Source: Candidatus Syntropharchaeum caldarium
Lineage (GTDB): Archaea; Halobacteriota; Syntropharchaeia; Syntropharchaeales; Syntropharchaeaceae
Length of the DNA stretch: 64,000 nt
Assembly: GCA_001766815.1 (NCBI GenBank)
Contig: LYOS01000001.1
Span: 148,998 to 212,997 of the forward strand
Direction of reading: 5' to 3'
The position numbers and the translations under genes were made by a program. Numbering within the stretch: position 1 is the stretch's first letter; each line of letters opens with the position of its first letter. The notes beneath the pieces were generated by a model. That model saw only the letters and a program-made list of their open reading frames with translations. It did no database searches and was not told the origin of the DNA. Shown one piece after another: positions 1-64,000 of this stretch.

Positions 1-1023
1 CCGTGTGTTGCATACGGAAATGTATATGTGGGTTCATGGAACGGGGGGCACTATTACTGCTTGAATGACTCAACTGGAGAAATAAAATGGCAATTTCCTC
101 CAAAAGGTGAAAAGAAACTGGATCACGCACAATCAACACCAGCAGCACATAACGGAATGGTCTTCTTCGGTGATTTTACAGGCGGACCGAAATCAAAGGT
201 TTTTGCCGTTGATGGACTTACAGGTGAAGAGATATGGAATCAAACAGTTTCGTGGAGTGTCTGCGGCTCCGTTACGATTGCGCACAATAAGGTATACCTC
301 ATGACATATAATTTCTATGGTTCAGGAGAGTTTTATGCACTCAATGAAAATAACGGAAGCATTGTCTGGCAACATACGATTGCAAGGTCCGATTCTACAC
401 CGGCGCATGCGTATGGAAACATCTATGTCTGTGGTGGATGCCCAGGTTATGAGCGGTGTAGAACATACTGTCTGAATGATGCAGACGGAGGAAACGAGAC
501 CTGGAATGTGCCTGATTGGGGGATATGGACATATTCACCGATGGTTGCAGATAAGAAAGTATTTATTGGTAAAGCAGAGGGACCGGGGATGGACAGTATG
601 CTCCCAGCAGGGATGTCTGCTCGTAATGCCTTTACCGGAGAAGAGATATGGCGTTCAGATCTCGGCGGTGGTTCACCCGCGATTGTGCATGGGAGGGTAT
701 ATACCGTGGGGGGTGTTAATGCAACGGGCAGAGTTATCTGTTTCGGCTCTACAAACCAACCAGACCTCGAACTGAGTAATCTCACTACGGTTCCAAAGTC
801 AGATATCTATGTCGGTCAAAATGTTTCAATCAATGTGACACTCAGAAATATTGGCTCTGGTAACGCTTCTGCATTTAACGTTTCTTTACGAGTTAATGGT
901 GAGATAGAAGCGGAAAAAAGAATTGATGATGGACTTAATGTAAACGTTAGCATGCCTGTGAATTTCTCGTGGACTCCAGTAGAAGCTGGGGAGTATCTTA
1001 TCATCGTTGAAGCGGATTCGGAT
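1..1023. repeat. Copy A of an exact ~1.0 kb direct repeat (partner at 6282-7304); may extend upstream of the window
   Basis: Identical at every position compared by eye (1-60, 241-300, 481-540, 781-840, 961-1023 against offset +6281); first mismatch at 1024 vs 7305. Confidence 0.85.
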
Positions 1024-2130
1024 GATGAGATTGCTGAAACCGACGAGCTTAACAATACGTTGAGTGCGACCGTGGACGTGGTTGAAGCAGCAGGACCAAG
1101 TGTTACGGTTGATAGCCGTGATGTATCCCCTGGTGAGACGTTCACGATCAGTATAACCGTCGATCCGCAGGGTGAGGAGATTTACGGAGCACAGTATGAC
1201 CTTTACTTTGATCCAGCAATCTTGCAGGTTGTGAGCCAGACCGCGGGCGACTTCCTGACACAGGACGGTGCAAGCTCAATCGAAGTCGTGAACACGATCA
1301 ACAACACCCTTGGAAAGCTTGAGTACGGTGAGACACGGATGGGAGTGGAGAATGGCGTGACTCGGGCAGGCGTTCTCGCCACGATCGAATTCGAGGCTGT
1401 TGGAACCGGGTCAACCGGTCTCACGCTATCAAACGTGCTCTTAAGCGATCCAAGTGCACATGAGATTGGAGGAGTCGTGCTGAACGATGGAGCGGTCAAC
1501 GTAGCAGGGACGCCACCGCCGCCACCACCAGGTGGTGCGATCGTAACGATCCCTGACGTTGGAGCAACAGGAACGCTCACAGTCCCGATCAGAATCGAGA
1601 ACGTGACAGACGCAGGCGCAATCCATCTGACACTCACCTATGACCCTCGTGTTGTCATCGTATCAACTGCGTGCTGCAACTCAGACTTTGACACACTCTT
1701 TGCAAACATCGAGGATGCAGCAAGAGGATCTATTACCATCATCGCATACCAGACCCAAAACCCAGGTCTGAACGGCAATGTGCTCGTTGCAGACGTGACT
1801 TTCATGGCACTCGGCCCCATCGGATCATCGAGCACCCTTAACCTAGAGGTCACAACACTCACCGACGCAACACCAGAGTGCAACCCGATCCCCTACTCAG
1901 TCAGCAATGGAAGCTTCACGGTATTCTTAAACGGCGACGTGAACGGTGATGGCAGGGTCGATGCTGCAGACTGCATGTACCTTGCAAAACACCTGCTCGG
2001 GGTCTCAGGTTTTGAGACGATCGTTGAGGTTGCAGCAGATGTCAATGGTAACGGCGAGATCGAGGCATCAGACTGCATGTACCTTGCAAAGCATCTTGCA
2101 GGGATTGACGGATTTGAGGAGTTGAAGTAG
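1..2130 (+). CDS. Giant secreted surface protein, paralog 1 (5' end truncated by window edge): PQQ-like beta-propeller repeats, CARDB domain, two cohesin-like domains, PPPPPP linker, C-terminal dockerin
   Basis: Frame 1 is open from position 1 to TAG at 2128-2130. Repeated YxLNxxxGxxxWQ propeller-like motifs, CARDB-like NVSLRVNGE block, cohesin-like blocks (YDLYFDPAILQVV, LTLTYDPRVVIVS), dockerin duplicated loops DVNGDGRVDAADCMYLAKHLLG and DVNGNGEIEASDCMYLAKHLAG. Confidence 0.75.
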   Translation, partial: PCVAYGNVYVGSWNGGHYYCLNDSTGEIKWQFPPKGEKKLDHAQSTPAAHNGMVFFGDFTGGPKSKVFAVDGLTGEEIWNQTVSWSVCGSVTIAHNKVYLMTYNFYGSGEFYALNENNGSIVWQHTIARSDSTPAHAYGNIYVCGGCPGYERCRTYCLNDADGGNETWNVPDWGIWTYSPMVADKKVFIGKAEGPGMDSMLPAGMSARNAFTGEEIWRSDLGGGSPAIVHGRVYTVGGVNATGRVICFGSTNQPDLELSNLTTVPKSDIYVGQNVSINVTLRNIGSGNASAFNVSLRVNGEIEAEKRIDDGLNVNVSMPVNFSWTPVEAGEYLIIVEADSDDEIAETDELNNTLSATVDVVEAAGPSVTVDSRDVSPGETFTISITVDPQGEEIYGAQYDLYFDPAILQVVSQTAGDFLTQDGASSIEVVNTINNTLGKLEYGETRMGVENGVTRAGVLATIEFEAVGTGSTGLTLSNVLLSDPSAHEIGGVVLNDGAVNVAGTPPPPPPGGAIVTIPDVGATGTLTVPIRIENVTDAGAIHLTLTYDPRVVIVSTACCNSDFDTLFANIEDAARGSITIIAYQTQNPGLNGNVLVADVTFMALGPIGSSSTLNLEVTTLTDATPECNPIPYSVSNGSFTVFLNGDVNGDGRVDAADCMYLAKHLLGVSGFETIVEVAADVNGNGEIEASDCMYLAKHLAGIDGFEELK

Positions 2131-2138
2131 AATAAGAA

Positions 2139-5100
2139 ATGGTGAAATGTGTGAGGCGATTGATAGCGGTATTTTTAATCTCGTTATTTATATTCCCGTT
2201 GGTATCTGCAGATCTCAGAAAGGATCTCACAGATAACCTCCCTCTAAGTGTAAGATCTCCTTCTGGTACTGAGACCCTGATCTGCGGTTACCTGTTTGAG
2301 AGGGGATCTACAGGCAGTGTAAGGATCACAAACCTCAACACCAGTTTAAGCTGGGATGCAAGGCTACTTGAGTCAGAGCCAGACTTCTACTACCTCTATC
2401 TCGATGAAATTGAGCTTAAAGCAGGAGATATGCTCAGGCTCAACGCAACCTCAGGTGATGAATCGGTCGTATTAATTCATACCGTAAACCAGAGTGAGAT
2501 CGATGAGCATCTGGTGTGGCTTGATATCATCGAGGATCTTGCGATAACAGAGATCACAATACCAAACAGAATTACAAAAGATATCAACACCACTATCCAC
2601 GCCGTAATTGAGAATATTGGACTGATACCAGTCGTTGTACCCTTCAATATTACATTCAGCGTTGATGGAGAACTCATAACTACTACCTCTTTTACAGAAG
2701 TTCCTTTAAACGCCAGTGAGAACTTTACCGTAGAATTTTATTGGACTCCTCTGGAATCCGGGATACACAACATCACAATCACTGTGGATCCGAATCATGA
2801 AATTATATCAGAGACGAATGAATCGAATAATCGAATGAAGAAAAGCGTGTCTGTTGCTGAACTACCTTCGTTTTATGTGCCACTGGACTTTCCCACGATT
2901 CAAGATGCGGTGGATAATGTAACAATTAACGGAACCACGATTTATGTCGCAAGCGGCACGTATAACGAGAATATAATGATTCAAAAGCAGATCACACTTC
3001 TGGGAGCGGATATGAATGATACAATCATAGACGGAGGTGGGAACGATACATTAAGGCTTTTTGCGAATAATTGTGTCATCAGAGGTTTTTCGATAATTAA
3101 TGGGAGCACAGGTATAAAGATCGAATCCAATGGCAATAAAATCTTTGAAAATTGGATTTATAACAACTCCTGCGGCGTAAATATCACCGGATTAAATAAT
3201 ACCGTTTATCATAATAATCTGAATAATGTTCAGAACGGATTTGATACCGGTAATAGTTCGTGGGACGATGGAAGGGAAGGAAACTACTGGAGCGATTGTA
3301 CCGGCGATGATTTCGATCTCAATGGGATTGTAGACACGCCTTATGAATGCGGGTGGGTAACGGATCGATATCCTTTAGTTTCTCCATATGTACTGCACAG
3401 AGACCCGGCAATCGCGTATCTCACTGTCCCCACATCTATTTATGTGAATGAAACGAATACTATCTTTGTGGGCATTGCCAATTACGGCACTTCAGAAGTG
3501 GCAAGCAATCTCTCACTCAAACTCGGTGGCACTATTCTGAACATGACGATTTCTCTACCATATAAGAGCATAAACGCTGTTTATTTCTGCGTGACTCCGA
3601 ACCAGATGGGGACAATAAACCTAACAGCGGAGATAGAGGCATGCAATGAAGATTCAAATAGAGCAAACAACCGGATGAGCGTGAATGTTACGGTAATTCC
3701 TTCGCCTTTTAAGCGCCTTTACAATTTTGATAACGAAACAACTATGGCGGAATATTATAAATATCAACTTCCTGAAAGCAGAACGAATGCTCTGGATTAC
3801 TTAGCAATGCAGCAGAATTCTGACGGCGGCATCGGTCAGGGTGGCTATTCGACAGATCTGGCTATTATAGCGGTATCATCTGCTGGAGAGAATCCGCAGG
3901 AGTTTGCGAGACTGAATTCGTCGCTTACAGATTATTTAAAAGCGCATCCGCCTCAGCATGACCTGACTTTAATATCTCGCTATGTGCTTGCGATTATCGC
4001 TTCTGGTGAGAATCCGCGTGATTTTGGTGGTAAAAACTATCTTGCGATGATTCAATCATTCTTCGATGGAGAACAGTTTGGAATTGAGAAGAATATCGTG
4101 GATGATGCGTGGGCTGTGCTTGCACTTACCGGAGCAGGATATGGCAATGACACAGAAATTATGCGAACTGAAAGGAATTATATTCTCAGGTGTCAGAATG
4201 AGAGTGATGGCGGATGGCCGTATTTTGAGAATGGAACGAGCTCAATCGATGTAACTGCGATAGCATTAGAAGCTCTGGTTGCTTCTGGTATAGCTGTGGA
4301 TAATAGTTCGATACAGAATGGCACGAAATATTTGGAAAAAAATCTTGTGAAGAATCAATGGGAAGAGGGGATGGGGCAGACAGACCCACTGCCAGAATCC
4401 AATCTGAAAAATTATGCTCATTCAGTCCAGGCAATCGTTGCTGTTGGAGGGAATCCGATAGATGGAAGCTGGGATTATTCGCAGAGTGCAGCTACATACT
4501 ACGGGATTGAAAACCCATACAACCCGCTACTTCTGCTCTTGGGACTCGAAGAGAAGTCGGGCGATTTTGAAGGTGGATTCGCGTTCACATTTAAAGATTC
4601 TTATCCCGAACCTAAATGGACATCAATGGCACTCCCCTCGCTGTTCGCAAAGCCATATCCTTCGATGTGCACGTATAGCCGGGTGCTATCAGACATAAAG
4701 CCCATTCATATAGGGACACGGGCTTGCTACACCAATGTTACAAATATTATCAATGCAACAATCAAGAACAACGGCGGGATATTCAACGTGAGTCTTCTTG
4801 TGGATGGTGCCGAGGTTGACCGCGCGAGAATTGTGGAGACGAATTCAACTGCATTATCGCGGGTGGAATTCAGATGGCTGCCAGAGAAAGAAGGGGAATA
4901 TAACCTCACCGTTGTGGCAGATTCTGAGAATTCAATAGAAGAGAATAATGAGAGCAATAACTGCATCGGCCGCGTGGTCACTGTGACGAAGCCAGACCTG
5001 CACCCCAGGACAGAACTGCCAGCATTCTATGTCAATGTGACAAACAGAATAGAAACAGAAGTTTTAGGATACGGCGAGGGATTCAACGTATCGCTTCTTA

Positions 5101-8039
5101 TAAATGGAAGCGTTGTAGATAAAGCCGAGAATATCAGCTCTTATGGCTTTAATAAAACAACGTTATACTGGAAGCCAAACCAAACGGGTAACTACACTCT
5201 TAGACTCATCGCTGATTCGGAAAACGATGTATTTGAATCCGATGAGAAGAATAACACCATAGAAGAGAATGTCAGTGTAATACTGCCCGACCTATATCCT
5301 CAGAATATAAGCACTATGATACTGTACACCGATACCGAGAACATCATAGATGTCAGCATCAACGGCTCAGCAGAAGGATTTAACGCGACTTTATTTGCAA
5401 ACGGAACGATTGCAGATAAAATCGAGAACATTTCATCTTATAACGTGGCGAATATCAGTTTTTCGTGGAACCCCCTGCTGGCAGGTGTTTACAACCTCAC
5501 AGTGATGGTAGATGCTGATGATGAGATAGAAGAGACGAACGAAACGAACAACAATCTGAGTCGTATTGTAACCGTAGAGAATCGAGAAGCGCCATACATA
5601 AAACTACTCGCTCCGATAGGTGGTGAATGCTGGAGCGGTGTGCAGACGATAAAGTGGAGTGCAACCGACCCGAACGGCGATGAACTAATAATAAACATCA
5701 GCTACAGCCCGGATGCAGGAATAATGTGGCATCCAATTGCAAGCAATCTTGAGAACACAGGCTATTATAATTGGAGCACCGAGTACATGCTGGATGGATA
5801 TGATTATAAGGTAAAAGTAGAAGCATTTGATGGGAATTCTACCTCAGTGGATATCTCAAAAGATGTATTCACAATCTACAACAGGAGATCGTATGAGGGG
5901 GCACCAAGCTTCCATTATAATGCGGGTTTCTCACTCTCGGAAGCGCCGAATACGAATAAAACTGCGTGGATAACCGAAGATATTGGTGCATGCCCTTCCA
6001 CTTCTCTTATTGTTGCCGATGGTAAGGTCTTTGTCTACTGCTATGACAGTGTGAAGGCACTGGACGAATTAAATGGCAGCACAGACCTAAATGGCAGCAC
6101 AAAACCCATCTGGAGCACATCCATAGATAAGGCTGTTTATGGCTCGTGGGCGACTGCGGCATACTACGACGGATCGGTATTCATAGCTTCAGGAAATCAT
6201 GTTTACCGAATTAGTGCTAAAGATGGAAAGATAGAATGGAGGTTCCAATTCCCTGATGGGGGGTGCAGTGTGAATAGTGGTCCGTGTGTTGCATACGGAA
6301 ATGTATATGTGGGTTCATGGAACGGGGGGCACTATTACTGCTTGAATGACTCAACTGGAGAAATAAAATGGCAATTTCCTCCAAAAGGTGAAAAGAAACT
6401 GGATCACGCACAATCAACACCAGCAGCACATAACGGAATGGTCTTCTTCGGTGATTTTACAGGCGGACCGAAATCAAAGGTTTTTGCCGTTGATGGACTT
6501 ACAGGTGAAGAGATATGGAATCAAACAGTTTCGTGGAGTGTCTGCGGCTCCGTTACGATTGCGCACAATAAGGTATACCTCATGACATATAATTTCTATG
6601 GTTCAGGAGAGTTTTATGCACTCAATGAAAATAACGGAAGCATTGTCTGGCAACATACGATTGCAAGGTCCGATTCTACACCGGCGCATGCGTATGGAAA
6701 CATCTATGTCTGTGGTGGATGCCCAGGTTATGAGCGGTGTAGAACATACTGTCTGAATGATGCAGACGGAGGAAACGAGACCTGGAATGTGCCTGATTGG
6801 GGGATATGGACATATTCACCGATGGTTGCAGATAAGAAAGTATTTATTGGTAAAGCAGAGGGACCGGGGATGGACAGTATGCTCCCAGCAGGGATGTCTG
6901 CTCGTAATGCCTTTACCGGAGAAGAGATATGGCGTTCAGATCTCGGCGGTGGTTCACCCGCGATTGTGCATGGGAGGGTATATACCGTGGGGGGTGTTAA
7001 TGCAACGGGCAGAGTTATCTGTTTCGGCTCTACAAACCAACCAGACCTCGAACTGAGTAATCTCACTACGGTTCCAAAGTCAGATATCTATGTCGGTCAA
7101 AATGTTTCAATCAATGTGACACTCAGAAATATTGGCTCTGGTAACGCTTCTGCATTTAACGTTTCTTTACGAGTTAATGGTGAGATAGAAGCGGAAAAAA
7201 GAATTGATGATGGACTTAATGTAAACGTTAGCATGCCTGTGAATTTCTCGTGGACTCCAGTAGAAGCTGGGGAGTATCTTATCATCGTTGAAGCGGATTC
7301 GGATCACGAAATTACCGAGCAGGTTTCAATGCCAGACAATAATAAGGTTAGTAGACCATTAACGGTAAAAGAGTGGCTGGACTTGGCAGTGGAGGATATT
7401 GATTATTATCCAACGGAGGTTCACGTTGGGGATATTGTGAATATAACACCCTCTATTACGGCGGTAAACCTCGAAGGGGAAAGTGTTGGGGTTGAGTTTA
7501 AAGTTGATGATGAAAGTAAAGAGACAAAGAGAGGCGTAGTTAACGGAGAGCAGATAACTGTAAACTTCACATGGAATGCTTCGAGTCCTGGCGGGTATAA
7601 CCTGACGATAGTCGCCGATCCGGGTGGTGGGATAGATGAAGTTAACGAGACGAATAACGAGACGACAATAGTGGTGGAAGTGATGCCAACGCCAACACCA
7701 ACATCCACTCCAACTCCCGGCTTACCCCACGGTTATGGCGGTGGTGGAGGTGGTGGCTCCGGGATATTTGACTGGGGCGAGTTCTTCGGATCGGGTACAG
7801 GCAGTGAGGGCAATGAAACAGGTGAATTTACGATCCCGATAAATGAGACAGAATCTGTGATTGAAGAAGATTCATCGCGTGTGAATGGCTATCCAATGGG
7901 TGAGGAGACCGGAGGAAGTGCGGGCGGTGGAGGAAAGATCTCTTATATCTGGATCCTCATCGTAACCCTGACGCTTGCCCTTGTGATCTATGGTTACTGG
8001 CGAGAGTCGAGGTTTATCGGTAGGAGGAGGAGAAGATGA
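2139..8039 (+). CDS. Giant secreted, membrane-anchored surface protein, paralog 2 (1966 aa): signal peptide, multiple CARDB domains, parallel beta-helix, alpha/alpha-toroid (prenyltransferase-like) region, PQQ-like beta-propeller, C-terminal TP-rich and Gly-rich linker, TM helix, poly-Arg tail
   Basis: Single 5.9 kb ORF. N-terminal MVKCVRRLIAVFLISLFIFPLVSA signal-like segment; beta-helix motifs (TIYVASGTYNENIMIQKQITLLG, NNCVIRGFSIINGS); toroid-like repeats (QQNSDGGIGQGG, CQNESDGGWPYFENG); many NxS/T sequons; C-terminus TPTPTSTPTPG..GGGGGGGSG..ISYIWILIVTLTLALVIYGYWRESRFIGRRRRR. Confidence 0.8.
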   Translation: MVKCVRRLIAVFLISLFIFPLVSADLRKDLTDNLPLSVRSPSGTETLICGYLFERGSTGSVRITNLNTSLSWDARLLESEPDFYYLYLDEIELKAGDMLRLNATSGDESVVLIHTVNQSEIDEHLVWLDIIEDLAITEITIPNRITKDINTTIHAVIENIGLIPVVVPFNITFSVDGELITTTSFTEVPLNASENFTVEFYWTPLESGIHNITITVDPNHEIISETNESNNRMKKSVSVAELPSFYVPLDFPTIQDAVDNVTINGTTIYVASGTYNENIMIQKQITLLGADMNDTIIDGGGNDTLRLFANNCVIRGFSIINGSTGIKIESNGNKIFENWIYNNSCGVNITGLNNTVYHNNLNNVQNGFDTGNSSWDDGREGNYWSDCTGDDFDLNGIVDTPYECGWVTDRYPLVSPYVLHRDPAIAYLTVPTSIYVNETNTIFVGIANYGTSEVASNLSLKLGGTILNMTISLPYKSINAVYFCVTPNQMGTINLTAEIEACNEDSNRANNRMSVNVTVIPSPFKRLYNFDNETTMAEYYKYQLPESRTNALDYLAMQQNSDGGIGQGGYSTDLAIIAVSSAGENPQEFARLNSSLTDYLKAHPPQHDLTLISRYVLAIIASGENPRDFGGKNYLAMIQSFFDGEQFGIEKNIVDDAWAVLALTGAGYGNDTEIMRTERNYILRCQNESDGGWPYFENGTSSIDVTAIALEALVASGIAVDNSSIQNGTKYLEKNLVKNQWEEGMGQTDPLPESNLKNYAHSVQAIVAVGGNPIDGSWDYSQSAATYYGIENPYNPLLLLLGLEEKSGDFEGGFAFTFKDSYPEPKWTSMALPSLFAKPYPSMCTYSRVLSDIKPIHIGTRACYTNVTNIINATIKNNGGIFNVSLLVDGAEVDRARIVETNSTALSRVEFRWLPEKEGEYNLTVVADSENSIEENNESNNCIGRVVTVTKPDLHPRTELPAFYVNVTNRIETEVLGYGEGFNVSLLINGSVVDKAENISSYGFNKTTLYWKPNQTGNYTLRLIADSENDVFESDEKNNTIEENVSVILPDLYPQNISTMILYTDTENIIDVSINGSAEGFNATLFANGTIADKIENISSYNVANISFSWNPLLAGVYNLTVMVDADDEIEETNETNNNLSRIVTVENREAPYIKLLAPIGGECWSGVQTIKWSATDPNGDELIINISYSPDAGIMWHPIASNLENTGYYNWSTEYMLDGYDYKVKVEAFDGNSTSVDISKDVFTIYNRRSYEGAPSFHYNAGFSLSEAPNTNKTAWITEDIGACPSTSLIVADGKVFVYCYDSVKALDELNGSTDLNGSTKPIWSTSIDKAVYGSWATAAYYDGSVFIASGNHVYRISAKDGKIEWRFQFPDGGCSVNSGPCVAYGNVYVGSWNGGHYYCLNDSTGEIKWQFPPKGEKKLDHAQSTPAAHNGMVFFGDFTGGPKSKVFAVDGLTGEEIWNQTVSWSVCGSVTIAHNKVYLMTYNFYGSGEFYALNENNGSIVWQHTIARSDSTPAHAYGNIYVCGGCPGYERCRTYCLNDADGGNETWNVPDWGIWTYSPMVADKKVFIGKAEGPGMDSMLPAGMSARNAFTGEEIWRSDLGGGSPAIVHGRVYTVGGVNATGRVICFGSTNQPDLELSNLTTVPKSDIYVGQNVSINVTLRNIGSGNASAFNVSLRVNGEIEAEKRIDDGLNVNVSMPVNFSWTPVEAGEYLIIVEADSDHEITEQVSMPDNNKVSRPLTVKEWLDLAVEDIDYYPTEVHVGDIVNITPSITAVNLEGESVGVEFKVDDESKETKRGVVNGEQITVNFTWNASSPGGYNLTIVADPGGGIDEVNETNNETTIVVEVMPTPTPTSTPTPGLPHGYGGGGGGGSGIFDWGEFFGSGTGSEGNETGEFTIPINETESVIEEDSSRVNGYPMGEETGGSAGGGGKISYIWILIVTLTLALVIYGYWRESRFIGRRRRR
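6282..7304. repeat. Copy B of the exact ~1.0 kb direct repeat (partner at 1-1023), inside giant protein paralog 2
   Basis: See copy A; encodes the same PQQ-propeller/CARDB block in both paralogs. Confidence 0.85.
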
Positions 8040-8074
8040 TGAGTATCGACAGGGAAGAGAACACCTGTAGCTCA

Positions 8075-8266
8075 TCAGTAAGCCTCGTCGTGATGAACGA
8101 GCCTGTCGAAGATGAGAACCCTGAGATTCTTGAAACGATGGATCATCTCCTCGTCACAGGCAGAAATCTGGTTTATCTTCATTTGAACTCTTCTAAAAAA
8201 TGCCATGTCTTTCTTTTTGATCTTTATCATCGTTCGTTTGAGTTCGTCGGAGATGCAGATCTTCAT
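8075..8266 (-). CDS. Small hypothetical protein, possible ribbon-helix-helix-like DNA-binding protein
   Basis: 63 aa ORF; N-terminal KICISDELKRTM resembles the strand-helix start of RHH proteins and parallels the adjacent upstream ORF; the + strand ORF across this region is Ser-rich low complexity. Confidence 0.3.
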   Translation of the reverse strand: MKICISDELKRTMIKIKKKDMAFFRRVQMKINQISACDEEMIHRFKNLRVLIFDRLVHHDEAY

Positions 8267-8571
8267 AATTCATTGCACCATTTATCGAACTCTTCCAGGC
8301 TCATGGGCTTTCTCTTACCGGATTCAAGTTCTTTCAATACCTCCTCTGTAGATCTAACGACTTCCTTAGCCAGAGAATCTTTGACCTCCTTCTCATCATC
8401 CGGTATTTCAGATATTTCAGCAATTTTCCTTCCCATCTCAAGTTCTTCTATATCATGTAATCTTTCAGAGATAGCTTTTAATGCTACTGCTGGCCAATCA
8501 ACCCAATCTATTCTGGACATTCGCTCCTTCAGCTTGTCAGGTATCACAACCTTTATCTTTGCCATTCCCAT
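8263..8571 (-). CDS. Small hypothetical protein, ribbon-helix-helix-like (putative transcriptional regulator)
   Basis: 102 aa charged helical protein; N-terminal KIKVVIPDKLKERMSRI resembles the RHH beta-strand/helix motif; 4-nt overlap with the next small ORF; divergent from the ExbB-like gene. Confidence 0.4.
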   Translation of the reverse strand: MGMAKIKVVIPDKLKERMSRIDWVDWPAVALKAISERLHDIEELEMGRKIAEISEIPDDEKEVKDSLAKEVVRSTEEVLKELESGKRKPMSLEEFDKWCNEL

Positions 8572-8594
8572 CGCCTATGGCTATATCGGTCATT

Positions 8595-8608
8595 CGTTTA
8601 TAAATAGC
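8595..8608. promoter_or_regulatory. TATA-like element in the divergent intergenic region between the RHH-like gene and the ExbB-like gene
   Basis: cgtttataaatagc; an AAGGAGG Shine-Dalgarno-like motif follows at 8648-8654, a few nt before the ATG at 8659. Confidence 0.3.
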
Positions 8609-8658
8609 TTCTCACAGATGGAGAACTCAACGTTTACTGTTAAACAAAGGAGGAAAAT

Positions 8659-9255
8659 ATGATAGATATATTTGCAACGCTCCAGTCATCGATATACTAC
8701 ATCTCAACATACCTTCTGTATCCAGTGATCATTGCACTGCTTATCTGTGTTGGCTTCATCCTCGTTGACACAGGGTCTTTTCTCTACGAGATATACAGAA
8801 GAAAGAGGTTACACTTTGAGTTTGAGGATGAAGTTATCTCAGGCAGGTTTGTTGCGCTATTCATGAAAGAGCTTGAGCACATGGATCATGAAGATAGATA
8901 CTTTGATCTCAAGCTCCAGAAGCTCCTGAATGATATGGAGTATCTCATATCAAAGCGGCTTGAGCTGACGAAGCTCATATCAAGGATTGGTCCCATGTTC
9001 GGTCTTATGGGAACTTTAATCCCGATGGGACCTGCTTTGATAGGGCTTACTCACGGTGACATCGAGACCCTTGCAGATAACCTCATCATCGCATTCGGGA
9101 CAACAGTCGTGGGGCTTCTGGTCGGTGCGGTATCTTACTCGATCGCGATGGTCAGAACGCGCTGGTATGATCAGGAGATGGATGATATGGAGTTTGTATG
9201 TGAGATTGTGACGGGAGGTAGTCAGGATGAAATACATGAAGAAGAGAAGAGGTAA
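8659..9255 (+). CDS. MotA/TolQ/ExbB family proton-channel protein
   Basis: Signature region IGPMFGLMGTLIPMGPALIGLTHGDIETLADNLIIAFGTTVVGLLVGAVSYSIAMVRTRW matches the TolQ/ExbB conserved core; N-terminal TM helix. Confidence 0.7.
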   Translation: MIDIFATLQSSIYYISTYLLYPVIIALLICVGFILVDTGSFLYEIYRRKRLHFEFEDEVISGRFVALFMKELEHMDHEDRYFDLKLQKLLNDMEYLISKRLELTKLISRIGPMFGLMGTLIPMGPALIGLTHGDIETLADNLIIAFGTTVVGLLVGAVSYSIAMVRTRWYDQEMDDMEFVCEIVTGGSQDEIHEEEKR

Positions 9256-9571
9256 GAAGAAGCGATCCTTTGAGGAGGATCCGATGAGTGGTGTTGCAAA
9301 TCTATTCGATGTTGCGATGGTCTTTGCGGTTGCGCTTCTGATAGCGCTTGTATCTTCCTACCATATTCAGGAGCTTCTTGATCCGACCAGGGATATCACA
9401 ATCGTCAAGAACCCTGGACAGCCTGATATGCAGGTCATCGTGAAGGAGGGGAAGGAGATAAAGACGCTGAATGTGACAGAGGAGATGAGTGAAGTTGAGA
9501 TTGCAGGAACTGTTGGAACGATCTACAGGACACCGGATGGTGGAATGGTATATGTGCCTGAGGGTGGATGA
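9227..9571 (+). CDS. ExbD/TolR-like single-pass membrane protein (DUF2149-like partner of archaeal MotA/ExbB homologs)
   Basis: Basic N-terminus then TM helix ANLFDVAMVFAVALLIALV with an embedded Asp, as in ExbD/TolR/MotB; overlaps the ExbB-like gene (start may be 9236). Confidence 0.5.
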   Translation: MKYMKKRRGKKKRSFEEDPMSGVANLFDVAMVFAVALLIALVSSYHIQELLDPTRDITIVKNPGQPDMQVIVKEGKEIKTLNVTEEMSEVEIAGTVGTIYRTPDGGMVYVPEGG

Positions 9572-9754
9572 GATGAGATCATTATCCATAAAAATAAATT
9601 AAAAAAGTTCAAAATGTAGAATCCGCGACTGACAGATTTTCAAAAGCTTAAGGGTGTGGTAAGGAATAAGAGGTAAAAGATTGGCAGAAACAGCCTGGAA
9701 AAACATATATACATTGACCGAGTACTGATGTTTTATTAATGAGAAGGTTACTTT

Positions 9755-11263
9755 ATGAAAGGGGGATTATCCATCCTTGCAGAGAAAAACAATGCAAATG
9801 GTTTAGAGCCTGTACAGAAGACGAAAGAAACGGGTAAACAGGCATATCTGATACTTGGGTGTGGAGCGATAGGACTTGCGACAGCGAAAGGTTTAAAAAA
9901 GCAAGATTATACAGTTCTGATCGTTGATATAAATGAAAAGGTTGTTGAGAGCCTTAGAGAGCAAAATATGGACGCCTGTCTGGGCGATATGAGCGATCCC
10001 AAATTTTTAGAGACAGTACTTGCTAATAAGCAGTTCAATGCAATCCTGATTCTTGGAGATAATTCTGCATCAAATCAGCAGGCGCTCAGAACAATCAAAA
10101 AAATCACTCCAGAGACGTACGTCGTTGTACGTGCAATCGATCCTGTTGAGCAAGAAGATCTGAAGGAACTGGGTGTGGATGCACTGGTTCTACCTGCTGA
10201 GATTGTTGCAAAACATATCATCAGAACGCTTGAAGGTGTTGCACTCTCAAAGCGTACAGATAAACTCATAAAATTGCTGGCTGGTATGAAAGGTAGCAAG
10301 CTTGGCATCGTTCTTCACGACAGTCCTGATCCTGATGCGATCGCAAGTGGACTTGCGCTCAAGTATATCGCAGAAACGACAGGTACCGATGCAGAGATCC
10401 TTTATCATGGGGAAGTCGGGCACCAGGTCAATCGCGCGTTTGTGAACCTCCTCAATATAAATATGCGGCGTATCGAGGAGGTTGACCTTGATGAGTTTGC
10501 AGGCTTTGCACTTGTTGACACATCACCCGGTGCAAATAACTCACTTCCACCAGAGATCGAACCCGACATCATCATAGACCATCACCCACCCATGAAAACC
10601 GAGTTTTCATCCTATTATGTCGATGTGCGTCCAGGAACTGGATCCTGTTCCACAATTCTTACAAAATATCTTCAGCAACTGGAACTACCAATCGAGAAGG
10701 AACTTGCAACAGCTCTGATTCATGGAATAAGAACTGATACACAGGAATTTAAGCGAAACACCAGCCCCGCAGATCTCACCGCAGCAGCGTTCCTTTACCC
10801 ACTCGTGGATCACACACTACTTGGTCAGATTGAGACACCTCCGATGTCCACCGAGACGCTGGACGTGCTTGGGGAGGCGATAAGGAGACGAACGGTGAAG
10901 GGGAGTTATCTCGTCTCAAACGTCGGTTTTATCATGGATCGAGATGCACTGGTACAGGCAGCAGATTATCTTCTCAACCTTGAGGGAATATCCACCGTAC
11001 TTGTATTTGGGCTCAGTGAAGATAAAATTCACATAACCGGGCGTAACAAAGATGTCCGGATAAATATAGGGGCCGTTCTTCAGGAGGCGTTTGGTGATAT
11101 CGGTACTGCTGGTGGACATTCAACAGCAGGGGCTGCACAGATACCACTGGGTGTATTCAGCGGTATGAAGGATAAAGAAAGCCTGCTGAAGCTGGTTGGT
11201 GACGCGGTTACCATGCGTTTCTTCTCAAAGATCGGGATCGAAAACGGCGATAAAACAACCTGA
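9755..11263 (+). CDS. DHH-family phosphoesterase with N-terminal TrkA-N (NAD-binding) domain
   Basis: Rossmann motif LILGCGAIGLATAKGL; DHH motifs (DSPDPDAIASG, IIIDHHPP) and DHHA1-like C-terminus (GGHSTAGAAQ). Confidence 0.7.
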   Translation: MKGGLSILAEKNNANGLEPVQKTKETGKQAYLILGCGAIGLATAKGLKKQDYTVLIVDINEKVVESLREQNMDACLGDMSDPKFLETVLANKQFNAILILGDNSASNQQALRTIKKITPETYVVVRAIDPVEQEDLKELGVDALVLPAEIVAKHIIRTLEGVALSKRTDKLIKLLAGMKGSKLGIVLHDSPDPDAIASGLALKYIAETTGTDAEILYHGEVGHQVNRAFVNLLNINMRRIEEVDLDEFAGFALVDTSPGANNSLPPEIEPDIIIDHHPPMKTEFSSYYVDVRPGTGSCSTILTKYLQQLELPIEKELATALIHGIRTDTQEFKRNTSPADLTAAAFLYPLVDHTLLGQIETPPMSTETLDVLGEAIRRRTVKGSYLVSNVGFIMDRDALVQAADYLLNLEGISTVLVFGLSEDKIHITGRNKDVRINIGAVLQEAFGDIGTAGGHSTAGAAQIPLGVFSGMKDKESLLKLVGDAVTMRFFSKIGIENGDKTT

Positions 11264-11273
11264 CCCAGATCGA

Positions 11274-12686
11274 TTAGCAAAACTTCAGCATATTCACATC
11301 AAGGCTCCTGAGATTGACAAGCGCAGCACATCCCGGCACAGGCGTTATATTAAGCTTTTTCTGGTATTCGGTTTGTCCCTGCCATGTACCAGCGTTTATG
11401 GTGGTCACACCCCTGTATCTACCAACTCCGACTGTGTGTGTGTGCCCACAGAGCAGGATATCGGGAATTCGTTCGATAACGCCTGAATCGATAACAGACG
11501 GGACAATCGGTACTTTTCCACCATAAATCGGTGCTATATGCCGCCGTTTCAGCATCTCGATCATCGCACCTTCTGGATGATCGTATGAAAGACCAGGTAT
11601 TGCCATTATCAGGTCATCAAACGACTGTCCGTGATAGATCAGAACAGAAACACCATCAAGCTCAACCATGGCAGGGTTGCTCACAAATATCGTATTCTTA
11701 TGTTGCTTGAACAGAACCTGAATTCGTTCTGGGAGGCGGGGCTGGGGATCTGCCTGCCGCACTGCATCATGGTTTCCGGGTGCGATTATGATTGTGATCT
11801 CATCTGGAATCTCTGCGAGTGATCTGGCAACCCTCCTGTATTGCTCGGTGAGATCAGGGATGAGAAGTTCCTTCTCCTGATCTGGATAGACCCCGATTCC
11901 ATCGACCACGTCCCCTGCTATCACGAGATACTTCACCTTTCTGGAGAGTTCGATCTCTCGTTCACCACCAAGTTCCCCCCGCATCCATGCGATAAATCGC
12001 TCCCATGCATCGTCGATAAATGTGCAGTTCCCCATGTGAATATCAGAGATAAAAACCGCAAAACTCTCCACATCTGCATGATTCGGTGTGAAATTACTGA
12101 AAATATCTGGGAAGAAAATCTTATCGGCTACAAAAAGTTCTCCCTTCTTTGTCAGTGATCCCTGGACTCCTATCACCTCATCGAGGACAATATTGACATT
12201 CAGTTTGTCTTTCATAAGGAGCACGGGAAATCTGCCAGTCATATCTTCAAGATCAAGAATTGTGTGGCCGTTTGGAGTCTTGTTGATCTCTGAGACGACC
12301 CCGACAATCCCGATTTGATCCACGTCCAGTTTTTTAACCCGCTCGAGGCTTTTTATACTTCGTACATTCAACCTGCTCTGCAGAATGCGTGAGAGCCGTT
12401 CGTATCTGTCCCGAAATCGCTTAACAAACCCCCATTCATCGACCGCATCGATCTGGACATCTGATAAATCCAGCAGAACATTAAATGTACCTCTATTTCT
12501 CTTTCCATTCGCTTCACAGAAGCAGGAGATGTCTGAAGGACAGATGACAATTGTGGATTCATCGATTGAACTAAGGATCTCTTTAATCTGTGAATCTTCG
12601 ACCATCTGCTCGCAGAGCATTCGCGCAGCATCAGGGTGTAACTGGTATCCATGCTTTGCAAACCGCTCAACTATCCCCTCTATCAT
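11274..12686 (-). CDS. DNA polymerase II (PolD) small subunit DP1, calcineurin-like phosphoesterase domain
   Basis: Phosphoesterase motifs VIAGDVVDGIGVYP, APGNHDA, LLCGHTHT in a ~470 aa archaeal protein. Confidence 0.7.
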   Translation of the reverse strand: MIEGIVERFAKHGYQLHPDAARMLCEQMVEDSQIKEILSSIDESTIVICPSDISCFCEANGKRNRGTFNVLLDLSDVQIDAVDEWGFVKRFRDRYERLSRILQSRLNVRSIKSLERVKKLDVDQIGIVGVVSEINKTPNGHTILDLEDMTGRFPVLLMKDKLNVNIVLDEVIGVQGSLTKKGELFVADKIFFPDIFSNFTPNHADVESFAVFISDIHMGNCTFIDDAWERFIAWMRGELGGEREIELSRKVKYLVIAGDVVDGIGVYPDQEKELLIPDLTEQYRRVARSLAEIPDEITIIIAPGNHDAVRQADPQPRLPERIQVLFKQHKNTIFVSNPAMVELDGVSVLIYHGQSFDDLIMAIPGLSYDHPEGAMIEMLKRRHIAPIYGGKVPIVPSVIDSGVIERIPDILLCGHTHTVGVGRYRGVTTINAGTWQGQTEYQKKLNITPVPGCAALVNLRSLDVNMLKFC

Positions 12687-12687
12687 T

Positions 12688-13362
12688 CTAAACCTCTCGT
12701 TTTACCGTAACTCTGCCCTGATTTACACTCAATGAAACCCCCAGCGTGCGAAGATATGATGCAGCAGCTGTACCATCGCCGTGTATCAAAAGTTCGACAA
12801 GATCTGCCTCTTCATCAATATCAACCGCCGCAAGGAACGAATAGTAAATACGAAAACTTAATCCATGCTTTCTTGCGATATTAATGTGATCCTGCAGGCT
12901 ATTTCCGTAATAATCAACTCTAAAATGCTCTGGGGATCTCACAACAAGAATATTTGTGCCCCCTCCAATTCCTGGTGCGATTACAAGATCCTCCCTGAAG
13001 TCAAGCATCTCATCTATCTCAGAAGAGCCAATGAGTGGCAGATCTGACATCACAACCATAACAGGATCTGTTTCGTTCTTTAAAATCGAGTTTATGGCGC
13101 TATTGAGATCTCTATCATCTATAAGGCACTCAATTCCATGTGAGCTTTCAATTGCACCGATGCCTTCTTCTGATGTTGATAAAAGAATGATCTCATCGAC
13201 AGCTGAGGATTTTAAAGACCGTATCACATCCTCCAGCATTAATGTTGCAAATAGCTGCCGCTCATCATCTTTTAAAATAGTTGAGAGGCGGGATTTGGCA
13301 CCCCTGGCTTTGAAAGGGATATATACCCTGATGCAACCGCCTCCAGGCGAGGTTTTAATCAA
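12688..13362 (-). CDS. cofC: 2-phospho-L-lactate guanylyltransferase (F420 biosynthesis)
   Basis: N-terminal [13 protein letters not shown] and MSDLPLI motifs; ~220 aa nucleotidyltransferase fold. Confidence 0.6.
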
Positions 13363-13670
13363 CTCCGCAGAACGATCTCGATGTTGATATCTTTTGGAAC
13401 CTGAATTCTCATCAACTGCCGTAATGCCCGTTCATCTGCATCAAGATCGATCAATCGCTTGTGGATCCGCATCTGCCAGTGATCCCATGTCTCTGTACCC
13501 TCGCCATCCGGGCTTTTTCTGCATGGAACGGTGAGTTTCTTTGTTGGCAGGGGAACGGGTCCTTTGCAGATAACACCTGTCATCTCAGCGATGTGCTTGA
13601 TCTGGGCGCAGATCTTGTCGAGTTGTGCAGGACTCCTTCCCGCAAGCCGTATCCGTGCTACCTGCCCCAT
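13359..13670 (-). CDS. rps10: 30S ribosomal protein S10
   Basis: [70 protein letters not shown]; 4-nt overlap with cofC. Confidence 0.9.
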
Positions 13671-13685
13671 TCTCTATCCTCGATA

Positions 13686-14969
13686 TTATTGTTTCTCGAC
13701 AAGATCGATAACCATCCCTGCAGCGATCGTCTGCCCCATATCTCGTATGGCAAACCTTCCAAGCTGTGGAATTTCCTTTGCCCTCTCGATCACAAGCGGC
13801 CTTGTTGGCCTTATCTTGACGATCGCAGCATCACCAGTCTTCAAAAATTGTGGGTTCTCCTCTGCGACCGCTCCTGTCTTTGGATCAAGCTTCTTCTGAA
13901 GTTCTATGAAGGTGCATGCGACCTGTGCGGTGTGACAGTGGAATACGGGCGTATATCCAACTGTTATTGCGCTCGGGTGTTGCAGGACAACGATCTGTGC
14001 TGTGAACTCTGCGGCTACCGATGGTGGGTTATCGACGTGCCCACAGACGTCACCTCTTCTGAGATCTCCTTTACCGATGCCTCGCACATTCCATCCGATA
14101 TTGTCACCTGGAATTGCTTCAGGGACCTCCTCGTGGTGCATCTCGATGGATTTAACCTCACCAGACTTCATCGTTGGGCTGAAGATAACCTTATCGCCTT
14201 TCTTCATTACACCAGTCTCAACCCTGCCAACGGGGACGGTTCCAACGCCTGAAATCGTGTAGACATCCTGTACAGGTATTCTGAGTGGGAGGTCTATCGG
14301 TTTCTCAGGCTCTTTGAAGTTGTCGAGTGCTTCCAGGACAGTTGGTCCTTTGTACCACTTCAGGTTCTCGCTTGGCTCTGTTACATTGTCTCCCTTGAGT
14401 GCAGATACAGGCAGGAATGTAACCATATCCCCCTTGTATCCAACGATCTTCAGGAGATCTTCGATGTCCTTCTTGACCTCGTTGTAGCGCTCCTCGCTGT
14501 AGTCAACCATGTCCATCTTGTTCAGCGCAACGATGAGCTGGTTGATACCGAGTGTCCTGGAGAGGAAAACATGCTCCTTTGTCTGCGCCATCACACCGTC
14601 CTTTGCGTCAACGACAAGAATCGCGGCATCTGCCTGGGATGCGCCTGTGATCATGTTCTTGACAAAGTCACGATGCCCTGGACAATCTACAACCGTGAAG
14701 TAATACTTGTCGGTATCGAATCGCTGATGAGCAATATCGATCGTGATACCACGCTCTCGTTCTTCCTTCAGTGAGTCCATTACCCATGCAAACTCAAATG
14801 TCGCTTTTCCCTTCGCTTCTGCCTCTTTTCGGTACTGCTCGATCAAATGTGGATCAATCGTCTTTGTCTCAAAGAGCAATCTTCCCACAAGTGTCGACTT
14901 ACCGTGATCAATATGTCCGATCACAGCCAGATTCATGTGTGGTTTTTCTGCCATATCAAATTCCTCCAA
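13686..14969 (-). CDS. tuf: Translation elongation factor 1-alpha (aEF-1A)
   Basis: [47 protein letters not shown]; GGAGG Shine-Dalgarno-like motif upstream. Confidence 0.95.
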
Positions 14970-15032
14970 ATATCGTGATTGTATTCATCGGATACTCTCG
15001 TATTGATCTCACCCATTTATTAATCTAACCCC

Positions 15033-15746
15033 TTACTGTCCCAACTTCAATCGCCTGTGTGCACTTTTGAGCCATTCTGTAGCCTCTTCCATCGCATCAA
15101 CCGCGTGTTCAAGGTCTGTTTTTAAATCAGACAGTCCAAGTGCATCAGCTTCGATCACAGCTTTTTCATAGCTCTCTATATGTCCCTCGCTGTGTTCAAT
15201 CCAGTGTTCAAGTTTCTTTTTTAAGCGTTCTGCATCCATACAACGCCTCCTCAGAAGTTTTACCATCTTTTCGATGTTAATCCAGTGCCCCCCCTCCCAG
15301 AATACATGGCCACAACCTGTACACTGCCAGAACTCCAGGTCACCGAGGCTTGAAGCAGGTACATATTCATACCCTTCTTCTTCCTTTAGTTTTTTGACAT
15401 CATCCTTATTCAATCTTTTGATCGACTCGTTGCATAACGTGCAGCGGAGAACTCGGGTACATGGCTCAATACCAACCCCCAGCATCACCTCTGTGAGCTG
15501 CTCGGCTGTATTCACCGAGTGTATTCGCAGCGCATCTATTCCACGCTGCCTGCACCTCTCAATCAACTCACGATCACGGCTCAATACTATTCGATCTTCC
15601 TTTTTTGCCATCTCAAGAAGTTCCCCATCATCAGCCTCATCACTTGCATAGATCGTATCATACCCGAAGAGTCTGAGCCATGATTTCATGCGACCGAGCA
15701 TACAGTCAACAAGGAACCTCATTCTTTTAATCTCTGCATCACTCAT
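15033..15746 (-). CDS. Mut7-C RNase domain protein (PIN-like) with zinc ribbon and a C-terminal helical extension
   Basis: RFLVDCMLGRMKSWLRLFGYDT N-terminus; CTLCNES...CTGCGH zinc ribbon; extra ~60 aa charged tail. Confidence 0.6.
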   Translation of the reverse strand: MSDAEIKRMRFLVDCMLGRMKSWLRLFGYDTIYASDEADDGELLEMAKKEDRIVLSRDRELIERCRQRGIDALRIHSVNTAEQLTEVMLGVGIEPCTRVLRCTLCNESIKRLNKDDVKKLKEEEGYEYVPASSLGDLEFWQCTGCGHVFWEGGHWINIEKMVKLLRRRCMDAERLKKKLEHWIEHSEGHIESYEKAVIEADALGLSDLKTDLEHAVDAMEEATEWLKSAHRRLKLGQ

Positions 15747-15756
15747 ATTAGATTTA

Positions 15757-17088
15757 ATGGTAGTTCATGTATCACCCGACTCACTTGATTGGATCACTGG
15801 TGTGCGGGTTTATCTCACAGATGGGCAGGGTATAGGTGGAATAATAAAAGCAGAGCCCGAGGATTTTATTGTCGAAGAGCTATCGGAGTCAGATACAGGA
15901 GAGGAGGGTAACTATCTCATCCTTGATCTCGAGAAGCGTGACTGGGAGATGCACAACCTTGTGAGGGTAATCTCTCGGATACTTGGGATCAGCAGAAGAC
16001 GGATCAACTGGGCAGGAACGAAGGACAAGCGAGCGGTCACGAAACAGCGAATCAGTATCTGGAAGATCGATGCAAGCGAGATCGAACGCATCAGGCTAAA
16101 TGGTGTTAAACTCAATGTGGTCGGCAGATCACAGAAAAAAATTGCAATCGGGGATTTATATGCCAATCAATTTGAGATAATCGTGAGAGAGGTTAATTCA
16201 ACAGGCAAAGAGGTTGAAAATAGCCTTATACAGATACAGAGTGAGATAAAAGCGCACGGGGGTGTCATAAACTACTTTGGTAATCAACGTTTCGGTGTAC
16301 AGCGTCCGATAAACCACAGAATAGGGGAACTTCTCATAAAAGGTGAGTTTGAGGACGCGGCATATCTACTTCTCACAGCCACCTTTGGACGTGAGGACGA
16401 GGAGGTCGAAGAGGTGAGGCGGTTCATTTATACCACGGGCGACTTCAAACGGGCGGTTGAGCTTATGCCAAAGGGACTGCATCTCGAACGGACGATACTC
16501 CATGCACTCATCAATAAACCTGATGACTATCTCGGTGCTTTCCTCACACTCCCAAAACAACTCTACAAGATTTTCATCCATGCTTACCAGTCATACATCT
16601 TCAATCGGATTGTTTCTGCAAGGATGGAGGAAGGACTTGGGTTGAATGAGGCAGAAGAGGGAGATATAGTCTGCTTCAGAAATAAGCATGGTTTTGCTGA
16701 TGTCAGGCACTGGCAGGTGGTGAGATCCCATGAGGTTGCGGGAATCAACGACCTTATAGCACGAGGACGTGCATTTGTAACTGCCCCACTCATTGGCTTT
16801 GAGACCGAGATTGCCGGCGGCAGAGAGGGGGAGATAGAACACAAAATCCTTGAATCATGTAAAATTGAGCCCGAAGACTTCAGAATGGATGAAGTTGAAG
16901 CGCTTGCATCAGGGGGCATGAGACGGGAGATAAAACTTCCGGTGGATCCATCATTTGAGGTTCTTGGGGATCGGATGGTTAAGTTTGCATTCGTCCTGCC
17001 AAAAGGGGGGTATGCAACGATAGTGCTTCGAGAGTTTATGAAGACGTGTGATACGCCGGGAAAGGGATTTGAACCCTTGAGGGGATAA
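15757..17088 (+). CDS. truD: tRNA pseudouridine(13) synthase TruD
   Basis: EDFIVEE and GTKDKRAVTKQ motifs; start placed at the first ATG after the upstream gene (the track ORF extends further 5'). Confidence 0.8.
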   Translation: MVVHVSPDSLDWITGVRVYLTDGQGIGGIIKAEPEDFIVEELSESDTGEEGNYLILDLEKRDWEMHNLVRVISRILGISRRRINWAGTKDKRAVTKQRISIWKIDASEIERIRLNGVKLNVVGRSQKKIAIGDLYANQFEIIVREVNSTGKEVENSLIQIQSEIKAHGGVINYFGNQRFGVQRPINHRIGELLIKGEFEDAAYLLLTATFGREDEEVEEVRRFIYTTGDFKRAVELMPKGLHLERTILHALINKPDDYLGAFLTLPKQLYKIFIHAYQSYIFNRIVSARMEEGLGLNEAEEGDIVCFRNKHGFADVRHWQVVRSHEVAGINDLIARGRAFVTAPLIGFETEIAGGREGEIEHKILESCKIEPEDFRMDEVEALASGGMRREIKLPVDPSFEVLGDRMVKFAFVLPKGGYATIVLREFMKTCDTPGKGFEPLRG

Positions 17089-17171
17089 TCCCCACAGGCT
17101 AACTGGATTTTAATTCCTATCAGAACAAAAGTACTCTCCAGGCCTGCGCCTTACCGCTCGACCATCCCGGC
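17054..17171 (-). tRNA. tRNA-Ser (anticodon GGA) with a ~34-35 nt intron in the anticodon loop
   Basis: Reverse complement gives 7-bp acceptor stem GCCGGGA/TCCCGGC, discriminator G, anticodon stem CAGGC/GCCTG, loop CTGGAGA, long variable arm GGGG-ATTA-CCCC, T-arm AAGGG-TTCAAAT-CCCTT; intron 3' end pairs with the anticodon region (bulge-helix-bulge-like). Folded by eye only. Confidence 0.55.
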
Positions 17172-17199
17172 ACACGGATGTATATCTGTCTCGTGGTAT

Positions 17200-20100
17200 T
17201 TAAGTTTGATTCGTGATCTCTTTATGGTATTCCCGCAACGATACCACGTCCATATCTGACGCCCGCTGGATTGCGGTTGCAGCTGCAATAGCGGCTCTTA
17301 TCGTTGTGATATATGGCACACCAAAATCAACCGCAGCTCGTCTGATCTCATAGCCGTCCCGTCTGGACTGTTTGCTGCGAGGTGTGTTTATGATAAGATC
17401 AACCTCGGAGCGTCTTATGAGATCGACGATATTCGGTGAACCTTCGCTGACCTTCTTTACTGTTTCTGCATCGATGCCGTGATCACGGAGGTATCTTGCG
17501 GTTCCTGAGGTTGCAATAAGCTTCAGGCCGGACTCTGCAATACTTTTTGCAACTTCAAGGATATCATCCTTGTCTTCATCCCTTATTGAGAGAAATACTG
17601 TACCCTGCTTTGGAATCATATTCTCTGCTGCAAGTTCTGCCTTGTAGAATGCGGTTGCAAAGTCGTAATCGATCCCCATCACCTCCCCTGTGGATCGCAT
17701 CTCGGGTCCAAGTAGTGGATCTGCTCCAGGTAGCTTATCAAACGGGAGAAGCACCTCTTTTACGGAAACACACCTGGGTTCAGGTTCATCTGTGTATCCA
17801 AGCTCTTTCAGGGTTTTTCCAGTAATCACCTTTGCTGCGATCTTTGCAAGCGGAATGCCGATCGCCTTTGATACAAACGGTATCGTGCGTGATGATCTTG
17901 GATTTGCCTCAAGCACATAGACGATACCATCTTTTACAGCAAGCTGGAGGTTTAAAAGCCCTTTGACATTCATCGAAAGTGCAATCTTCTTCACATATTC
18001 ACGCACGGTATCAAGTATATCTTCAGAGAGTGATTGTGCTGGTATCACACATGCCGAGTCACCCGAATGGATGCCTGCCTCCTCGATATGTTCCATGATC
18101 GCACCGATCAGTACGTCCTCACCATCTGAAACTGCATCCACGTCGATCTCGACCGCATGCTCAAGAAAGTCATCGATCAGGACAGGATGATCTGGTGAGA
18201 CCCTGACAGCTTCATCCATGTATCTATCAAGATCCTCTGCATCATAGACAATCTCCATCGCTCTGCCACCAAGGACATAGGACGGTCTCACGAGCACCGG
18301 ATACCCGATCTTTTCTGCAACCGCATGGGCCTCATCCCGTGATGTGGCGTATCCTGCATCAGGTTGTGGGATCTGAAGCTTCCGTAAGAGGAGATTGAAG
18401 CGTTTTCGATCCTCTGCAAGATCCATATCTTCAGGACTTGTTCCAAGAATCTTTGTATCAAGATCAGGTCTTCGTGAAAGCTCATTTGCAAGCGGGATCG
18501 CAAGGTTAACAGAGGTCTGCCCCCCAAACTGAACACATACACCGTATGGCTTCTCAGCCTCGATGATATTCATCACATCCTCGAGTGTGAGCGGCTCAAA
18601 GAAGAGCTTATCAGAGGTATCAAAATCTGTGGATACGGTCTCAGGATTGTTATTTACAATATGTGCCTCAATTCCCTCCTCTCTAAGAGCCATTACAGCA
18701 TGCACGGTGCAGTAATCAAACTCAATGCCCTGTCCGATCCTGATTGGTCCTGCACCGAGGATAAGAACCTTTTTTCTGTGAGATGGTTCTATCTCTGTCT
18801 CATATTCGTAAGATGAGTAGTAGTAGGGTGTCTTTGCCGCAAACTCAGCAGCACAGGTATCAACCATTTTATAGACTGGAAGAATCCCGAGATCATGGCG
18901 CAGGTCAGAGACCTCTTCCCGTTTCATTCCGGAAAGGGCTGCAATCCGCTCGTCTGTCAACCCAATCCGTTTTGCAGCTTTAAGAGTGTCCCTATCAAGC
19001 TTTTTAGCCTTTATTTTATCTTCAACCTCGATGATGTTCCTCAACTTCTTTATGAAGAAACGATCAAAACCTGTAAGTGCTGCAATCCGTTCATCACTAA
19101 ATCCAATCCTTAACGCACGATATATCGCAAAGAGCCGCTTATCTGTTGGGGTTTCAAGAAGCCTTATCACTTCTTCCTCTTCCCATTCATCATTGCCGAA
19201 GCTGGTATCAATATCAAGCGATCTCACGGCTTTTAAGAGCGCTTCCTCGATTGTGCGTCCGATCGCCATCACCTCGCCTGTTGACTTCATCGAGGTGGTA
19301 AGTGTATTATCCGCAGTCACAAACTTATCAAATGGCCAGCGCGGTATCTTGACAACAACGTAATCGATCGCAGGCTCAAATGAGGCAGGTGTCTCGCCCG
19401 TGACATTGTTCCTGATCTCATCAAGATGAAGCCCAATGGCGATCTTTGCGGCGACCCTTGCGATCGGATAGCCCGTTGCCTTTGATGCAAGTGCTGATGA
19501 CCTTGAAACTCTCGGATTCACCTCAATGACCTTGTATTCTCCGTCTTTCACCGCAAACTGGATGTTACAGCCACCCTCAATACCAAGCGATCGTATGATA
19601 TTTATCGAAGCAGTTCTTAGCATCTGGTGCTCATTATCGCTAAGGGTCTGTGAGGGAGTTACAACGATCGATTCACCTGTGTGAATTCCCATTGGGTCAA
19701 GGTTTTCCATGTTACAGATCGTGATGCAGGTATCGTTTGAGTCACGCATTACCTCATACTCAAACTCTTTCCATCCAAGCACGCTCTCCTCGACAAGCAC
19801 CTGATTTATCCGTGACCGTTTGATCCCCAATTCACAGATCTTCCTGAGCTCATCCCGCGTGCGAGCGATGCCACCCCCTGAACCACCAAGCGTGTATGCA
19901 GGACGGATTATAAGTGGCAAACCAAGCTCATCGATCATCGCCTCCGCTTCCTCGATCGATGTAACAGCACGGCTCTCTGGAACAGGTTCGCCTATCTCAA
20001 TCATCGCCTTCCTGAAAAGATCACGATCTTCAGCCTCATAAATCGCCTCAAGCGGCGTTCCGAGAATTTTAACCCCGTATTTTTCAAGTACGCCCTTCTC

Positions 20101-20409
20101 TGCAAGCTCTGCTGTTAGATTGAGTCCTGTCTGCCCCCCAACTCCAGCCATGATACCATCGGGGCGTTCTTTCTCGATGATCTTCTCGACGATCTCGGAT
20201 TTCAATGGTTCGAGATACACAGCATCAGCAGTGTCAGGATCGGTCATGATCGTTGCGGGGTTTGAGTTTACAAGCACAACTGATACACCTTCCTCACGGA
20301 GCGACCTGCATGCCTGACTTCCTGAAAAGTCGAATTCGGCAGCCTGTCCAATCAAAATTGGACCTGAACCGAGAATAAGCACTTTTTTTATTGTTTCATC
20401 TACTGGCAT
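17200..20409 (-). CDS. carB: Carbamoyl-phosphate synthase large subunit
   Basis: 1069 aa with duplicated ATP-grasp halves; N-terminus [25 protein letters not shown]. Confidence 0.95.
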
Positions 20410-20419
20410 CCCTCTTCCC

Positions 20420-21508
20420 TCAATTCTCTATCACATCAACGATCTGATTAAAGAACCAGGCTTCAGTATCCCTTGGACCAGGGTGTGCTTCGGGGTGATA
20501 CTGGACACAGAATATGTTAAGGTACGGGCATGCAATTCCTTCAACCGTCTCATCGTTTGTGTTGATCTGGGTAATTTTGATCTCTGTACCTTCAATCGAG
20601 TCCCCATCAACTGCAAATCCGTGATTCTGTGATGTGATATAGACTTTTCCGTCTCTCAGATTTTTTACAGGTTGATTTGCCCCTCTATGTCCGAACTTCA
20701 GCTTGTACGTATCCGCCCCAAGCGCCCTCGCGATCACCTGATGGCCAAGACAGATTCCTGCTATGGGTAGTGAGCCTGCAAGCTCTGATACAAGTCTGAT
20801 TGCAGCTTTAGCCTGTTTTGGATCGCCCGGACCATTTGAGAGCAACAACAGGTCTGGATTTACTGATTCAAGATCTGATGCCTTTGAATCTGCTGGAAAG
20901 ACAAAGATATCCAGTTTTCTTCGCATTAAACTCTTCAAAATATTATTTTTAATTCCAAGATCTATAACAGCGATTCTTTTACCATCCCCTTCAATATGAT
21001 ACATACGTTTACATGTGACACGGCTGATGAGATCGAGTTCTGAGATCTCCTGCTCCCTGCATGCAAGCTCGACCGCCCTGCTGCCATCCACTGTTTTGCC
21101 TGTCATCAGACATGCCTTGAGTGTACCATGCTCACGGATTTTTATCGTGAGTGCTCGTGTATCGACACCTGCGATTCCAGGCTTTCTTTCGCTTTCCAGA
21201 AAGTCGTGGATCGAGTTTAGCGATCGATGGGAAGATGGGTGATCACATGCCTCCCTTACAACAAGTCCCTCTGCCTGCATCCTCTCTGACTGGAACGTAT
21301 CTGGGTTCAGTCCATAATTTCCGATCAATGGGTATGCAAACATTAAAATTTGTCCACTGTAAGAAGGATCGGTCAGTGCCTCCTCGTAGCCTGTAAACTG
21401 GGTTGTGAATACAAGTTCGCCACAGACGACACCTTCTATACCAAAACCCTCGCCATAAACTGTTGTACCGTCCTCCAATCCGATAACAGCATCCATCAAA
21501 GGACTCAC
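20420..21508 (-). CDS. carA: Carbamoyl-phosphate synthase small subunit (glutamine amidotransferase)
   Basis: GATase motifs GICLGHQV and HPE; located immediately upstream of carB. Confidence 0.95.
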
Positions 21509-21589
21509 GGCATCGGCGTTAAAATAGCTTATGGTTTCGGAAGTATTTTATACAGAAAGCTCAAGCCTACGTCAGCAACGGTAATGTAA

Positions 21590-22246
21590 TTGGGATGTAT
21601 TATGCTGGCGGTTCTTGAGATCAGGCGAAGAATGTACTGGGCGATCTCACTTTTTTTCAGCGGTGAGCCACCACGTGCACTTGCAGATGCGTTTATGAGC
21701 CGTGGAATGGTATTTCCTCATGCCGATCCTACACGTTACCCTGAACTTGCAGAAGGGTTTGCAGAACTGGAGGCGTTCGTATCATCATATGAGGATGCAG
21801 AAACACTCCACCATGCAATGGTCAATGATTACCAGAAATTGTTTCCAAAGGATTCAAAGAACGGCATCTCGCGGTGTGAGTCAGACTGGATAGATGGGGA
21901 ATCGTCGTCCACACTTCAGGCGGTTGAACGCGCGTATCTGTGTGCAGGATATGAACCGAGTGGTAATAAAGTCCTCTTCTTCAAGGATGATATCGCCATC
22001 GAGTCTGAGTTTATGCACTGTCTCTGCAAACGCTCAATCGAGGATCGAGATAACCTCGAGTATTACATCGAGCAGGAGGTATCATTTCTCCGCGAACATC
22101 TTTTAAAATGGGTTCCGAGCTTCTGTGATGCAATAATTGAACTATCTGATTCTGACTACTTCGTTGCTGTTGCAAAGATCACAAAAGGGTTTATCATAAT
22201 GGATTTAGAGATTGCAGAGATGATTCTATCCGGTGAGATCCTGTAA
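21590..22246 (+). CDS. TorD-like cytoplasmic chaperone family protein (tentative)
   Basis: N-terminal RRMYWAISLFFSGEPP resembles the TorD/DmsD N-terminal pattern; no molybdoenzyme partner in window. Confidence 0.4.
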   Translation: MGCIMLAVLEIRRRMYWAISLFFSGEPPRALADAFMSRGMVFPHADPTRYPELAEGFAELEAFVSSYEDAETLHHAMVNDYQKLFPKDSKNGISRCESDWIDGESSSTLQAVERAYLCAGYEPSGNKVLFFKDDIAIESEFMHCLCKRSIEDRDNLEYYIEQEVSFLREHLLKWVPSFCDAIIELSDSDYFVAVAKITKGFIIMDLEIAEMILSGEIL

Positions 22247-22257
22247 CAAACTTATGG

Positions 22258-23004
22258 TTAGAGTTCGCCACGCGCCTCTCTGAGAACCCTCAGAACATCC
22301 CTTCGAAGCTGTATACATTCGATCGACGTTCGATCTCTGGGGCGCGGTATTCTATTTTCAAAAATCTTTTTTATCTTCGATGGCCGCCGATCAAGAACAA
22401 GTATCCGATCGCCAAGATATGTTGCTTCATCGATCGAGTGGGTCACAAAGAGTATCGTCCGTTTCCTGCGCTGCCAGATCTCAATGAGCTCCTCCTGGAG
22501 GAGGTTTCTCGTCTGTGCATCAACCGCTGCAAACGGCTCATCCATCAGGATCACCTCTGGACTGATGACAAATACCCTGGCAAGTGCTGCCCGCTGTTTC
22601 ATCCCTCCCGAAAGTTCGTGGGGATAGGCGTTCTCAAAGCCTTCGAGTCCGACGATACGAATCGCTTTTTGCGCAATCTCTCGCCGCTTCTGCTTATCAA
22701 CCCCCCTGACCTCAAGCCCAAACTCAACATTCTCAATTACAGTTCGCCACATGAAGAGTGCATGCTCCTGAAAAACAAATCCAATCCTCGAGTCTATTTC
22801 TGTAACCAGCTCCCCATCGATCCAGATTTCCCCCTCATATTCACGATCAAGCCCGACGATGGCCCTCAGGATCGTGCTTTTTCCGCAACCAGAGGGGCCA
22901 ACCATACACAGGATCTCACCATCCAGCACATCAAAGCTCAGATTATCAATGACTAAAAGATCGCCAAATCGTTTTGTAAGTCCTACAACCCTGATACCAC
23001 TCAT
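22258..23004 (-). CDS. ABC transporter ATP-binding protein (nitrate/sulfonate/bicarbonate-type)
   Basis: Walker A GPSGCGKST, signature LSGGMKQR, Walker B ILMDEPF. Confidence 0.85.
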   Translation of the reverse strand: MSGIRVVGLTKRFGDLLVIDNLSFDVLDGEILCMVGPSGCGKSTILRAIVGLDREYEGEIWIDGELVTEIDSRIGFVFQEHALFMWRTVIENVEFGLEVRGVDKQKRREIAQKAIRIVGLEGFENAYPHELSGGMKQRAALARVFVISPEVILMDEPFAAVDAQTRNLLQEELIEIWQRRKRTILFVTHSIDEATYLGDRILVLDRRPSKIKKIFENRIPRPRDRTSIECIQLRRDVLRVLREARGEL

Positions 23005-23759
23005 GCAACGACACCTTTACGCCAACGAAGCACCTTTGACTCATACTTCCTGATGCCAATATCACTGGAGATCCCGATGATTCCAAGTACCAGCATATAG
23101 GCAAAGATTCGTGCCATATCCATATAGTTCCTTGATAGTGTAAGTTCCAGTCCAATTCCTCCACCTGCACCAAACATCTCCCCTGCAACAAGACACATCC
23201 ATGCCGCAGCGTTACTCACCCTTATTCCTGTAAAGATACGCGGGAGTGATGCTGGAAATATGATCTTTCGTATCATCGTGAATTCATCCCTGACTCCGAG
23301 GGTCATCGCAGCCTCTATATCTGTCTTATTCACACTCTTTGCCCCGTCATAGGTATTAATCAATGTGGGAAAGAAGGCACCGATGAATATGATGAAACCT
23401 GCAGCCCATGGCGTAAATCCCAGCCAGATGATCGCAACAGGAATCCACGCAATTGGCGGAATGGGTCGCATCATCTCCTCTATGGGGTAGAGCAAATCCT
23501 CAACCAGTCTGATTCTCCCCATTATAATACCAAGTGGTATTGCAAAAAGAAGTGCGCCACCAAATCCGATAAGATAATGAATGAAGCTATCCTTGATTGC
23601 TGCCTGGAGTGTTCCTTTTTCAATCTCTATCGGTATCTTCTCGATCGCTTCTGAAGGAGGGGGAAGATAATCGGGATTGACCACTCCTATCATCGGTAAG
23701 AGTTCCCATAAAAAGAAAAATATGAGAAGACCGAGGATGTTTACCGTTCTTCTATTCAC
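23001..23759 (-). CDS. ABC transporter permease (SsuC/TauC-like)
   Basis: Six-TM permease with 4-nt overlaps to the ATPase and binding-protein genes. Confidence 0.8.
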   Translation of the reverse strand: MNRRTVNILGLLIFFFLWELLPMIGVVNPDYLPPPSEAIEKIPIEIEKGTLQAAIKDSFIHYLIGFGGALLFAIPLGIIMGRIRLVEDLLYPIEEMMRPIPPIAWIPVAIIWLGFTPWAAGFIIFIGAFFPTLINTYDGAKSVNKTDIEAAMTLGVRDEFTMIRKIIFPASLPRIFTGIRVSNAAAWMCLVAGEMFGAGGGIGLELTLSRNYMDMARIFAYMLVLGIIGISSDIGIRKYESKVLRWRKGVVA

Positions 23760-24793
23760 ATTCCTCGCTCCTCGATAACCTCATCATAGAAGCTGTAATC
23801 AAAGATATCAGATTCGCTCAGCTGCTCATCGATGTAACCACGCTTATAGTGAATACTGACAATATCCATCGTTGCATCGGTGATATTATGTGGATTGGAG
23901 TCAAATCCGATTGGAATCGGTCCTTCAGCTTTAAGCCCACGCAGGATTGCTTCTTTCGGGTAGCCATGTTCTTCCCATTCGAGGAAATTATTGACAATCT
24001 CTGCAGTCTCCTCCGGGTGGTTCATCACATACTCGGTTGCATTGATATGAATCTCAACGAGCTTCTTCACGATATCAGGATGGTTCTCGATGAGATCCTC
24101 TGAAACAAGAAGCACACAGCAGGGATGGTTTGGGTATGTCTCGTACGAGGTGAGATTTGTAAAAGCACCATATCCTGCAACAACCGGGATTTCTGTAAGC
24201 TCCTCAGAGAAGTAAATCGCATCAAGATTCTTTGTGGCAAGCCCGGACATCATGTCGCCCACACCCATATACTTAACCGTCACCTTGTTTTTATCAAGTC
24301 TGCCCTCGGCCGCCATCTTGTTCATCCAGTTATCAAAGATGACATCCTGGATAGATCCACTCGTCAGCGTTCCGATCGTCTTACCTTCAAGATCGCTTGG
24401 CCTGGTATATATCCAGTCAGGCGTGCCGTTTGTCGCAGCAACAACAAGTACCTGTGCCTCCTTCTGGGCTGCTGCAACGACCTTTGCATCAAGTCCGTGT
24501 CCTATTGCATTGATGACCGGGGAGATGCCGACATAAGCCACATTCATCTCGCCAGCGCGCATTGCCTCCATCTCAGGCGAGCCGCCAGCCCAGTAAATAC
24601 CAGCAACCTCTGCATCTATCCCCGCATCTTCGAACCATCCCTTCTCAAATGCGACCATCCCTGCGGCGTGATGTGCTGCGGGCTGAAAGCCGATTCTAAG
24701 TGTACCTGTCGCCTTTTCTTCTGGTGTGATACAGCCTGAGACTGATAGAATAATAGTTACTACAGCTATACTAATCAATAACCTTTTATACAT
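23756..24793 (-). CDS. ABC transporter substrate-binding protein (NMT1/SsuA-like), probable lipoprotein
   Basis: N-terminal signal with SGC lipobox-like motif; SBP fold suggested by operon context. Confidence 0.7.
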   Translation of the reverse strand: MYKRLLISIAVVTIILSVSGCITPEEKATGTLRIGFQPAAHHAAGMVAFEKGWFEDAGIDAEVAGIYWAGGSPEMEAMRAGEMNVAYVGISPVINAIGHGLDAKVVAAAQKEAQVLVVAATNGTPDWIYTRPSDLEGKTIGTLTSGSIQDVIFDNWMNKMAAEGRLDKNKVTVKYMGVGDMMSGLATKNLDAIYFSEELTEIPVVAGYGAFTNLTSYETYPNHPCCVLLVSEDLIENHPDIVKKLVEIHINATEYVMNHPEETAEIVNNFLEWEEHGYPKEAILRGLKAEGPIPIGFDSNPHNITDATMDIVSIHYKRGYIDEQLSESDIFDYSFYDEVIEERGM

Positions 24794-24818
24794 AATTAGA
24801 TTCTACCTCCACTCAATA

Positions 24819-24830
24819 TTTATAATTTAC
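24819..24830 (-). promoter_or_regulatory. TATA-like box for the ABC transporter operon
   Basis: tttataatttac about 26-37 bp upstream of the binding-protein start at 24793. Confidence 0.3.
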
Positions 24831-24856
24831 GTTTGTTAACTCTGACCTGATTACCC

Positions 24857-24870
24857 AAAAGTATAAATAA
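24857..24870 (+). promoter_or_regulatory. TATA box for the XRE-type regulator gene (leaderless-type spacing)
   Basis: aaaagtataaataa about 22-35 bp upstream of the ATG at 24893; same AAGTATAAATA core as at 34695 and 38048. Confidence 0.4.
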
Positions 24871-24892
24871 ATTGCTGTTTCATCCAATTATA

Positions 24893-25420
24893 ATGGGTGT
24901 TGCCGATGAACTTTTATCAGAGGTTTTTGGATCAAATGAAGAGATTTCAACACTTCTTGGAAGGACGATAAAGCAGAAACTCGGAATGACCGTGGGAGAG
25001 TTCAGCAAGCAATCGGGAATACCAGCGAGCACGCTGTATAAGATCCTTTCAGGTGAGCGAGATCCAAACCTGCGTACATTCAGAAAAATCATCTCAACGA
25101 TCAGAGAAATCGAGAACATGGGTGCAGAAGAACGCGGGTTCATTGCTGTGATTGCCTCAAGAGGCATCCTGGACAATATCGAGATGAAAGAGATATTTGC
25201 CAATGACATAAATATCGGTATAAAGGAGTATGCTGCGACAAATATCGAGGATACGATCGTTGCGGCGATTCAGGCAGAACGGGGAGGGGCATCGGCGATT
25301 GTCTGTGCCCCAATCTGTAGTCCGACGATCGAGAAGATAGTGGAGATACCTGTTGCTACGATAAAACCGAAATCGAGCGTGATCGAGGCGATAAAAGTTG
25401 CAAAAAAGAAAATCGAGTAA
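24893..25420 (+). CDS. XRE-family helix-turn-helix transcriptional regulator with uncharacterized C-terminal domain
   Basis: HTH region TIKQKLGMTVGEFSKQSGIPASTLYKILSGERDP; start at the first ATG (the track ORF begins at an upstream TTG). Confidence 0.55.
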   Translation: MGVADELLSEVFGSNEEISTLLGRTIKQKLGMTVGEFSKQSGIPASTLYKILSGERDPNLRTFRKIISTIREIENMGAEERGFIAVIASRGILDNIEMKEIFANDINIGIKEYAATNIEDTIVAAIQAERGGASAIVCAPICSPTIEKIVEIPVATIKPKSSVIEAIKVAKKKIE

Positions 25421-25453
25421 CGTTTTTATATCAAAACTTCCTTATTAAAACCT

Positions 25454-26350
25454 GTGACTGACCTCGGGAGGATATTAGGAGATGGTTTTGAGACGTGGAA
25501 ACAAAACCTGAATCTTGCAGTGCCATTTATTCTTGAACAGATCCTGATCTGGGTTATGCTGGTTATCGCTATTCTGGTTGCATTTTTCACTGCATTCGCC
25601 TCAATCATCCCATATTTAGAGAAGCTTGGACCAGAACCTGCTCCAGAAGCACTCTTTGAACTATGGACGGTGGTTGCACCTTTTATTGGTATATTCCTCA
25701 TAGGCGTTCTCATTATCTCGATTCTTTTAATGCTGGTCGATGCGTTCATCTGGGCAGGCGCTGTAGGGATGGCAAAGCTTGCGATCGAGACGGGAGAGTG
25801 CAGGATTGGGGATATGTTTGATTACGGAAAGAAGCATTTTCTGGCGGTTTTTATCTCGAATATATTGGTCGGCATTGCCTTCCTTCTCGGTTTTTTGGCA
25901 CTGGTACCAGGAGTAGTTGTTATGGCGACCTCTGTGGTGGGCGTTATGCTCCTCGTTCTTGGTGCGCTCATCATGATTTTATACCAGATCTTTGTCGCCC
26001 TATCATTCTATCTTGCACGCTTTGCGATCGTTGTGGATGGAGTGGGCGCAATCGAAGGAATGAAAAGGTCATACAGGGTATTTAAATCAAACAAGCTTGA
26101 TATGTTACTCTTAGGTGTGATTCTTTTTGCAGCGGTATTTGTTGTTGAGATATCGTATGTGATCATCCTCATGTTAGCTTCGGTGATCCCTGTAATTGGG
26201 GGTGCCCTTCAGATGATACTGCAAATTGCCTTCTCGCTCATTGTGATACCCATGCTCATTGCGCTTATGGTGGTATGGCTGACAGAGTTCTATATCGATC
26301 GATCTGCACATCTTCACTCACCTGAGACCATGATTACAGGTGACATTTAG
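25454..26350 (+). CDS. Integral membrane protein of unknown function
   Basis: Multiple hydrophobic helices across 298 aa; no recognised catalytic motif. Confidence 0.4.
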   Translation: MTDLGRILGDGFETWKQNLNLAVPFILEQILIWVMLVIAILVAFFTAFASIIPYLEKLGPEPAPEALFELWTVVAPFIGIFLIGVLIISILLMLVDAFIWAGAVGMAKLAIETGECRIGDMFDYGKKHFLAVFISNILVGIAFLLGFLALVPGVVVMATSVVGVMLLVLGALIMILYQIFVALSFYLARFAIVVDGVGAIEGMKRSYRVFKSNKLDMLLLGVILFAAVFVVEISYVIILMLASVIPVIGGALQMILQIAFSLIVIPMLIALMVVWLTEFYIDRSAHLHSPETMITGDI

Positions 26351-26392
26351 AAAGACTTTTATGCACCCGATATTGAGGAACAGGATGATAGA

Positions 26393-27817
26393 ATGGTGAA
26401 TTTGCAGACGACTGATGTAGATGTTATGATCGGGCTTGAGTGTCACGTGCAGATCAACAAGCTCAATACCAAGCTATTTTGTGGGTGTTCTTCAGATTAC
26501 CACGATGACCCCCCAAACACCCATACATGTCCTGTTTGTCTTGGGCTCCCAGGTGCACTCCCTGTTATAAACAGGCGAGCTGTTGAGTGCGGGATAAAGG
26601 TTGCACTTGCTCTTGGCTGCAAGATTCAGGAGGAGACACTCTTCTATCGGAAAAACTACTACTATCCCGATCTTCCACGGGGCTTCCAGATTTCGCAGTA
26701 CGACTTCCCGCTTGCAACAGATGGAATCGTATATCTTGAAAAAGATATAAAGCGCGGGATTCGGATCAATCGTGTTCACATGGAGGAAGATCCAGGCAGA
26801 CTTGTTCATAAGGGCGCGATCGAAGAGGCGAAGTACACAATGGTTGACTACAACCGTTCAGGAATGCCGCTTCTTGAAATTGTGACCGAGCCAGATCTGA
26901 GATCACCTCGTGAAGCGAGACAGTTCCTGAATAAGATCAGAAACATCCTCGAGTACCTTGACGTCTTTGATGGCGATCTTGAAGGTTCATTGCGGGTCGA
27001 TGCAAATATCTCGATCAATGGGGGCGACCGCACAGAGGTTAAGAACATATCTTCATACAAAGGAGTGGAGAAAGCCCTTCTTTTTGAGCTGAATCGTCAG
27101 AAGAATGTATTGCGAAGGGGGAAGAAGGTTGAACAGGAGACGCGTCATTTTGACGAGACGCGCGGTATCACGATCCCACTCAGAACAAAGGAAGCAGAGT
27201 ATGATTACAGATATTTTCCTGAACCAGATCTCGTTCTCATGCGGCTTGGAGGATGGATCGATGAAATAAAAGAAAGTTTGCCTGAACTCCCTGATGCAAA
27301 GCGGGAGCGATTTTTGCGTGAGTACAACATCTCAGAGATTCATGCAACCATTCTGACTTCTGATGTCCATCTTGCAGACTTTTTTGAAGCAGTTGCATCC
27401 AGGATTGATCCAGGCATCTGCACATCATGGATTGCAGACGTACTGAAGGGGGAACTCAACTATCGCGGAATCAAAGTAAATCGTATCGCGAAAGAGGACT
27501 TCATCGAGCTTATGCAGCTTCTTGTGGAGGACAAAATAACAGATCATGGTGCTATAGAGGTTATACGCACACTCCTTGATCATGGCGGAGACGTCAAGGA
27601 GATTGTAAGCGAGAAAGGACTTTTAAAGGCTGAGATCGATGAAACCGAGAAAGCAGTCAACGAAGTCATCAAAGAGTTTCCAGCAGCAGTCAATGACTAC
27701 CGGTCAGGAAAAAAGGAGGCGCTCAACTATCTTGTGGGCCAGGTGATGCGAAAGACGCGTGGGCGAGCTGACCCAGAACATGCAAATAGACTGCTTCTTG
27801 AAAGAATTGAGGAGTGA
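26393..27817 (+). CDS. gatB: Aspartyl/glutamyl-tRNA amidotransferase subunit B
   Basis: MIGLECHVQ, CPVCLGLPGALPVINRRAV, YRKNYYYPDLPRGFQISQ. Confidence 0.9.
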   Translation: MVNLQTTDVDVMIGLECHVQINKLNTKLFCGCSSDYHDDPPNTHTCPVCLGLPGALPVINRRAVECGIKVALALGCKIQEETLFYRKNYYYPDLPRGFQISQYDFPLATDGIVYLEKDIKRGIRINRVHMEEDPGRLVHKGAIEEAKYTMVDYNRSGMPLLEIVTEPDLRSPREARQFLNKIRNILEYLDVFDGDLEGSLRVDANISINGGDRTEVKNISSYKGVEKALLFELNRQKNVLRRGKKVEQETRHFDETRGITIPLRTKEAEYDYRYFPEPDLVLMRLGGWIDEIKESLPELPDAKRERFLREYNISEIHATILTSDVHLADFFEAVASRIDPGICTSWIADVLKGELNYRGIKVNRIAKEDFIELMQLLVEDKITDHGAIEVIRTLLDHGGDVKEIVSEKGLLKAEIDETEKAVNEVIKEFPAAVNDYRSGKKEALNYLVGQVMRKTRGRADPEHANRLLLERIEE

Positions 27818-27818
27818 T

Positions 27819-28403
27819 ATGTCGAGATCACGCGTGGTTCAATGCGCAGAGGCGATCGTTGATATAAGGCAGGATAAGGTTTACAAACGGAGAATACCGA
27901 AAAGCTATCGTATAAAAGAGCTTGATGAGCGTATCAGGCGTGAGCGGACAAAATTTGAGGCAAAAATAATGAAAGAGGCGCGAAAACTCGGTGTACCAAC
28001 TCCAATTGTGCTTGACTGCTGGCATACCACGATAACAATGGAGTACATCGACGGCACACCACTCAAAGATTGCATCTCTGAAGAATACTGCAAAAGGGCA
28101 GGCGAACTTGTTGGACGACTCCATTCAGGCGAGATTATACACGGAGACCTTACAACATCGAACATGATCGTTACAGAGGGTGACAGGTTATATTTAATCG
28201 ACTTTGGGCTTTCATTTTATGAGCAAACGATCGAGGCAAGGGGTGTTGATCTCCACGTCTTTTTCCAGACACTCCGGGGCAGCCATGAGGGGTATGATGA
28301 CCTGATCAGTGCATTTAAGAGAGGATACCAGGCAAGTTTCGATCAGGCTGAGTCTGTACTTGCACGTGTAGCCGAAATTGAGTTGAGAGGACGATATAAA
28401 TAG
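27819..28403 (+). CDS. Kae1-associated kinase Bud32 (KEOPS complex, RIO-type kinase fold)
   Basis: IIHGDLTTSNMIV and YLIDFGLS kinase motifs; start ATG one base after the gatB stop. Confidence 0.75.
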   Translation: MSRSRVVQCAEAIVDIRQDKVYKRRIPKSYRIKELDERIRRERTKFEAKIMKEARKLGVPTPIVLDCWHTTITMEYIDGTPLKDCISEEYCKRAGELVGRLHSGEIIHGDLTTSNMIVTEGDRLYLIDFGLSFYEQTIEARGVDLHVFFQTLRGSHEGYDDLISAFKRGYQASFDQAESVLARVAEIELRGRYK

Positions 28404-28413
28404 AAACCTCTAT

Positions 28414-28872
28414 CTATCTTGTTATCAGCATCTCAGCAGTAGCAGGGCTGTATGACCAGTCCGCTGGCAGCACCTTCTCTCTTCGATAGTATTTTACCAG
28501 TCTTCGGATCTTTGACTCAATCAGATTCAGCGCCCTTTTATTATGGAGATCTTTTTTATTATTCTCTATATGCTTTCTGAGACGAAGTGCTTTTATAATA
28601 AGATTTTCAAGGTCTTCAGGTACTTTTATTGGAGTTCCCTGCTCTTCAAGTATCTTTGAGATTTTTTTGCCTGTCACAAGCTTTGTTGAAGGAATTCCAT
28701 ACTTATCCCGCAGTATCATGCCGATTTCGCTCGTTGAGTAACCCTGGCTGTAGAGTTTGGCTACCTCTTCTTCAACGTTCTGCGAACTCATATTGACCCA
28801 TTCAGGGATCTCCTTACGATATAGTTTTGTTGATCCTGATTTACCTTTTCGTCTGGCGTACATTCTTGCCAT
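28414..28872 (-). CDS. rps15: 30S ribosomal protein S15
   Basis: [26 protein letters not shown]...[22 protein letters not shown] typical of archaeal S15/S13e. Confidence 0.85.
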
Positions 28873-28942
28873 TACGTTTCACCGTTCATTCTTAATAGCA
28901 GGGGGTATTTAAAGTTTGAGTTGCATCCAACCTTACCCCTGA

Positions 28943-29014
28943 TGCGCCGACCGGGATTCGAACCCGAGTTTGAGGCTTGGCAAGCCTCGGTGATAACCGC
29001 TACACTATCGGCGC
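28943..29014 (-). tRNA. tRNA-Gly (anticodon GCC)
   Basis: 72 nt cloverleaf on the reverse complement: acceptor GCGCCGA/TCGGCGC, anticodon stem GAGGC/GCCTC with loop TTGCCAA, T-arm TCGGG-TTCGAAT-CCCGG, discriminator A; no encoded CCA. Confidence 0.85.
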
Positions 29015-29074
29015 AGACGATCTTTAATACCATAGTGTAATATATAACCCTAACGATTACATGCTGGGGAAGAT

Positions 29075-29749
29075 ATGAAGATTGTTGTATCAATCGGAGG
29101 TTCAGTGCTGATATCAGATAGCGACCCCGATCGAATAAAGGCCTTTGCGTCAGTTCTAAGGGAAATTGCCACCTCTAACCATGTTTTTGTTGTAACGGGT
29201 GGTGGAGAAACAGCAAGAAAATATATCAAACTTGGGAGAGGACTTGGCGCAAACGAAGGAATCTGTGATCGGATCGGGATAGATGTGACACGGCTCAACG
29301 CATACATTTTGATCCTTGCACTGGGAAGTTTCGCATATCCTGAGGTCATTACCACATACAGGGACGCCCTCGTCGCAGGTGAGCATGGGATTGTTGTGAT
29401 GGGCGGTGTGAGTCCTGGTTATACGACTGATGCGGTATCTGCGATCCTTGCTGAGTATGTGGGCGCAGATCTTCTGATAAATGCGACATCGGTGGACGGT
29501 GTGTACAGCAGTGATCCAAAGATAAATCCTGATTCGAAACGATACGAGCAGATGAGCGCCTATGAGCTTGTGGAGGTTGTACTTTCCACGAAACTCCATG
29601 CAGGCTCAACATCTGTGATAGATCCTGTAGGGGCAAAGGTGATCGAGCGATCGGGGATCAGAACGATCGTCCTCAACGGCAGCGATCCATCAAACATCCT
29701 CAAAGCAGTGCGGGGCGAGAAGATCGGAACAGAGATTCTGAGTGATTAG
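29075..29749 (+). CDS. pyrH: Uridylate (UMP) kinase
   Basis: MKIVVSIGGSVL and VFVVTGGGETAR amino-acid-kinase motifs. Confidence 0.85.
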   Translation: MKIVVSIGGSVLISDSDPDRIKAFASVLREIATSNHVFVVTGGGETARKYIKLGRGLGANEGICDRIGIDVTRLNAYILILALGSFAYPEVITTYRDALVAGEHGIVVMGGVSPGYTTDAVSAILAEYVGADLLINATSVDGVYSSDPKINPDSKRYEQMSAYELVEVVLSTKLHAGSTSVIDPVGAKVIERSGIRTIVLNGSDPSNILKAVRGEKIGTEILSD

Positions 29750-31203
29750 ATCTGCTTTAAAACATCGCTGATTTTATCGATGATGTCAGTTGCCAGAAGT
29801 CCATATCCCCGTTCCCTGAACGCAAGATCACCCGCTGCACCAGAGAGAAATGCGGCTGCAGATGCCACTGCGACCGGGTCATCGCAGATCGCATAGAAAG
29901 CACCAGCAATTCCTGAAAGTACATCCCCGCTCCCACCAACCGTCATACCAGCGTTCCCGGTCCTGTTTATCCTTAAATTATTTCCATCACTGATCAGATC
30001 CTCAGCGCCTTTCATGAGCACTGTGAACCCGTTCTTCTTTGAAAACTCCATTACAAAAGTCTCGGGATCTCCTGTGATCTCAACCCCCATCTTGGCAAAC
30101 TCACCACGATGCGGAGTTATGATAAGATCCTCTTTTTGTGAAGGTAGATCAAGTGCGTAGAGACCATCTGCATCAAGAACAAGCTTTTTTGAGGTTTTAA
30201 TAACAGATCGCATAAGTTCAAGCGTCTCATCTGCATCGCCTGCGCCCATTCCAATCACAGTGACATCGTGACGCCCCATGAGGTTCTGTATGCATTCGAG
30301 GTCATCTGGACAGAGAATATCAGAGGAAAGTGGTTCAACGATGAGGTTCGGCGAGAATGTGGCTGCCGTCGCTGCAGCAGATCTGGGAAGGGCAAGCGTT
30401 ACCCAGTCAGCACCACTTCTGAGTGCGGCCATGGCAGATAAGACGGGTGCACCTGTAAACGGCCCCCCTCCAACGATCAAAACTCTGCCGTTATCTCCTT
30501 TGTGACTCGTCTTCTCCCGTTTTAGAAGTGCTTCAAGATCGCCTGGACCAGTTAAGATCTCAAAGAGCGAGGGGATTCCGATATCACCCACTTCTATCTC
30601 ACCGGTATAAGCAGCCGCAGCATCAAGCAGCATCCCCGTCTTTGGGCGATGGAATGTAACGGTGAGGTCTGCACAAACCGCGAGATCGGCTTCAGCAGTT
30701 TCTGGATCTAAACCAGAGGGGATATCCACGGCAATTTTAAACGCATTTGATCTATTTATAAGCTCTATAAGCCCTCTTTCTGGTTCTTTTATACTACCAG
30801 TGACGCCTGTACCGAAGATCGCATCAATAACAATCTCTGCATCATCCAGCGCATCACGCACAACTTTCATGGCTGAAGAATCTCTAATCTCTGTTAGTCT
30901 GAAGTTACTTGCTTTGAGTATCTCCCAGTTTGTACGCGCTTCTGCTGTTCTGATCTCCTCAAACCGTCCTGCAAGGAAGATCTCAACTTCGAACCCTTTG
31001 AGATGTCGGGCCGCAACAAAAGCATCCCCACCGTTGTTTCCTCTACCAGCGATGATCACGATTTTACCGCGCTCAAATCTTGATCTTATCGCGTGGGCAA
31101 TTGAAGCTCCTGCGTTCTCCATCAATTGAAGTGTTGAAAGTCCGTGATATGCAGCGTTCCTATCAATCCTTTTCATATCAAGCGGTCTCATTGGTGATCT
31201 CAT
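29746..31203 (-). CDS. nnr: Bifunctional NAD(P)H-hydrate repair enzyme (epimerase/dehydratase, YjeF family)
   Basis: N-terminal epimerase (IIAGRGNNGGDAFVAARHL) and C-terminal carbohydrate-kinase-like domain (TVGGSGDVLSG). Confidence 0.85.
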   Translation of the reverse strand: MRSPMRPLDMKRIDRNAAYHGLSTLQLMENAGASIAHAIRSRFERGKIVIIAGRGNNGGDAFVAARHLKGFEVEIFLAGRFEEIRTAEARTNWEILKASNFRLTEIRDSSAMKVVRDALDDAEIVIDAIFGTGVTGSIKEPERGLIELINRSNAFKIAVDIPSGLDPETAEADLAVCADLTVTFHRPKTGMLLDAAAAYTGEIEVGDIGIPSLFEILTGPGDLEALLKREKTSHKGDNGRVLIVGGGPFTGAPVLSAMAALRSGADWVTLALPRSAAATAATFSPNLIVEPLSSDILCPDDLECIQNLMGRHDVTVIGMGAGDADETLELMRSVIKTSKKLVLDADGLYALDLPSQKEDLIITPHRGEFAKMGVEITGDPETFVMEFSKKNGFTVLMKGAEDLISDGNNLRINRTGNAGMTVGGSGDVLSGIAGAFYAICDDPVAVASAAAFLSGAAGDLAFRERGYGLLATDIIDKISDVLKQI

Positions 31204-31297
31204 CTGAATCCCTCGGCAAAGATATGAGTTTATAATTTATATCGTTATAAGCGATTTAAGATAAAGATGTCGAGGGTACCATGACGCCCTGCTTGAT

Positions 31298-31678
31298 TTA
31301 CAGAAGCTTCAATTTACCTGTGATCTTATCAAGAATCTCCTGTTTATCGGGACCAAGTCCAAGTGCCGTAACTGTGCCAGGTGGAATCTCTGTTAAACCT
31401 GCATCCACGACAAGTGCCGAGGCAACCCCAAGCTTATCTGCCTGCTCCTTCAGTAAATAAAGCTCTTTTACGCCAGGCACAGCAAGCGCAACTTTTTTCT
31501 GCCCCTCTTGCATCCATTTCTTTCTTAAAGACTTTGGTGCACGCTCATAAGCAAGTATCGAAGCATGTGATGCCTGAACGGCAGTTTTACCCTTTGAGAG
31601 CTTGAGATCGGTGCGTATAACGAGGCACTGCTTGTAGTCAAAAGACCTTTTATCCCTGAATCTTTCGAAAAACGTCAT
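31298..31678 (-). CDS. pth2: Peptidyl-tRNA hydrolase, archaeal type
   Basis: KQCLVIRTDLKLSKGKTAVQASHAS. Confidence 0.8.
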   Translation of the reverse strand: MTFFERFRDKRSFDYKQCLVIRTDLKLSKGKTAVQASHASILAYERAPKSLRKKWMQEGQKKVALAVPGVKELYLLKEQADKLGVASALVVDAGLTEIPPGTVTALGLGPDKQEILDKITGKLKLL

Positions 31679-31682
31679 CGTT

Positions 31683-32510
31683 TTACCCTTTGAGAATCCT
31701 CAATATTTGATCATGAGTCTCCTCATCGCGTGCACCGACAAAAGATATCCCTTTGACATCAGCAAGCGCACGGATTGGCTCACCTGCTGTATCTGTCAGG
31801 ATCCCGCCGGCTTCTTTCAGTATGAGCGATGACGCCATGATGTCATATCCATTCATGACATCACGCACCTCGATGATCCCGTCGAGCGCTCCCTGAGCGA
31901 GAAGACACATCTCGATCGCTATGCTCCCGAGTACCCGTATGATATTTCGTCCCCCAAACTCTAAAATCCCGTGGGGAAGCTGGTTTACCCCATAGCTGTA
32001 GATGCAAAAGATCTGCTTTTTCCTTCGATCACGCTCGATATGCCCAACATCGATCTTCTTATCATCCAGAAACGCACCCTCTCCCCGCACAGCATGATAC
32101 GTCCGCCCGTATGCAGTTTTTACAATCCCGATCGTGATATCATCAAACCCAACATCTTTGACCTTTGGTGCATAGGCGATCGATGTGCAGAAGAAAGGAA
32201 TCCCACGAGATGCATTTGTAGAGCCATCAACAGGATCGAACACAAGCGTAAATGCTGGATCTTCTCCTGACGGAATAACTCTATCTCCAAGTTCTTCAGA
32301 GATTATCCGCGCAGAAAGATCATGTTCAAGCAGATAAGCCTCAAGCGTATCCTCTGCGACCATATCGAGCTTTCTTGTAACGTCTCGACTCTTCTCCATA
32401 ACGATCTTATCGAAATCATCCGAGTGCAGAATACAATCAGTAACATTTGAAATGACCGCATCTGCAAGTTTGAGGAGGATTTCACGCATCTCACCTGCTG
32501 GTTTCATCAT
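31683..32510 (-). CDS. Inositol monophosphatase / fructose-1,6-bisphosphatase family protein
   Basis: IMPase motifs FDPVDGSTNASRG and later metal-binding region. Confidence 0.8.
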   Translation of the reverse strand: MMKPAGEMREILLKLADAVISNVTDCILHSDDFDKIVMEKSRDVTRKLDMVAEDTLEAYLLEHDLSARIISEELGDRVIPSGEDPAFTLVFDPVDGSTNASRGIPFFCTSIAYAPKVKDVGFDDITIGIVKTAYGRTYHAVRGEGAFLDDKKIDVGHIERDRRKKQIFCIYSYGVNQLPHGILEFGGRNIIRVLGSIAIEMCLLAQGALDGIIEVRDVMNGYDIMASSLILKEAGGILTDTAGEPIRALADVKGISFVGARDEETHDQILRILKG

Positions 32511-34141
32511 TGAATCTCCTTAATCATAAAAGCGCCCCGTGTCTCATAACCTTTTCTTTTATAATATCCCCTGACTCCTATACCGCTCATCACAGCAATC
32601 CTTGAGAATCCGTGATCCGAAGCCACCTGTTCTGCTTTGGCAAGGAGCCACTCACCATAACCTCTGTGCTGCCATCCAGCCACCCCGGTATTCTCAAATG
32701 GTGCGATTGGACCATATACATGGAGTTCTCGGATGAGTGCTGCCCCATCAAGTTCGTTCATAAAAGGATCTTCAGGGAATCGCAGGCGCAGGAACGCAAC
32801 AAGCGCATCATCCGCTACGGCATCGATCGATATGAAATTCTCAACTCCACCTGCACACGCATACTGTTCGATCTTGAGTGCAAGATCTCCTGTTTCAAAT
32901 GCCACCTCTTCGAGCATACGGTGACCGACCTCTCTGCAGCGGATACATCTGCATCGTTTCCCAGCTTTTTCCATCAGATTTCTTGCGATCTGCCTCAGGT
33001 TGCTCTTTTTAACCCCTGCAAGTATCTTATCTGCTGGAATATCCCGTTGCACCCTCTGTAGTCTCGTCCATGGTGGAATCATCGGTTTAATCCTTGAAAT
33101 AAGTTCTGCTGCGGATTCAGTCGTCAGTGGCTGGTATTCACCCTTTTCCCAGAGTTTTGCAATCTCTGAACCCTCAACAACCAGCGTGGGGTATATCTTC
33201 AGATAATCGGGCATGAAGTCAGGATTGCTGAAGATCTCATCGAAAGATGCAAAATCAAGTTCCGGGTCAGATCCAGGAAGTCCGGGCATCATGTGAAAAC
33301 CCACTTTGAGCGCCGAGTCCCTGAGGAGCCTGTTTGCCTCGATAACATCCTCACGGGTGTGTCCGCGATTTATGCGCCTGAGTATATCATTATCTGTATG
33401 CTGAACCCCGAGTTCAACCTTTGTTACACCCAGATCGAGCATGCGTTCAATATGTGACTTGCTGCACTGATCAGGCCTCGTCTCGAATGTGATCCCTGTG
33501 TTTCGCACTCTTGCAGTCTCATTGATCCTCTGGACATCCTTCCAGTCATTCGCTGGGCTCTTGTTTGGATATGGGGCACCAAAATCATTCATAGCCTCTA
33601 TCGAGCGCTTCACAAACCACTGCTGGTAATCAGGCGAGCGGGAGGTGATCGTACCGCCCATGATAATAAGCTCCACCTTATCAACCTCGTGCCCGATCTC
33701 ACTCAACTGGTTCAATCTTGCCTCAACCTGTTTGTAGGGATCAAAATCATGCTGCAACCCCCTCATAGCGGCAGGCTCATGACCTGTGTAACTCTGTGGG
33801 GATTCAAACACAGAATCAGGACCACCAGGACACACAAGACACTTACCATGCGGACATGGATAAGGGGACGTCATGGCCGCGACAACAGCAACACCAGAGA
33901 TTGTCCTTACTTTTTTTCGTCTTAAAAGATCGAGAAAAACGGGTTTAAGCGGTAATCCTTCGATTTTAATCAGCTCTTTAAGTATATCAGAGTTTTTTGG
34001 AAGTGTATTTAGATGGTGCTCTGATCCAACCTCTTTTTTCATTCGATTGAGATCTATGGGCTTCATTTCCTTCTCATTGATAGATCTCGATACCGCTCTT
34101 GCAAGCGTTTCACATGCGTTCTGATAGCTGGAGTGACTCAT
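32507..34141 (-). CDS. elp3: Elp3-family radical SAM / GNAT tRNA modification enzyme
   Basis: Radical-SAM cysteine cluster region (CPHGKCLVCPGG) and C-terminal GNAT domain; 544 aa. Confidence 0.9.
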   Translation of the reverse strand: MSHSSYQNACETLARAVSRSINEKEMKPIDLNRMKKEVGSEHHLNTLPKNSDILKELIKIEGLPLKPVFLDLLRRKKVRTISGVAVVAAMTSPYPCPHGKCLVCPGGPDSVFESPQSYTGHEPAAMRGLQHDFDPYKQVEARLNQLSEIGHEVDKVELIIMGGTITSRSPDYQQWFVKRSIEAMNDFGAPYPNKSPANDWKDVQRINETARVRNTGITFETRPDQCSKSHIERMLDLGVTKVELGVQHTDNDILRRINRGHTREDVIEANRLLRDSALKVGFHMMPGLPGSDPELDFASFDEIFSNPDFMPDYLKIYPTLVVEGSEIAKLWEKGEYQPLTTESAAELISRIKPMIPPWTRLQRVQRDIPADKILAGVKKSNLRQIARNLMEKAGKRCRCIRCREVGHRMLEEVAFETGDLALKIEQYACAGGVENFISIDAVADDALVAFLRLRFPEDPFMNELDGAALIRELHVYGPIAPFENTGVAGWQHRGYGEWLLAKAEQVASDHGFSRIAVMSGIGVRGYYKRKGYETRGAFMIKEIQ

Positions 34142-34202
34142 ATCTGTTGAGCGTTACAGTTTTATAATATAAATGAGTTATTATCTACTCACTGGGTGTA
34201 TT

Positions 34203-34667
34203 ATGGCATTACACGGTAGAAGAAGGCTTAAAAGGCAAATAGATTGTCCAAGGTGTTTTGTTGAGCTTGAAGGGGAAGAGATCGAAGTCATTGGACCAAA
34301 TGTAATAATCGATCGATGCAGGGCGTGTGGTGGCATCTGGCTTGATAAGGGCGAGCTTAACCGACTTCTCAGAAACCGGCAGCTTTCAGACTATCTGACA
34401 AAAGAGATCGGCACACAGTCAAAGAGTGAACTTGTGTGCCCCAGCTGTGGAGGCTTAATGGATATCGAGGTGGCTGATGAGATCGAGATCGATGTCTGCC
34501 TCTCGTGTGGAGGTGTCTGGCTCGATGCTGGTGAGCTTGATAAACTCAAAAACCTGCCAGCAGACTTCAAGGGCGATGAACTTGCAAAAGCAGAGGAACG
34601 TTGGGAGGAAATGACCAGAAAAGAGCGGAGATCTGCATTAGCCAGGCTTTTAAGGAAGCTGCGCTGA
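34203..34667 (+). CDS. Tandem zinc-ribbon protein (TFIIB-type zf-ribbon repeats)
   Basis: Two CxxC...CxxC modules each followed by GIWLDKGEL / GVWLDAGEL. Confidence 0.5.
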   Translation: MALHGRRRLKRQIDCPRCFVELEGEEIEVIGPNVIIDRCRACGGIWLDKGELNRLLRNRQLSDYLTKEIGTQSKSELVCPSCGGLMDIEVADEIEIDVCLSCGGVWLDAGELDKLKNLPADFKGDELAKAEERWEEMTRKERRSALARLLRKLR

Positions 34668-34688
34668 GAAAACCGCCCGGAGTAGCTT

Positions 34689-34706
34689 CTGGAAAAGTAT
34701 AAATAC
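34689..34706 (+). promoter_or_regulatory. Purine-rich BRE-like stretch plus TATA box for the Yip1-family gene
   Basis: tggaaaagtataaataca about 22-32 bp upstream of the ATG at 34727. Confidence 0.4.
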
Positions 34707-34726
34707 ACAGTGACCAATTGGCTCAC

Positions 34727-35359
34727 ATGAATCCGTTGATCGACCCCGATGAATTTTTCGGTGAAAAGATGAAGAGGGGTATCGAATGGAGATATCCAGC
34801 GCTTACAGTGCTTCTTGTGGGGATAATCGGTGCCGTGAGTGCTTATATCGTTGCAGAGCTTGTGATCAGGGCGATAATGCCTGAGCTACCACCAGATGCA
34901 ACCGCTATTGCCCGTATTGCTCCTATTTTTGGCGCAGCAGTTGCAGTTTTCATGGCGTTCTTCATGTGGTTTATCTATACAGCAGTATTCTATGTGCTCT
35001 CATCGTTCTTTGGCGGGGAGGGGGAGTTCAAACGACTTCTGCAGTTCACTGGATATGGTTTCATCCCCCAGATCTTTAGCTCGCTCATCACGCTGTTTCT
35101 GCTCCGTTATACGCTAAGTGGGATTGATTTCTCGATTGAAAACCCCGAACTCTTCCAGCAAACCCTGATGTCAGATCCGATGATGAAATATGCAGCGATT
35201 GTTAGTATGATTTTCCTGATATGGAGTGCCAACATCTGGATGTTTGCGGTTAAGCATGCACGGAAGATGGAGATGAAACAGGCGGCTCTCACCGTTGGTA
35301 TCCCAATTGGACTGTATGTTCTCTATCAGATTGTGAGTTTTATCTTCCTGGTGGAGTGA
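34727..35359 (+). CDS. Yip1-domain integral membrane protein
   Basis: Five predicted TM helices; start set at the first ATG (the track begins at an upstream TTG). Confidence 0.55.
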   Translation: MNPLIDPDEFFGEKMKRGIEWRYPALTVLLVGIIGAVSAYIVAELVIRAIMPELPPDATAIARIAPIFGAAVAVFMAFFMWFIYTAVFYVLSSFFGGEGEFKRLLQFTGYGFIPQIFSSLITLFLLRYTLSGIDFSIENPELFQQTLMSDPMMKYAAIVSMIFLIWSANIWMFAVKHARKMEMKQAALTVGIPIGLYVLYQIVSFIFLVE

Positions 35360-35422
35360 AAAGGTATGAACCATCATCTGCTTTTAATTTCCATTATTCT
35401 CCTATCAGCTGAGTAAAGGAGT

Positions 35423-35755
35423 GTGAATAAAATGACCCAGAACGATTTTGTTGTGATCCTCTCCACATCTCCCTGTGATGAGGCAGAGCGAATCGCAGAA
35501 AGGCTTGTTGATGAACACCTTGCAGCATGTGTCAACATCACTGAGGTGAGGTCGATCTTCCACTGGGAAGGTGAGCTATGCAATGAGAAGGAGAGTCTGA
35601 TGGTGATTAAAACTAAAAGAGCGATGGTAGAAACGGTAATCAGTCGTATAAAGGAGATACATCCGTATGAAATCCCTGAAATCATCGTACTTCCAATAAC
35701 TGGTGGATATGACGCATATCTATCGTGGATAAGCAATGAAGTGGATGGTGCATGA
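35423..35755 (+). CDS. cutA: Divalent-cation tolerance protein CutA
   Basis: LAACVNI..IFHWEGE...HPYEIPEI motifs in a ~110 aa protein. Confidence 0.8.
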   Translation: MNKMTQNDFVVILSTSPCDEAERIAERLVDEHLAACVNITEVRSIFHWEGELCNEKESLMVIKTKRAMVETVISRIKEIHPYEIPEIIVLPITGGYDAYLSWISNEVDGA

Positions 35756-35782
35756 GGAAGACTGGTTACCTGCTATTTCGGT

Positions 35783-36148
35783 TCATATCGTACACATATT
35801 GCAATTATCAGGCACAGTCTCCATCTCTCGGTGAATATCACAGAGCACACCACTCTTTCTGACTATCCGGCAGATATCGCATATTCCTGTAAGAAGATCA
35901 AAATCACCTGCTATGATACTATCTCCAAGTTCGCGGATTGCATTCATTGCTTCTTCGCCAAGTTCTGTACTGCTTCCCCTTTTCTTGCTCAAATACTGTG
36001 AAACCGCAGCCTGTGTTATCCCAAGCTTTGCAGCAACCTCTTTCTGTGAGACACCACTTTCTATGAGGGTGGATGCAAGTCCAGCGCGAATCGAGGGGAG
36101 TATATACCAGACGATCAGTTCACATGGCGCTTTCATATTGTACCACAA
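35783..36148 (-). CDS. Putative HTH transcriptional regulator with C-terminal Cys-rich tail
   Basis: HTH-like QKEVAAKLGITQAAVSQYLS; C-terminal CDICRIV...CDIH...CNMC. Confidence 0.45.
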   Translation of the reverse strand: MWYNMKAPCELIVWYILPSIRAGLASTLIESGVSQKEVAAKLGITQAAVSQYLSKKRGSSTELGEEAMNAIRELGDSIIAGDFDLLTGICDICRIVRKSGVLCDIHREMETVPDNCNMCTI

Positions 36149-36176
36149 CCTTAACCATAGTTAAACTTAAACAGGT

Positions 36177-36218
36177 GTGTGTATATATAACTTTCCAGGA
36201 GCTACGGCATTTATATAG
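36177..36218. promoter_or_regulatory. Divergent promoter region with two TATA-like boxes
   Basis: tgtgtatatataac serving the minus-strand regulator, and catttatatagc upstream of the DGC-domain gene. Confidence 0.3.
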
Positions 36219-36233
36219 CTCGTAATTACTGAA

Positions 36234-36671
36234 ATGGAGGATGTTACAATGGGTGAACGATACTTAAGAGGAAAGAAACCGATTTGTCTCTTTCCATGCT
36301 CGGGTTTTACCATCCCTGGAGAAGCGGTGAGGAGGGCATCTGCCATCATCTCAGAGGAAGTTTTTCCTGATATCTGTGATACACTTGGGATTGTTGAGCT
36401 GACAAGGGCATTTATCGATGGAAATACCGCTGGTTTTAAGAAGAAGCTGAGCAAGCAGAAGGTTGTAACGATAGACGGATGCCAGTACAGTTGTGCAAAG
36501 GAGTTCATCAAGCGATTCTTGAGGATAGAACCAGAAAGAGAGATTATCTTTCGTTTGACTGATAGAGAAGACGTGGCAGATAAGATGACATTCACAAAAG
36601 ATGAAGACATCGAGAAGGCGATACGTCTTATCAAAGAGGTGGTGGAAGAGCTACATCCTGCAACTCAATGA
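36234..36671 (+). CDS. DGC-domain putative zinc-binding protein
   Basis: TIDGCQYSCAKE motif and N-terminal CLFPCSG; start may be the second ATG at 36249. Confidence 0.55.
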   Translation: MEDVTMGERYLRGKKPICLFPCSGFTIPGEAVRRASAIISEEVFPDICDTLGIVELTRAFIDGNTAGFKKKLSKQKVVTIDGCQYSCAKEFIKRFLRIEPEREIIFRLTDREDVADKMTFTKDEDIEKAIRLIKEVVEELHPATQ

Positions 36672-37994
36672 TCAAATCGTGGAATAAACTGCTCTTTCTC
36701 GGGTGCGGTTCGCTATCCAGGTGCTGTACTTCAGTACCGCTGCATAAGCCCTGACTGGCCTTTCGAACTCATTTACATAGAAGGGGATATTAAGTTTGTT
36801 AAGGTCAGATTTTACTTTTTCAAGCACAGGCGCTTCGATCTGCCAGCAGACAACGACCAATGGTTTTTCTGGATGTCTCTGAACAATATCTCTGAATTTT
36901 TCTTGAAGGTTGAAGTATATCTCTTCCATGAGCCCAAGTACCACAAAAACACCATCCACTTCTGGATCATCCATCAAAGCTGCAAGAGCCTCCATATATC
37001 TATTGCCCATCTCCTCTCCTGATAGTTCAATCGGAGGCCATATATCCATGGGATTGAAGGTTTTTATCCAGGGGTGTGCGATCAGCTGGAGTTGCCTCTT
37101 CGTCTCATCCGAGAGATCTGCGAGCACAAGGCCGTTTCGCTTCATGGATTCAAGTACAATAGATATGCTGCCAGAGGAAACACCCAGGACTCCAATATGG
37201 TTGCCAGTTATCTTCACGCGGCTGGAGAAAAGTTTTCCAAACTCAAACAGCTCCTGATAATTCTCAACAATGGTGACACCCTCGATCTCATTGCTCCCAG
37301 CAGGATCAAGGAATATCACGGGTTTCCTGAGAGCTGCCTCTTCAAGTGCCCTGAAAAACTCGGGCTCTCTTGGCTGAAGATAAGCAAGGATGACCTCGGT
37401 TGCGGGATCCGCTGCAAGCATCTCGAGTGCTTCGACCTCTCCAACGTCACACCCTTCTCCAAGACAGATTATCTTGTTAAACTCAATCCCGTCGTGCCTC
37501 CACCAGCCAAGACTGCCCGAAAGACCACCGCTATGGGCAAGAAAAGAGACTCTGCCTGCCTCAAAATTTCTCACAGGGAGCACACATGCGGCAAAACGAT
37601 CTTCGAGGTTTATGAGACCGACTGTACTTGGCCCAAGTATCCGTATATCTGCGTTTCGGGCAAAGCGCGTAACTTCACGTTTATCGGCAACATCAGGCGC
37701 TGTTATAATTGCATTTTTTATGCCTGCATTTTTGCATTCGCTCAAAACATCGATTACATACTTACCCGGTAAAGCGATTACAACCAGTTCAGCAGATTCT
37801 GGTAGGTCAGCAAGTGATTTGTAAGCCTTAATATCTGCTATTTTCTCTGCTTTTGGATTTACCGGATAAATTTTTCCCCTGAACCCAATATCGAGCAGGT
37901 TTTTGACGATACGATACCCAAAACTTCTGGGATTGCGGGATGCACCAACAATCGCAACACTCTCAGGGTTCATAAAAGATTTAAGTTCAGACAT
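36672..37994 (-). CDS. CoA-binding protein, ADP-forming acyl-CoA synthetase alpha-domain family
   Basis: VAIVGASRNPRSFGYRIVKNL CoA-binding Rossmann motif followed by a succinyl-CoA-synthetase-like flavodoxin domain; no ATP-grasp beta domain. Confidence 0.6.
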   Translation of the reverse strand: MSELKSFMNPESVAIVGASRNPRSFGYRIVKNLLDIGFRGKIYPVNPKAEKIADIKAYKSLADLPESAELVVIALPGKYVIDVLSECKNAGIKNAIITAPDVADKREVTRFARNADIRILGPSTVGLINLEDRFAACVLPVRNFEAGRVSFLAHSGGLSGSLGWWRHDGIEFNKIICLGEGCDVGEVEALEMLAADPATEVILAYLQPREPEFFRALEEAALRKPVIFLDPAGSNEIEGVTIVENYQELFEFGKLFSSRVKITGNHIGVLGVSSGSISIVLESMKRNGLVLADLSDETKRQLQLIAHPWIKTFNPMDIWPPIELSGEEMGNRYMEALAALMDDPEVDGVFVVLGLMEEIYFNLQEKFRDIVQRHPEKPLVVVCWQIEAPVLEKVKSDLNKLNIPFYVNEFERPVRAYAAVLKYSTWIANRTRERAVYSTI

Positions 37995-38134
37995 TTACAG
38001 CACCAGAGATATTAACCGAATTTATCGTTAACGAATATTTCGTTTACAAGTATAAATAGCTTTTGGTTTTGATCAAGGATTGCCCCCTCACAAAGTCATA
38101 TTCGCGCTACAATCCAAAAACCAATCCTGAACAT

Positions 38135-40021
38135 TCAGTTCTTCATCTTTGTATAAGCCAGCAACCCTCCTGCCTTCACGATCTCAATATCCCGCTCAGA
38201 TAGGTTGTGACTCACAGGGATGCTCTTTGATCCATTGATACTCACCTCAAGATCTCCTCTGAGGTCTGTAACATCGATTGAGAGCCTGTCGCCCTGTTCT
38301 ATCTCGTCTGTATCACAGACAAACGGGATTATTCCGACGTTTATCAGGTTTGCATGGTGAATTCTCGCAAATGATTTTGCAAATACCGCTCTTATCCCGA
38401 GTTCAAACGGAGCAAGGGCAGCATGCTCCCTGGATGATCCCTGCCCATAGTTCTCACCTCCAACGATGAACCCACCGTTCTTCTCACGGCAGCGGGCTGC
38501 AAAGGTCTCGTCCTTATAGATGAAGACAAACTTCGAGATCTCTGGCAGGTTGCTTCTCAGGTGCTGTGTCGATGGGCCTGCTGGCAGTATATCATCGGTC
38601 GAGATCCCATCCCCAACCTTTATCAGGACCTCTCCTTCGAGTTTGTCTGGAAGTGGTACCTGCTGCTTTAGCTTTACGATATTTGGCGATCTTCTAATCT
38701 CCACCTGCTTTCCCTGCGGTTTGAGCATGAGCAGGTCATCAACGATGTAATCAAAGGGATCAAGTTTTACAGGATCAAGTTCTCTCGGATCAACGATCTT
38801 ACCTTTAATCGCTGATGCTGCTGCAACCTCAGCTCCACAGAGTGCAATACGTCCGAACTTGCTACCACCTCTTCCTGCCCAGTTGCGGTTGACGGTTCTC
38901 AATGAGAGATGTCCATATCCTGGCACAAATCCAATCCCGATGCATGCATTACATCCAGGATCAATCACTCTGGCACCTGCATTTATGAGTGCATCAAGGC
39001 TCCCATCACGGATCAACATCTGAAGAACCTGGCGTGAACCTGGGGATATGATGAGCTCAATCGATGGATCAACTCGCTTCCCCTGAAGGATCAGCGCTGC
39101 TTTTCTGATGTCAGCATATCCGCCATTTGTACACGATCCAATGAAGACCTGATCGATTGGGGTCCCTGCAACCTCCTCGACAGGGTAAACATTATCGGGC
39201 ATCCCGGGCATTGCAACCTGCGGTGTAATCTCCGAGAGGTCAATATCGAGTATATCATCATAATGAGCTCCATCATCAGCTTTGAGTTCCTTCCAGTCTG
39301 AATCACGTCTCTGCCCCCTCAAAAATTCCAGTGTAATCTCATCCGAGGGGAAGATTGAGGTTGTAGCCCCCGTCTCAGCACCCATATTTGTGATCGTTGC
39401 CCGTTCGGGAACTGATAGCGTCTTGACTCCATTGCCCATGTATTCAAGCACCTTTCCAACCCCACCTTTGACAGAGATCTGTTTTAAGATCGTTAAAATA
39501 ACATCCTTGGCAGATGAACCCCAGTTTAGACTTCCCGTAAGGTTTATACCAAGAACCTCTGGTACTGTTAAGTAGAAGTAGCCTCCACCCATCGCAACCG
39601 CAACATCCATGCCACCTGCCCCGATGGCGATCATCCCCAATCCTCCACATGTGGGTGTGTGGGAATCTGCCCCGAGAAGTGTCTCGCCAGGCACACCAAA
39701 ACGCTCATAGTGGAGCTGGTGACAGACGCCGTTTCCTGGCTTTGAATAGATTGCTCCAAAGTGTGATGCGATCGTCTGGAGGAAGTAATGATCATCGGTT
39801 GACTCACCCTTGAACCCGAGCGATGTATGATCGCAGTAAGAGACTGCAAGCTTTGCTTTAACTTCATCAAGACCCAGTGCCTCGAATTCAAGCCATGCCA
39901 TCGTACCGGTGCTATCCTGCGTCAGGCACTGATCGATTATAAGCCCAATCTCTTCGCCAACCCTGTACGTACCATCGCCGACATGTTCTTTCAGTACTTT
40001 CTCGGTTATTGTGCTTCCCAT
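38135..40021 (-). CDS. Aconitase-family Fe-S hydro-lyase with fused catalytic and swivel domains
   Basis: MGSTITEKVL N-terminus, GADSHTPTCGG and CNACIG cluster ligand regions, C-terminal GGENYGQGSSREHAA swivel motif; start taken at the internal ATG (track start 40063). Confidence 0.7.
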   Translation of the reverse strand: MGSTITEKVLKEHVGDGTYRVGEEIGLIIDQCLTQDSTGTMAWLEFEALGLDEVKAKLAVSYCDHTSLGFKGESTDDHYFLQTIASHFGAIYSKPGNGVCHQLHYERFGVPGETLLGADSHTPTCGGLGMIAIGAGGMDVAVAMGGGYFYLTVPEVLGINLTGSLNWGSSAKDVILTILKQISVKGGVGKVLEYMGNGVKTLSVPERATITNMGAETGATTSIFPSDEITLEFLRGQRRDSDWKELKADDGAHYDDILDIDLSEITPQVAMPGMPDNVYPVEEVAGTPIDQVFIGSCTNGGYADIRKAALILQGKRVDPSIELIISPGSRQVLQMLIRDGSLDALINAGARVIDPGCNACIGIGFVPGYGHLSLRTVNRNWAGRGGSKFGRIALCGAEVAAASAIKGKIVDPRELDPVKLDPFDYIVDDLLMLKPQGKQVEIRRSPNIVKLKQQVPLPDKLEGEVLIKVGDGISTDDILPAGPSTQHLRSNLPEISKFVFIYKDETFAARCREKNGGFIVGGENYGQGSSREHAALAPFELGIRAVFAKSFARIHHANLINVGIIPFVCDTDEIEQGDRLSIDVTDLRGDLEVSINGSKSIPVSHNLSERDIEIVKAGGLLAYTKMKN

Positions 40022-40089
40022 ATGCCTCACCGTCCACACACTACGCCAGTGAAAGTGGGACAAACCCTATATGTGGTAGATTCAACTTT

Positions 40090-40728
40090 TCAGAGAAAAT
40101 CCAGCTCAAATTCTTCTATGGTGCAGGCATCAGCTTCCTTGTCTCTGCCATAACCTCTCAACGTTTCCCGCGTCAGAAGCCAGTATATCGTTGCAAGGGC
40201 TTTTCTGCCTTTGTTGTTTGTTGGAATTACAAGTTCTATATTCTCGATCATGTTGTTTGTATCACAGAGTGCAATGACGGGTATTCCTACATCAATCGCC
40301 TCTTTTATCACCTGCACATCTCCCATCGGGTCTGTTGCAACCACAATTTCAGGCTCCAGATAGTCACGATGACTTGGGTTTGTAAGTGTCCCAGGAATGT
40401 ACCTTCCTGTGATTGCATGTGCTCCAATCTTCTCTGCAAAGACGGTTGCTGGTTTATGTCCATATTGCCTTGCGGAGACAACGAGTATATCTTCCGGGTT
40501 ATACCTTGCCAGAAATTTCCCTGAAAGCCTGATACGTTCATCTGTCTTTTTAATATCGAGGATGTAAAGCCCATCAGCTCTAACACGGTAGATGTATCGC
40601 ATCATATCCGCTGTTTTGTACTGTGTGCCGATGTGGACCCCGGCAGCGAGATAAGAATCAGCGGGTATGAGTAGCGCATCATCTCCAAAAAGCTCATCCA
40701 CCATCTCTTCTTTAACTTCCGCATCCAT
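40090..40728 (-). CDS. rps2: 30S ribosomal protein S2
   Basis: [11 protein letters not shown] and VIALCDTN motifs. Confidence 0.9.
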
Positions 40729-40874
40729 TTTATTGCCTCTTTATGATAATGTAGGATGCACGAGATAATATAAAAGTATTGGGGAAAGTGTTTTTGACCC
40801 GCAATGCACGGGCGCCATCTCGTACTATTCCGTCAAAATATTTCACCAGGACGTTGCCCCTCCCATCGATCTTT

Positions 40875-42200
40875 CTACGATTCATCAAAAAATTCACAAT
40901 GGTCTCTCAGCACCTCATCAACCGCCTCGATAAACCGCTCTTCTGATCCAGGAGGGATCGCCCCGCCCGATGCGATGTTGTGCCCCCCACCGACACCACC
41001 AACTCTGGATGCAGCAATCTTCATAATCTCGGATAAATCAACTCCTTTTGAGATGAGTGCTCTTGTCCCACGCGCAGAGATCTTTGATATGTTCTCAAGC
41101 TGATTTATCACAAATATCGGCTTATCAGGATATAGGTATCGAATTATCGCTCCTGCAAAGGCACCTGTAATATCGCGATCCTCAGCAAAGATATACCTGA
41201 ATCCCGCACGCTCTTTGATCTTCTGATCCACTGTCTCAAGCTCTCTCAGGACCTTTTTTTGAAACTCAACCCTTATCGCCGATGCCTCGTCAAGCCCTTT
41301 CCGATCTCTCATGCAGAGTGAAAGTGCAAGCCCTGTCTTTCCTTTTTTTCCACACGCATCGATTATCTGCATAAACCTGATCGCATCCTGGATCACCTCG
41401 TACGGGAGGATGTATCGCTCACCAACGAGATCAGCTATTGCATCCTCGCTCGATCTCGTCCTTATTTTTGAGATGATCGCATCTATCAGTCGTTTCTCAT
41501 CATCATCGCTTAAATCACTGAGTCTACCGCTTATCCCGAGTTCATCGAGAAACGCATCAACCCCTTCTTCAAAATGAATGTATGGCTCAGTTGAAAGCGC
41601 AAGCTCTTCTTTGAGATCACCATCAGCTATTTTAAGCCCTTCCTGGAGTATGACAACCCCATTCTTCACCGCTTCATTGAGAATATCTCGGTTCACACCA
41701 ATCATGCGCTGCTTATCTCCGATTGCACCTGTAATCGCAAGTCCAGCAAGATCGAAGTTATCACCAAGCGCTTTTGAGACTGTATATGTGCACCCTGATG
41801 CAGAGACTTCGAAAGCACCATCAATACCCACACAATGGGGGTTTAGCTGGATTATGTCGGGAGGTAGCTCATCTTTATATCGGTGATGATCGATCACAGC
41901 GATCTCAAGCCCAAGCTCATGCCGAATTTTATTCAGCAGCTCACCCTGACTGCTCCCCATATCACAGAAGAGGAGCAGATCTCCTTCTTTGGTTGAATCA
42001 CGGAGGAGATCGAGGATGCTCTCATCAAGCCGCGATAGAAGCGTTGCATGGAAATGGATATTGCATCGAAGAAGTGCATGCGAGATTATACCAGCAGACG
42101 TGATTCCGTCTGCATCGTGATGAGATATGACTCTCACAAACTCGTGATCTCTGATTTTTGCTGCAACCTTCTTTGCTGCGCCTTCCATGAGTTCAATCAT
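40875..42200 (-). CDS. DHH/DHHA1 RecJ-like nuclease (archaeal RecJ/GAN-type)
   Basis: DHH motifs ISHHDADGITSAG and IDHH; C-terminal GGGHNIASGG DHHA1 motif. Confidence 0.6.
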   Translation of the reverse strand: MIELMEGAAKKVAAKIRDHEFVRVISHHDADGITSAGIISHALLRCNIHFHATLLSRLDESILDLLRDSTKEGDLLLFCDMGSSQGELLNKIRHELGLEIAVIDHHRYKDELPPDIIQLNPHCVGIDGAFEVSASGCTYTVSKALGDNFDLAGLAITGAIGDKQRMIGVNRDILNEAVKNGVVILQEGLKIADGDLKEELALSTEPYIHFEEGVDAFLDELGISGRLSDLSDDDEKRLIDAIISKIRTRSSEDAIADLVGERYILPYEVIQDAIRFMQIIDACGKKGKTGLALSLCMRDRKGLDEASAIRVEFQKKVLRELETVDQKIKERAGFRYIFAEDRDITGAFAGAIIRYLYPDKPIFVINQLENISKISARGTRALISKGVDLSEIMKIAASRVGGVGGGHNIASGGAIPPGSEERFIEAVDEVLRDHCEFFDES

Positions 42201-42278
42201 CGGTGTTTACTGATCCTGCAATCTATTATAAAGATGGCGGAGAAAAAATATATGGTAAGAGAGAATGTATTCTATTTG

Positions 42279-42911
42279 ATGTCTATATATGTTCTGGGAA
42301 TAAATGGCTCACCAAGGATGGGAAATACGTACGAGATGCTTAATGCCGTGCTTTCTGGGGCGTCATCACATGGAGGTAAGACAGAACTTCTGAATCTCTC
42401 TGAGTATGAGATCAGGCATTGCATGGGACACCCAAAGGAGTTCTGTGAGAAAGGCTGTCCACTCGCAGATGACTTTAAAATGATAGGATCAAAGCTCATA
42501 TCAGCAGACTGTATCGTAATCGGTTCACCCACTTTTATGGGTGATGTCTCCGGTCTTCTGAAGAGTTTTATGGACAGGTCGGTTCATCTCAGACGGAGTG
42601 GATTTAAACTCAGAAACCGTGTAGGAGCTGGGCTTACGGTCGGCGCGCACATTGGTGGGGGACAGGATCTTGCGCTCAGAACCATCCACACCTTCTTCCT
42701 GAAGCACGACATGATCGTTGTAAGTGAAGGTTCACCGAGCTCACAGGCAGGTGTGATTGCGGTTGCAAGAGATTTATTTGATGTCGTACAGGATAAACGG
42801 GTGATGAATGAATGCAAAAATCTTGGCAGGAGAGTTGTCGAGATCGCAGAGATGCTTGCAATTAATGGGAGTTTAAACGACCACCAAGATTTAAATAGTC
42901 TAAAACCTTAG
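42279..42911 (+). CDS. Flavodoxin-like NADPH-dependent FMN reductase / iron-sulfur flavoprotein-like protein
   Basis: VLGINGSPRMGNTY N-terminus and Cys cluster HCMGHPKEFCEKGC; alternative starts at 42234 and 42252. Confidence 0.55.
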   Translation: MSIYVLGINGSPRMGNTYEMLNAVLSGASSHGGKTELLNLSEYEIRHCMGHPKEFCEKGCPLADDFKMIGSKLISADCIVIGSPTFMGDVSGLLKSFMDRSVHLRRSGFKLRNRVGAGLTVGAHIGGGQDLALRTIHTFFLKHDMIVVSEGSPSSQAGVIAVARDLFDVVQDKRVMNECKNLGRRVVEIAEMLAINGSLNDHQDLNSLKP

Positions 42912-42952
42912 AACTGTTTGATATAAGCACCTCAGGATCAAATGGTGATTGG

Positions 42953-43381
42953 ATGAAGAAGAAAGTCTCAAAGTACAGGGGTTCACGCACATGCGGTGGC
43001 GGAACACACAAGAACCGTAGAGGAGCTGGTAGTAGAGGTGGACGAGGACGCGCAGGGTTAGATGAGCACCATTTTGCATATTATTACAAGCGTGGAATCA
43101 TCGTGGGCAAACACGGATTCAAGCGTCCAGATGCTGCGAAAAAAGAGCTCAAAACTATCAATGTCAGCACGCTTGATCAGATGGCTGACAATCTCCTGAA
43201 GACTGGGGCAGCAACGGAGTTAGAGGGGAAGATACAGATCGATCTTCAAAGTCTTGGCATCGATAAGGTACTTGGTAGTGGAAAAGTTACAAGACCACTC
43301 CAGGTCGAGGGTGTGGCCATCACAGAGCGCGCACGAGATAAGATCGAGTCTGCTGGTGGGCTGGTAGTCACATATGAGTAA
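42953..43381 (+). CDS. rpl15: 50S ribosomal protein L15
   Basis: YRGSRTCGGGTHKNRRGAGSRGGRGRAG. Confidence 0.85.
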   Translation: MKKKVSKYRGSRTCGGGTHKNRRGAGSRGGRGRAGLDEHHFAYYYKRGIIVGKHGFKRPDAAKKELKTINVSTLDQMADNLLKTGAATELEGKIQIDLQSLGIDKVLGSGKVTRPLQVEGVAITERARDKIESAGGLVVTYE

Positions 43382-44861
43382 CGGAGAGTACGGATTCAAA
43401 GACCGACTCGCCCCGATATTGCAGCGATTTCCGGCGGTAGAGCGGCCAGCGATGCACGTTCACTTCAAGCGCAAGCTTGGATGGACAATAGCTGTTTTAA
43501 TACTCTATTTTGTCCTATCCAATGTGCCACTATTCGGGCTTTCTCCAGATTCAATCGATCTCTTTGCCCAGTACAGAGCGTTCTTTGCAGGTGCTTCAGG
43601 TTCACTCTTGCTTCTTGGTATAGGACCGATCGTGACCGCATCTATCGTGTTACAGCTTCTCGTGGGTGCAGATATAATAAAACTGGATCTATCGAATCCA
43701 CGGGATCAGGCGATCTTCCAGGGTGGGCAGAAGTTTCTGGTTCTTGTTATGATCGTTCTTACAACCCTACCCCAGATGGTTGGTGCAAATCCGTACATAA
43801 AACCAGATCTTGGGCTTGCAGCAAGCATGGGGGTTGATCCATCTGTCCTATGGTGGGCACTCTTCATCCAGATCTTTATTGGTGGCGTTTTGATAATGTT
43901 CCTCGATGAGATCGTATCCAAATGGGGAATCGGATCCGGTGTCGGGCTATTCATCGTCGCCGGAGTTGCTCAGGCGCTTGTGACAGGCATCCTCAACTGG
44001 CAGCTCGATCAGGGTATGCCGATTGGCATTATACCCAGGTGGATATGGATCGCCCAGAATATGGGCGCAAGTGAGCTTCTATCGGGTGAAGGGTTCAGGT
44101 TCCTCCTGATCAGTGGAGGGGTTCTTGCACTCATCACAACGATTATCATATTCCTGCTTGTCATCTTCTTTGAGTCCACAAGGGTTGAGATTCCGCTTGC
44201 ACACAGTGCGGTAAGGGGCGCAAGGGGAAAGTTTCCGGTGAAACTGATCTATGCAAGTGTTCTTCCGATGATACTGGTTCGAGCGCTTCAGGCGAACATC
44301 CAGATGGTTGGAATGATACTGGCACGGAAGGGAAACACCCTGCTTGGTGTCTATGATGCTGCATCAGGAAAACCGATCTCAGGGCTCATGTACTACTTAA
44401 ACCCGATTTATAGCCCTTATGACTGGATACCCTCGCTTGTTCACCAGAACTACCCTGATATTGCAACATGGCAGATCGCATTGCGGCTTGGATGTGATCT
44501 TGGATTGATGGTAATTGGTGGTATGATCTTTGCGGTCTTCTGGATCAATACGACCAACATGGGTGCTGATGCGGTTGCAAAACAGATCCAGCGATCAGGG
44601 ATGCAGATTCCAGGGTTCAGGCGAGATCCAAGAATCCTTGAGCGTGTGCTTGAAAGATACATCCCCAAAGTCACGATAATCGGTGGAGCGCTTGTTGGTC
44701 TTCTGGTTGTTGTTGCAAATATGCTTGGGACGATCGGCAATGCATCTGGAACCGGGATTTTACTTGCCGTTAGTATTACATACCGATTGTATGAGGATAT
44801 AGCAAGTGAGCAGATGATGGAGATGCATCCGATGATACGCGGTTTATTCGGGAAGGAGTGA
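43374..44861 (+). CDS. secY: Preprotein translocase subunit SecY
   Basis: Ten-TM protein; position between L15 and adenylate kinase as in archaeal ribosomal clusters. Confidence 0.95.
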   Translation: MSNGEYGFKDRLAPILQRFPAVERPAMHVHFKRKLGWTIAVLILYFVLSNVPLFGLSPDSIDLFAQYRAFFAGASGSLLLLGIGPIVTASIVLQLLVGADIIKLDLSNPRDQAIFQGGQKFLVLVMIVLTTLPQMVGANPYIKPDLGLAASMGVDPSVLWWALFIQIFIGGVLIMFLDEIVSKWGIGSGVGLFIVAGVAQALVTGILNWQLDQGMPIGIIPRWIWIAQNMGASELLSGEGFRFLLISGGVLALITTIIIFLLVIFFESTRVEIPLAHSAVRGARGKFPVKLIYASVLPMILVRALQANIQMVGMILARKGNTLLGVYDAASGKPISGLMYYLNPIYSPYDWIPSLVHQNYPDIATWQIALRLGCDLGLMVIGGMIFAVFWINTTNMGADAVAKQIQRSGMQIPGFRRDPRILERVLERYIPKVTIIGGALVGLLVVVANMLGTIGNASGTGILLAVSITYRLYEDIASEQMMEMHPMIRGLFGKE

Positions 44862-44867
44862 TCTTAC

Positions 44868-45440
44868 GTGTCTGTCATTGTTCTCACAGGTATACCGGGT
44901 GTTGGGAGCAGTACAGTTGCCAGAGAAGCACTGAATATGATGGATGATGATGCTGCATCCAGGTTCAGATCTGTTAACTACGGTGATGTGATGTTCGAGG
45001 TTGCACAGCAGAAAGGACTTGTCAAATCTCGCGACGAGATGCGGAAGCTTGAAAGTTCTATTCAGCGTGCGATCCAGCAGAAGGCAGCAAAGAAGATCGC
45101 TTCGATTGAGGGCAGGGTGATTCTTGACACTCACATCACAATAAAAACACCACAGGGCTATTTGCCTGGGCTTCCGAGATGGGTACTTGATGGACTTGAG
45201 CCAGACCTGATCATACTCGTTGAGGCTGATCCTGAGGAGATCTATCAACGGAGGGTGAAGGATAAATCAAGGTCAAGAGATTCTGACTCTGTCGAGCTTA
45301 TCGATGAGCACCAGCAGATAAATAGAGCCACAGGGATGGCTTATGCAGCCTTAAGTGGTGCAACCGTCAAGATCATCGCAAACCATGATAATGGACTTAA
45401 AGATGCAGCAAGTGAACTTTTAGAAGTTATTTCAGGATGA
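44868..45440 (+). CDS. adkA: Adenylate kinase, archaeal type
   Basis: P-loop LTGIPGVGSSTV. Confidence 0.85.
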   Translation: MSVIVLTGIPGVGSSTVAREALNMMDDDAASRFRSVNYGDVMFEVAQQKGLVKSRDEMRKLESSIQRAIQQKAAKKIASIEGRVILDTHITIKTPQGYLPGLPRWVLDGLEPDLIILVEADPEEIYQRRVKDKSRSRDSDSVELIDEHQQINRATGMAYAALSGATVKIIANHDNGLKDAASELLEVISG

Positions 45441-45444
45441 TCTG

Positions 45445-46056
45445 ATGAAAAAGAAAGCAAAAGAGCTTATTGAGAGGATGTTACTTGCGCTGGGATTCAG
45501 CCTGCTTTTTGGTATCATGCTTCTTGGACCGGATTTTCGAAATGGACTCGGTACTTTTGTAGGGAGCTTCATGAACCCTATTGCAGCATTAATCCCGTTT
45601 CATCTGCTTATTGTGATTCTTGCGATCGTGACAGGTGTATATGCAAGCCTCATCCAGAAGTACACGATCGACTGGGAGCTTATGCGCCGGGTCCAGAAGA
45701 AGATGCGGGAATTTCAGAAGGAATTTCGTGAGGCACAGCAGCAGGAAAATAAGTACAAGCTCAAAAAACTTCAGGAGCAGCAGGTAGAGATGATGCAGGA
45801 ACAGGCGGAGATGTCAAAGCAGCAGTTCAAGCCGATGGCGTATATCGGAATCGTCTCAATACCACTCTGGATGTGGATGTATCAGTATGTTGTAGAGTAC
45901 AAAGATGTTCTTCCTCCACTGATCCTTCCGATTGTTGGTGAGAAAGCGTTGATGGATCCATGGTTCTTCCTGCATTACTGGATCCTCTGGTATATTGTCT
46001 GCTCGATTCCATTTGGGGCGCTCATGCGCAAGATTCTGAACGTCGGTGGGATTTAG
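45445..46056 (+). CDS. DUF106 membrane protein (archaeal Oxa1/YidC-like insertase family)
   Basis: Three TM helices with a central coiled, charged segment; conserved position after adenylate kinase. Confidence 0.65.
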   Translation: MKKKAKELIERMLLALGFSLLFGIMLLGPDFRNGLGTFVGSFMNPIAALIPFHLLIVILAIVTGVYASLIQKYTIDWELMRRVQKKMREFQKEFREAQQQENKYKLKKLQEQQVEMMQEQAEMSKQQFKPMAYIGIVSIPLWMWMYQYVVEYKDVLPPLILPIVGEKALMDPWFFLHYWILWYIVCSIPFGALMRKILNVGGI

Positions 46057-46588
46057 TGTGATCATCACCATTGGAGGATTGCCGGGGAGTGGGTCAACAA
46101 CGGTCGCGCGTATTTTATCAGCACGACTCGGTCTCGAATATATCTCATCAGGCGAGATCTTCAGGGAACTTGCAAAGGAACGGGGCGTGACGCTCGAGGA
46201 GTTTGGAAAGATCGCGGAAGCGGATGATACAATCGACAGGATGATCGATGAAAGACAGAAGAAGATCGCGTCCAGTCGGGAAGATCTGATCGTTGAGGGA
46301 AGACTTTCAGGGATCCTACTCAGGGAGTATGCGAATCTGACCGTCTGGCTAAAGGCACCGCTTGATGTGAGGGTTGAACGAGTAACAGAACGGGATGCCC
46401 TCGATCGATCGAGACTTCTAACCCTGATCAAAGAGCGGGAACACTCTGAGTGGATCAGATACAATGAATACTATGGTGTTGACCTCAAGGACCTCTCTCT
46501 ATATGATCTTGTGATTGATACATCTCGCTGGAGTGCAGAAGAAGTTACAGATATCATTTTAATGGCAGTGGAGCTTTCTTCAGGATAG
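46046..46588 (+). CDS. cmk: Cytidylate kinase, archaeal type (GTG start)
   Basis: P-loop GGLPGSGSTTVA. Confidence 0.85.
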   Translation: MGFSVIITIGGLPGSGSTTVARILSARLGLEYISSGEIFRELAKERGVTLEEFGKIAEADDTIDRMIDERQKKIASSREDLIVEGRLSGILLREYANLTVWLKAPLDVRVERVTERDALDRSRLLTLIKEREHSEWIRYNEYYGVDLKDLSLYDLVIDTSRWSAEEVTDIILMAVELSSG

Positions 46589-47116
46589 ATTTAGAACCTT
46601 CTCGATATCATCCAGCCGTTCAAGAACCTCGATTCCACGCATCTTTCGCAACGCATCGACATTCTTAACGTCTTCCTCTCTTATCCTGAGCTTCATCTTT
46701 TTCCCGTCAGGAAGAACTGTCTCAACCTCACCTACTTTTTGATCAACAGGAAATATATAAACAGGAATACCGACCTTCATCGCCTGAGAAGCCGCATTTG
46801 ATAGGAGCGTATCAGCGATCCCGTGTGCGATCTTTGCGACCGTGTTTGCGGTAGCTGGTGCAATTATAAAATAATCAAACTCATTCATCTGAAGTTTTGC
46901 TGCAAGAAATGGAGCATTCGCACTTTTTTCAACCTTGTAACCTGGAAAAACCTCTTTTACCCTTTTCAAGAGCTTATAGAACTTCAGTACAATCTCGCCC
47001 TCCTTGGAGGCATAGGGGATGATCTCAAGGTCGTACTTCTTCTTTAGTGCTTCCATAAAGTCAACGGTCTCTGTGATTTTATCTCCGCTCCCCGTGATCC
47101 CCCATGCGATTCTGAT
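46580..47116 (-). CDS. Flavoprotein-family protein (CoaC/AfpA-like FMN-binding fold) with non-canonical or missing start codon
   Basis: Conserved N-terminal IAWGITGSGD is encoded in frame upstream of the first ATG (47056) and directly after the TAG stop of the upstream gene (47117-47119); C-terminal IIAPATANTVAKIAHGIADTLL motif. Confidence 0.55.
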   Translation of the reverse strand: MRIAWGITGSGDKITETVDFMEALKKKYDLEIIPYASKEGEIVLKFYKLLKRVKEVFPGYKVEKSANAPFLAAKLQMNEFDYFIIAPATANTVAKIAHGIADTLLSNAASQAMKVGIPVYIFPVDQKVGEVETVLPDGKKMKLRIREEDVKNVDALRKMRGIEVLERLDDIEKVLNLS

Positions 47117-48334
47117 CTACATCACCTTTTCAAGTGTCATATCAAACATCTTCTTTGTCTCACGCGCCAGACCCTCTGGAAGTCCTTTGATATCGATGCT
47201 CAGAAAACCTCGTATTATCATGCCGACTGCCTCATCCTCTGTAAATCCTCTTGCCATCAGGTATCGTATCTCTTCTTCAGCGATCTTTCCAACCGCTGCC
47301 TCGTGCGATAGATCAATATTCTTCCTTCGGGCTTTGAGCTCTGGTATCGACTCGATCATCGAAGAATCTGATAGCATAAGTCCCCTGCACTCAAGGTGTC
47401 CACGCACGTTTTCTGCTTCACCGACGAGATCGCCTTTTGCAATGATTCGTGCATTATCTGTTGCAATTGCCCTTGAGATTATCTCCCCTCTGCTTCCTTT
47501 ACCCTGAAGCACGATCCTCGAACCCGAATCGATATTCGTGTTACCATGTGCATAGATTATCGACTGGAATGATGCCCTTGAATTCTCACCAGCACAGATA
47601 GCAGTGGGATACATCTGGAGGGATTTTACAGGCGTCATGAATATATAGTTACTGATAAATACGCCGTTATCCTCGATAAGCGTGGCACTTCTTGGTCGCA
47701 CATCGACTCCACCCGACCAGTTGTGAACCATCGTGAATGTGATCTTTGCGTTTTTCTTTACATAGAACTCTGATATGCCAAGATGCAGAGCTTCGCTAAC
47801 AGTGTGTGCGACGGTACATCCTGTTATTATATTGAGTTCAGAGTTCTCCTCTGCGATTACGATATTGTGAACATTCTGCCTGATCTTATCCTTTGATATG
47901 AAGAGACAGGACTGTAGCGGTAACGTGATCTTCGTACCTTTTTCTGCCCGCAGGAAGTACCCCTGGGTCGGCCTTTCCGCAACTTCTTTCGTGTAAATAT
48001 CCTTATCAGCAGGGACGATATTCCAGAGGTATTCATCAAGCCAGGAATGTTTCTTAATGGCTTCTTCTGTGCTCAGGATCTCAAGCCCTGGAATCAGTGA
48101 TTTTGCAAATACGACCGAGTGATCCTGCTGTAAGAACGATCCTGATCGTTCCTTTTCTTCTGGATCTATACCTGCTGCAAGTAACTCTCCCTCATACTCA
48201 TCAAGCTCCTTGAGTGATGAGATTGGACCATGCTCTCCTCCCTTAAGCCTGTAGGATTCGATCTTGACCTCTTCAGAACTCACACCTAACACCTTCTTTT
48301 CCGCATTTTGCAACACAGCCTTCAAACCCTTCAT
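47117..48334 (-). CDS. Fe-S cluster assembly protein SufB/SufD family
   Basis: SufBD beta-helix-like C-terminal region; the track start overlaps sufC by 62 nt, so the true start is probably further downstream. Confidence 0.75.
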   Translation of the reverse strand: MKGLKAVLQNAEKKVLGVSSEEVKIESYRLKGGEHGPISSLKELDEYEGELLAAGIDPEEKERSGSFLQQDHSVVFAKSLIPGLEILSTEEAIKKHSWLDEYLWNIVPADKDIYTKEVAERPTQGYFLRAEKGTKITLPLQSCLFISKDKIRQNVHNIVIAEENSELNIITGCTVAHTVSEALHLGISEFYVKKNAKITFTMVHNWSGGVDVRPRSATLIEDNGVFISNYIFMTPVKSLQMYPTAICAGENSRASFQSIIYAHGNTNIDSGSRIVLQGKGSRGEIISRAIATDNARIIAKGDLVGEAENVRGHLECRGLMLSDSSMIESIPELKARRKNIDLSHEAAVGKIAEEEIRYLMARGFTEDEAVGMIIRGFLSIDIKGLPEGLARETKKMFDMTLEKVM

Positions 48335-49031
48335 TCAGGATGTGGTTGTAGATCTCTTCTGTTATGCCTGAGCAGGCGATCCTTCCATCGAGCAGGACAT
48401 GTGCTCTGTCTGCTTTTATGTAGTTTAAGATGTATCCGATGTGGGAAATTATGAGGGCAGACTTTTGACGCTCGCTGGGTCTTCTGTCACGCTCAAGCAT
48501 CTCGTTTGTTATTTTACCAAGAAGCTCCACGTTCTCAACATCAACACCCGAATCAGGCTCATCAAACATGAAAAAGTCAGGGTTCTGCGCAAGAAGCTGT
48601 AAGATCTCAGAGCGTTTCACCTCTCCTCCAGAGAAACCGAGATTCAGATCCCGGGAAAGGAACTCTTCTGAGAGGTTCAGCCTTCTGGCAAGTGCTTTTG
48701 CATCGCCACCACCTCTTCTCTCAAGAAGCTGTCCCACAACATCACCGAGCTTCACACCCCTGATTTCAGGGGGATGCTGGAAGGATACGCCCATCCCGAG
48801 CTTTACTCGATCTGTGGTATTAAACTCGGTTATATCAACACCCTTGAAGTATATCTTTCCTTCAACGACGTTATATCCTGGAAACCCGAGTATCGTCAAA
48901 AAAAGCGTTGTTTTGCCGGATCCATTTGCACCAAAGAGAACATGAACCTCTCCCTCGCCGATATGGAGGTTCAGATCATTGAGTATCCGCTTACCTCCAA
49001 CCTCGACCGAGAGATTCTGAATCTCAAGCAC
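48273..49031 (-). CDS. sufC: Fe-S cluster assembly ATPase SufC
   Basis: Walker A GANGSGKTT, signature FSGGEVKRSE, Walker B FMFDEPDSG. Confidence 0.9.
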   Translation of the reverse strand: MLEIQNLSVEVGGKRILNDLNLHIGEGEVHVLFGANGSGKTTLFLTILGFPGYNVVEGKIYFKGVDITEFNTTDRVKLGMGVSFQHPPEIRGVKLGDVVGQLLERRGGGDAKALARRLNLSEEFLSRDLNLGFSGGEVKRSEILQLLAQNPDFFMFDEPDSGVDVENVELLGKITNEMLERDRRPSERQKSALIISHIGYILNYIKADRAHVLLDGRIACSGITEEIYNHILNEGFEGCVAKCGKEGVRCEF

Positions 49032-49253
49032 CTAAATCGCCTCCACGGATGCAATCTCTGGCACCTTCTCCCTTATCCGCTGCTCAATAACATTTGCAAG
49101 CGTCATCTGTGAGAATGCACAACCTGCACATGCACCTTGAAGCCTCACCTTCACAACACCGTTCTCATCGACATCGATAAGCTCAACATCTCCGCCATCT
49201 GCCTGCAGGAACGGTTTTATCTCGTTTATTACTGCTTCCACTCTCTCTTTCAT
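49032..49253 (-). CDS. NifU-like (Nfu-type) Fe-S cluster scaffold/carrier domain protein
   Basis: GACAGCAFS CxxC motif in a 73 aa protein. Confidence 0.75.
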   Translation of the reverse strand: MKERVEAVINEIKPFLQADGGDVELIDVDENGVVKVRLQGACAGCAFSQMTLANVIEQRIREKVPEIASVEAI

Positions 49254-49259
49254 TCTATC

Positions 49260-49781
49260 TCACCTCCGTTGTATGGTATACTGATTTATATGCAACCGCT
49301 CTTTAAGTTCAGCCATCTTCTTTGGTGATGGCTCTTCCGCTGCATACCCGATGGGTATCACTGCTGCAAGCTGCATATTCTCATCTAAGCCAAGGAGTTC
49401 TTTAAGCTTTCTGTTTCTGAATGCCAGGATGACACCTGCAAGTCCTTCTGCTGTCAATGCAAGCAGGATGTTCTCGATCGCTGTAAAGCATGATGCAAAT
49501 ACGTCATCCCCCAGCTTCTCATTCGGTTTATAGCATACTACAAGTAAGAGAGGCGCGGTCTCAAGTGCTCTCTTCTGTCTTGGTATCTTTTCACGCATCA
49601 GAGCAATCTCTTGCTTTATTTCGGGATCCTTGACAAGTATGAACTCCCATGGTTGTGAATTAAAAGCACTCGGTGCCATCGTACCCGCCTCAAGCACCCT
49701 CAAAATTATATCATCTGCCACCTCGTCCGACTTAAAGTTGTAGACGCTTCTTCTCGACCTGATCGCATCATACAGATCCAT
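49260..49781 (-). CDS. Nitroreductase-family protein
   Basis: RRSVYNFKSDEV...APSAFNSQPWEFILV. Confidence 0.8.
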   Translation of the reverse strand: MDLYDAIRSRRSVYNFKSDEVADDIILRVLEAGTMAPSAFNSQPWEFILVKDPEIKQEIALMREKIPRQKRALETAPLLLVVCYKPNEKLGDDVFASCFTAIENILLALTAEGLAGVILAFRNRKLKELLGLDENMQLAAVIPIGYAAEEPSPKKMAELKERLHINQYTIQRR

Positions 49782-49954
49782 TCAATCAATCTCCCTGCAT
49801 AATTATGGGACAATACCTATCACATTCAATCCCTTGTATTCTTCATCTTTGGGTACTTTGCTCGCCCTGATACCACTTTTGAGGAGAACAAACACCTTTA
49901 TATAATCTTTCCTTCGTAGAACGAGTTTTTATATAGGCGAAGTGAGGTTGATCG

Positions 49955-50005
49955 TCTGCAGTGAAAGCCCTGCAGCTAAAAAAAAATAAAATAAAAAAAC
50001 AAACC
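49955..50005 (-). terminator. Archaeal oligo-T terminator with adjacent hairpin downstream of the glutamate-synthase-like gene
   Basis: On the minus strand the stop at 50010-50012 is followed by GGGGGGTTTGTTTTTTTATTTTATTTTTTTTT, then a CTGCAG/CTGCAG stem with an 8-nt loop. Confidence 0.45.
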
Positions 50006-50009
50006 CCCC

Positions 50010-51602
50010 TCACCCGAGGAGGATCTCATCAAAGCAATCCATATCGATTTCAGCAACCGTCGGAATGCCTGTCACTTCACTTGCATGTTTTGTAAGGGCT
50101 GCAAGATCGCTTCTATCAATTAGATCAAGCCTGAACTTTCTCTCACCTGCCATGAGCTGCTGGAGCCCTACTTTGATGCGGTTGAAGTACGTGTAGACAC
50201 CGATCGCACCTGATGGGATCTTTTTGACATCTTTGCCATACTTCTCTTCAAGCTCACTGTATGCAACAAAGAACTGTTCTGGATCTGATCCATACTTCTC
50301 GGCAAACGAGAGCGGTAATCTACCCTCTTCTGCAAGCTCTGCGAAGTACTGTGCTTTCATACCTGCTGTGAGTGGTGCTCTTGCCATAGCTATCGCCTTT
50401 ACCGCAGGGTTGTTGCCGTAGTTACTCATCGCTATACACTTGTAGATCTGGGTCTCGTTCACAAACCCACCTGCAAATGAGATGTCAGGAACGTACATGC
50501 CGTTACTTCGCATAAGTTCGATACCGTGCATCACCTGCGCAAATAGATAGACGGTCGGGACCGAACACTCATTCATCATAGGAACAGGGCTCATACCGGT
50601 ACCGCCACCTGCACCATCAAAGGTTATCTGGTCGATCTTAGCCTCAGAAGCAACTCTCAGTGTGAATGCGGTTGCAGCAGGTCTGTATGCACCTGTCTTC
50701 AGGAATACCTTCTTTGCACCCTGACTCCTCAGCCATTCAATATCCTCGACAAAACTCCTCTGTTCTGGCATTCCAACCCTGCTGTGCCGCTCAAATGTTC
50801 TGAACGCACCAGCCTTGAACGCTCTCTGAACAGCGGGATCTTCAGGGTCTGGGTTAACGATGTAACCACGTCGCTGGAGCATGATCGCTTTATCAAGGTC
50901 TGATATTCGAACCTCGCCACCGATCGCCTTTGCACCCTGTCCCCACTTTCGTTCGATGATATTAACCTCAAGCTTTGAGAGTGCATAAACGTCCACACCA
51001 AACCGCTGATCCTCGACATTTGTCTGTACACCGACGTCGCCATGCTTACCATCCCAGAAACTTCTGAAGGACTCGATCCGCCTCGTCAGCTCATCAGAGT
51101 GTGAAACTTTTCCCATCCCATCAAACTTCGTTTCAGGATCCATACCGCAGACGTTCTCACCAGGCATGATGATCGTTCCTGAGATCGCAGCCCCTATCGC
51201 ACATGAATCCCAGTATCGCCTTGCGACATCTGTTGAGCCAAGACCTGTTATGTAAGCTGGCACAAGCATCGGTATGCCGCCAAGCTTTGTTGTGACATCA
51301 ACATTCGGGAAGGTGGCAAGATCGGGGTCTGCTGCAATTCCCTTTGCTCCAACCACATCGGTCATGATCTGGAAGTCTGACCAGTCAAGTCCATAATCTT
51401 TGTTTGATGATGCTGTACTATCTCCGAATTGCTCTGGCTCTGGATAGAGAACCTCTCTACCTCTGAAAGCCGATTTACCAACCTCACACAGGACTGTACA
51501 TTCCTTTATACAGATCGGACACATCCCACTCGTTGGGTTAACATCCCTTCGCCTTATCGATGTGCCGCTCGTGGATCTTGCATTTGCATAGATATCCGAC
51601 AT
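50010..51602 (-). CDS. Glutamate synthase FMN-binding domain family protein (GltB domain 2-like)
   Basis: N-terminal CPICIKECTVLCE cysteines and TIM-barrel FMN-domain motifs (GAGGGTGMSP). Confidence 0.7.
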   Translation of the reverse strand: MSDIYANARSTSGTSIRRRDVNPTSGMCPICIKECTVLCEVGKSAFRGREVLYPEPEQFGDSTASSNKDYGLDWSDFQIMTDVVGAKGIAADPDLATFPNVDVTTKLGGIPMLVPAYITGLGSTDVARRYWDSCAIGAAISGTIIMPGENVCGMDPETKFDGMGKVSHSDELTRRIESFRSFWDGKHGDVGVQTNVEDQRFGVDVYALSKLEVNIIERKWGQGAKAIGGEVRISDLDKAIMLQRRGYIVNPDPEDPAVQRAFKAGAFRTFERHSRVGMPEQRSFVEDIEWLRSQGAKKVFLKTGAYRPAATAFTLRVASEAKIDQITFDGAGGGTGMSPVPMMNECSVPTVYLFAQVMHGIELMRSNGMYVPDISFAGGFVNETQIYKCIAMSNYGNNPAVKAIAMARAPLTAGMKAQYFAELAEEGRLPLSFAEKYGSDPEQFFVAYSELEEKYGKDVKKIPSGAIGVYTYFNRIKVGLQQLMAGERKFRLDLIDRSDLAALTKHASEVTGIPTVAEIDMDCFDEILLG

Positions 51603-51624
51603 TTTTTTTCACCTCAACTAAAAT

Positions 51625-52752
51625 CTATATTTGATACAATTCAGTAGCTACAAGCGGCATGGGAGTTGTCAGACACGCATTACAGCGCTTCAACTGCTCC
51701 ATCCAGCCACCGTAGTTATTTTTCTTCTTCCTCAGGCTGAGTTTGCGAATCGCTTCGATACCCTTGTCATCAATCTCAGCTGTCTCGATTGCTCCTGCAC
51801 TTTCTGCAAATCTCACTGCATCTTCACCGCGCTTTGTACGAATTATGAGCGTTGTCCATCCATCCTCTGATCCAACAGAGCCAGCTGAGATGTCTGCAAG
51901 CTCAGATGCAAAGTCCATACAGACCCTGCACGAATCCCTGACCGCATGCTCGATCTCCTTCATCGGGATCTCAAGCTTCTCACTGGCAGTCTTGACCACG
52001 AACTTGCCCCTGTAAACATCGAACTTAACAACATCCCTGATCGCAATATCGTGTCTCAAAAGAAGCTCAACAAGCTCATCATAGTAGAAAGCCTCTGTGC
52101 AGAATAGCCCGATCATAAGCGTGACACGTTCACATCCAGCAGTGTAATCCGATCCCCGAAGTGCCTGAAGCATTCGCATCGCTTCGATGTTACACGGCAT
52201 TCCAACAAGCGCGATCTTTTCAAATCCTGCTCGCAAAGCCTGCCAGACACCTTTGATCGATGGGCAGACCGTGTATTTAGAGCCTGTGCTCATGATGATC
52301 TCGGCCGGGGTTTCTGCAACCTTTGGCTCAACTCTCCACTCATCTGTTCGATCTGCAACGACTGCTGCATCGATCTTTTCATCGGTGATCAATGCGCTTA
52401 GAATCGCAGTAACTACACCACCGCTCTGACCGTTCTCATGAATTTCCCTTTCTGTAGCCTTTGCTGCAATGATTCGGCTATGGTATCCTATCCCGAAGTA
52501 AGGACTTCCTTCAAAGTACTTCGGGGTGAGATCGCAACCACCGAAACCCTCTCTTGGACATGCGTTCTCACAGAGCCCGCAGCGAGAGAATGATTTGGGA
52601 CAGAAGCTGAAGCACGCTCCTCTGGATGTAAGGCCACCACAGCCCTTCTCAAGCATCACCTCATCTTCAAGGTACTGATCGAAGTCACTCACCACTTCAT
52701 AGCATGCACCGCAAAAGCAGCAGACAGGCAGACTCCTCTTATCACTCAACAT
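51625..52752 (-). CDS. Coenzyme F420 hydrogenase/dehydrogenase beta-subunit-like protein (FrhB/FdhB family) with N-terminal ferredoxin-like cysteines
   Basis: N-terminal CCFCGACYEV...CGLCENACP and FrhB-like core; 22-nt gap to the downstream GltB-like gene. Confidence 0.65.
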   Translation of the reverse strand: MLSDKRSLPVCCFCGACYEVVSDFDQYLEDEVMLEKGCGGLTSRGACFSFCPKSFSRCGLCENACPREGFGGCDLTPKYFEGSPYFGIGYHSRIIAAKATEREIHENGQSGGVVTAILSALITDEKIDAAVVADRTDEWRVEPKVAETPAEIIMSTGSKYTVCPSIKGVWQALRAGFEKIALVGMPCNIEAMRMLQALRGSDYTAGCERVTLMIGLFCTEAFYYDELVELLLRHDIAIRDVVKFDVYRGKFVVKTASEKLEIPMKEIEHAVRDSCRVCMDFASELADISAGSVGSEDGWTTLIIRTKRGEDAVRFAESAGAIETAEIDDKGIEAIRKLSLRKKKNNYGGWMEQLKRCNACLTTPMPLVATELYQI

Positions 52753-52923
52753 AGTATCATAGTAGGAAAGGCATTTCCGTATATAAGCTTTGTTGTTGGT
52801 GGGTGAGGATATACACTTTGTTGGATGTGAGACCTTATCCGCAATACTTTGAGGAGAACGAGCGGTTGTTTGGGATCTCTGTTAAAGATGAATATCGTGA
52901 GCCGATATCACTCACTATCGAGA

Positions 52924-54105
52924 TCAAAACCACCTGGTGAGTGCGTCATTCATGACCGCCTCGATATCTATTCCTGTGACATTGATCACGATGTATGCAC
53001 CAAGGAGTGTTCCGATGACACTTCCAATGTTTGCAAGGGCTGTAACAAGCAGGATTTTGAAGATCGGATTTCGTAAAAGCTCAGATGGTGTCTCGACATC
53101 GATCAATTCCTTCAGATCGCCGGTGGTAGGCGATCTTACCCATGCCTCAACAAGTCCTGCAAACCATCCTGCCGCAATCATCGGATTCAGCGATGTGATC
53201 CATGCAACAGCGAACGCGGTTAGGGCAGAGAGTGGATGTCCACGTGCGATCACAACACCTGTTGCTGAGAGAACTCCGTTTATAACGATCCAGTATCCGA
53301 GCGCAAGAAGCATAAGGTGCATTGAAACTCCTGATGTGATAATAATGACAAGTGTCAGCATCAAAAAGGCAAAGATCCCAAATCCAAACAACTTTCCAAT
53401 ATTGATCCGTTTCTTTGGAACTGTTTCAATCTCATCCATGCTCTTAATTGAGCTCGGATCTCGGAGGTGTCTCCTGATTCCATCAAGATGCCCTGCACCA
53501 ACAACAGCCACAATATTGCCCCGAAGATGCAGTAGCTGATTGGCGATATACGCATCCCGTTCATCGATCAGGACTTCTGCAGCTGAGGGGGAGTATCTTC
53601 TCAACTCTTCTATGAGCTGTGAAACAATATCTCCATCTGTGATACTATCAATCTCGATCTCTTCCTCCCCAATACCTACAATCGATTCAATGATTGCAAA
53701 GAGCATCTTTAGCTTCTCTCTGAACTTCATTTTACCCCAGAATCGTTGCATCGTAATCCTTATATCCCGATCAACGAGTGCAATCTGGATATTACGCTCT
53801 TCTGCTGCATCTATCGCTGCAAGCATCTCTGCGCCAGGTTCAACTCCAAGTTCACGCCCAATCTTTCGCTGGACGTACGCCATGAGATACTGCATCAGTA
53901 GAAGATAGACGTTCCCGCTTTTTATCACATCTTTTATCGATGTTTCCTCAACTTCCCCCTTGAGTGCCATGTAGCGTGCCTGGCAGAGTTCAACAGCGAC
54001 GACATCGGGCTTCAGTTCGTCTATTGCCTGCTGTACTTCTCGCACGCTCTTTTCAGATACATGTGCTGTTCCAACCAGTGTTATTTTTGTCTCTGGTTCA
54101 TCCAT
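52924..54105 (-). CDS. TraB/PrgY/GumN family protein with C-terminal TM helices
   Basis: ITLVGTAHVSEKS and VAVELC motifs. Confidence 0.7.
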   Translation of the reverse strand: MDEPETKITLVGTAHVSEKSVREVQQAIDELKPDVVAVELCQARYMALKGEVEETSIKDVIKSGNVYLLLMQYLMAYVQRKIGRELGVEPGAEMLAAIDAAEERNIQIALVDRDIRITMQRFWGKMKFREKLKMLFAIIESIVGIGEEEIEIDSITDGDIVSQLIEELRRYSPSAAEVLIDERDAYIANQLLHLRGNIVAVVGAGHLDGIRRHLRDPSSIKSMDEIETVPKKRINIGKLFGFGIFAFLMLTLVIIITSGVSMHLMLLALGYWIVINGVLSATGVVIARGHPLSALTAFAVAWITSLNPMIAAGWFAGLVEAWVRSPTTGDLKELIDVETPSELLRNPIFKILLVTALANIGSVIGTLLGAYIVINVTGIDIEAVMNDALTRWF

Positions 54106-54114
54106 CTTTTCATC

Positions 54115-55215
54115 TCACATCCTCAATATCTCGATTAATCGTATGAGGTCTGTCTTTGAGAGGATGCCAACGAGCATCCCATTTTTCACGACAAGAAGTC
54201 GTCCGACATTGTACTGGTTCATCAGCCGCAGAACATCAGCAGCAGACACATCTTCTGAGATCGTGATAAGATCTTTTGTCATTATGTCCCGCACCTTCAC
54301 CTCACCAAGTTTCTCCGGTGGCACTCTCTTGACATCTGTGAGACTCACAACACCGATTAGAGTCCCAAAATTATCAACAACCGGGTAACCTCGATGTCTA
54401 TCTGTCAGCACAAAATCGAGAAACTCCTGTGCGGTGATATCAGGTGAGACCGTCACAACATCTCTTGATATAATGTCTTTTATCCGTACCCCTTCGAGAA
54501 ACATCTGTATACTTGTTGCACTCTCTTCCTCTGAAGCAGCGATGTATATGAAGAATGCGATCAGGATCAACATCCATCCACCGTATATTAGTCCAAAAGT
54601 TCCCATCAATATCGCAAAGATTTTTCCGATCTGAACAGCCCGCCTTGTTGCATTGAGATAGGATGACCCCCGTGTTGCAAGATATGCTCGAAGTATTCTT
54701 CCTCCATCCATTGGAAATGCTGGCAGCAGGTTAAACGCTGCAAGAACGATATTAATATAACCCATCGCAAATGCAAGAATCCCAAAGCCATTCCACCAGA
54801 CATTACCGTGTATTGTACTGAAAGGTACATGGAGCATGAGAAAAGTCGATCCAATGAGGATACTTGTGATCGGCCCCGCAACAGCGATCCGTGATTCTAT
54901 CTTTGGATCTCTTGGAATCTCCTTCATCGATGCAATCCCACCAAAGATGAAGAGTGTGATTGACTCGATCACAACGCCATAACGCATCGCAACATAGGAG
55001 TGTGCAAGTTCATGTGCGATAACGCAGGCAAAGAGGATGAGTGTTGTGGTACTTGCAAGTATAAATCGTGCTACAGGTGGTTCGACCTCTGCAAACCCGA
55101 AAGGAGCAGGTTGATTCATGAATACCAGGATAAACGGTGGTAGAATCAGTAGAAATGTGATATGCAGTTTTATCGGTATTCCCATTGCCTTACCGATCTC
55201 AATTGATGTTCGCAT
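54115..55215 (-). CDS. Site-2 protease (M50 family) with tandem CBS domains
   Basis: HELAHS zinc motif in a TM helix; C-terminal CBS pair. Confidence 0.8.
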
Positions 55216-55277
55216 GCATTTTATATAATATCTGTACCTATTTAGCTTTAAGCTTCAATTTGATGCGTGGTACGAGA

Positions 55278-56279
55278 ATGAATGAGCGAATCATCTCGCC
55301 TGAAGAGAGATATGATCAGACCGATGAGATTAATCTCAGGCCGTGTAGACTGTCAGATTTCATCGGACAGGAGAAGGTGAAAGAACAGCTAAGGATATTC
55401 ATTGAGGCTGCAAAGGCGAGGAAGACTGTGCTTGACCATATCCTCTTTCATGGACCACCTGGTCTTGGGAAGACAACGCTTGCGCGAATCGTCGCAGAGG
55501 AGGTGGGTGTAAACATTCTCTCAACAAGTGGACCTGTGCTTGAGAAGGCGGGTGATCTTGCCGCGATCATAACAAACCTGGCTGAAGGCGATGTTCTTTT
55601 CATCGATGAGATTCACAGGCTCAATACAACGGTTGAGGAGATCCTGTATCCAGCTATGGAAGATTTCAAGCTCGATATTATAATTGGAAAAGGTCCTGGC
55701 GCTCGCTCAATAAAGCTAAACACGCCAAAATTTACGCTGGTTGGTGCAACCACAAAGACCGGGCTACTTTCATCACCCCTGCGGGATCGGTTTGGTGTCA
55801 TATCGAGGATGGAGTTCTATACACCTCTTGAACTTAAAAAGATCGTGGAGAATGCATCAGAGAGGCTTGGGATAAGGATTGAATCTGATGGTGCATACGA
55901 GATCGCAAATCGCTCAAGGGGTACGCCAAGAATTGCTCTGCGGTTACTGAAACGGGTTCGTGACTTTGCAGAGGTCAGGGGGAATGGTACCATTGATCAA
56001 GATATTGCTGATACAGCGCTCAGGATGCTTGGGGTCGATGAGCGAGGTTTTGATGAGACGGATCGGCTCATATTATCAACGATCATCGATAAATTTAGAG
56101 GGGGACCTGTTGGGCTTGATACAATCGCATCAGTGATAGGTGAAGATTCAAACACGATCGAGGATGTCTATGAACCATATCTACTCCAGCAGGGATTCAT
56201 AAACAGGACGCCACGTGGCAGGGTTGCAACGGATGATGCAAAGGAGTGGTGGAGTAAGACATTTTCATCGAAATTATAG
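55278..56279 (+). CDS. ruvB: Holliday junction branch-migration ATPase RuvB (bacterial-type)
   Basis: [63 protein letters not shown]; alternative start at 55263. Confidence 0.85.
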
Positions 56280-56287
56280 CCCGTTGG

Positions 56288-56857
56288 TCATCGAGACTCT
56301 AATAACCATCTGTAGTATCTGCGCTGAAAAAAAGAGGTGTGCTCAGGTCGAAGACCAAAGAACTTCAAGATATTGTATAAAAATCGAATATGCGGCTTGA
56401 AGGCCATGTCAGCATTCTCAGCAAGATCATCCGCAGGGAGATTCAAACCATGTAAGAGTTCGTGCACGATACGCAGCTCGAGCAAACCAATTTTTTCGTC
56501 ACCGGTGACGATTATACTTATCATATCATCCGTATTCGATTGAGAATCTGGGCCACTGATCGCCCCACCTGCATAACTCGATATCTCATCTATGTGCTGA
56601 TGATAGTCCATGATGAAGATCTTCCCAGGTTCAGCAGGCATAATTATCGCCCATCGTTTTCCATCTTCATCCTCAAAATCCACCAATCGATGAGGCTCAT
56701 TCAGAACATTTTCGACGCTGACCGGGTTCGTAACAGCATTTTCCCACTCATCGACTCTCCAATTTTCTGAAACACGCCTTAAAGCCTTTGAAACTAATTC
56801 TTGAATGCTGCTTTCAATTACAATCTTCATCTGCGATGCACCATCTGATATTTGCAC
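56288..56857 (-). CDS. Hypothetical protein with HExxH motif
   Basis: 189 aa acidic protein containing IVHELLHGL. Confidence 0.35.
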   Translation of the reverse strand: MQISDGASQMKIVIESSIQELVSKALRRVSENWRVDEWENAVTNPVSVENVLNEPHRLVDFEDEDGKRWAIIMPAEPGKIFIMDYHQHIDEISSYAGGAISGPDSQSNTDDMISIIVTGDEKIGLLELRIVHELLHGLNLPADDLAENADMAFKPHIRFLYNILKFFGLRPEHTSFFQRRYYRWLLESR

Positions 56858-56862
56858 TGTCC

Positions 56863-57735
56863 TTAGCTCGCTCCGCCTTTCCCTGGTTTACCCCCATCTC
56901 GATATGGAAGCGGGACATACTCGACGCTCGGACGCCTGCCTGGTGGCTGTGGGTAGAGCTCCATCAGTGCATACACCTCTTCGGGCAGCCCATCTCTTAC
57001 TGGGATTCCCAGTTCTTTTGCGTGTTCAAGCGTTATCGGGTAGTCATGCGTCCACTTTCCGGTCGTGAGTGCATCTGCGATCTCTTCTGCACGGGCTTCA
57101 CCCACTCGATCAAGTATGAGATCTCGGACAAAGTCATGAACCTGCTTCAGTGCCTTCCTCGATACATCGGCAAGGATCAGCGTCTCATCATCTATCTCAT
57201 TCTTATCCTTCTCATCGATGACTGTAAGAATCGATGCTGCGGGGTACTTTCCAAGTTGCGGATCCACAGGACCCAACACCGCGTTCTCATCCATTATGAC
57301 CTCATCAGCCGCCAGTGCAAGAAGCGTTCCGCCAGACATTGCATAATGGGGCACGAAGACCCTCACCGGGGCGTTATGTTTCCTGAGTGCAAATGCGATC
57401 TGTTCTGCTGCAAGCACCAGTCCCCCAGGGGTGTGCAGGATCAGATCTATCGGCATATCATCGGGTGTTAACCTTATCGCACGAAGCACCTGCTCTGAAT
57501 CCTCTATATCGATATACTTAAAAATTGGAAATCCAAGAAAAGCCATCGCCTCCTGACGATGAATCAGCGTGATTATCCTCGACTTTCTCTTCTTTTCCAT
57601 CGATCGTATCAGATTGAGCCGTGCAACATCGAGCATCTTCTGCTTAAAAAGTGGCATAAGCATGGCAAACATCAGAAATATCCAGAACAGGCTTCCTATG
57701 TTACCGATCAAATCTTCGTTTACCACAGATCTCAT
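56863..57735 (-). CDS. ClpP-fold (SDH-family) membrane-associated serine protease
   Basis: N-terminal TM helix; LHTPGG and AMSGGT motifs. Confidence 0.6.
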   Translation of the reverse strand: MRSVVNEDLIGNIGSLFWIFLMFAMLMPLFKQKMLDVARLNLIRSMEKKRKSRIITLIHRQEAMAFLGFPIFKYIDIEDSEQVLRAIRLTPDDMPIDLILHTPGGLVLAAEQIAFALRKHNAPVRVFVPHYAMSGGTLLALAADEVIMDENAVLGPVDPQLGKYPAASILTVIDEKDKNEIDDETLILADVSRKALKQVHDFVRDLILDRVGEARAEEIADALTTGKWTHDYPITLEHAKELGIPVRDGLPEEVYALMELYPQPPGRRPSVEYVPLPYRDGGKPGKGGAS

Positions 57736-57779
57736 CTCACGTTATTCCTATATAAGATTGCCGACTATAATAGAGGTGG

Positions 57780-58427
57780 ATGGATGCGCCCTATACGTTC
57801 TTACTCACGTCATTCACCGCAATCTTCGTCATCGTCAATCCCATCGGGAATGTCATGGTATTTCTCTCCCTGACTGAAGATAATGATCCGGGTGAGAGGA
57901 AACAGATCGCAAAGAGGACCGCGATATTCGGATCCCTCGTTCTCCTGATCTTTGCGATATTTGGCAATTATATCCTCTCTTTCTTCCAGATCACGATTGA
58001 TTCACTCCGTGTTATCGGCGGAATACTGATACTCTCGATCGCAATGGATATGATGCACGGAAAAATGTCAAGAGAAGGGCATACACCAGAAGAGGTTGAA
58101 GAATCTGGTGAACGGGATGATATATCTTTCTTTCCAATGGCAGTCCCGATGCTTGCAGGACCTGGCGCGATAACGACCGCAATCATCCTGATGAACAACG
58201 CAGCAACGGTACCTTTCAAGTTAACCGTCCTGATCTCGATCATTCTCGTCTTTCTGATATGCTGGTTTCTCTTCTGTCTCTCTGAAAGCATCCATCGCGT
58301 GCTCGGCGTGACAGGGAGCATGGTAATAACAAGAATGATGGGACTCATCCTGGGTGCGATAGCAGTTCAATTCATCACAACCGGACTGTGGAATATCTAC
58401 CTGATGCTTCAGGGGAATATTGGGTGA
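57780..58427 (+). CDS. MarC-family integral membrane protein (UPF0056)
   Basis: Six-TM protein with N-terminal FVIVNPIGN motif. Confidence 0.75.
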   Translation: MDAPYTFLLTSFTAIFVIVNPIGNVMVFLSLTEDNDPGERKQIAKRTAIFGSLVLLIFAIFGNYILSFFQITIDSLRVIGGILILSIAMDMMHGKMSREGHTPEEVEESGERDDISFFPMAVPMLAGPGAITTAIILMNNAATVPFKLTVLISIILVFLICWFLFCLSESIHRVLGVTGSMVITRMMGLILGAIAVQFITTGLWNIYLMLQGNIG

Positions 58428-58448
58428 GACCATGAGAGAGATCTGACT

Positions 58449-58982
58449 TTATTCTATTACAATCTCAATAATCTTACCCTGTATAACCGCGGCAATAATC
58501 ATATAAATTGTCAGCAACACCACGAACATAAACCCAAAATAATAGATCATCAGCGGCAATAGCGGAATTTTAATAGCCCTGCTATAAATAAAAGCTGCAA
58601 TCAAGCCGATCCGCATTCCATGATTCCGAAGATCTTTCAATAGCGGATACCAGACATAGACGGGTCCGTGGCTGAGGATCCCTGCGGATATGGATAACAA
58701 CCACCCTTTGATTCCGGATCCTTCCCCCACGTACTTTCTGATGGTTTTTGGATTGACGATATAATTCATGATCCCCATAAAAAATATTACAAGTAGTATT
58801 ACTGGGACGATCTCGATGAGTAAAGTTTCACTTGATTTGAGCGATTTTATCACGTTATCGGGCTCAATGAAAGCAAGAACAATGTATAAACATACAACAA
58901 AGATCAGGAAGTACACGCCATGATATTTATCCTTTCTTTCTTCTTTTTTTCCTATTTTCCCCATCTCTTTCTCGCCCTTCAC
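58449..58982 (-). CDS. Predicted permease, C-terminal half of a two-gene (split) permease
   Basis: Four TM helices; 4-nt overlap with the upstream half. Confidence 0.5.
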   Translation of the reverse strand: MKGEKEMGKIGKKEERKDKYHGVYFLIFVVCLYIVLAFIEPDNVIKSLKSSETLLIEIVPVILLVIFFMGIMNYIVNPKTIRKYVGEGSGIKGWLLSISAGILSHGPVYVWYPLLKDLRNHGMRIGLIAAFIYSRAIKIPLLPLMIYYFGFMFVVLLTIYMIIAAVIQGKIIEIVIE

Positions 58983-59437
58983 CGGATCACCATCAATGTC
59001 ATAACAGTTGCTATTGAAACGAATATAGCGAAAATAAAACTCAAAATATTTCTAAAAATGGCAAACCGCTTTCCAAGAATCGCCACCTCTGCTGGAAGCT
59101 GGACCAAACCAACCGTGACCCACGCAATGATGAATGCTGTTACCGCAAAGAGGCTGACACCATCTTTTAGAAGTTCTCCTCCTATTATATAACTCATGAT
59201 AGCGTTTCCAGCCGAGATGCTACCGATAAGTGCACCGATAACAGTATCTCCTGATAGATTTCCTGTGAATACAGACGTGATCATCTGAGCTGTGACAAAG
59301 GTTTTGAAAAGACCCAAAAGTAGTATGACACCAAACAATATTGGAAGCTCTTTTGTGAAACTTCTGAATGTTTTGTAGAAGGAAGTTACGATATTTTTCT
59401 CATCCTTTTTACCAGCGTTTTGTTCTGCTTTACTCAT
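58979..59437 (-). CDS. Predicted permease, N-terminal half (DUF318-like)
   Basis: Four TM helices. Confidence 0.5.
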   Translation of the reverse strand: MSKAEQNAGKKDEKNIVTSFYKTFRSFTKELPILFGVILLLGLFKTFVTAQMITSVFTGNLSGDTVIGALIGSISAGNAIMSYIIGGELLKDGVSLFAVTAFIIAWVTVGLVQLPAEVAILGKRFAIFRNILSFIFAIFVSIATVMTLMVIR

Positions 59438-59493
59438 ACATCAAAATCTCCAAAAGCTCTACGATCTTTGCATAGATAAAGACTTCTAATTAT

Positions 59494-59511
59494 TTACCGT
59501 ACGTACGGTAA
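59494..59511. promoter_or_regulatory. Perfect 18-bp palindrome, candidate operator upstream of the split permease
   Basis: TTACCGTACGTACGGTAA equals its own reverse complement; lies about 57-74 bp upstream of the permease start at 59437. Confidence 0.35.
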
Positions 59512-59645
59512 GCAGAATGTTAATAAAAAATCTGAGGTATGTTTATAGTCAAAAACCTAACTTTGCAAACTAAGTTGCGATGAGAAATGCCAATATTTGT
59601 CTTTTGGGATTCTACTGTCCTCGATATCGTTACCAATTTAATCAT

Positions 59646-60296
59646 TCAAATATCTTTGATTATTTCTTTCAACGCCAAATCCCCCCTCAAAACCTTCTCA
59701 GCCCTCCCCTCACTCAAACCAGCACCCATCAAGATCTTCCTGGCAAACAGATCATCGATCATATCCTCAGGTGCATGTGCATCCGTATTTAAAACCAGCT
59801 CTGCCCCAACCTCCTCTGCAAGCCTCACAACGTGCCCATTTGCGATGTTATGCCCACATCTGGCTGAGACCTCAAGAAGGATTCCCATATCCTTTGCAAG
59901 TTCAACATCCTCTCTCGCAATCAAACCAGGATGAGCGAGTATGTCAACATCCTCTGACAAAATGGATGCATGATTCGTACCCTCACAAACAGGCTCTGCA
60001 AGGGTTTCACCGTGAGCAACAACGATCTCTGCACCCAGGCGTTTTGCCATTGATGCGATCTTTCCGATCTTTTGAGGTGGGATGTGCGTCAGCTCAACGC
60101 CAGCTACAACCTCAATCTCCCACTCATTCTCACGCTTTGCCTTAAGTCCCGCCTCAACCACATACTCGATATTTGAGAAATCAACATGATCCGCGATCCC
60201 GATTACCGTATAACCTTTAACTAACGCACGTCTGAAGTGTTCGCTCGGTACAAGCTCACCATCACTAAGTAGCGTGTGTGTATGAAGGTCAATCAT
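59646..60296 (-). CDS. PHP-domain (polymerase/histidinol-phosphatase-like) metal-dependent phosphoesterase
   Basis: MIDLHTHT and IGIADH motifs. Confidence 0.6.
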   Translation of the reverse strand: MIDLHTHTLLSDGELVPSEHFRRALVKGYTVIGIADHVDFSNIEYVVEAGLKAKRENEWEIEVVAGVELTHIPPQKIGKIASMAKRLGAEIVVAHGETLAEPVCEGTNHASILSEDVDILAHPGLIAREDVELAKDMGILLEVSARCGHNIANGHVVRLAEEVGAELVLNTDAHAPEDMIDDLFARKILMGAGLSEGRAEKVLRGDLALKEIIKDI

Positions 60297-61164
60297 AATT
60301 TACACCTCTTCCATTTTGCAATACGATCTCACCAACCTCTTTTCCTGTAATCCTTGCTATAACAGAACACTTGACAACGAAGAGGAAGAATACATGCTCA
60401 TCATGGATATGTCCCGCGATCGACTCAAAATTTCCCTGACCCTTGCTGATCACAAGATCAGAGGATCTGAACTCATCTACAAATGCATCAGAGCAGTATC
60501 TCAGGCCCTCCCCTGGACTTCCAGCACCGGTTGTTATAACCTCTGCAAACGCATCCATTCCTGCAAACTCGGCGTCTTCAAGCATCGCATCATTCAGGAT
60601 CGGGCGTTCTTTCACAGCAAACTTGAGTTTGATCCCATCAAGCTTTGAAAGTTCCTCTACAAGCAATCGATCGAAGAAGATCTCACCTGCGTTATCTGCG
60701 ATATATAGCACTTTCTTTGATGATTCAAGCCTCTCGAGAAATCGTTCGAGCTCACCATCCTTAAAATCCGCTTCCATTACCCTTTTGATCGTCCCGTTAA
60801 CATCAAAGCTCGAAGCAGCCCCAAAATCGATGATATTCCCTGCTATTGCAAGCCTGGTGGCTGCTTCAAGCTGGTTGTCTCCACCTTCAACGATTCGCTT
60901 GAACTTTGGATACATCTTCTTTGCGATCCTGTTTGATCTTCGCTTGAGTTCGATGTAGGGATCATCGCATCCTGTGAGATCCTCGATCACACGGTAGATC
61001 AATGGGGCAACCTCAGGAGGTGATCTCGTGGTCCCGACCTCTGATAGCTTAAGAAGCACTCTTTTTATGATTTCTTCTCTGAGGTGGTCATCTGTTGTAA
61101 CGATCTGTGCACACCTTACAGCCTGATCGAGAAAACAGGGAACACACTCGATGTACGACTTCAT
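60289..61164 (-). CDS. DUF89-family (damage-control phosphatase ARMT1-like) protein
   Basis: N-terminal ECVPCFL motif and DNAGE / GQGN-like C-terminal motifs. Confidence 0.65.
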   Translation of the reverse strand: MKSYIECVPCFLDQAVRCAQIVTTDDHLREEIIKRVLLKLSEVGTTRSPPEVAPLIYRVIEDLTGCDDPYIELKRRSNRIAKKMYPKFKRIVEGGDNQLEAATRLAIAGNIIDFGAASSFDVNGTIKRVMEADFKDGELERFLERLESSKKVLYIADNAGEIFFDRLLVEELSKLDGIKLKFAVKERPILNDAMLEDAEFAGMDAFAEVITTGAGSPGEGLRYCSDAFVDEFRSSDLVISKGQGNFESIAGHIHDEHVFFLFVVKCSVIARITGKEVGEIVLQNGRGVNYD

Positions 61165-62303
61165 TTCTCAATTATTGTCTCCTCGATCTTCATCCCGAAG
61201 TGTCTTCCACTCTCTTCAAGGTGTACAAGCACCTCATCTCCAACCTTAATATCCGCAACTGAGATCGGTGTGCCGTCAGGTGCAACGAGTTTTATCGTCT
61301 CTGCGTTCTGGAGGATCGTATTCAACCGCCGCTTCCCGACCTCCGCCTCGATCAATATCAACGGACGCTTCTCAATCTTGACGCGCCCAACAATTGCATT
61401 CTTTGTCCCGCCATCACGATCAACCACCATCACATCATCACCTGACTGGAGTTCTGCAAGGTAGCGGGTCTTCTCGCCTACAAGCACATAGGCATGTACC
61501 GCTCCTGCGTTCACCCTGAAAGGGCGTGATGCAACATACGGGCTCTCTTCAGTCTCTGCATGAACCAGAAAGAATGCATCAGCAGCAGAGCCAATCAACA
61601 TCCCCTCTCCAAGTTTCATCATGCTGCACGTGTCGACACAGACACGATCCCCCATCCCAAGCTGCTTCACATTGATGACCTTTGCAGCAAGAAGTGGTAG
61701 ACGTTCTCTACCCACCTCCTCCACCACACTCATAACTTTTTTAACCTCGGACGGGTCATCAGCATCAAGAAGTATCCCATCTGCACCGTGCTCAAGCGTC
61801 TCAAGAGCAAGTTTAGCCTCTTTAGCATCCTTCACCCCTGCGATGATCCTGCAATCATAGTCCTGAAGCTCCGCGATGAGGTTCTCAAGAGGGATTACCT
61901 TCCAGTCTGTCCCAATCACGATCAGGTAATCAGAAGCCTTTGCAAGCTCGGCTGCAAGCCGTTCATAATCCTTGTTCTTGATTATAACAAAAGATGCAGT
62001 GGTGTACTTCTCCTTTGAAAGTTCTCTGAGTGTATCAAGATCCTTTGACGCTGACAGATCTTCTGGAAGCTCTATGGTGCCGTCACCTTCTCCTTTTCTC
62101 CCAACAACGATGACATCAGCGTGAGGACTGTCACCAAAGGCTGCAACCCTGATCTTTCCAAGTTCACGCACCTTCTCAACATCACTCTCCTCTACAAGGA
62201 CACAGTCAACCCCTGATTCAAGTGCAGTTGTAATTCTGGGCTTCTTATCTACTTCCCACGCCCCTTCATCTGCTTTTATCCATACCTCTTTCTTTCCTGA
62301 CAT
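61161..62303 (-). CDS. 3-dehydroquinate synthase II (archaeal-type)
   Basis: N-terminal KEVWIKADEGAWEVDKKPRITTALESGVDCVLV pattern and size (~380 aa). Confidence 0.55.
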   Translation of the reverse strand: MSGKKEVWIKADEGAWEVDKKPRITTALESGVDCVLVEESDVEKVRELGKIRVAAFGDSPHADVIVVGRKGEGDGTIELPEDLSASKDLDTLRELSKEKYTTASFVIIKNKDYERLAAELAKASDYLIVIGTDWKVIPLENLIAELQDYDCRIIAGVKDAKEAKLALETLEHGADGILLDADDPSEVKKVMSVVEEVGRERLPLLAAKVINVKQLGMGDRVCVDTCSMMKLGEGMLIGSAADAFFLVHAETEESPYVASRPFRVNAGAVHAYVLVGEKTRYLAELQSGDDVMVVDRDGGTKNAIVGRVKIEKRPLILIEAEVGKRRLNTILQNAETIKLVAPDGTPISVADIKVGDEVLVHLEESGRHFGMKIEETIIEK

Positions 62304-62309
62304 AACTGA

Positions 62310-62528
62310 TCATTCCTCCATCCTCACAATCTGTTTTAAAAGTATCCACGATACTGCAATAACTGATAGTGCAAATCCAGCCTCGACAATCGAGCTGTAC
62401 CTGTAGTCAAAGAGCCTTGTTATTACATCAAGCACGCTGAAATAGAATGTGAGTGTTGCGATCAGAAGAAGCAGAATGAGTATGCCTGCGGTTGCGAACT
62501 TCAAGATCCTGTGAAGATTATTTGCCAT
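62310..62528 (-). CDS. Small two-TM membrane protein
   Basis: 72 aa with two hydrophobic helices; overlaps the end of the upstream gene. Confidence 0.3.
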   Translation of the reverse strand: MANNLHRILKFATAGILILLLLIATLTFYFSVLDVITRLFDYRYSSIVEAGFALSVIAVSWILLKQIVRMEE

Positions 62529-63570
62529 GTTTATCCCTCCTCACCAGTAGAGCGATCAATAGTGCAAAGATCACGCCTGCTAAGCCAAATCCCGGAGCGC
62601 GTGGTGCCATACCATCCATCCCGTAAGGTATCATTTCTACGTCTGGTGTTGGTACAGGTCTCGGTGCTATAAAATCTTCCACTTTGATCTCGGGCTCTTT
62701 CTCAACAACCGTGCCTGTAACAGGTATAAACTCGGTTCTATCGCCAAACGGACTCAAAGCCACCATTCCATAGCCCTCTGCAACGATTTTATCACCATTC
62801 CATATTGTGAGATCAATCAGATGGTCCCGTTCACTCAAAAGGTTGAGTCTTGCAGATCTCACCGATGTCCCACTTCCAGTGAGTGTGCCAACATCAACCT
62901 CGATCTTATCCACAAGAAGCCCTGTCTTCTCATCCTCTGCCTTTATGAGCATCCTGAGTGGGGGCGTATCCTTTGACTTGAGATTCTCGATGTATGCAGT
63001 GGCATCAATCAGTGTGCGATCACCGGTACTGCCGTTTACAGCAAAGTCAACATCCCTTATCTTAAGTGCAACGTCGCCCTTTACCTCAAGTGTGGATAGC
63101 CCTGAAATCCTGGCTTCCCGGCTCGTAACAAATTTATCACCCTCAAATAGCTCAACACTCACCCGATACGATCCCTCGCGCGGGACTGTAAACGGTAGCC
63201 TTGTCTCAACTGTTCCCTTACCCTTCTCTATAACAATCACCTTCTTCTCCTGCATCACACCCTTAGCATCCATATAACGCTGGTACTCGATCGTGCCAAC
63301 GGGCGCAGATCTCTCATCAAGTAGCAACCCGGTCTCCCCATCGTATAGCTTTGCGAGAAGTTCAACATCACTCGCCGCGTCCCCCTCATGCTCAACCATG
63401 ATTATCGCTGTGATGTTTACCTCACTCTCATCGACCGCATCTGCCATAATATCGATATTCCTGATCCAGAGGTGTGATTCCTCTTTGATACCGCCAGATA
63501 CGGCAAGAAGCCCTGCAAAGAGAAGAAACAACACCACAACGATCGCTATGCTCAACAGATTCCGATCCAT
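62518..63570 (-). CDS. Secreted protein with PGF-CTERM archaeal sorting signal
   Basis: N-terminal signal/TM (LLSIAIVVVLFLLFAGLLAVSGG) and C-terminal PRAPGFGLAGVIFALLIALLVRRDKHGK. Confidence 0.6.
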   Translation of the reverse strand: MDRNLLSIAIVVVLFLLFAGLLAVSGGIKEESHLWIRNIDIMADAVDESEVNITAIIMVEHEGDAASDVELLAKLYDGETGLLLDERSAPVGTIEYQRYMDAKGVMQEKKVIVIEKGKGTVETRLPFTVPREGSYRVSVELFEGDKFVTSREARISGLSTLEVKGDVALKIRDVDFAVNGSTGDRTLIDATAYIENLKSKDTPPLRMLIKAEDEKTGLLVDKIEVDVGTLTGSGTSVRSARLNLLSERDHLIDLTIWNGDKIVAEGYGMVALSPFGDRTEFIPVTGTVVEKEPEIKVEDFIAPRPVPTPDVEMIPYGMDGMAPRAPGFGLAGVIFALLIALLVRRDKHGK

Positions 63571-63787
63571 GAGGTTTAATCTACTTATATCTACTTATAC
63601 TTTCGTGTCACGATAAAGTTTGGAAAGTGGTAGAGGAGAGCAGTTGTATTTTAAAAATGATGTTAATTAGTTCGAAATCTTTATAAATGATAAGCTAAGC
63701 ATCTGTTTTCCTACAAAATTTATTTATTAGGATCTTCAGTAGTGGTTCGTGCGGGTTAATCAATAACATACTGGAGGAGTGAGTCGG

Positions 63788-64000
63788 ATGCATAAGGAAG
63801 AGCTTATCCAATTTCATATGTTTCTGGTACAGCTTAAAGACTACTTTGAGAAAGAAGTCGGCGGATATGAATTCTCAAAGTACGGTCAGTTAAATATATC
63901 ACCCCTTCAAATTCATCGTAGTAAAGCCGATCACAAGCGTGCGATCTTCACTCTGAGTAATGAGATCGCATCACTGGTTGCTGCAGATGAACCCTCGGGG
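63788..64000 (+). CDS. UPF0058-family small protein (3' end truncated by window edge)
   Basis: ATG at 63788 preceded by GGAGG; translation MHKEELIQFHMFLVQLKDYFEKEVGGYEFSKYG; the family assignment is from memory only. Confidence 0.45.
   Translation, partial: MHKEELIQFHMFLVQLKDYFEKEVGGYEFSKYGQLNISPLQIHRSKADHKRAIFTLSNEIASLVAADEPSG

Follow-up and report, generated by a model that had tools for sequence, protein, structure and literature searches.

The DNA analysed here, hereafter the window, is a 64-kb stretch of the Ca. Syntrophoarchaeum caldarius chromosome, part of a 491,986-bp contig that carries the genes for OFV68502.1, OFV68503.1 and OFV68504.1 under consecutive accessions. According to the accession order OFV68502.1 (P0002), a protein of 639 aa arranged as cohesin-CARDB-cohesin-cohesin-dockerin, would adjoin OFV68503.1 on its upstream side. 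The gene for OFV68503.1 (P0093; 2,090 aa; gene 1) is truncated by the window start, where it appears as a partial ORF (1-2130), and is followed by gene 2 (ORF 2139-8039), which matches OFV68504.1 (P0077) at 100%/100%. Judged from its sequence, OFV68503.1 is a hybrid, in which the reading frame passes from codons 1-1722 of gene 2 directly into the final 368 codons of an OFV68502-type cohesin-dockerin gene. The features of the locus are as follows:

1..1023, + strand: final 1,023 nt of copy 1 of the repeat, in OFV68503.1, coding for the end of a PQQ-like beta-propeller and the larger part of a CARDB domain (identity to 6282-7304; Pfam)
1021..1023, + strand: crossover interval GAT in the CARDB domain, with gene-2 type sequence on its left and cohesin-gene type on its right (five-way alignment)
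1024..1878, + strand: tail-specific part of the hybrid, outside the exact repeat, with the last CARDB strand, a cohesin, a Pro-rich linker and a second cohesin (Pfam, tail comparisons)
1879..2130, + strand: last 83 codons and stop of the hybrid, with the cohesin end and a type I dockerin; putative left part of repeat copy 2 (protein identity to OFV68502.1)
2131..2138, + strand: 8-nt spacer AATAAGAA from the hybrid stop to the gene-2 ATG, probably duplicated with its flanking blocks (sequence read)
2139..8039, + strand: gene 2, OFV68504.1, 1,966 aa (ORF, translation, Pfam, 100%/100% match)
2139..7304, + strand: duplicated body, gene-2 codons 1-1722 in repeat copy 2, donor-type sequence (identity to OFV68503.1; colinearity with the L012 relative described below)
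6282..7304, + strand: stretch of copy 2 directly verified to equal copy 1 at the DNA level (direct comparison, repeat search)
7305..8039, + strand: gene-2-specific 3' end, with the CARDB remainder, a further CARDB, a Pro/Thr linker, a Gly-rich stretch and a TM anchor (translation, Pfam)
8036..9571, + strand: tightly packed or overlapping downstream genes, a 208-aa ORF, a MotA/ExbB-like gene (8659-9255) and a DUF2149 gene (9227-9571) (ORFs, Pfam)

The product of gene 2 contains, in this order, a signal peptide, CARDB repeats, a beta-helix, a prenyltransferase-like toroid, an Ig-like domain, a PQQ-like propeller, two CARDB domains, a Pro/Thr linker, a Gly-rich stretch and a C-terminal TM helix with an Arg tail. 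OFV68503.1 and gene 2 differ in their 3' modules only, and the abrupt divergence described in the initial annotation is located there, with gene 1 continuing into cohesin, cohesin and dockerin, and gene 2 into CARDB, Pro/Thr linker, Gly-rich stretch and TM helix. Pfam recognized PQQ_2 (residues 5-191) and CARDB (253-355) in the copy-1 fragment and, in the hybrid tail, cohesin in two stretches (88.7 bits, cut-off 24.1) and Dockerin_1 (52.4 bits, cut-off 22.9). A dockerin-internal 81-nt duplication (1936-2016 / 2038-2118, 72%), the only repeat found in the 64-kb window apart from the long pair, codes for DVNGDGRVD and DVNGNGEIE, a duplicated calcium-binding segment. With domains above the curated thresholds and this duplicated segment, the hybrid is placed, on its predicted domains, among the cohesin-dockerin proteins. 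Ethanoperedens GB50 shows the same downstream order, from the giant gene to ExbB and DUF2149.

Extent of the repeat and position of its boundary

Position-by-position comparison of 1-1023 with 6282-7304 returned 0 mismatches over 1,023 nt, confirming that the two segments match throughout, as initially proposed, free of scattered mismatches. The exact run starting at position 1 is exactly 1,023 nt long; in the 50-nt block that spans its end 34/50 positions agree (23 of them still in the repeat), and later blocks fall to the random level of 7-20/50. A repeat search of the whole window recovered the same pair at a spacing of 6,281, displaying the family as 300-nt copies (1-300 = 6282-6581), and the 1,023-nt extent derives from the direct comparison. 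Both copies are in frame in their long ORFs, and a chance origin of such a match is impossible.

The left end of copy 1 coincides with the window edge; the exact match is thus cut, and 1,023 nt is the visible end of a longer repeat. The suspicion that the repeat runs upstream of the window proved correct, since residues 1-1722 of OFV68503.1 and OFV68504.1 (1,966 aa) are 100% identical, the identity in the deposited full-length protein running another 1,381 codons upstream of the window. The length of OFV68503.1, 2,090 aa (1,722 + 368), is the value that had been predicted beforehand from the 6,281-nt spacing. Moreover, OFV68502.1 and OFV68503.1 share their last 83 residues (0/83 differences). 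The 1,722-residue identity and this shared end point to a direct repeat of about 5.4 kb, verified as DNA for 1,023 nt and supported by protein identity for the other ~4.4 kb, and the original size of ~1.0 kb was therefore too small. Read from the sequence, the block covers the giant gene from the start codon through its 5' 88%; the 8-nt spacer and ~250 nt from the 3' end of the gene before it are probably included as well.

The initial annotation had interpreted the repeat as recent conversion or duplication swapping a PQQ-propeller/CARDB cassette. While recent recombination or duplication is still the best reading, the cassette had to be abandoned, as the body is common from the start codon. 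Transfer of a ~1-kb cassette between two otherwise different giant paralogues would agree with what is common inside the window, namely the propeller end and CARDB only, but the upstream protein equals gene 2 from residue 1 to 1722 and the boundary falls within, not between, domains, so that this explanation is scarcely credible. Barring an error in the deposited OFV68503.1, the 1,722-residue identity refutes it.

At the right boundary the two genes are fused in frame and in register, within a CARDB domain and not at a domain border. In a five-way alignment the sequence common to both sides of the crossover was ~3 nt only, an estimate of microhomology in which the orthologues of Ca. Ethanoperedens thermophilum GB37 and of GB50 stand in for an acceptor sequence that is lost. 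To the left of the junction, gene 2 agrees with the GB37 orthologue of the cohesin gene at 16/20, 26/50 and 48/97 positions, while right of it gene 1 agrees at 19/20 and 86/93, and the DNA similarity of gene 1 to GB37 begins at window position 1004. For the chimeric CARDB, AlphaFold2 gave a sandwich of seven strands (pLDDT 75-88), the last of them from the tail side (pLDDT 76); the model is a moderate one, with a mean pLDDT of 65.6 and a dip to ~53 in the junction loop.

The initial annotation's warning of an assembly risk is reasonable, and these boundaries bear on whether the arrangement was created by assembly. The genome is metagenome-assembled from an enrichment in which the species made up ~2% of the cells (PMC11543930), and an exact repeat of ~5.4 kb is difficult for short reads; each genome could then hold one giant-gene body, threaded twice by the contig through co-existing variants or through an ambiguous path at a small conversion patch in the cohesin-gene CARDB. 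Against this, the contig does not end at the window start: its 491,986 bp contain the full hybrid gene and the next gene upstream and extend at least about 6 kb upstream of the window. With the orthologues as proxies, exact microhomology at the junction does not exceed ~3 nt and local agreement is 16/20 nt, too little for a mis-join by a de Bruijn-graph or overlap assembler; the window contains no N's, and neither ORF is interrupted. An artefact of a contig end is thus unlikely, and so is a k-mer mis-join in a de Bruijn-graph assembler. In addition, the 855-nt specific tail differs from the OFV68502 tail and is flanked by the repeat on both sides, so that a genome with these links must hold two copies. 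Altogether, we regard an assembly or strain-mixture artefact as quite improbable.

Relatives and origin of the hybrid gene

In a relative with 94% nucleotide identity (L012/L001) the gene-2 orthologue is colinear with gene 2 across position 7304 and into the TM anchor end, which shows that the membrane-anchored gene is the ancestral layout and hence the donor type. The segment 7305..8039 is the most variable part with respect to this relative (82%, then 47% nt identity). The paralogues within the genome are 100% identical, as against 93-98% to the L012 orthologue, a pattern that recent duplication and gene conversion both predict. In GB37 and GB50 the orthologues of the cohesin gene read Coh-CARDB-Coh-Coh-Doc without a PQQ domain, showing that the propeller was originally absent from the cohesin gene, and in Ethanoperedens a single cohesin gene of this type adjoins the giant gene. 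A fusion of the body with cohesin/dockerin was absent from the other proteins retrieved from a collection of 5.8 billion sequences, in which each search scored the 8,000 candidates that shared the most words with the query.

The hybrid tail differs from the OFV68502.1 tail at 33/285 amino acids and by a linker indel, followed by 0/83 differences; from the Ethanoperedens orthologues it differs at 23/285, and the OFV68502.1 tail at 36/285. The hybrid tail is nearer to Ethanoperedens, as would fit its having stood next to the giant gene from the start. In the second cohesin of OFV68502.1, 11 of ~15 differences match its own first cohesin (mosaic conversion), and the two loci of the cohesin/dockerin array are identical in GB37 and differ at 84 sites in GB50.

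It is probable that recent ectopic copying or duplication gave an anchor-swapped paralogue, one block of ~5.4 kb producing the hybrid OFV68503.1. In a single recent event, the dockerin-gene 3' end, the spacer and the gene-2 body would have been copied onto the upstream gene, overwriting the 5' part of an older cohesin-gene paralogue. At the left end the event would have used the true homology that two cohesin-dockerin paralogues share at their 3' ends, and the right end would be an illegitimate join at ~3-nt microhomology in a conserved CARDB motif, resembling homology-facilitated illegitimate recombination or synthesis-dependent repair closed by microhomology end-joining. The copied tract has one end in homology and one at ~3-nt microhomology, and both may have been made in one event. 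Such a one-step history would require an ancestral tandem pair of cohesin genes, whereas Ethanoperedens has one beside the giant gene.

Segmental or tandem duplication with fusion by illegitimate, microhomology-mediated recombination is familiar from bacterial gene amplification, and the locus shares its head-to-tail direct geometry, its single new junction with a few nucleotides of microhomology, and a fusion product that stays in frame. The direct, adjacent copies with a 6,281-nt period, the one novel junction and the predicted 2,090 aa are those of a simple tandem duplication, but identity does not extend over the whole unit: the first ~285 codons carry 33 differences and an indel, the other ~1,805 codons none. 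As the first ~855 nt of the unit are non-identical between the copies (12% aa), unlike in a bacterial simple tandem duplication, a single event of that kind does not explain the map. An old 6,281-nt tandem duplication, formed by an illegitimate join of the OFV68502 CARDB with the gene-2 CARDB, might instead have diverged before a recent conversion of ~5.4 kb homogenised most of it, a case of concerted evolution. Such a history matches the exact head-to-tail map and its period, needs no extra ancestral gene, in keeping with the single cohesin gene beside the giant gene of Ethanoperedens, and would give tails 88% and then 100% identical, like a conversion flank and tract; conversion is also seen elsewhere in the family (the OFV68502.1 second cohesin, the array loci of GB37 and GB50). 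Conversion tracts need homology on both sides, so that old differences would be expected near the junction edge, and there are none: identity stays perfect right up to the junction, and homology stops there. Homology of lower identity was found on the left (88%, then 100% aa), and on the right 16/20 nt was followed by ~50%. Moreover, a hybrid tail with 23 differences from Ethanoperedens and 33 from OFV68502 is unexpected if it was copied from OFV68502. We therefore hold duplication followed by conversion to be rather unlikely, and classical homologous gene conversion between paralogues, as originally suggested, does not produce a boundary in CARDB at ~3-nt microhomology.

The single ectopic copying favoured here may have a known counterpart. 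Homology-facilitated illegitimate recombination combines, in a single event, one homologous anchor with one join at 3-10 nt of microhomology. It was reportedly described by de Vries and Wackernagel in 2002 for foreign DNA taken up by transforming bacteria. As in that process, or in ectopic conversion closed by microhomology joining, one tract end lies in dockerin-coding homology and the other at ~3 nt of microhomology; by contrast, the donor and acceptor genes here lie next to each other on a single archaeal chromosome, and the event is deduced from sequence.

A very doubtful alternative is that the locus acts as a reversible copy-number switch, and that the tail is part of a module for partner attachment that thermophilic alkane-oxidising archaea exchange among themselves. 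The 5.4-kb direct repeats flank the 855-nt tail-specific segment, and homologous recombination between them would delete or amplify the 6.3-kb unit; in an archaeon that may be polyploid, unit number would then tune the ratio of membrane-anchored to dockerin-tethered giant adhesin. In the same reading, the cohesin-dockerin tail looks to have been shared laterally with Ethanoperedens, whose bacterial partner, Ca. Desulfofervidus, is the same.

Related cohesin-dockerin systems and possible consequences

ANME and other alkane-oxidising archaea have cohesin-dockerin surface proteins, modelled on bacterial cellulosome scaffoldins (Chadwick et al., 2022, PMC9012536), and according to a passage of that paper archaeal cohesin-dockerin pairs bind in other species (work cited in PMC9012536). 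Like those proteins, the hybrid has a type I dockerin and cohesins well above the Pfam thresholds in a scaffoldin-like layout of several cohesins and a dockerin, and the domain content varies among close relatives; neighbouring genomes carry beta-propeller proteins with cohesin or dockerin. Unlike them, it joins a whole 1,722-residue, otherwise membrane-anchored ectodomain to a cohesin-cohesin-dockerin tail. This likeness implies no link of the hybrid to polysaccharide degradation.

Going by domain content, the same giant ectodomain would exist in two forms, one held by a C-terminal membrane helix and a second that would be secreted, plug its dockerin into cohesin-bearing partners and offer two cohesins. 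If the one-event reading is true, a single recombination turned a membrane-anchored giant ectodomain into a dockerin-tethered, cohesin-bearing form, and the two genes are a natural pair for asking what the anchor does in consortium formation. The hybrid is a tidy but ordinary gene duplication with fusion, of a known type that opens no new kind of mechanism; it offers a clean, datable case of cohesin-dockerin surface proteins of syntrophic alkane-oxidising archaea acquiring new layouts. Since nothing separates OFV68503.1 from OFV68504.1 over 1,722 residues, transcripts and peptides can be assigned to one or the other only from the final 368 and 244 residues, respectively, and short-read assemblies will collapse or break at this locus.

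A comparable repeat occurs in the closed PacBio genome of Ca. Ethanoperedens thermophilum GB37 (PMC7175092), where the orthologous cohesin/dockerin array is present at two loci as an exact 4,736-nt copy. It involves the same gene family, is likewise exact over several kb, and has its right boundary 13 nt before the stop of the cohesin-gene orthologue, but it spans four whole genes, at loci 660 kb apart and without a giant-gene fusion.

Extent of the duplicated block

The first 1,023 nt of the window were found again further downstream in a comparison made position by position, each copy lying in frame within an open reading frame of the same orientation:

1-2130, + strand: partial open reading frame, in frame, holding repeat copy 1 (3' fragment of the hybrid gene, OFV68503.1)
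2139-8039, + strand: open reading frame of gene 2, the giant gene, in frame, holding repeat copy 2

Positions 1-1023 and 6282-7304 were equal at 1,023/1,023 positions, the exact run beginning at position 1, and identity then fell to 34/50 (23 of these positions still within the repeat) and later to 7-20 per 50 nt, which is the random level; the exact match and the abrupt divergence reported in the initial annotation are thus both confirmed. A repeat-finder returned the same pair at a spacing of 6,281 and showed it as copies of 300 nt; the complete extent was taken from the positional comparison. In the 64-kb window, which contains 0 N's, no further repeats of at least 40 nt were detected besides an internal 81-nt duplication of the dockerin. 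Pfam assigned a PQQ-like propeller, CARDB, two cohesins and a type I dockerin to the fragment 1-2130, and six CARDB stretches, a propeller and Ig-like and prenyltransferase-like regions to the frame 2139-8039, whose translation has an N-terminal signal peptide and, at the C-terminus, a hydrophobic helix followed by RRRRR.

Protein searches identified gene 2 as OFV68504.1 (100%/100%), annotated as "membrane protein containing APHP domain protein", and the single other member of its 90% cluster was OFV68503.1, of 2,090 aa. This is the size forecast for the upstream gene from the 6,281-nt spacing in a head-to-tail arrangement (1,722 + 368 = 2,090 codons). The first 1,722 residues of OFV68503.1 and gene 2 are identical, therefore the repeat begins at the giant gene's start codon and spans, at the protein level, at least 5,166 nt. 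It does continue upstream of the window, as had been suspected, but the exchanged unit is not the ~1-kb PQQ-propeller/CARDB cassette that had been proposed: the repeat measures ~5.4 kb and covers 88% of the gene, its junction falls inside a CARDB domain, and the identity over residues 1-1722 rules out a 1-kb cassette swap.

The cohesin-dockerin gene of the preceding accession, OFV68502.1 (protein P0002, 639 aa; cohesin-CARDB-cohesin-cohesin-dockerin), lies with OFV68503.1 and OFV68504.1 on one 491,986-bp contig. Its final 83 residues are identical to those of OFV68503.1, and in the 285 residues ahead of them 33/285 differ, with a linker indel in addition. The duplicated block most likely consists of an upstream twin and the following segment, where DNA identity beyond the window is deduced from protein identity and the adjacency of OFV68502 from accession order:

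1879-7304, + strand: duplicated block (5,426 nt), made of ~250 nt of the 3' end of the dockerin gene, the 8-nt spacer and 5,166 nt of the giant gene

The genome was assembled from the metagenome of a minor enrichment member accounting for about 2% of cells (PMC11543930), and a duplication of this kind could in principle derive from misassembly or from a mixture of strains. We consider such an artefact improbable, as the contig does not end at the window start, there are no gaps, and the homology at the junction, judged from orthologue proxies, is too small for an assembler mis-join. Moreover, the tail-specific segment (1024-1878, 855 nt) is unlike the OFV68502 tail and has the repeat on either side of it, so that any genome carrying it with these links holds two copies. 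A contig-end artefact is ruled out, since the contig extends upstream of the window start.

Direction and structure of the fusion

The environmental relative represented by contigs L012 and L001 shares 93.5% of nucleotides over 5.4 kb and carries a 1,980-aa orthologue of gene 2, colinear past the junction into the linker/transmembrane end and preceded by a different, non-dockerin gene; judged from this comparison, the layout of gene 2 is the ancestral one. In Candidatus Ethanoperedens GB37 and its sibling genome GB50 the cohesin-gene orthologues (626-635 aa) are arranged as Coh-CARDB-Coh-Coh-Doc without a propeller, which shows that the cohesin gene lacked this domain originally. They lie directly 5' of a giant homologue of 3,170 aa, with ExbB and DUF2149 genes next in line, as in the window. 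Among the homologues retrieved, none of those of gene 2 (E <= 1e-30) bore a cohesin or dockerin, and none spanned both halves of the upstream fragment. Taken together with the ancestral layouts, this makes gene 2 the donor type, the cohesin gene the acceptor and the fusion the derived state, seen among the sequences retrieved in this genome only.

The end of gene 2 encoding the linker, Gly-rich and transmembrane regions (7495-8039) matched L012 at 82% and then 47% of nucleotides, against 93-98% for the body, the best conserved part being the propeller/CARDB part within the repeat (~98%). L001 (QMZY01000059.1), a 5.6-kb contig that also carries the gene 2 orthologue and ends 58-67 nt beyond the equivalent of the repeat end, is binned as Candidatus Aenigmatarchaeota while being 99.9% identical to the Syntrophoarchaeum-like L012; its placement is probably a binning error.

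The junction was mapped by aligning both window copies with the GB37 and GB50 cohesin-gene orthologues and the gene 2 orthologue of L012 (a 94%-identical relative). The upstream gene behaves as a clean chimera, of gene-2 type left of 1023 and of cohesin-gene type from 1024, the crossover falling in frame and in register within a short interval:

1021-1023, + strand: crossover interval GAT, inside the most conserved CARDB motif

Right of the junction the upstream gene is identical to GB37 at 19/20 and 86/93 positions, and left of it gene 2 matches the GB37 orthologue at 16/20 nt and, farther out, at ~50%; in blastn, similarity between the window and GB37 begins at 1004. The peptide across the junction, containing ...EADSDDEIAETDELNNTLSATVDVVEAAGPSVTVDSR, is unique to the hybrid. 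A cassette swap at a domain boundary is rejected by the position of the junction within the CARDB motif, and classical homologous recombination by the local similarity of gene 2 and the GB37 orthologue, just 16/20 nt. The junction is a microhomology join, guided or selected for retention of the fold. An AlphaFold2 model of the chimeric CARDB with the first cohesin, built on a shallow alignment (mean pLDDT 65.6), placed seven strands at pLDDT 75-88, the junction loop at ~53 and the last strand, derived from the tail side, at 76, which is loosely consistent with an intact CARDB sandwich.

History of the duplication and recombination in the gene family

No single simple event fits the map, because 5.4 kb are without differences, yet 12% of residues differ over the unit's first 855 nt. 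We favour one ectopic copying event, in which the copied tract would have ended on the left in the homologous dockerin-coding 3' ends and been joined on the right at the CARDB microhomology, overwriting the 5' portion of an older paralogue in tandem with OFV68502 and thereby producing the hybrid gene. The same map would result if an old tandem duplication of 6,281 nt had been homogenised afterwards by conversion over 5.4 kb, or if one tail had been replaced after a recent tandem duplication. Ectopic copying is supported by three observations: identity stays perfect to the very base at which homology stops, the left end of the tract is located in real homology, and the hybrid tail, with 23/285 differences, is closer to the orthologues in Ethanoperedens than is the OFV68502 tail (36/285). 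An excised 6.3-kb circle is ruled out, as the tail-specific segment differs from the OFV68502 tail.

Recombination is clearly active in this cohesin/dockerin family. In GB37 (LR991653.1), a closed PacBio genome (PMC7175092), a four-gene cohesin/dockerin array occurs as exact 4,736-nt copies at two loci 660 kb apart (L002; L003, 7850-12585). The two loci differ at 0 sites in GB37 and at 84 sites in GB50, the latter being a partly reference-guided consensus (PMC7175092) in which copy B has been corroborated by a de novo contig, L029. In a site-pattern test for concerted evolution the identity of the GB37 copies made grouping by genome and by locus inseparable, and the plain contrast was kept; it is consistent with recent homogenisation of the array in GB37. 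Within OFV68502.1, the second cohesin (residues ~290-425) differs from that of the hybrid at ~15 positions, 11 of which match its own first cohesin (~38-170), and this pattern suggests intragenic conversion between the cohesin modules.

The segment 1004-2542 (hybrid tail, spacer and first ~400 nt of gene 2) is 85.6-87.8% identical in nucleotides to L003 11442-13012 of GB37, an archaeon of another lineage than Syntrophoarchaeum. Gene 2 tracks GB37 over its first ~135 residues and thereafter its close relative L012. Amino acid identity to Ethanoperedens is 91% for the tail and 33-38% for the rest of gene 2. These similarities suggest lateral exchange with a breakpoint near 2550, a reading softened because neighbouring conserved genes already show 68-88%. 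The G+C content is 53% in the cohesin-dockerin tail (1024-2130), 44% in the giant-gene body (2139-7304), 46% in the whole window and 52% in the GB37 orthologue, and the raised value of the tail may reflect amino acid content or foreign origin. Syntrophoarchaeum caldarius and Ethanoperedens have the same bacterial partner, and cohesin/dockerin modules have been noted to pass between clades of the partner bacteria (PMC10553843).

Gene products and neighbouring features

ANME and related archaea have abundant, variable cohesin-dockerin proteins, and roles in cell-surface protein attachment or in contact with partner bacteria have been proposed for them (PMC9012536; PMC10553843). From their sequences, the two genes encode the same 1,722-residue ectodomain (CARDB repeats, beta-helix, prenyltransferase-like toroid, Ig-like domain and propeller) with two ends, a Pro/Thr linker and membrane helix in gene 2 and two cohesins and a dockerin in the hybrid. 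By analogy, the hybrid would be secreted, docked onto cohesin-bearing proteins and able to recruit other dockerin proteins. Its domains and its scaffoldin-like tail are familiar from archaeal cohesin-dockerin proteins, and segmental duplications or ectopic copying events that fuse genes are likewise a known class; the novelty lies in the particular layout and in a junction that could be mapped cleanly. The interest of the pair is modest, its main practical value being a caution for mapping and quantification, and a natural anchor-swap pair.

Downstream of gene 2 the following features were detected, the 208-aa frame giving no Pfam match:

8036-9571, + strand: open reading frame of 208 aa overlapping the end of gene 2, followed by genes for a proton channel of the MotA/ExbB type and for a DUF2149 protein (Pfam)
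17054-17171, - strand: tRNA match of 118 nt
28943-29014: second tRNA, ordinary

This succession, in which an ExbB-like channel gene and then DUF2149 come after the gene of a giant archaeal surface protein, is also kept in Ethanoperedens GB50. The 118-nt match suggests an intron-containing archaeal tRNA.

Follow-up and report, generated by a model that had tools for sequence, protein, structure and literature searches.

What might cohesins and a dockerin do on one and the same polypeptide in an archaeon with no obvious cellulolytic role? The question is raised by the gene we call paralog 1, which stands at the beginning of the stretch of DNA analyzed here (hereafter the window, 64,000 nucleotides from Candidatus Syntropharchaeum caldarium). 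The archaeal host is borne out by the presence of the PolD small subunit, EF-1alpha and Elp3, and kinship to the ethane oxidizer Ca. Ethanoperedens, which has no cellulolytic lifestyle (PMC7175092), agrees with the non-cellulolytic role assumed from the outset. Frame 1 of the plus strand is open from the first nucleotide of the window to a stop codon at 2128-2130, so that only the 3' part of the gene (positions 1-2130, 709 codons and the stop) is visible and its start lies outside the window. The initial annotation had called the product a giant surface protein, which is an extrapolation: because the gene crosses the start of the window, a giant size cannot be confirmed from the 709 codons visible, the N-terminal part of which is a 100% copy of the neighboring gene, and the orthologue has 635 residues. 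Antisense open reading frames in 1203-2078 were considered as genes and dismissed, given the strong family matches and 178 homologues of the plus-strand frame. The secreted archaeal surface protein encoded here ends in two cohesins and a dockerin of the calcium type, arranged as cohesin 1, PPPPPP linker, cohesin 2, dockerin. Signal-like N-terminal segments are present in the orthologues and in stand-alone homologues, the N-terminus of paralog 1 itself falling outside the window.

The two beta-sandwich blocks proved to be true cohesins. Cohesin 1, of a variable type (1087-1512, plus strand), and cohesin 2, of a conserved type (1531-1923, plus strand), were each run alone against Pfam with curated gathering cut-offs and scored 63.3 bits (E 3.7e-17) and 36.0 bits (E 9.9e-9), respectively, against PF00963 (cut-off 24.1). 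AF2 models had an overall pLDDT of 94-95 (mean of 94.2 for the tail), with the PPPPPP block (1513-1530, plus strand) of the linker AGTPPPPPPGG as the sole low-confidence block (pLDDT 62), and the last strand of cohesin 2 continues directly into the dockerin. Together with Foldseek, these models showed the nine-stranded flattened beta-sandwich (jelly-roll) of the cohesin fold. The best PDB matches were cohesins, with target-normalized TM-scores (TMt) of 0.74-0.83 (1g1k, 0.83; 1ohz_A, 0.82; 6kgc_A, 0.80; 2xdh, 0.79), and multi-cohesin scaffoldin fragments, with integrin and AgI/II Ig-like matches ranking far below the cohesins. Assignment to another Ig-like family was discarded, as matches to BatD, PKD_5 and ASH all fell far under their cut-offs. 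Additionally, a profile of 34 homologues searched against the PDB matched solely cohesin- or dockerin-containing chains, among them 3l8q (E 1e-11), the A. fulgidus cohesin 2xdh (E 4e-8) and the dockerin 3ul4_B (E 4e-9). Both cohesins are type I-like, with TMt of 0.75-0.83 to type I cohesins as against 0.49-0.65 to types II and III. A pairwise comparison of cohesin 1 with cohesin 2 gave no significant similarity (E 0.95), and this dissimilarity in sequence suggests that their specificities may differ.

The module at the extreme C-terminus (1924-2127, plus strand) is a true dockerin, scoring 57.7 bits (E 1.3e-15) against Dockerin_1 (PF00404, cut-off 22.9), and with it all three domains exceed their curated cut-offs. 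Type I dockerins were recognized by two 12-residue EF-hand-like loops, with D or N at positions 1, 3 and 5 and an acidic residue at position 12, each followed by a helix. This duplicated loop-helix arrangement is present, the first calcium loop being DVNGDGRVDAAD (1936-1971; D, N, D, D and D at positions 1, 3, 5, 9 and 12) and the second DVNGNGEIEASD (2038-2073; D, N, N, E and D at the same positions), both on the plus strand; like the PPPPPP block, the loops lie exactly where the initial annotation had placed them. The dockerin is built from two nearly identical segments, which agree in 19 of 27 residues, and has three helices, modeled by AF2 at residues 293-304, 314-317 and 327-337. The ligand positions 1, 3, 5 and 12 of both loops are 87-100% conserved across 97 relatives when ligand-type residues are summed. 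A phmmer search of solved structures returned 22 dockerin-containing chains at E <= 0.004, the top match among solved single-dockerin chains being 3ul4_B (E 9e-7). The recognition helices of both segments carry a lineage-specific motif, (C/A)MYLAKH(L/V).

The tail of paralog 1 thus has the make-up by which we define an adaptor scaffoldin, namely a single secreted polypeptide with one dockerin and two or more cohesins. Our preferred reading, to which we assign a probability of roughly 0.6, is that the region is a C-terminal adaptor scaffoldin cassette whose docking in trans would build a non-cellulolytic lattice of surface or matrix proteins. Its function would likely be the calcium-dependent assembly of a cell-surface protein network, and the extracellular self- or hetero-assembly proposed in the initial annotation is a reasonable expectation that agrees with published opinion (PMC9012536). 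The same domain families are common to cellulosomal scaffoldins, which could point to part of a true cellulosome serving polysaccharide degradation. We find this scarcely credible: a dockerin-bearing glycoside hydrolase and a CBM-bearing scaffoldin would mark such a system, and neither a glycoside hydrolase nor a CBM was found in the two window proteins or in the proteins of the Ethanoperedens GB37 cluster described below. Moreover, family HMMs built here and a generic calcium-loop regular expression found cohesins and dockerins in the 64-kb window in paralog 1 only, and the relatives are alkane- and methane-oxidizing archaea. It is also very unlikely that the cohesin-like sandwiches are mainly adhesins for carbohydrate, exopolymer or partner-cell surfaces, with the dockerin as a calcium-stabilized stalk and pairing of minor importance. 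InterPro does place cohesins in a carbohydrate-binding-like superfamily (PMC5244752), and CARDB and propeller modules, often termed adhesion domains, occur on the same protein; yet every sequence and fold match is to true cohesins and not to CBMs, no part of the protein is better conserved than the calcium loops and helices of its dockerin, and archaeal cohesin-dockerin pairs are reported to bind (Haimovitz 2008, as cited in PMC9012536).

Of 120 homologues compared, 100 end in a dockerin that directly follows a cohesin, the median gap being 0 residues. The cassette with its cohesin 2-dockerin unit (Coh2-Doc) is conserved and mobile, and recurs at the C-terminus of proteins from GoM-Arc1, ANME-2, Syntrophoarchaeum and further Methanosarcinales-related archaea. 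It sits behind many different N-terminal domains, including those of a 1559-residue subtilisin-like protease, and many relatives encode free-standing proteins of ~370 residues that consist of a signal peptide, two cohesins and a dockerin. Conservation, as mean pairwise identity among relatives, was highest for the dockerin (67%), followed by cohesin 2 (56%) and cohesin 1 (39%). The nearest relative is the ethane oxidizer Ca. Ethanoperedens (GoM-Arc1; 88% identity), and in its closed genome the orthologue is a 635-residue secreted adaptor ending in the same tail. In GB37 this gene is among six clustered cohesin/dockerin genes, with the orthologue of the giant protein lying downstream; the cluster also encodes a cohesin with a PGF-CTERM-like anchor, and its cargo domains include PQQ propellers, PKD, CARDB and proteases. 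The orthologue is transcribed in ethane-oxidizing consortia, that of E50 (FHEFKHOI_00210) reaching RPKM values of 269-309 in the consortia culture. Cohesins and dockerins go unmentioned in the text of Hahn 2020 (PMC7175092), where only a table carries the Prokka label "Cohesin domain protein."

At eight MAG loci the Coh2-Doc gene is directly followed by a gene encoding a signal peptide, a cohesin and, at the C-terminus, a TM anchor, and six of these eight downstream anchor cohesins score as the cohesin 2 type. The membrane-anchored cohesin of the next gene in these eight relatives is a likely docking site. The window itself encodes no partner for the cassette, as judged by the HMM and calcium-loop survey above, and the gene after the tail, both here and in GB37, encodes a giant TM protein without a cohesin, so that the argument from adjacent anchors comes from relatives at a greater distance. 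Dockerin-only relatives of this type occur in Methanoculleus and Methanomicrobiaceae.

These observations bear on how the two modules of the cassette may pair. Coh2-Doc is predicted as one rigid unit, with a pTM of 0.81 alone compared to 0.58 with cohesin 1, and such a prediction would fit equally well with cis docking, in which the dockerin occupies the cohesin next to it. Cohesin 2 and the dockerin might then form a closed intramolecular complex, acting as a structural cap or clasp and not as a connector in trans, with cohesin 1 as the only free receptor. The missing linker and the high confidence of the modeled junction are in keeping with such a complex, as are the rise in pTM once cohesin 1 is removed and the joint conservation of cohesin 2 and the dockerin, and a precedent exists in the intramolecular dockerin clasps of R. 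flavefaciens ScaA (PMC3821032). We nevertheless judge it unlikely. Orphan cohesin-2-type domains on TM-anchored proteins directly downstream at the eight loci, and orphan dockerins of this type in other methanogen lineages, imply trans pairing of the two modules. Furthermore, the near-perfect symmetry between the two dockerin segments (19 of 27 residues) is reminiscent of dual-binding-mode dockerins, which bind in trans, as in 2ccl and 2vn5-type complexes.

Whether the tail belongs to the sequence that now precedes it is a separate matter. Positions 1-1023 (plus strand) code for blades of a PQQ-like beta-propeller and the greater part of a CARDB domain (Pfam PQQ_2 and CARDB) and are 100% identical to nucleotides 6282-7304 of the neighboring giant gene; this is the sole long repeat in the window, and the identity extends to the window edge. 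A complete CARDB domain (757-1065, plus strand; profile positions 1-100 of 101, 68.5 bits, cut-off 22.7) runs across the junction, where the crossover zone (1004-1023, plus strand) holds short microhomology only. Upstream of this zone the sequence is that of paralog 2, and downstream it tracks the Ethanoperedens GB37 adaptor gene (~88% nucleotide identity). Paralog 2 (2139-8039, plus strand) starts 8 nucleotides past the stop of paralog 1 and encodes a 1966-residue surface protein with a signal-like N-terminus, seven CARDB domains, a beta-helix, a squalene-cyclase-like toroid and a PQQ propeller, followed by a PT/G-rich linker, a C-terminal TM helix and RRRRR; no cohesin or dockerin was found in it. 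Exact-match searches with this protein, with EF-1alpha and with a MotA-like protein of the window gave no match, nor did a 42-mer searched in GTDB genomes.

The join of 1-1023 to the cohesin tail is either a recent recombination or an assembly chimera. If the latter, the fusion would be unreal and the tail would belong to a small secreted adaptor, with the propeller and CARDB attached by a chimeric join at a repeated CARDB module, an account that we hold to be doubtful although it has a sizeable chance of being right. It draws on the perfect identity with the neighboring gene up to the window edge, on the position of the join within a repeated domain family, and on the nearest complete orthologue, whose 635 residues are arranged as signal peptide-Coh-CARDB-Coh-Coh-Doc. 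A 51-mer spanning the junction had no match in the metagenome contigs, and a scan of metagenome proteins found no independent copy of the hybrid junction; the scan recovered the paralog 2 form (L036, the only close metagenomic relative, with that form only), GB37-like Coh-CARDB-Coh adaptors (L037) and a propeller-cohesin fusion (L042). Against a chimera, paralog 2 and the GB37 adaptor gene (which here stands in for the organism's own adaptor-type sequence) share ~9 exact bases and scattered matches at the crossover, too short a stretch for a typical k-mer join, and the join leaves both the frame and the CARDB domain intact. In addition, a segmental duplication (4.77 kb, 99.85%) in the closed, long-read genome of GB37 ends exactly at the stop of the orthologue (PMC7175092), so that the locus does recombine, and propeller-cohesin-dockerin fusions occur in relatives, such as an 878-residue GB37 protein and L042.

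Under the adaptor scaffoldin reading, the Ca2+-loaded dockerin would plug in trans into a cohesin-2-type cohesin, which could be carried by a membrane-anchored protein or by another cassette-bearing protein, the result being head-to-tail chaining. The two divergent cohesins would capture dockerin-tagged extracellular proteins, among them PQQ propellers, PKD proteins and proteases, and together they would form a protein lattice of a non-cellulolytic kind, either at the cell surface or within the matrix of an archaeal-bacterial consortium. In the window, the cassette would take the place of the TM anchor carried by the neighboring paralogue and a real join would mean that one ectodomain comes in two forms, one membrane-anchored and one dockerin-tethered; the perfect 1-kb repeat and the in-frame junction may show how surface proteins exchange anchoring modules. 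A more far-reaching version, which we offer as speculation with the odds clearly against it, makes Coh2-Doc a self-complementary polymerization cassette. Each unit would offer a cohesin together with a dockerin that fits it, proteins bearing the tag would chain outward from primers of the cohesin 2 type anchored in the membrane, and the window would have caught a recent CARDB recombination that swapped one anchor for another. If true, this would give an extracellular protein lattice in alkane-oxidizing consortia, in which recombination had turned a membrane-anchored giant ectodomain into a lattice-tethered one by domain shuffling.

Cohesin-dockerin proteins are named in the literature among the candidates for the "glue" with which methane- and alkane-oxidizing archaea would build their dense consortia with sulfate reducers and keep them together. 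The locus opens no new question in this regard; it supplies a clearly delimited construct of high confidence (cohesin 1, cohesin 2-dockerin) and adds candidate partners in the TM- or PGF-anchored cohesins of relatives.

Among known systems, the ScaA scaffoldins of Acetivibrio cellulolyticus and Ruminococcus flavefaciens likewise have tandem cohesins followed by a C-terminal dockerin, which plugs the adaptor into another scaffoldin, and the cohesin dyad of A. cellulolyticus ScaA (3l8q) was the best whole-model fold match (E 1e-18). Whereas these bacterial proteins have type II or III cohesins, X-modules, linkers and glycoside hydrolases, the tail of paralog 1 has type I-like cohesins and is without X-module, pre-dockerin linker or cellulase cargo. 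The type I dockerins of Clostridium thermocellum (1ohz, 2ccl) and its OlpA/OlpC-binding dockerins (3ul4, 4dh2) share the duplicated calcium-loop-plus-helix and the high internal symmetry of the two segments; the dockerin described here differs in its lineage-specific helix motif, and a dual binding mode is suggested for it by symmetry alone. Noncellulosomal proteins with cohesins and dockerins were reportedly described from Archaeoglobus fulgidus by Bayer in 1999 and Haimovitz in 2008. Binding between A. fulgidus cohesins and dockerins was verified experimentally (Haimovitz 2008, as cited in PMC9012536), and these proteins, too, are archaeal and combine cohesin and dockerin without cellulases. 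The fold of 2xdh is alike (TMt 0.78-0.79, rmsd 2.5-3.1, in line with the profile match above), but sequence identity is 16-19% and the lineage is another; two divergent cohesins and a linker-less dockerin fusion set paralog 1 apart.

The closest likeness is to proteins of ANME and alkane-oxidizing archaea, to whose annotated MAG proteins the closest homologues belong. Archaeal proteins with one dockerin and several cohesins, up to five in ANME, have been described (Chadwick 2022, PMC9012536; Timmers 2017, PMC5244752), and ANME-2c and its partner Seep-SRB2 express cohesin/dockerin genes at high levels (PMC10553843). These proteins share with paralog 1 the lineage group, the single dockerin with multiple cohesins, the "scaffoldin-like," non-cellulolytic character and the proposed role in cell-surface or consortium assembly. 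The novelty implied in the initial annotation consequently falls away: methane- and alkane-oxidizing archaea are already known to have non-cellulolytic "molecular Lego" of this kind, and the system is not a new one. However, both PMC9012536 and PMC5244752 give domain counts and describe neither the direct fusion of cohesin 2 to the dockerin, nor the neighboring genes for TM-anchored cohesins, nor the exchange of anchor for cassette, and neither treats GoM-Arc1/Ethanoperedens specifically for cohesin and dockerin domains. The linker-less C-terminal Coh2-Doc cassette and the adjacent membrane-anchored cohesin genes in eight relatives are among the new details that this locus adds to that picture.

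Plus-strand reading frame 1 runs without interruption from the window's first base to a stop codon at nt 2128-2130. The window edge thus truncates the gene (paralog 1) and leaves just its final 709 codons in view. Pfam domains of the visible protein comprise PQQ_2 beta-propeller blades, one CARDB, two Cohesin stretches and Dockerin_1. When the pieces were scanned separately, cohesin 1 (nt 1087-1512) scored 63.3 bits and cohesin 2 (nt 1531-1923) 36.0 bits against a Pfam cut-off of 24.1, and the dockerin (nt 1924-2127) scored 57.7 bits against a cut-off of 22.9. The cohesins are separated by a PPPPPP run (nt 1513-1530) and the dockerin carries two calcium loops, DVNGDGRVDAAD (nt 1936-1971) and DVNGNGEIEASD (nt 2038-2073), all features lying on the plus strand. 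The initial annotation had described this layout of two cohesins, PPPPPP linker and two-loop dockerin; motif positions and the Cohesin and Dockerin_1 HMM scan it proposed, with all three pieces above their cut-offs, bear out both description and coordinates.

A single-sequence search matched 22 dockerin-containing PDB chains (3ul4_B at 9e-7), while a profile search of the PDB with 34 homologues returned 57 chains, every one containing a cohesin or a dockerin; the Archaeoglobus fulgidus cohesin 2xdh (4e-8) was among them. The AlphaFold2 model, for which 121 homologues were used, had a mean pLDDT of 94.2 with the proline linker as its sole weak part; Foldseek against the PDB ranked the ScaA cohesin dyad 3l8q first (1e-18), with CipA Coh-X-Doc fragments next and single cohesins after them, the latter at target-normalized TM-scores (TMt) of 0.74-0.83. 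Cohesin 2 alone was closer to type I cohesins (6kgc_A TMt 0.80, 2xdh 0.79) than to type II/III (0.49-0.59). Across 97 relatives, positions 1, 3, 5, and 12 of both loops are D, N, D/N, and D at 87-100% when ligand-type residues are summed. The two dockerin segments match each other at 19 of 27 positions, with the helix motif CMYLAKHL common to both, and the three helices expected for a dockerin are present in the model. The alternative set out beforehand, that the blocks belong to another Ig-like family and the loops lack calcium-binding geometry, is ruled out on all counts by the PDB searches, the AlphaFold2/Foldseek comparison and the loop conservation; both blocks are real cohesins and the C-terminus is a real dockerin. 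A cysteine follows directly after each calcium loop (DCMYLAKHL twice; window 1924-2127, alignment A3) and is kept in 20-31% of relatives, and cohesin 2 has a CC pair plus a conserved 'TPxCN' cysteine; extracellular disulfides formed by these residues are possible.

Homologues of the cohesin tail number 178 at E <= 1e-5, and the named ones come almost entirely from ANME, Methanosarcinales, Syntrophoarchaeum and 'Methanoperedenaceae GB50' MAGs. Of the best 120 of these 178, 100 have the dockerin at the very end of the protein with a cohesin abutting it (median gap 0 residues), and 33 carry only cohesin 2 and the dockerin behind unrelated N-terminal modules. Among the latter is a 1559-aa subtilisin-like protease (locus L022, 1411-6090; HGTHCAG and SGTSMSCPHVAG motifs) that terminates in the cohesin 2-dockerin didomain, so the cassette is found on enzymes and not on structural proteins alone; about a dozen homologues are free-standing signal peptide-Coh-Coh-Doc proteins of ~370 aa. 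Mean pairwise identity among relatives falls from 67% for the dockerin to 56% for cohesin 2 and 39% for cohesin 1, and BLASTP of cohesin 1 against cohesin 2 of the window protein gave no detectable similarity.

Among species-representative genomes, the best tail matches were two loci in the closed genome of 'Ca. Methanoperedenaceae archaeon GB37' (GoM-Arc1_E37 = Ca. Ethanoperedens), both 88% identical to the window tail across all 347 residues. Ca. Ethanoperedens lives in dense consortia with Ca. Desulfofervidus, where it oxidizes ethane; long reads served to close its genome (PMC7175092). The GB37 orthologue, here termed the adaptor gene, encodes 635 aa arranged as signal peptide, cohesin, CARDB, cohesin, PT linker, cohesin and dockerin. 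Immediately downstream of one of the two copies lies the gene for a 3173-aa TM-anchored giant, the orthologue of the neighboring window gene (paralog 2), and after it a MotA/ExbB-like gene. Upstream of the adaptor gene lie five more cohesin/dockerin genes, encoding propeller-Doc, propeller-Coh-PKD-Doc, Coh-PKD-Doc, Coh-Doc, and a 270-aa cohesin with a PGF-CTERM-like anchor at its end. In strain E50, the orthologue FHEFKHOI_00210 ('Cohesin domain protein') reached RPKM 269-309 in ethane culture, a transcript level similar to that of nearby housekeeping genes and far below mcrA. The cohesin/dockerin modules belong to an extracellular archaeal protein family, form a mobile C-terminal cassette and are expressed in a close relative.

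Nucleotides 1-1023 recur with 100% identity at nt 6282-7304, within the adjacent 1966-aa gene; this 1023-bp direct repeat reaches the window edge, and the 64 kb have no other long repeat. From nt ~1004 onward the sequence tracks the GB37 adaptor gene at ~88%; paralog 1 is therefore an in-frame hybrid joined at nt ~1004-1023. The crossover lies within the final conserved CARDB motif, where only ~9 exact bases are common to both, yet it keeps the frame and a complete CARDB. In the sequence as it stands, the front corresponds to the giant protein's propeller and CARDB and the back to the adaptor's Coh-Coh-Doc, which takes the place of paralog 2's second CARDB, PT/G linker and TM anchor. Very recent recombination could have produced the hybrid: relatives have propeller-cohesin-dockerin fusions, and GB37 carries its own 4.77-kb duplication (LR991653.1; loci L001 and L002, 6311-11075), two 4765-bp copies of the cohesin cluster, 99.85% identical and ~660 kb apart, that both stop exactly at the stop codon of the Coh-CARDB-Coh-Coh-Doc gene. 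Alternatively, though with lower probability, the two genes may have been joined artefactually during assembly. The junction sequence was not found elsewhere in a search of metagenome contigs, and the closest metagenomic relative (L036, JGI contig Ga0190361_1002412; 88% identity over 1960 aa) has the anchored form only. Whether the junction reflects recombination or a chimera, the Coh-Coh-Doc tail is real and conserved. The 'giant' size that had been ascribed to the protein is unproven, given the 709 visible codons, a front identical to part of paralog 2 and an orthologue of 635 aa.

Paralog 2 (2139-8039, plus strand) encodes a 1966-aa surface protein whose N-terminus is signal-like. It has seven CARDB, a PQQ-like propeller, a NosD/pectin-lyase-like beta-helix and a squalene-cyclase-like alpha toroid, together with a PT/G-rich linker and a TM helix that precedes RRRRR; its orthologue on L036 is 88% identical, and GB37 has the 3173-aa version. 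Three small genes are packed tightly behind it (8036-9571): a 208-aa ORF that overlaps its stop and has no family match, a MotA/ExbB-family protein (8659-9255) that is syntenic in GB37, and a 114-aa single-TM ORF (9227-9571) with a layout like ExbD/TolR; these may constitute a proton-channel module linked to the giant surface protein. The window is archaeal, and the rest of its inspected part (11274-40063) holds ordinary archaeal housekeeping genes, including PolD small subunit, EF-1alpha, TruD, GatB, Elp3, aconitase, both carbamoyl-phosphate synthase subunits (large and small), an ADP-forming acetate-CoA ligase alpha-like protein and tRNA-Gly(GCC) (28941-29015).

Cohesin 2 and the dockerin modeled alone gave a pTM of 0.81, versus 0.58 for the three-domain construct, which predicts a rigid didomain with cohesin 1 swinging on the proline linker. 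Such a didomain, predicted to be rigid and lacking a linker, would suit a dockerin clasped in cis onto its own cohesin 2, an arrangement we regard as improbable because orphan anchored cohesins adjoin cassette genes and orphan dockerins occur elsewhere, both of which favor pairing in trans. At eight loci from different MAGs (L005, L008, L011, L012, L013, L015, L025, L032), a gene ending in Coh2-Doc lies directly 5' of one encoding a signal peptide, cohesin, spacer and C-terminal TM helix/basic tail, with six of the eight anchored cohesins scoring as type 2, and dockerin-only relatives were found in Methanoculleus and Methanomicrobiaceae. Additionally, the 270-aa GB37 protein mentioned above (L002, 7292-8104) has, besides its signal peptide, a cohesin of the cohesin-1 type, a long PT linker and a C-terminal PGFGIFTICAIILSIYIVKRRS that looks like a PGF-CTERM archaeosortase signal, making it a candidate lipid-anchored primary cohesin. 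We favor, at a probability of roughly 0.6, a trans adaptor model in which the dockerin would bind, with calcium, a cohesin-2-type module carried by a membrane anchor or by a further cassette, and the two dissimilar cohesins would recruit other dockerin-tagged proteins, the outcome being a surface or matrix protein network.

Marine ANME-1/ANME-2a genomes (n = 3) contain 52-80 cohesin and 44-149 dockerin domains, for which a role in adhesion has been suggested (Timmers 2017, PMC5244752); we give little weight to an adhesin-only role for the window protein. ANME proteins carrying a single dockerin and up to 5 cohesins have been described, and common dockerin cargo includes substrate-binding and S-layer proteins (Chadwick et al., PMC9012536); binding of archaeal cohesin-dockerin pairs was shown for A. 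fulgidus (as cited in PMC9012536), and cohesin/dockerin genes are highly expressed in ANME-2c and its partner Seep-SRB2 (Murali et al. 2023, PMC10553843). The initial annotation's interpretation stands for the domains and the assembly logic; the size is unproven, and the implied novelty falls away since such proteins are already known from ANME. The protein differs from a cellulosome, and a cellulosomal role likewise carries little weight, because no glycoside hydrolase or CBM cargo is present in the proteins examined and no other cohesin or dockerin was found in the 64-kb window. By analogy, it may work like a bacterial adaptor scaffoldin. It adds to the known ANME-type cohesin/dockerin proteins one from a GoM-Arc1-related archaeon, and its additions are modest: the didomain cassette, the conserved pairing of cassette and anchored-cohesin genes, and a possible anchor swap.

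Follow-up and report, generated by a model that had tools for sequence, protein, structure and literature searches.

A single open reading frame (ORF) at positions 2139–8039 of the + strand encodes a giant surface protein of 1966 amino acids. In the reading that we favour on balance, it is a variable partner, exposed at the cell surface, of an ExbB/ExbD-type motor driven by protons, and may work in a manner resembling the Ton and Tol systems. The stretch of DNA analysed, hereafter called the window, spans 64,000 nucleotides from a butane-oxidising archaeon, and the giant gene opens a module of three genes that continues with those for an ExbB-family protein and a DUF2149 protein. The evidence is purely genomic and consists of the anatomy of the protein, its excess of N-glycosylation sequons, the gene linkage, a conserved tail and outer domains that are swapped between loci. 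From these we infer that protein and motor are physically coupled, in which direction force acts and what the cargo may be.

The ORF runs from an ATG to a stop codon, and its product is 100% identical, over the full length, to the NCBI protein P0001, titled [quoted passage not shown]. The ORF is genuine, and the original observation of it is confirmed. A literature search found no paper on the "APHP domain" or on the locus tags SCAL_000178-183.

Domain organization and glycosylation sites of the giant protein

All features within the giant gene lie on the + strand. Both ends of the protein bear out the preliminary description, which had proposed a signal peptide and a C-terminal anchor. The Sec-type signal peptide (aa 1–24; positions 2139–2210), recognized from sequence and hydropathy as MVKCVRRLIAVFLISLFIFPLVSA|DL, has a basic n-region and an h-region of 15 residues, with likely cleavage after VSA. 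Hydropathy analysis revealed only two strongly hydrophobic 19-residue windows, one at the N-terminus and the other at the C-terminus. The latter belongs to a transmembrane helix at about aa 1934–1954, followed by RESRFIGRRRRR; motif, alignment and hydropathy place the helix and the basic cytoplasmic tail at positions 7938–8036, and the tail reads G1952-Y-W-R-E1956-S-R, then RRRRR. A stalk rich in Pro/Thr and Gly precedes the helix (aa 1843–1933; positions 7665–7937; tail alignment A4) and holds a family-invariant sequon, N1902-E-T, and a G-Y-P-x-G motif (N11, G26 and P28 are invariant in A4). No PGF-CTERM or other CTERM model indicative of an archaeosortase signal matched the last 124 aa at E≤1; the same search does detect PGF-CTERM in proteins of loci L024 and L026. 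At the other end, the signal peptide is followed by a family-specific, beta-sandwich-like domain (aa 25–132; positions 2211–2534), for which a Pfam search gave no match. This domain, identified with a family HMM (Nterm), is kept in members whose other outer domains differ (P0204, P0206, P0212, P0221, P0223, P0224 and P0230).

Tandem CARDB domains make up much of the outer part. Pfam CARDB (PF07705) matched with E=3e-75 (249 bits against a cut-off of 22.7) in six stretches, and a family-trained HMM resolved seven copies: CARDB 1 (aa 132–233; positions 2532–2837), CARDB 2 (aa 422–513; 3402–3677), CARDB 3–5 (aa 851–1140, comprising 851–942, 951–1041 and 1049–1140; 4689–5558) and, with Pfam in support, CARDB 6–7 (aa 1634–1842, comprising 1634–1737 and 1748–1842; 7038–7664). 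The tandem arrangement thus stands as first described; the count of at least eight CARDB-like repeats is reached only if a Y_Y_Y-like Ig domain (aa 1160–1262; positions 5616–5924; PF07495, 3.2e-7) and the N-terminal beta-sandwich are included.

Three further domains named in the preliminary description were recovered between the CARDB copies. A short right-handed parallel beta-helix of the NosD/pectin-lyase type occupies aa 243–422 (positions 2865–3404), with profile matches to NosD TIGR04247 (3.7e-15) and Pectinesterase (1.5e-3), both under the curated cut-offs; homologues of the giant protein carry PF05048/PF13229. An (alpha/alpha)6 toroid of the prenyltransferase/squalene-cyclase repeat type spans aa 520–857 (positions 3696–4709) and contains a conserved GENPRDFGG motif. 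It has the (alpha/alpha)6 fold with QW repeats of class II terpene cyclases, but it contains no copy of their catalytic DxDD motif and reached only 19.6 bits against the squalene-cyclase model TIGR01787 (cut-off 322.7). The beta-propeller (aa 1262–1625; positions 5922–7013) is of the BamB/PQQ_2 type: non-catalytic PQQ_2 was the only model passed (2e-23; 83.7 bits against 27.6), and scores for a PQQ dehydrogenase, as modelled by PF01011 and TIGR03075 for the full 8-bladed quinoprotein propeller, stayed under threshold (PF01011, 15.1 bits against 26.7). Neither C[GA]EQ nor CxxCH occurs in the whole protein. Since both the thioester motif and A2M domains are absent, the protein is not an alpha-2-macroglobulin, in agreement with the initial reading.

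These domains could be taken to indicate an extracellular enzyme, in which beta-helix, toroid and propeller act together as a catalytic unit, glycan-active or otherwise, whose task would be to remodel the matrix or S-layer glycans. Pectin-lyase-type beta-helices are often carbohydrate-active, and the weak Pectinesterase match would fit such a role. We nevertheless regard it as very improbable: no catalytic family was matched at its curated threshold, DxDD is absent from aa 520–857, identity to the enzymes compared was only 6–13%, the toroid groups by sequence with prenyltransferase/squalene-cyclase repeat proteins, and some members of the family that have no toroid and propeller still keep the tail and the motor.

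The giant protein contains 80 NxS/T sequons, or 4.07 per 100 aa, against an expectation of 25.8 +/- 4.5 (2000 shuffles, maximum 41). Elsewhere in the window, nearly every ORF of 150 aa or longer stays at 0–0.9 per 100 aa. Density is highest in the CARDB domains (4.3–8.8 per 100 aa, with six of the seven at 5.9 or more), above all in CARDB 3–5 (6.5–8.8), and falls to about 2 per 100 aa in the toroid and propeller. A conserved CARDB motif, E-x-N-E-[ST]-N-N, accounts for part of the excess. The sequons are hence very dense, as had been noted; that they occur "every few residues" is an overstatement, since the median spacing is 16 residues and the mean 23. Together, these sequence features describe a modular, secreted, C-terminally anchored surface protein that is probably heavily N-glycosylated.

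An S-layer identity was also considered. The Methanosarcinales S-layer family (PF07752/DUF1608) did not match the giant protein at E≤0.01, in a search that detects PF07752 at 2.4e-195 in a Methanolobus protein (L076:6518-9118). A domain search had been named as the means to overturn the view of an atypical S-layer protein; it gave no reassignment to this known family, in line with that view.

Linkage of the conserved tail to ExbB and DUF2149 genes

The second gene of the module (positions 8659–9255, + strand) encodes a 198-aa proton-channel protein of the MotA/TolQ/ExbB family (PF01618, 4e-12; 46.4 bits against 22.9). It is 50–72% identical across lineages and aligns weakly, over its full length, with Serratia ExbB, keeping the helix motifs G-x-x-G-T and T-x-x-G-L. 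The third gene (positions 9227–9571, + strand) encodes a 114-aa DUF2149 protein (PF09919, 2.6e-30) with one transmembrane helix that bears an invariant Asp (D28, within NLFDVAM) and a small, beta-rich outer domain; a single-pass build with an Asp inside the membrane is likewise seen in ExbD, TolR and MotB. We propose that DUF2149 is an analogue of ExbD/TolR because of the register of this Asp: hhalign places D28 opposite ExbD D25 (E=0.09) and TolR D23 (E=0.02), neither alignment being significant. DUF2149 gave no match to PF02472, and its AF2 model was of low confidence (pLDDT 62, pTM 0.30). Across lineages ExbB and DUF2149 are 50–84% identical, compared to 30–51% for the giant protein. The ExbB+DUF2149 pair (COG4744) occurs widely among methanogens. 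In the literature we found its archaeal form mentioned only as "membrane protein; linked to TolQ" (PMC9425974), and no paper on ExbB in ANME was found. A Zorya-type defence system (ZorAB) was considered and rejected, as PADLOC returned no match for any of the three module proteins or for the pair of small ORFs described below.

In the window, the giant gene and exbB are 619 nt apart (positions 8040–8658; ORF calls and locus comparison), a spacer seen in this lineage only. It holds two small ORFs on the - strand (8075–8266 and 8263–8571), equivalents of which are called by gene callers in the related contig L086. On the + strand a 208-aa ORF (8036–8662), probably a shadow ORF, was weighed as an HmuT-like third membrane component and discarded: it is Ser-rich, matches no family and is absent at all other loci, and the two minus-strand ORFs with their called equivalents share its DNA. 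A TTTATAAATA box lies at 8597–8606, with GGAGG 5' of the exbB ATG.

The gene order is conserved elsewhere, and the ExbB-family gene is kept at every homologous locus. All four homologues whose 3' flank is present on the contig (P0003, P0005, P0006 and P0204) are followed by MotA_ExbB and then DUF2149. Starting instead from DUF2149, we surveyed the best 80 of 503 genome loci, those most similar to the query, and among these, 22 modules at about 20 distinct loci had the C-terminal profile of the family in the gene directly 5' of exbB. They belong to Syntrophoarchaeum, GoM-Arc1 (Ethanoperedens, Argoarchaeum), ANME-2c and ANME-1. A 4-nt stop/start overlap joins the giant gene to exbB in 15 of the 22, as borne out by independent gene calls. 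In a neighbour-joining tree of ExbB+DUF2149, all giant-linked motors stood apart from 28 DUF2162/CobN-linked motors, with some motors linked to other surface proteins siding with the former; CobN was found in no giant-linked locus. That one C-terminal anchor is common to all proteins encoded 5' of exbB proved to be only partly true, the exception being Methanosarcinaceae proteins of ~224 aa, which are polytopic DUF2162 proteins of the CobN-linked type.

The tail itself is highly specific. G61 and E65 are invariant in the tail alignment; a strict form of the G-Φ-x-(R/K)-E-x-R motif is present in 13 of the 22 tails, and by eye a looser form, G-[FYIM]-x-[RKGN]-[ED]-x-[RK], fits about 21. Among 998 other ORFs the strict motif matched twice, both times in further copies of the family, and a search of 1.84 billion representative proteins with the tail profile returned only 36 clusters, nearly all with the match at the extreme C-terminus. 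As judged from these sequences, the family is defined by its two ends, the N-terminal beta-sandwich and the stalk, helix and tail, and not by its outer domains. It is a small family; among the best 80 of 503 loci it was found in anaerobic methane- and alkane-oxidising archaea, a taxonomic restriction that is unproven because the loci analysed are the most query-like.

Swapping of outer domains and the upstream gene

Between loci the outer domains vary while the ends and the motor link persist. In place of the domains described above there may be beta-helix arrays (P0204), CARDB/beta-helix arrays (P0223, P0224 and P0230) or DUF3344 (P0209, locus L007). P0004 is 88–98% identical to the giant protein at both ends and 29–51% identical in the middle, and P0002 displays the opposite pattern. 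Exchange of outer domains between alleles while both ends stay conserved is the mark of a surface protein that is exposed and diversifies rapidly. DUF4430 domains suspected by eye in homologues P0005-P0007 were not matched by Pfam at E≤1.

The upstream gene, whose 3' part lies at positions 1–2130 of the + strand (Pfam matches) and which is cut by the window edge, ends with a stop codon 8 nt 5' of the giant gene ATG. It encodes a BamB-type propeller (PQQ_2, 6.1e-17), one CARDB (6.4e-19), two cohesins (Cohesin, 5.1e-25 in two stretches) and a type I dockerin (Dockerin_1, 6.3e-14). A direct repeat of 1023 nt connects the two genes: copy A (positions 1–1023, + strand) is 100% identical, with zero mismatches, to copy B inside the giant gene (6282–7304, + strand), and beyond it identity drops to about 25–46%. 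The repeat takes in most of CARDB6 as well as a portion of the propeller; its length applies within the window, which begins inside copy A.

Such surroundings lend some weight to the idea of a passive surface glycoprotein, either an adhesin or the anchor or scaffold of a cohesin/dockerin matrix that holds the archaeon to its sulfate-reducing partner, with ExbB/DUF2149 unrelated or only co-regulated. Cohesin/dockerin genes adjoin the giant gene here and in L002, L010, L015, L086 and L088, and the documented expansion of dockerins and cohesins in ANME has been put forward as a means of structuring the space outside the cell (PMC9012536). A make-up of CARDB, beta-helix and propeller modules is typical for an adhesin, and replacement of outer domains between alleles is characteristic of surface-exposed proteins that are subject to diversifying selection. 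The giant protein, however, has no cohesin or dockerin of its own, and a passive role leaves unexplained both the invariant linkage to ExbB/DUF2149 in at least four lineages, with unrelated outer domains and usually overlapping codons, and the conserved juxtamembrane Glu motif on the cytoplasmic side. We therefore judge a purely passive role rather unlikely. The preliminary suggestion of an adhesin or extracellular scaffold remains plausible as regards the scaffold, given the cohesin/dockerin modules in the upstream gene and in the neighbours of homologues, but it misses the gene context, which is the most telling feature. The tight ExbB-like/DUF2149 linkage, the family-specific tail and the swapped outer domains argue for an energised machine rather than a passive adhesin.

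Proposed mechanism and relation to known systems

Under the motor-partner reading, the giant protein would be exported by Sec, be open to N-glycosylation and be held in the cytoplasmic membrane by its C-terminal helix. ExbB and DUF2149 would form a proton-driven motor of the Ton/Tol kind, onto which this helix and the tail would dock, and proton flow would perform mechanical work on the long, glycan-shielded outer part, made up of the stalk, CARDB spacers and the toroid and propeller as working heads. Such work may free a tightly bound cargo for a binding protein near the membrane, or rearrange contacts within a surface layer organised by cohesins and dockerins. Several observations speak against this reading. 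Co-inheritance of tail and exbB could reflect mere adjacency, with recombination breakpoints inside the giant gene; the anchor is C-terminal, and there is neither a TonB_C domain nor an outer-membrane receptor; and in the window, 619 nt with antisense ORFs split the giant gene from exbB.

Hints about the cargo come from neighbouring genes. A Peripla_BP_2 binding-protein gene lies directly 3' of DUF2149 in L001, L010 and L026, and DUF4430, known as the C-terminal domain of transcobalamin (PMC4350170), is found in neighbouring genes at L001, L010 and L004. Sequence relatives of the toroid include toroid+DUF4430 fusions, one of which adjoins genes for an ECF S-component, a class II ribonucleotide reductase and a cobalamin adenosyltransferase. 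In methanogens the sister motors occur in linkage with CobN-type chelatases, and in Bacteroidota with hmu, an operon for heme uptake (PMC11681262, PMC12583661). No Peripla_BP_2, DUF4430 or CobN gene is present in the window, and PF14478 (DUF4430) matched neither the giant protein nor candidate segments of its homologues. The toroid has a generic fold, and toroids resembling terpene cyclases and glycoside hydrolases outscored the cobalamin carriers. A corrinoid, some other tetrapyrrole or a metal chelate is our best guess for the predicted cargo. The full proposal, a Ton-like surface machine of anaerobic methane- and alkane-oxidising archaea, driven by the proton motive force, whose motor grips the helix and the Glu-containing tail and pulls or turns the protein to hand such a cargo, bound with extreme tightness, to a binding protein close to the membrane, is tentative, and we consider it doubtful in this detailed form.

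The same motor evidence could serve an envelope-integrity tether acting in the manner of Tol-Pal, in which the motor holds or repositions the S-layer or outer sheath, for example at division, and no cargo is involved. In the Methanolobus locus L076, proteins with a PF07752 S-layer domain plus CARDB are encoded 5' of ExbB/DUF2149, and many loci, the window included, have no binding-protein gene nearby. Yet outer domains that vary between alleles are a poor fit for a structural tether, and the recurrent Peripla_BP_2 and DUF4430 neighbours suggest ligand handling, which makes a tether improbable.

Proton motors of the Ton/Tol/Mot type are regarded as a bacterial solution for powering processes beyond the cytoplasmic membrane. 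The module resembles Ton (TonB-ExbB-ExbD) and Tol (TolA-TolQ-TolR) in its three genes, for a MotA/ExbB-family channel, a small single-pass partner with an Asp embedded in the membrane and a long protein that has a single anchoring helix and extends away from the membrane; in the tight packing of these genes into one operon; and in the Pro-rich spacer beside the anchor, homologues P0007 and P0008 having TonB-like (Glu-Pro)n runs. In contrast to Ton and Tol, the archaeal system has neither an outer membrane nor a TonB-dependent receptor, the anchor helix is C-terminal where those of TonB and TolA are N-terminal, the proposed ExbD analogue, DUF2149, has an outer domain that is smaller and of another kind, and the output protein is 1500–4600 aa long, probably glycosylated and variable between alleles. 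No match to the TonB_C, TolA_C or TolA families and no SHLS motif were found in the giant protein. Because of the C-terminal anchor, the lack of TonB_C/TolA and the lack of an outer membrane, we say that the giant protein "works like" rather than "is a member of" Ton/Tol.

Other systems share parts of this arrangement. In the hmu operon (hmuYRSTUV) of Bacteroidota, HmuU is a MotA/ExbB-family protein and HmuV is DUF2149 (PMC11681262), and methanogens have ExbB/DUF2149 next to DUF2162 and a CobN-type chelatase; this hmu/CobN context is the only one in which DUF2149 is discussed in the literature searched. Unlike these, the giant-linked motor forms a separate clade, the partner of the motor is a giant surface protein, and CobN, DUF2162, a hemophore and a TonB-dependent receptor are all absent from the locus. 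Transcobalamin, intrinsic factor, haptocorrin and bacterial toroid+DUF4430 proteins are similar in that relatives of the toroid are fused to DUF4430 and that genes for DUF4430 proteins neighbour those of giant-protein homologues. The giant protein itself, however, has no DUF4430 and a toroid for which terpene-cyclase-like toroids score higher. With the haloarchaeal S-layer glycoprotein and Methanosarcina DUF1608 proteins it has in common a Sec signal peptide, a high sequon density and a Thr/Pro-rich stalk by a C-terminal helix, but it differs from archaeal S-layer glycoproteins in the absence of PF07752 and of a PGF-CTERM/archaeosortase signal, in its other domain content and in the motor link. 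The cellulosome-like cohesin/dockerin assemblies of ANME are called to mind by the cohesin and dockerin genes that flank the giant gene and by the identical propeller+CARDB block in the upstream neighbour and the giant protein; the differences are that the giant protein has no cohesin or dockerin and that no carbohydrate-degrading enzymes are present.

As uncultured syntrophs, the hosts live by oxidising methane, ethane and butane, and their surface biology is central to the working of the consortia, through attachment, nutrient sharing and cofactor supply. Replacement of outer domains with the ends kept is relevant to recognition of viruses and partners. With the giant protein, one clade of motors gains a defined partner with a dedicated transmembrane tail and hence a concrete model of what archaeal ExbB-like motors may do. 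If the full proposal is true, it would represent energised nutrient capture across an S-layer envelope that has no outer membrane, by a machine that has not been described before.

Architecture and sequon content of the giant protein

The giant gene (2139-8039, plus strand) is a single ATG-to-stop ORF of 1966 codons lying among archaeal genes (EF-1alpha, DNA polymerase D small subunit, CofC and TruD), and a deposited protein encoded on a 492-kb contig is identical to its product from end to end. It encodes a secreted, C-terminally anchored, modular and sequon-rich protein, already deposited with generic annotation and composed of known domain types. Domain searches recovered each block listed in the preliminary description and confirmed a giant mosaic protein, though two of the numbers given there, for CARDB domains and sequon spacing, were overstated. 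The N-terminus carries a signal peptide (MVKCVRRLIAVFLISLFIFPLVSA/DL), beyond which the sole other strongly hydrophobic segment by hydropathy is the C-terminus, consisting of a transmembrane helix followed by RESRFIGRRRRR. The CARDB profile matched with E=3e-75, and a family-trained HMM resolved seven CARDB domains rather than "at least eight"; to exceed eight, the tally must include both the N-terminal beta-sandwich and a Y_Y_Y-like Ig domain. A beta-helix spans aa 243-422 (NosD-type, 3.7e-15; Pectinesterase, 1.5e-3; both under curated thresholds), and the propeller is of the PQQ_2/BamB type (2e-23). The reported lack of a CGEQ thioester motif in the toroid was borne out, as no such motif occurs anywhere in the giant protein; the whole protein is likewise devoid of the heme-binding CxxCH motif, and no DxDD motif was found in the toroid.

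The protein contains 80 NxS/T sequons against an expectation of 25.8±4.5 (2000 shuffles, maximum 41), and sequon density is 0-0.9 per 100 residues in nearly every other window ORF of 150 aa or longer. The protein is therefore truly enriched, about 3-fold relative to composition and about 10-fold relative to cytoplasmic proteins; however, with a median spacing of 16 residues, the sequons do not occur "every few residues". The excess sits mainly in the CARDB spacers (4.3-8.8 per 100 aa, and no less than 5.9 in six of the seven), the toroid and propeller having about 2 per 100. Homologues of the giant protein are similarly biased (2.7-4.0 per 100).

Genes and DNA flanking the giant gene

The upstream gene, truncated by the window edge, encodes a propeller, one CARDB, two cohesins and a dockerin, and its stop codon lies 8 nt before the giant gene start. 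Positions 1-1023 are 100% identical to positions 6282-7304 within the giant gene, forming a perfect direct repeat common to the two genes. It takes in some of the propeller and the greater part of CARDB6, and beyond it identity collapses abruptly. Since the window begins inside the repeat, 1023 nt is the portion of it within the window. Either the adjacent paralogues have undergone gene conversion very recently or the repeat is an assembly artefact.

Downstream of the giant gene are a MotA/TolQ/ExbB-family gene, exbB (8659-9255; PF01618, 4e-12), and, overlapping it, a DUF2149 gene (9227-9571; PF09919, 2.6e-30). In other lineages the giant gene and exbB overlap or abut, whereas here they are separated by 619 nt (8040-8658), which looks like a lineage-specific insertion. 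A Ser-rich plus-strand ORF of 208 codons (8036-8662) had no family match; two small minus-strand ORFs run across the same DNA (8075-8266, 63 aa; 8263-8571, 102 aa), neither with a Pfam or PADLOC match; and in L086 (ENA ERZ2433807 NODE_19452), the same locus in a close relative, independent gene calls put two minus-strand genes at the equivalent site. The plus-strand ORF was therefore treated as a shadow ORF. The spacer cassette with its minus-strand ORFs is also present in L086, at 97% identity. As we infer from sequence, exbB could have its own expression signals in a TTTATAAATA box (8597-8606) and a GGAGG preceding its ATG.

Elsewhere in the window, a 118-nt Rfam tRNA match (17054-17171, minus strand; 44.9 bits) that was not reported by ARAGORN is probably an intron-containing archaeal tRNA gene. 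A Zorya-like defence role found no support with PADLOC.

Linkage of the family and its tail to ExbB and DUF2149

Full-length relatives of the giant protein share its domain order at 30-51% identity, with one close relative at 91%, and come from Syntropharchaeales, "Methanoperedenaceae GB50/GB37" (GoM-Arc1), Ca. Methanogaster (ANME-2c) and unclassified MAGs. In all relatives with a 3' flank on the contig (P0003, P0005, P0006 and P0204), the gene is followed by MotA_ExbB and then DUF2149. A DUF2149-based scan using one genome per species yielded 503 loci, and among the best 80, which were analysed, the gene directly 5' of exbB bears the family C-terminal profile in 22 modules (about 20 distinct loci), encodes a DUF2162 membrane protein in 28, usually with a CobN-type chelatase near, and in a few encodes a different protein that has a C-terminal helix and CARDB, beta-helix or S-layer domains. 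A neighbour-joining tree of concatenated ExbB and DUF2149 separated all giant-linked motors (ExbB-DUF2149 pairs) from the DUF2162/CobN-linked ones, from which some motors linked to other surface proteins also group apart; CobN is absent from every giant-linked locus analysed. The surface-protein stop codon and the exbB start overlap by 4 nt in 15 of the 22 cases, an overlap also found in independent gene calls. Across lineages ExbB and DUF2149 are 50-84% identical, far better conserved than the giant protein. The linkage of the giant-gene family to the ExbB-family gene and DUF2149 is strict and tight; the main caveat is that co-inheritance of tail and exbB could partly reflect mere physical adjacency.

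The last ~75 residues, reaching from within the stalk through the transmembrane helix to the basic motif, are alignable throughout the family. Invariant in them are a sequon Asn (N1902-E-T in the giant protein), a G-x-P motif and a Gly run, as well as a Gly where the helix reaches the cytoplasm and, at the fourth residue after it, a Glu. A strict form of the G-Φ-x-R/K-E-x-R tail motif is present in 13 of the 22 tails encoded immediately 5' of exbB, which include beta-helix-rich proteins missed by the tail HMM, and a looser form, G-[FYIM]-x-[RKGN]-[ED]-x-[RK], in about 21 by inspection. Only two of the 998 other ORFs of the same loci carry the strict motif, both being extra family copies. When the tail profile was searched against 1.84 billion representative proteins, only 36 clusters matched (E<=1e-3), nearly always at the extreme C-terminus and in proteins of up to 4597 aa. 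The tail is a dedicated, rare module.

This motor-coupled family context is what the present work adds to the earlier interpretation of an adhesin or scaffold. In view of the cohesin/dockerin neighbours, a passive role of this kind is possible and may be part of the truth, but neither the motor linkage nor the conserved cytoplasmic motif is accounted for by it.

Several further loci deserve mention. Locus L004 (Ca. Methanogaster, ANME-2c) has exosortase/archaeosortase-family genes (1296-2465 and 14071-15243; XrtH/ArtB-like, 1.7e-31) flanking ExbB-DUF2149 pairs that adjoin the giant gene, so in some lineages the tail might be processed by a dedicated archaeosortase; the window holds no such gene. 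P0005 (GoM-Arc1 "Methanoperedenaceae GB50", L002) and P0010 (Syntropharchaeales MAG) are nearly identical over their N-terminal ~130 aa despite belonging to different orders, and the GB50 DUF2149 is 84% identical to that of the window, those of other GoM-Arc1 genomes being less close; the locus may have been transferred among thermophilic alkane oxidisers living together, or the binning may be wrong. In L029, L032, L021 and L071 (uncultured Methanosarcinales), a single contig carries two ExbB-DUF2149 modules ~7 kb apart; a 1750-aa CARDB/beta-helix protein whose tail is related precedes one of them, and the other is of the second motor clade. Elsewhere in its genome, Ca. S. caldarius encodes a second DUF2149 protein (P0170, SCAL_001014), 56% identical to that of the window, and therefore probably has at least two ExbB/DUF2149 motors. 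In Methanolobus profundi (L076), the product of the gene at 6518-9118 combines a PF07752 S-layer domain (2.4e-195) with CARDB and a C-terminal helix; ~200 nt downstream of this gene is an ExbB-DUF2149 pair of the otherwise CobN/DUF2162-linked motor clade.

Swappable outer domains and a putative proton-driven motor

The commonest cassette among tail-bearing proteins is CARDB, toroid, three to four CARDB, Ig domain, propeller and one to two CARDB. Others carry beta-helix arrays (P0204), CARDB arrays with beta-helices (P0223, P0224 and P0230) or CARDB with DUF3344 (P0209, S. butanivorans). The two ends, N-terminal beta-sandwich and tail, persist across nearly all these proteins. P0204 lacks toroid and propeller alike, and ExbB and DUF2149 still follow it with a 4-nt overlap. 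That the giant protein is an enzyme is contradicted by such members, and no catalytic family scored above threshold. Window and L086 DNA are ~97% identical in the giant-gene 5' 360 nt, 3' 340 nt and downstream spacer, with no nucleotide similarity in the central 5-6 kb of the gene: an allelic replacement has exchanged the outer domains and left the ends conserved. Accordingly, P0004 shares 88-98% identity with the giant protein at either end and 29-51% in its central part; in P0002 the pattern is reversed. The family is defined by its ends and its middle is swappable. Because recombination is visible in L086, P0004 and P0002, the term "mosaic" holds evolutionarily as well as architecturally.

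Judging from sequence, the module appears to be a Ton/Tol-like proton-motor system in archaea with a new class of output protein. The window ExbB-like protein keeps the G-x-x-G-T and T-x-x-G-L helix motifs, although its full-length alignment with Serratia ExbB is weak (E=0.12). The single helix of DUF2149, the proposed ExbD/TolR analogue, has an invariant Asp (NLFDVAM); hhalign placed D28 opposite D25 of ExbD (E=0.09) and D23 of TolR (E=0.02), a likeness not statistically established, and the AF2 model of DUF2149 is of poor quality. ExbB and DUF2149 would form a Ton/Tol-type proton-driven motor, onto which the helix and Glu-containing tail of the giant protein would dock, and proton flow would perform mechanical work on the outer part via the Pro/Thr/Gly stalk and glycosylated CARDB spacers. 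The likeness to TonB/TolA is functional and no homology is claimed: the giant protein is anchored at the opposite end and lacks the TonB_C domain of TonB. An outer membrane is, to our knowledge, lacking in Archaea.

That the captured cargo is a corrinoid, tetrapyrrole or metal chelate is suggested by several hints, weak and independent of one another, and we consider it rather unlikely. A gene for Peripla_BP_2, a binding protein of the BtuF/FhuD/TroA class, directly follows DUF2149 in three giant-linked loci of different lineages. DUF4430, the domain at the transcobalamin C-terminus (PMC4350170), occurs in genes adjoining giant homologues at three loci, fused once to cohesin and dockerin and once to a propeller. 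The toroid's nearest sequence relatives outside the family are stand-alone proteins of ~360 aa, one annotated as LPXTG-anchored and two fused to DUF4430; one of these fusions adjoins an ECF S-component, a class II ribonucleotide reductase and a PduO-type cobalamin adenosyltransferase. CobN-type chelatases accompany motors of the sister clade, whose link in Bacteroidota is with the hmu operon for heme uptake: HmuU is an ExbB-family and HmuV a DUF2149 protein (PMC11681262, PMC12583661). ANME commonly have metal-transporter substrate-binding proteins that bear dockerins (PMC9012536). Against this cargo count the absence of Peripla_BP_2, DUF4430 and CobN genes from the window and of a DUF4430 domain from the giant protein (Pfam). 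A Tol-Pal-like tether would also agree with the motor evidence, but it fits the allelic outer-domain variability and the binding-protein neighbours less well.

In the literature searched, of incomplete coverage, we found no description of the three-gene module or the tail; an ANME comparative-genomics paper discusses cohesin/dockerin proteins and does not mention ExbB. The archaeal form of the ExbB/DUF2149 pair is mentioned there only as "membrane protein; linked to TolQ" (PMC9425974), and every further paper naming DUF2149 concerns bacteria, including the hmu operon. Drawn entirely from comparative genomics, the association of the giant-protein family with the ExbB/DUF2149 motor is conserved, specific and testable, and it is found in ecologically important uncultured archaea.
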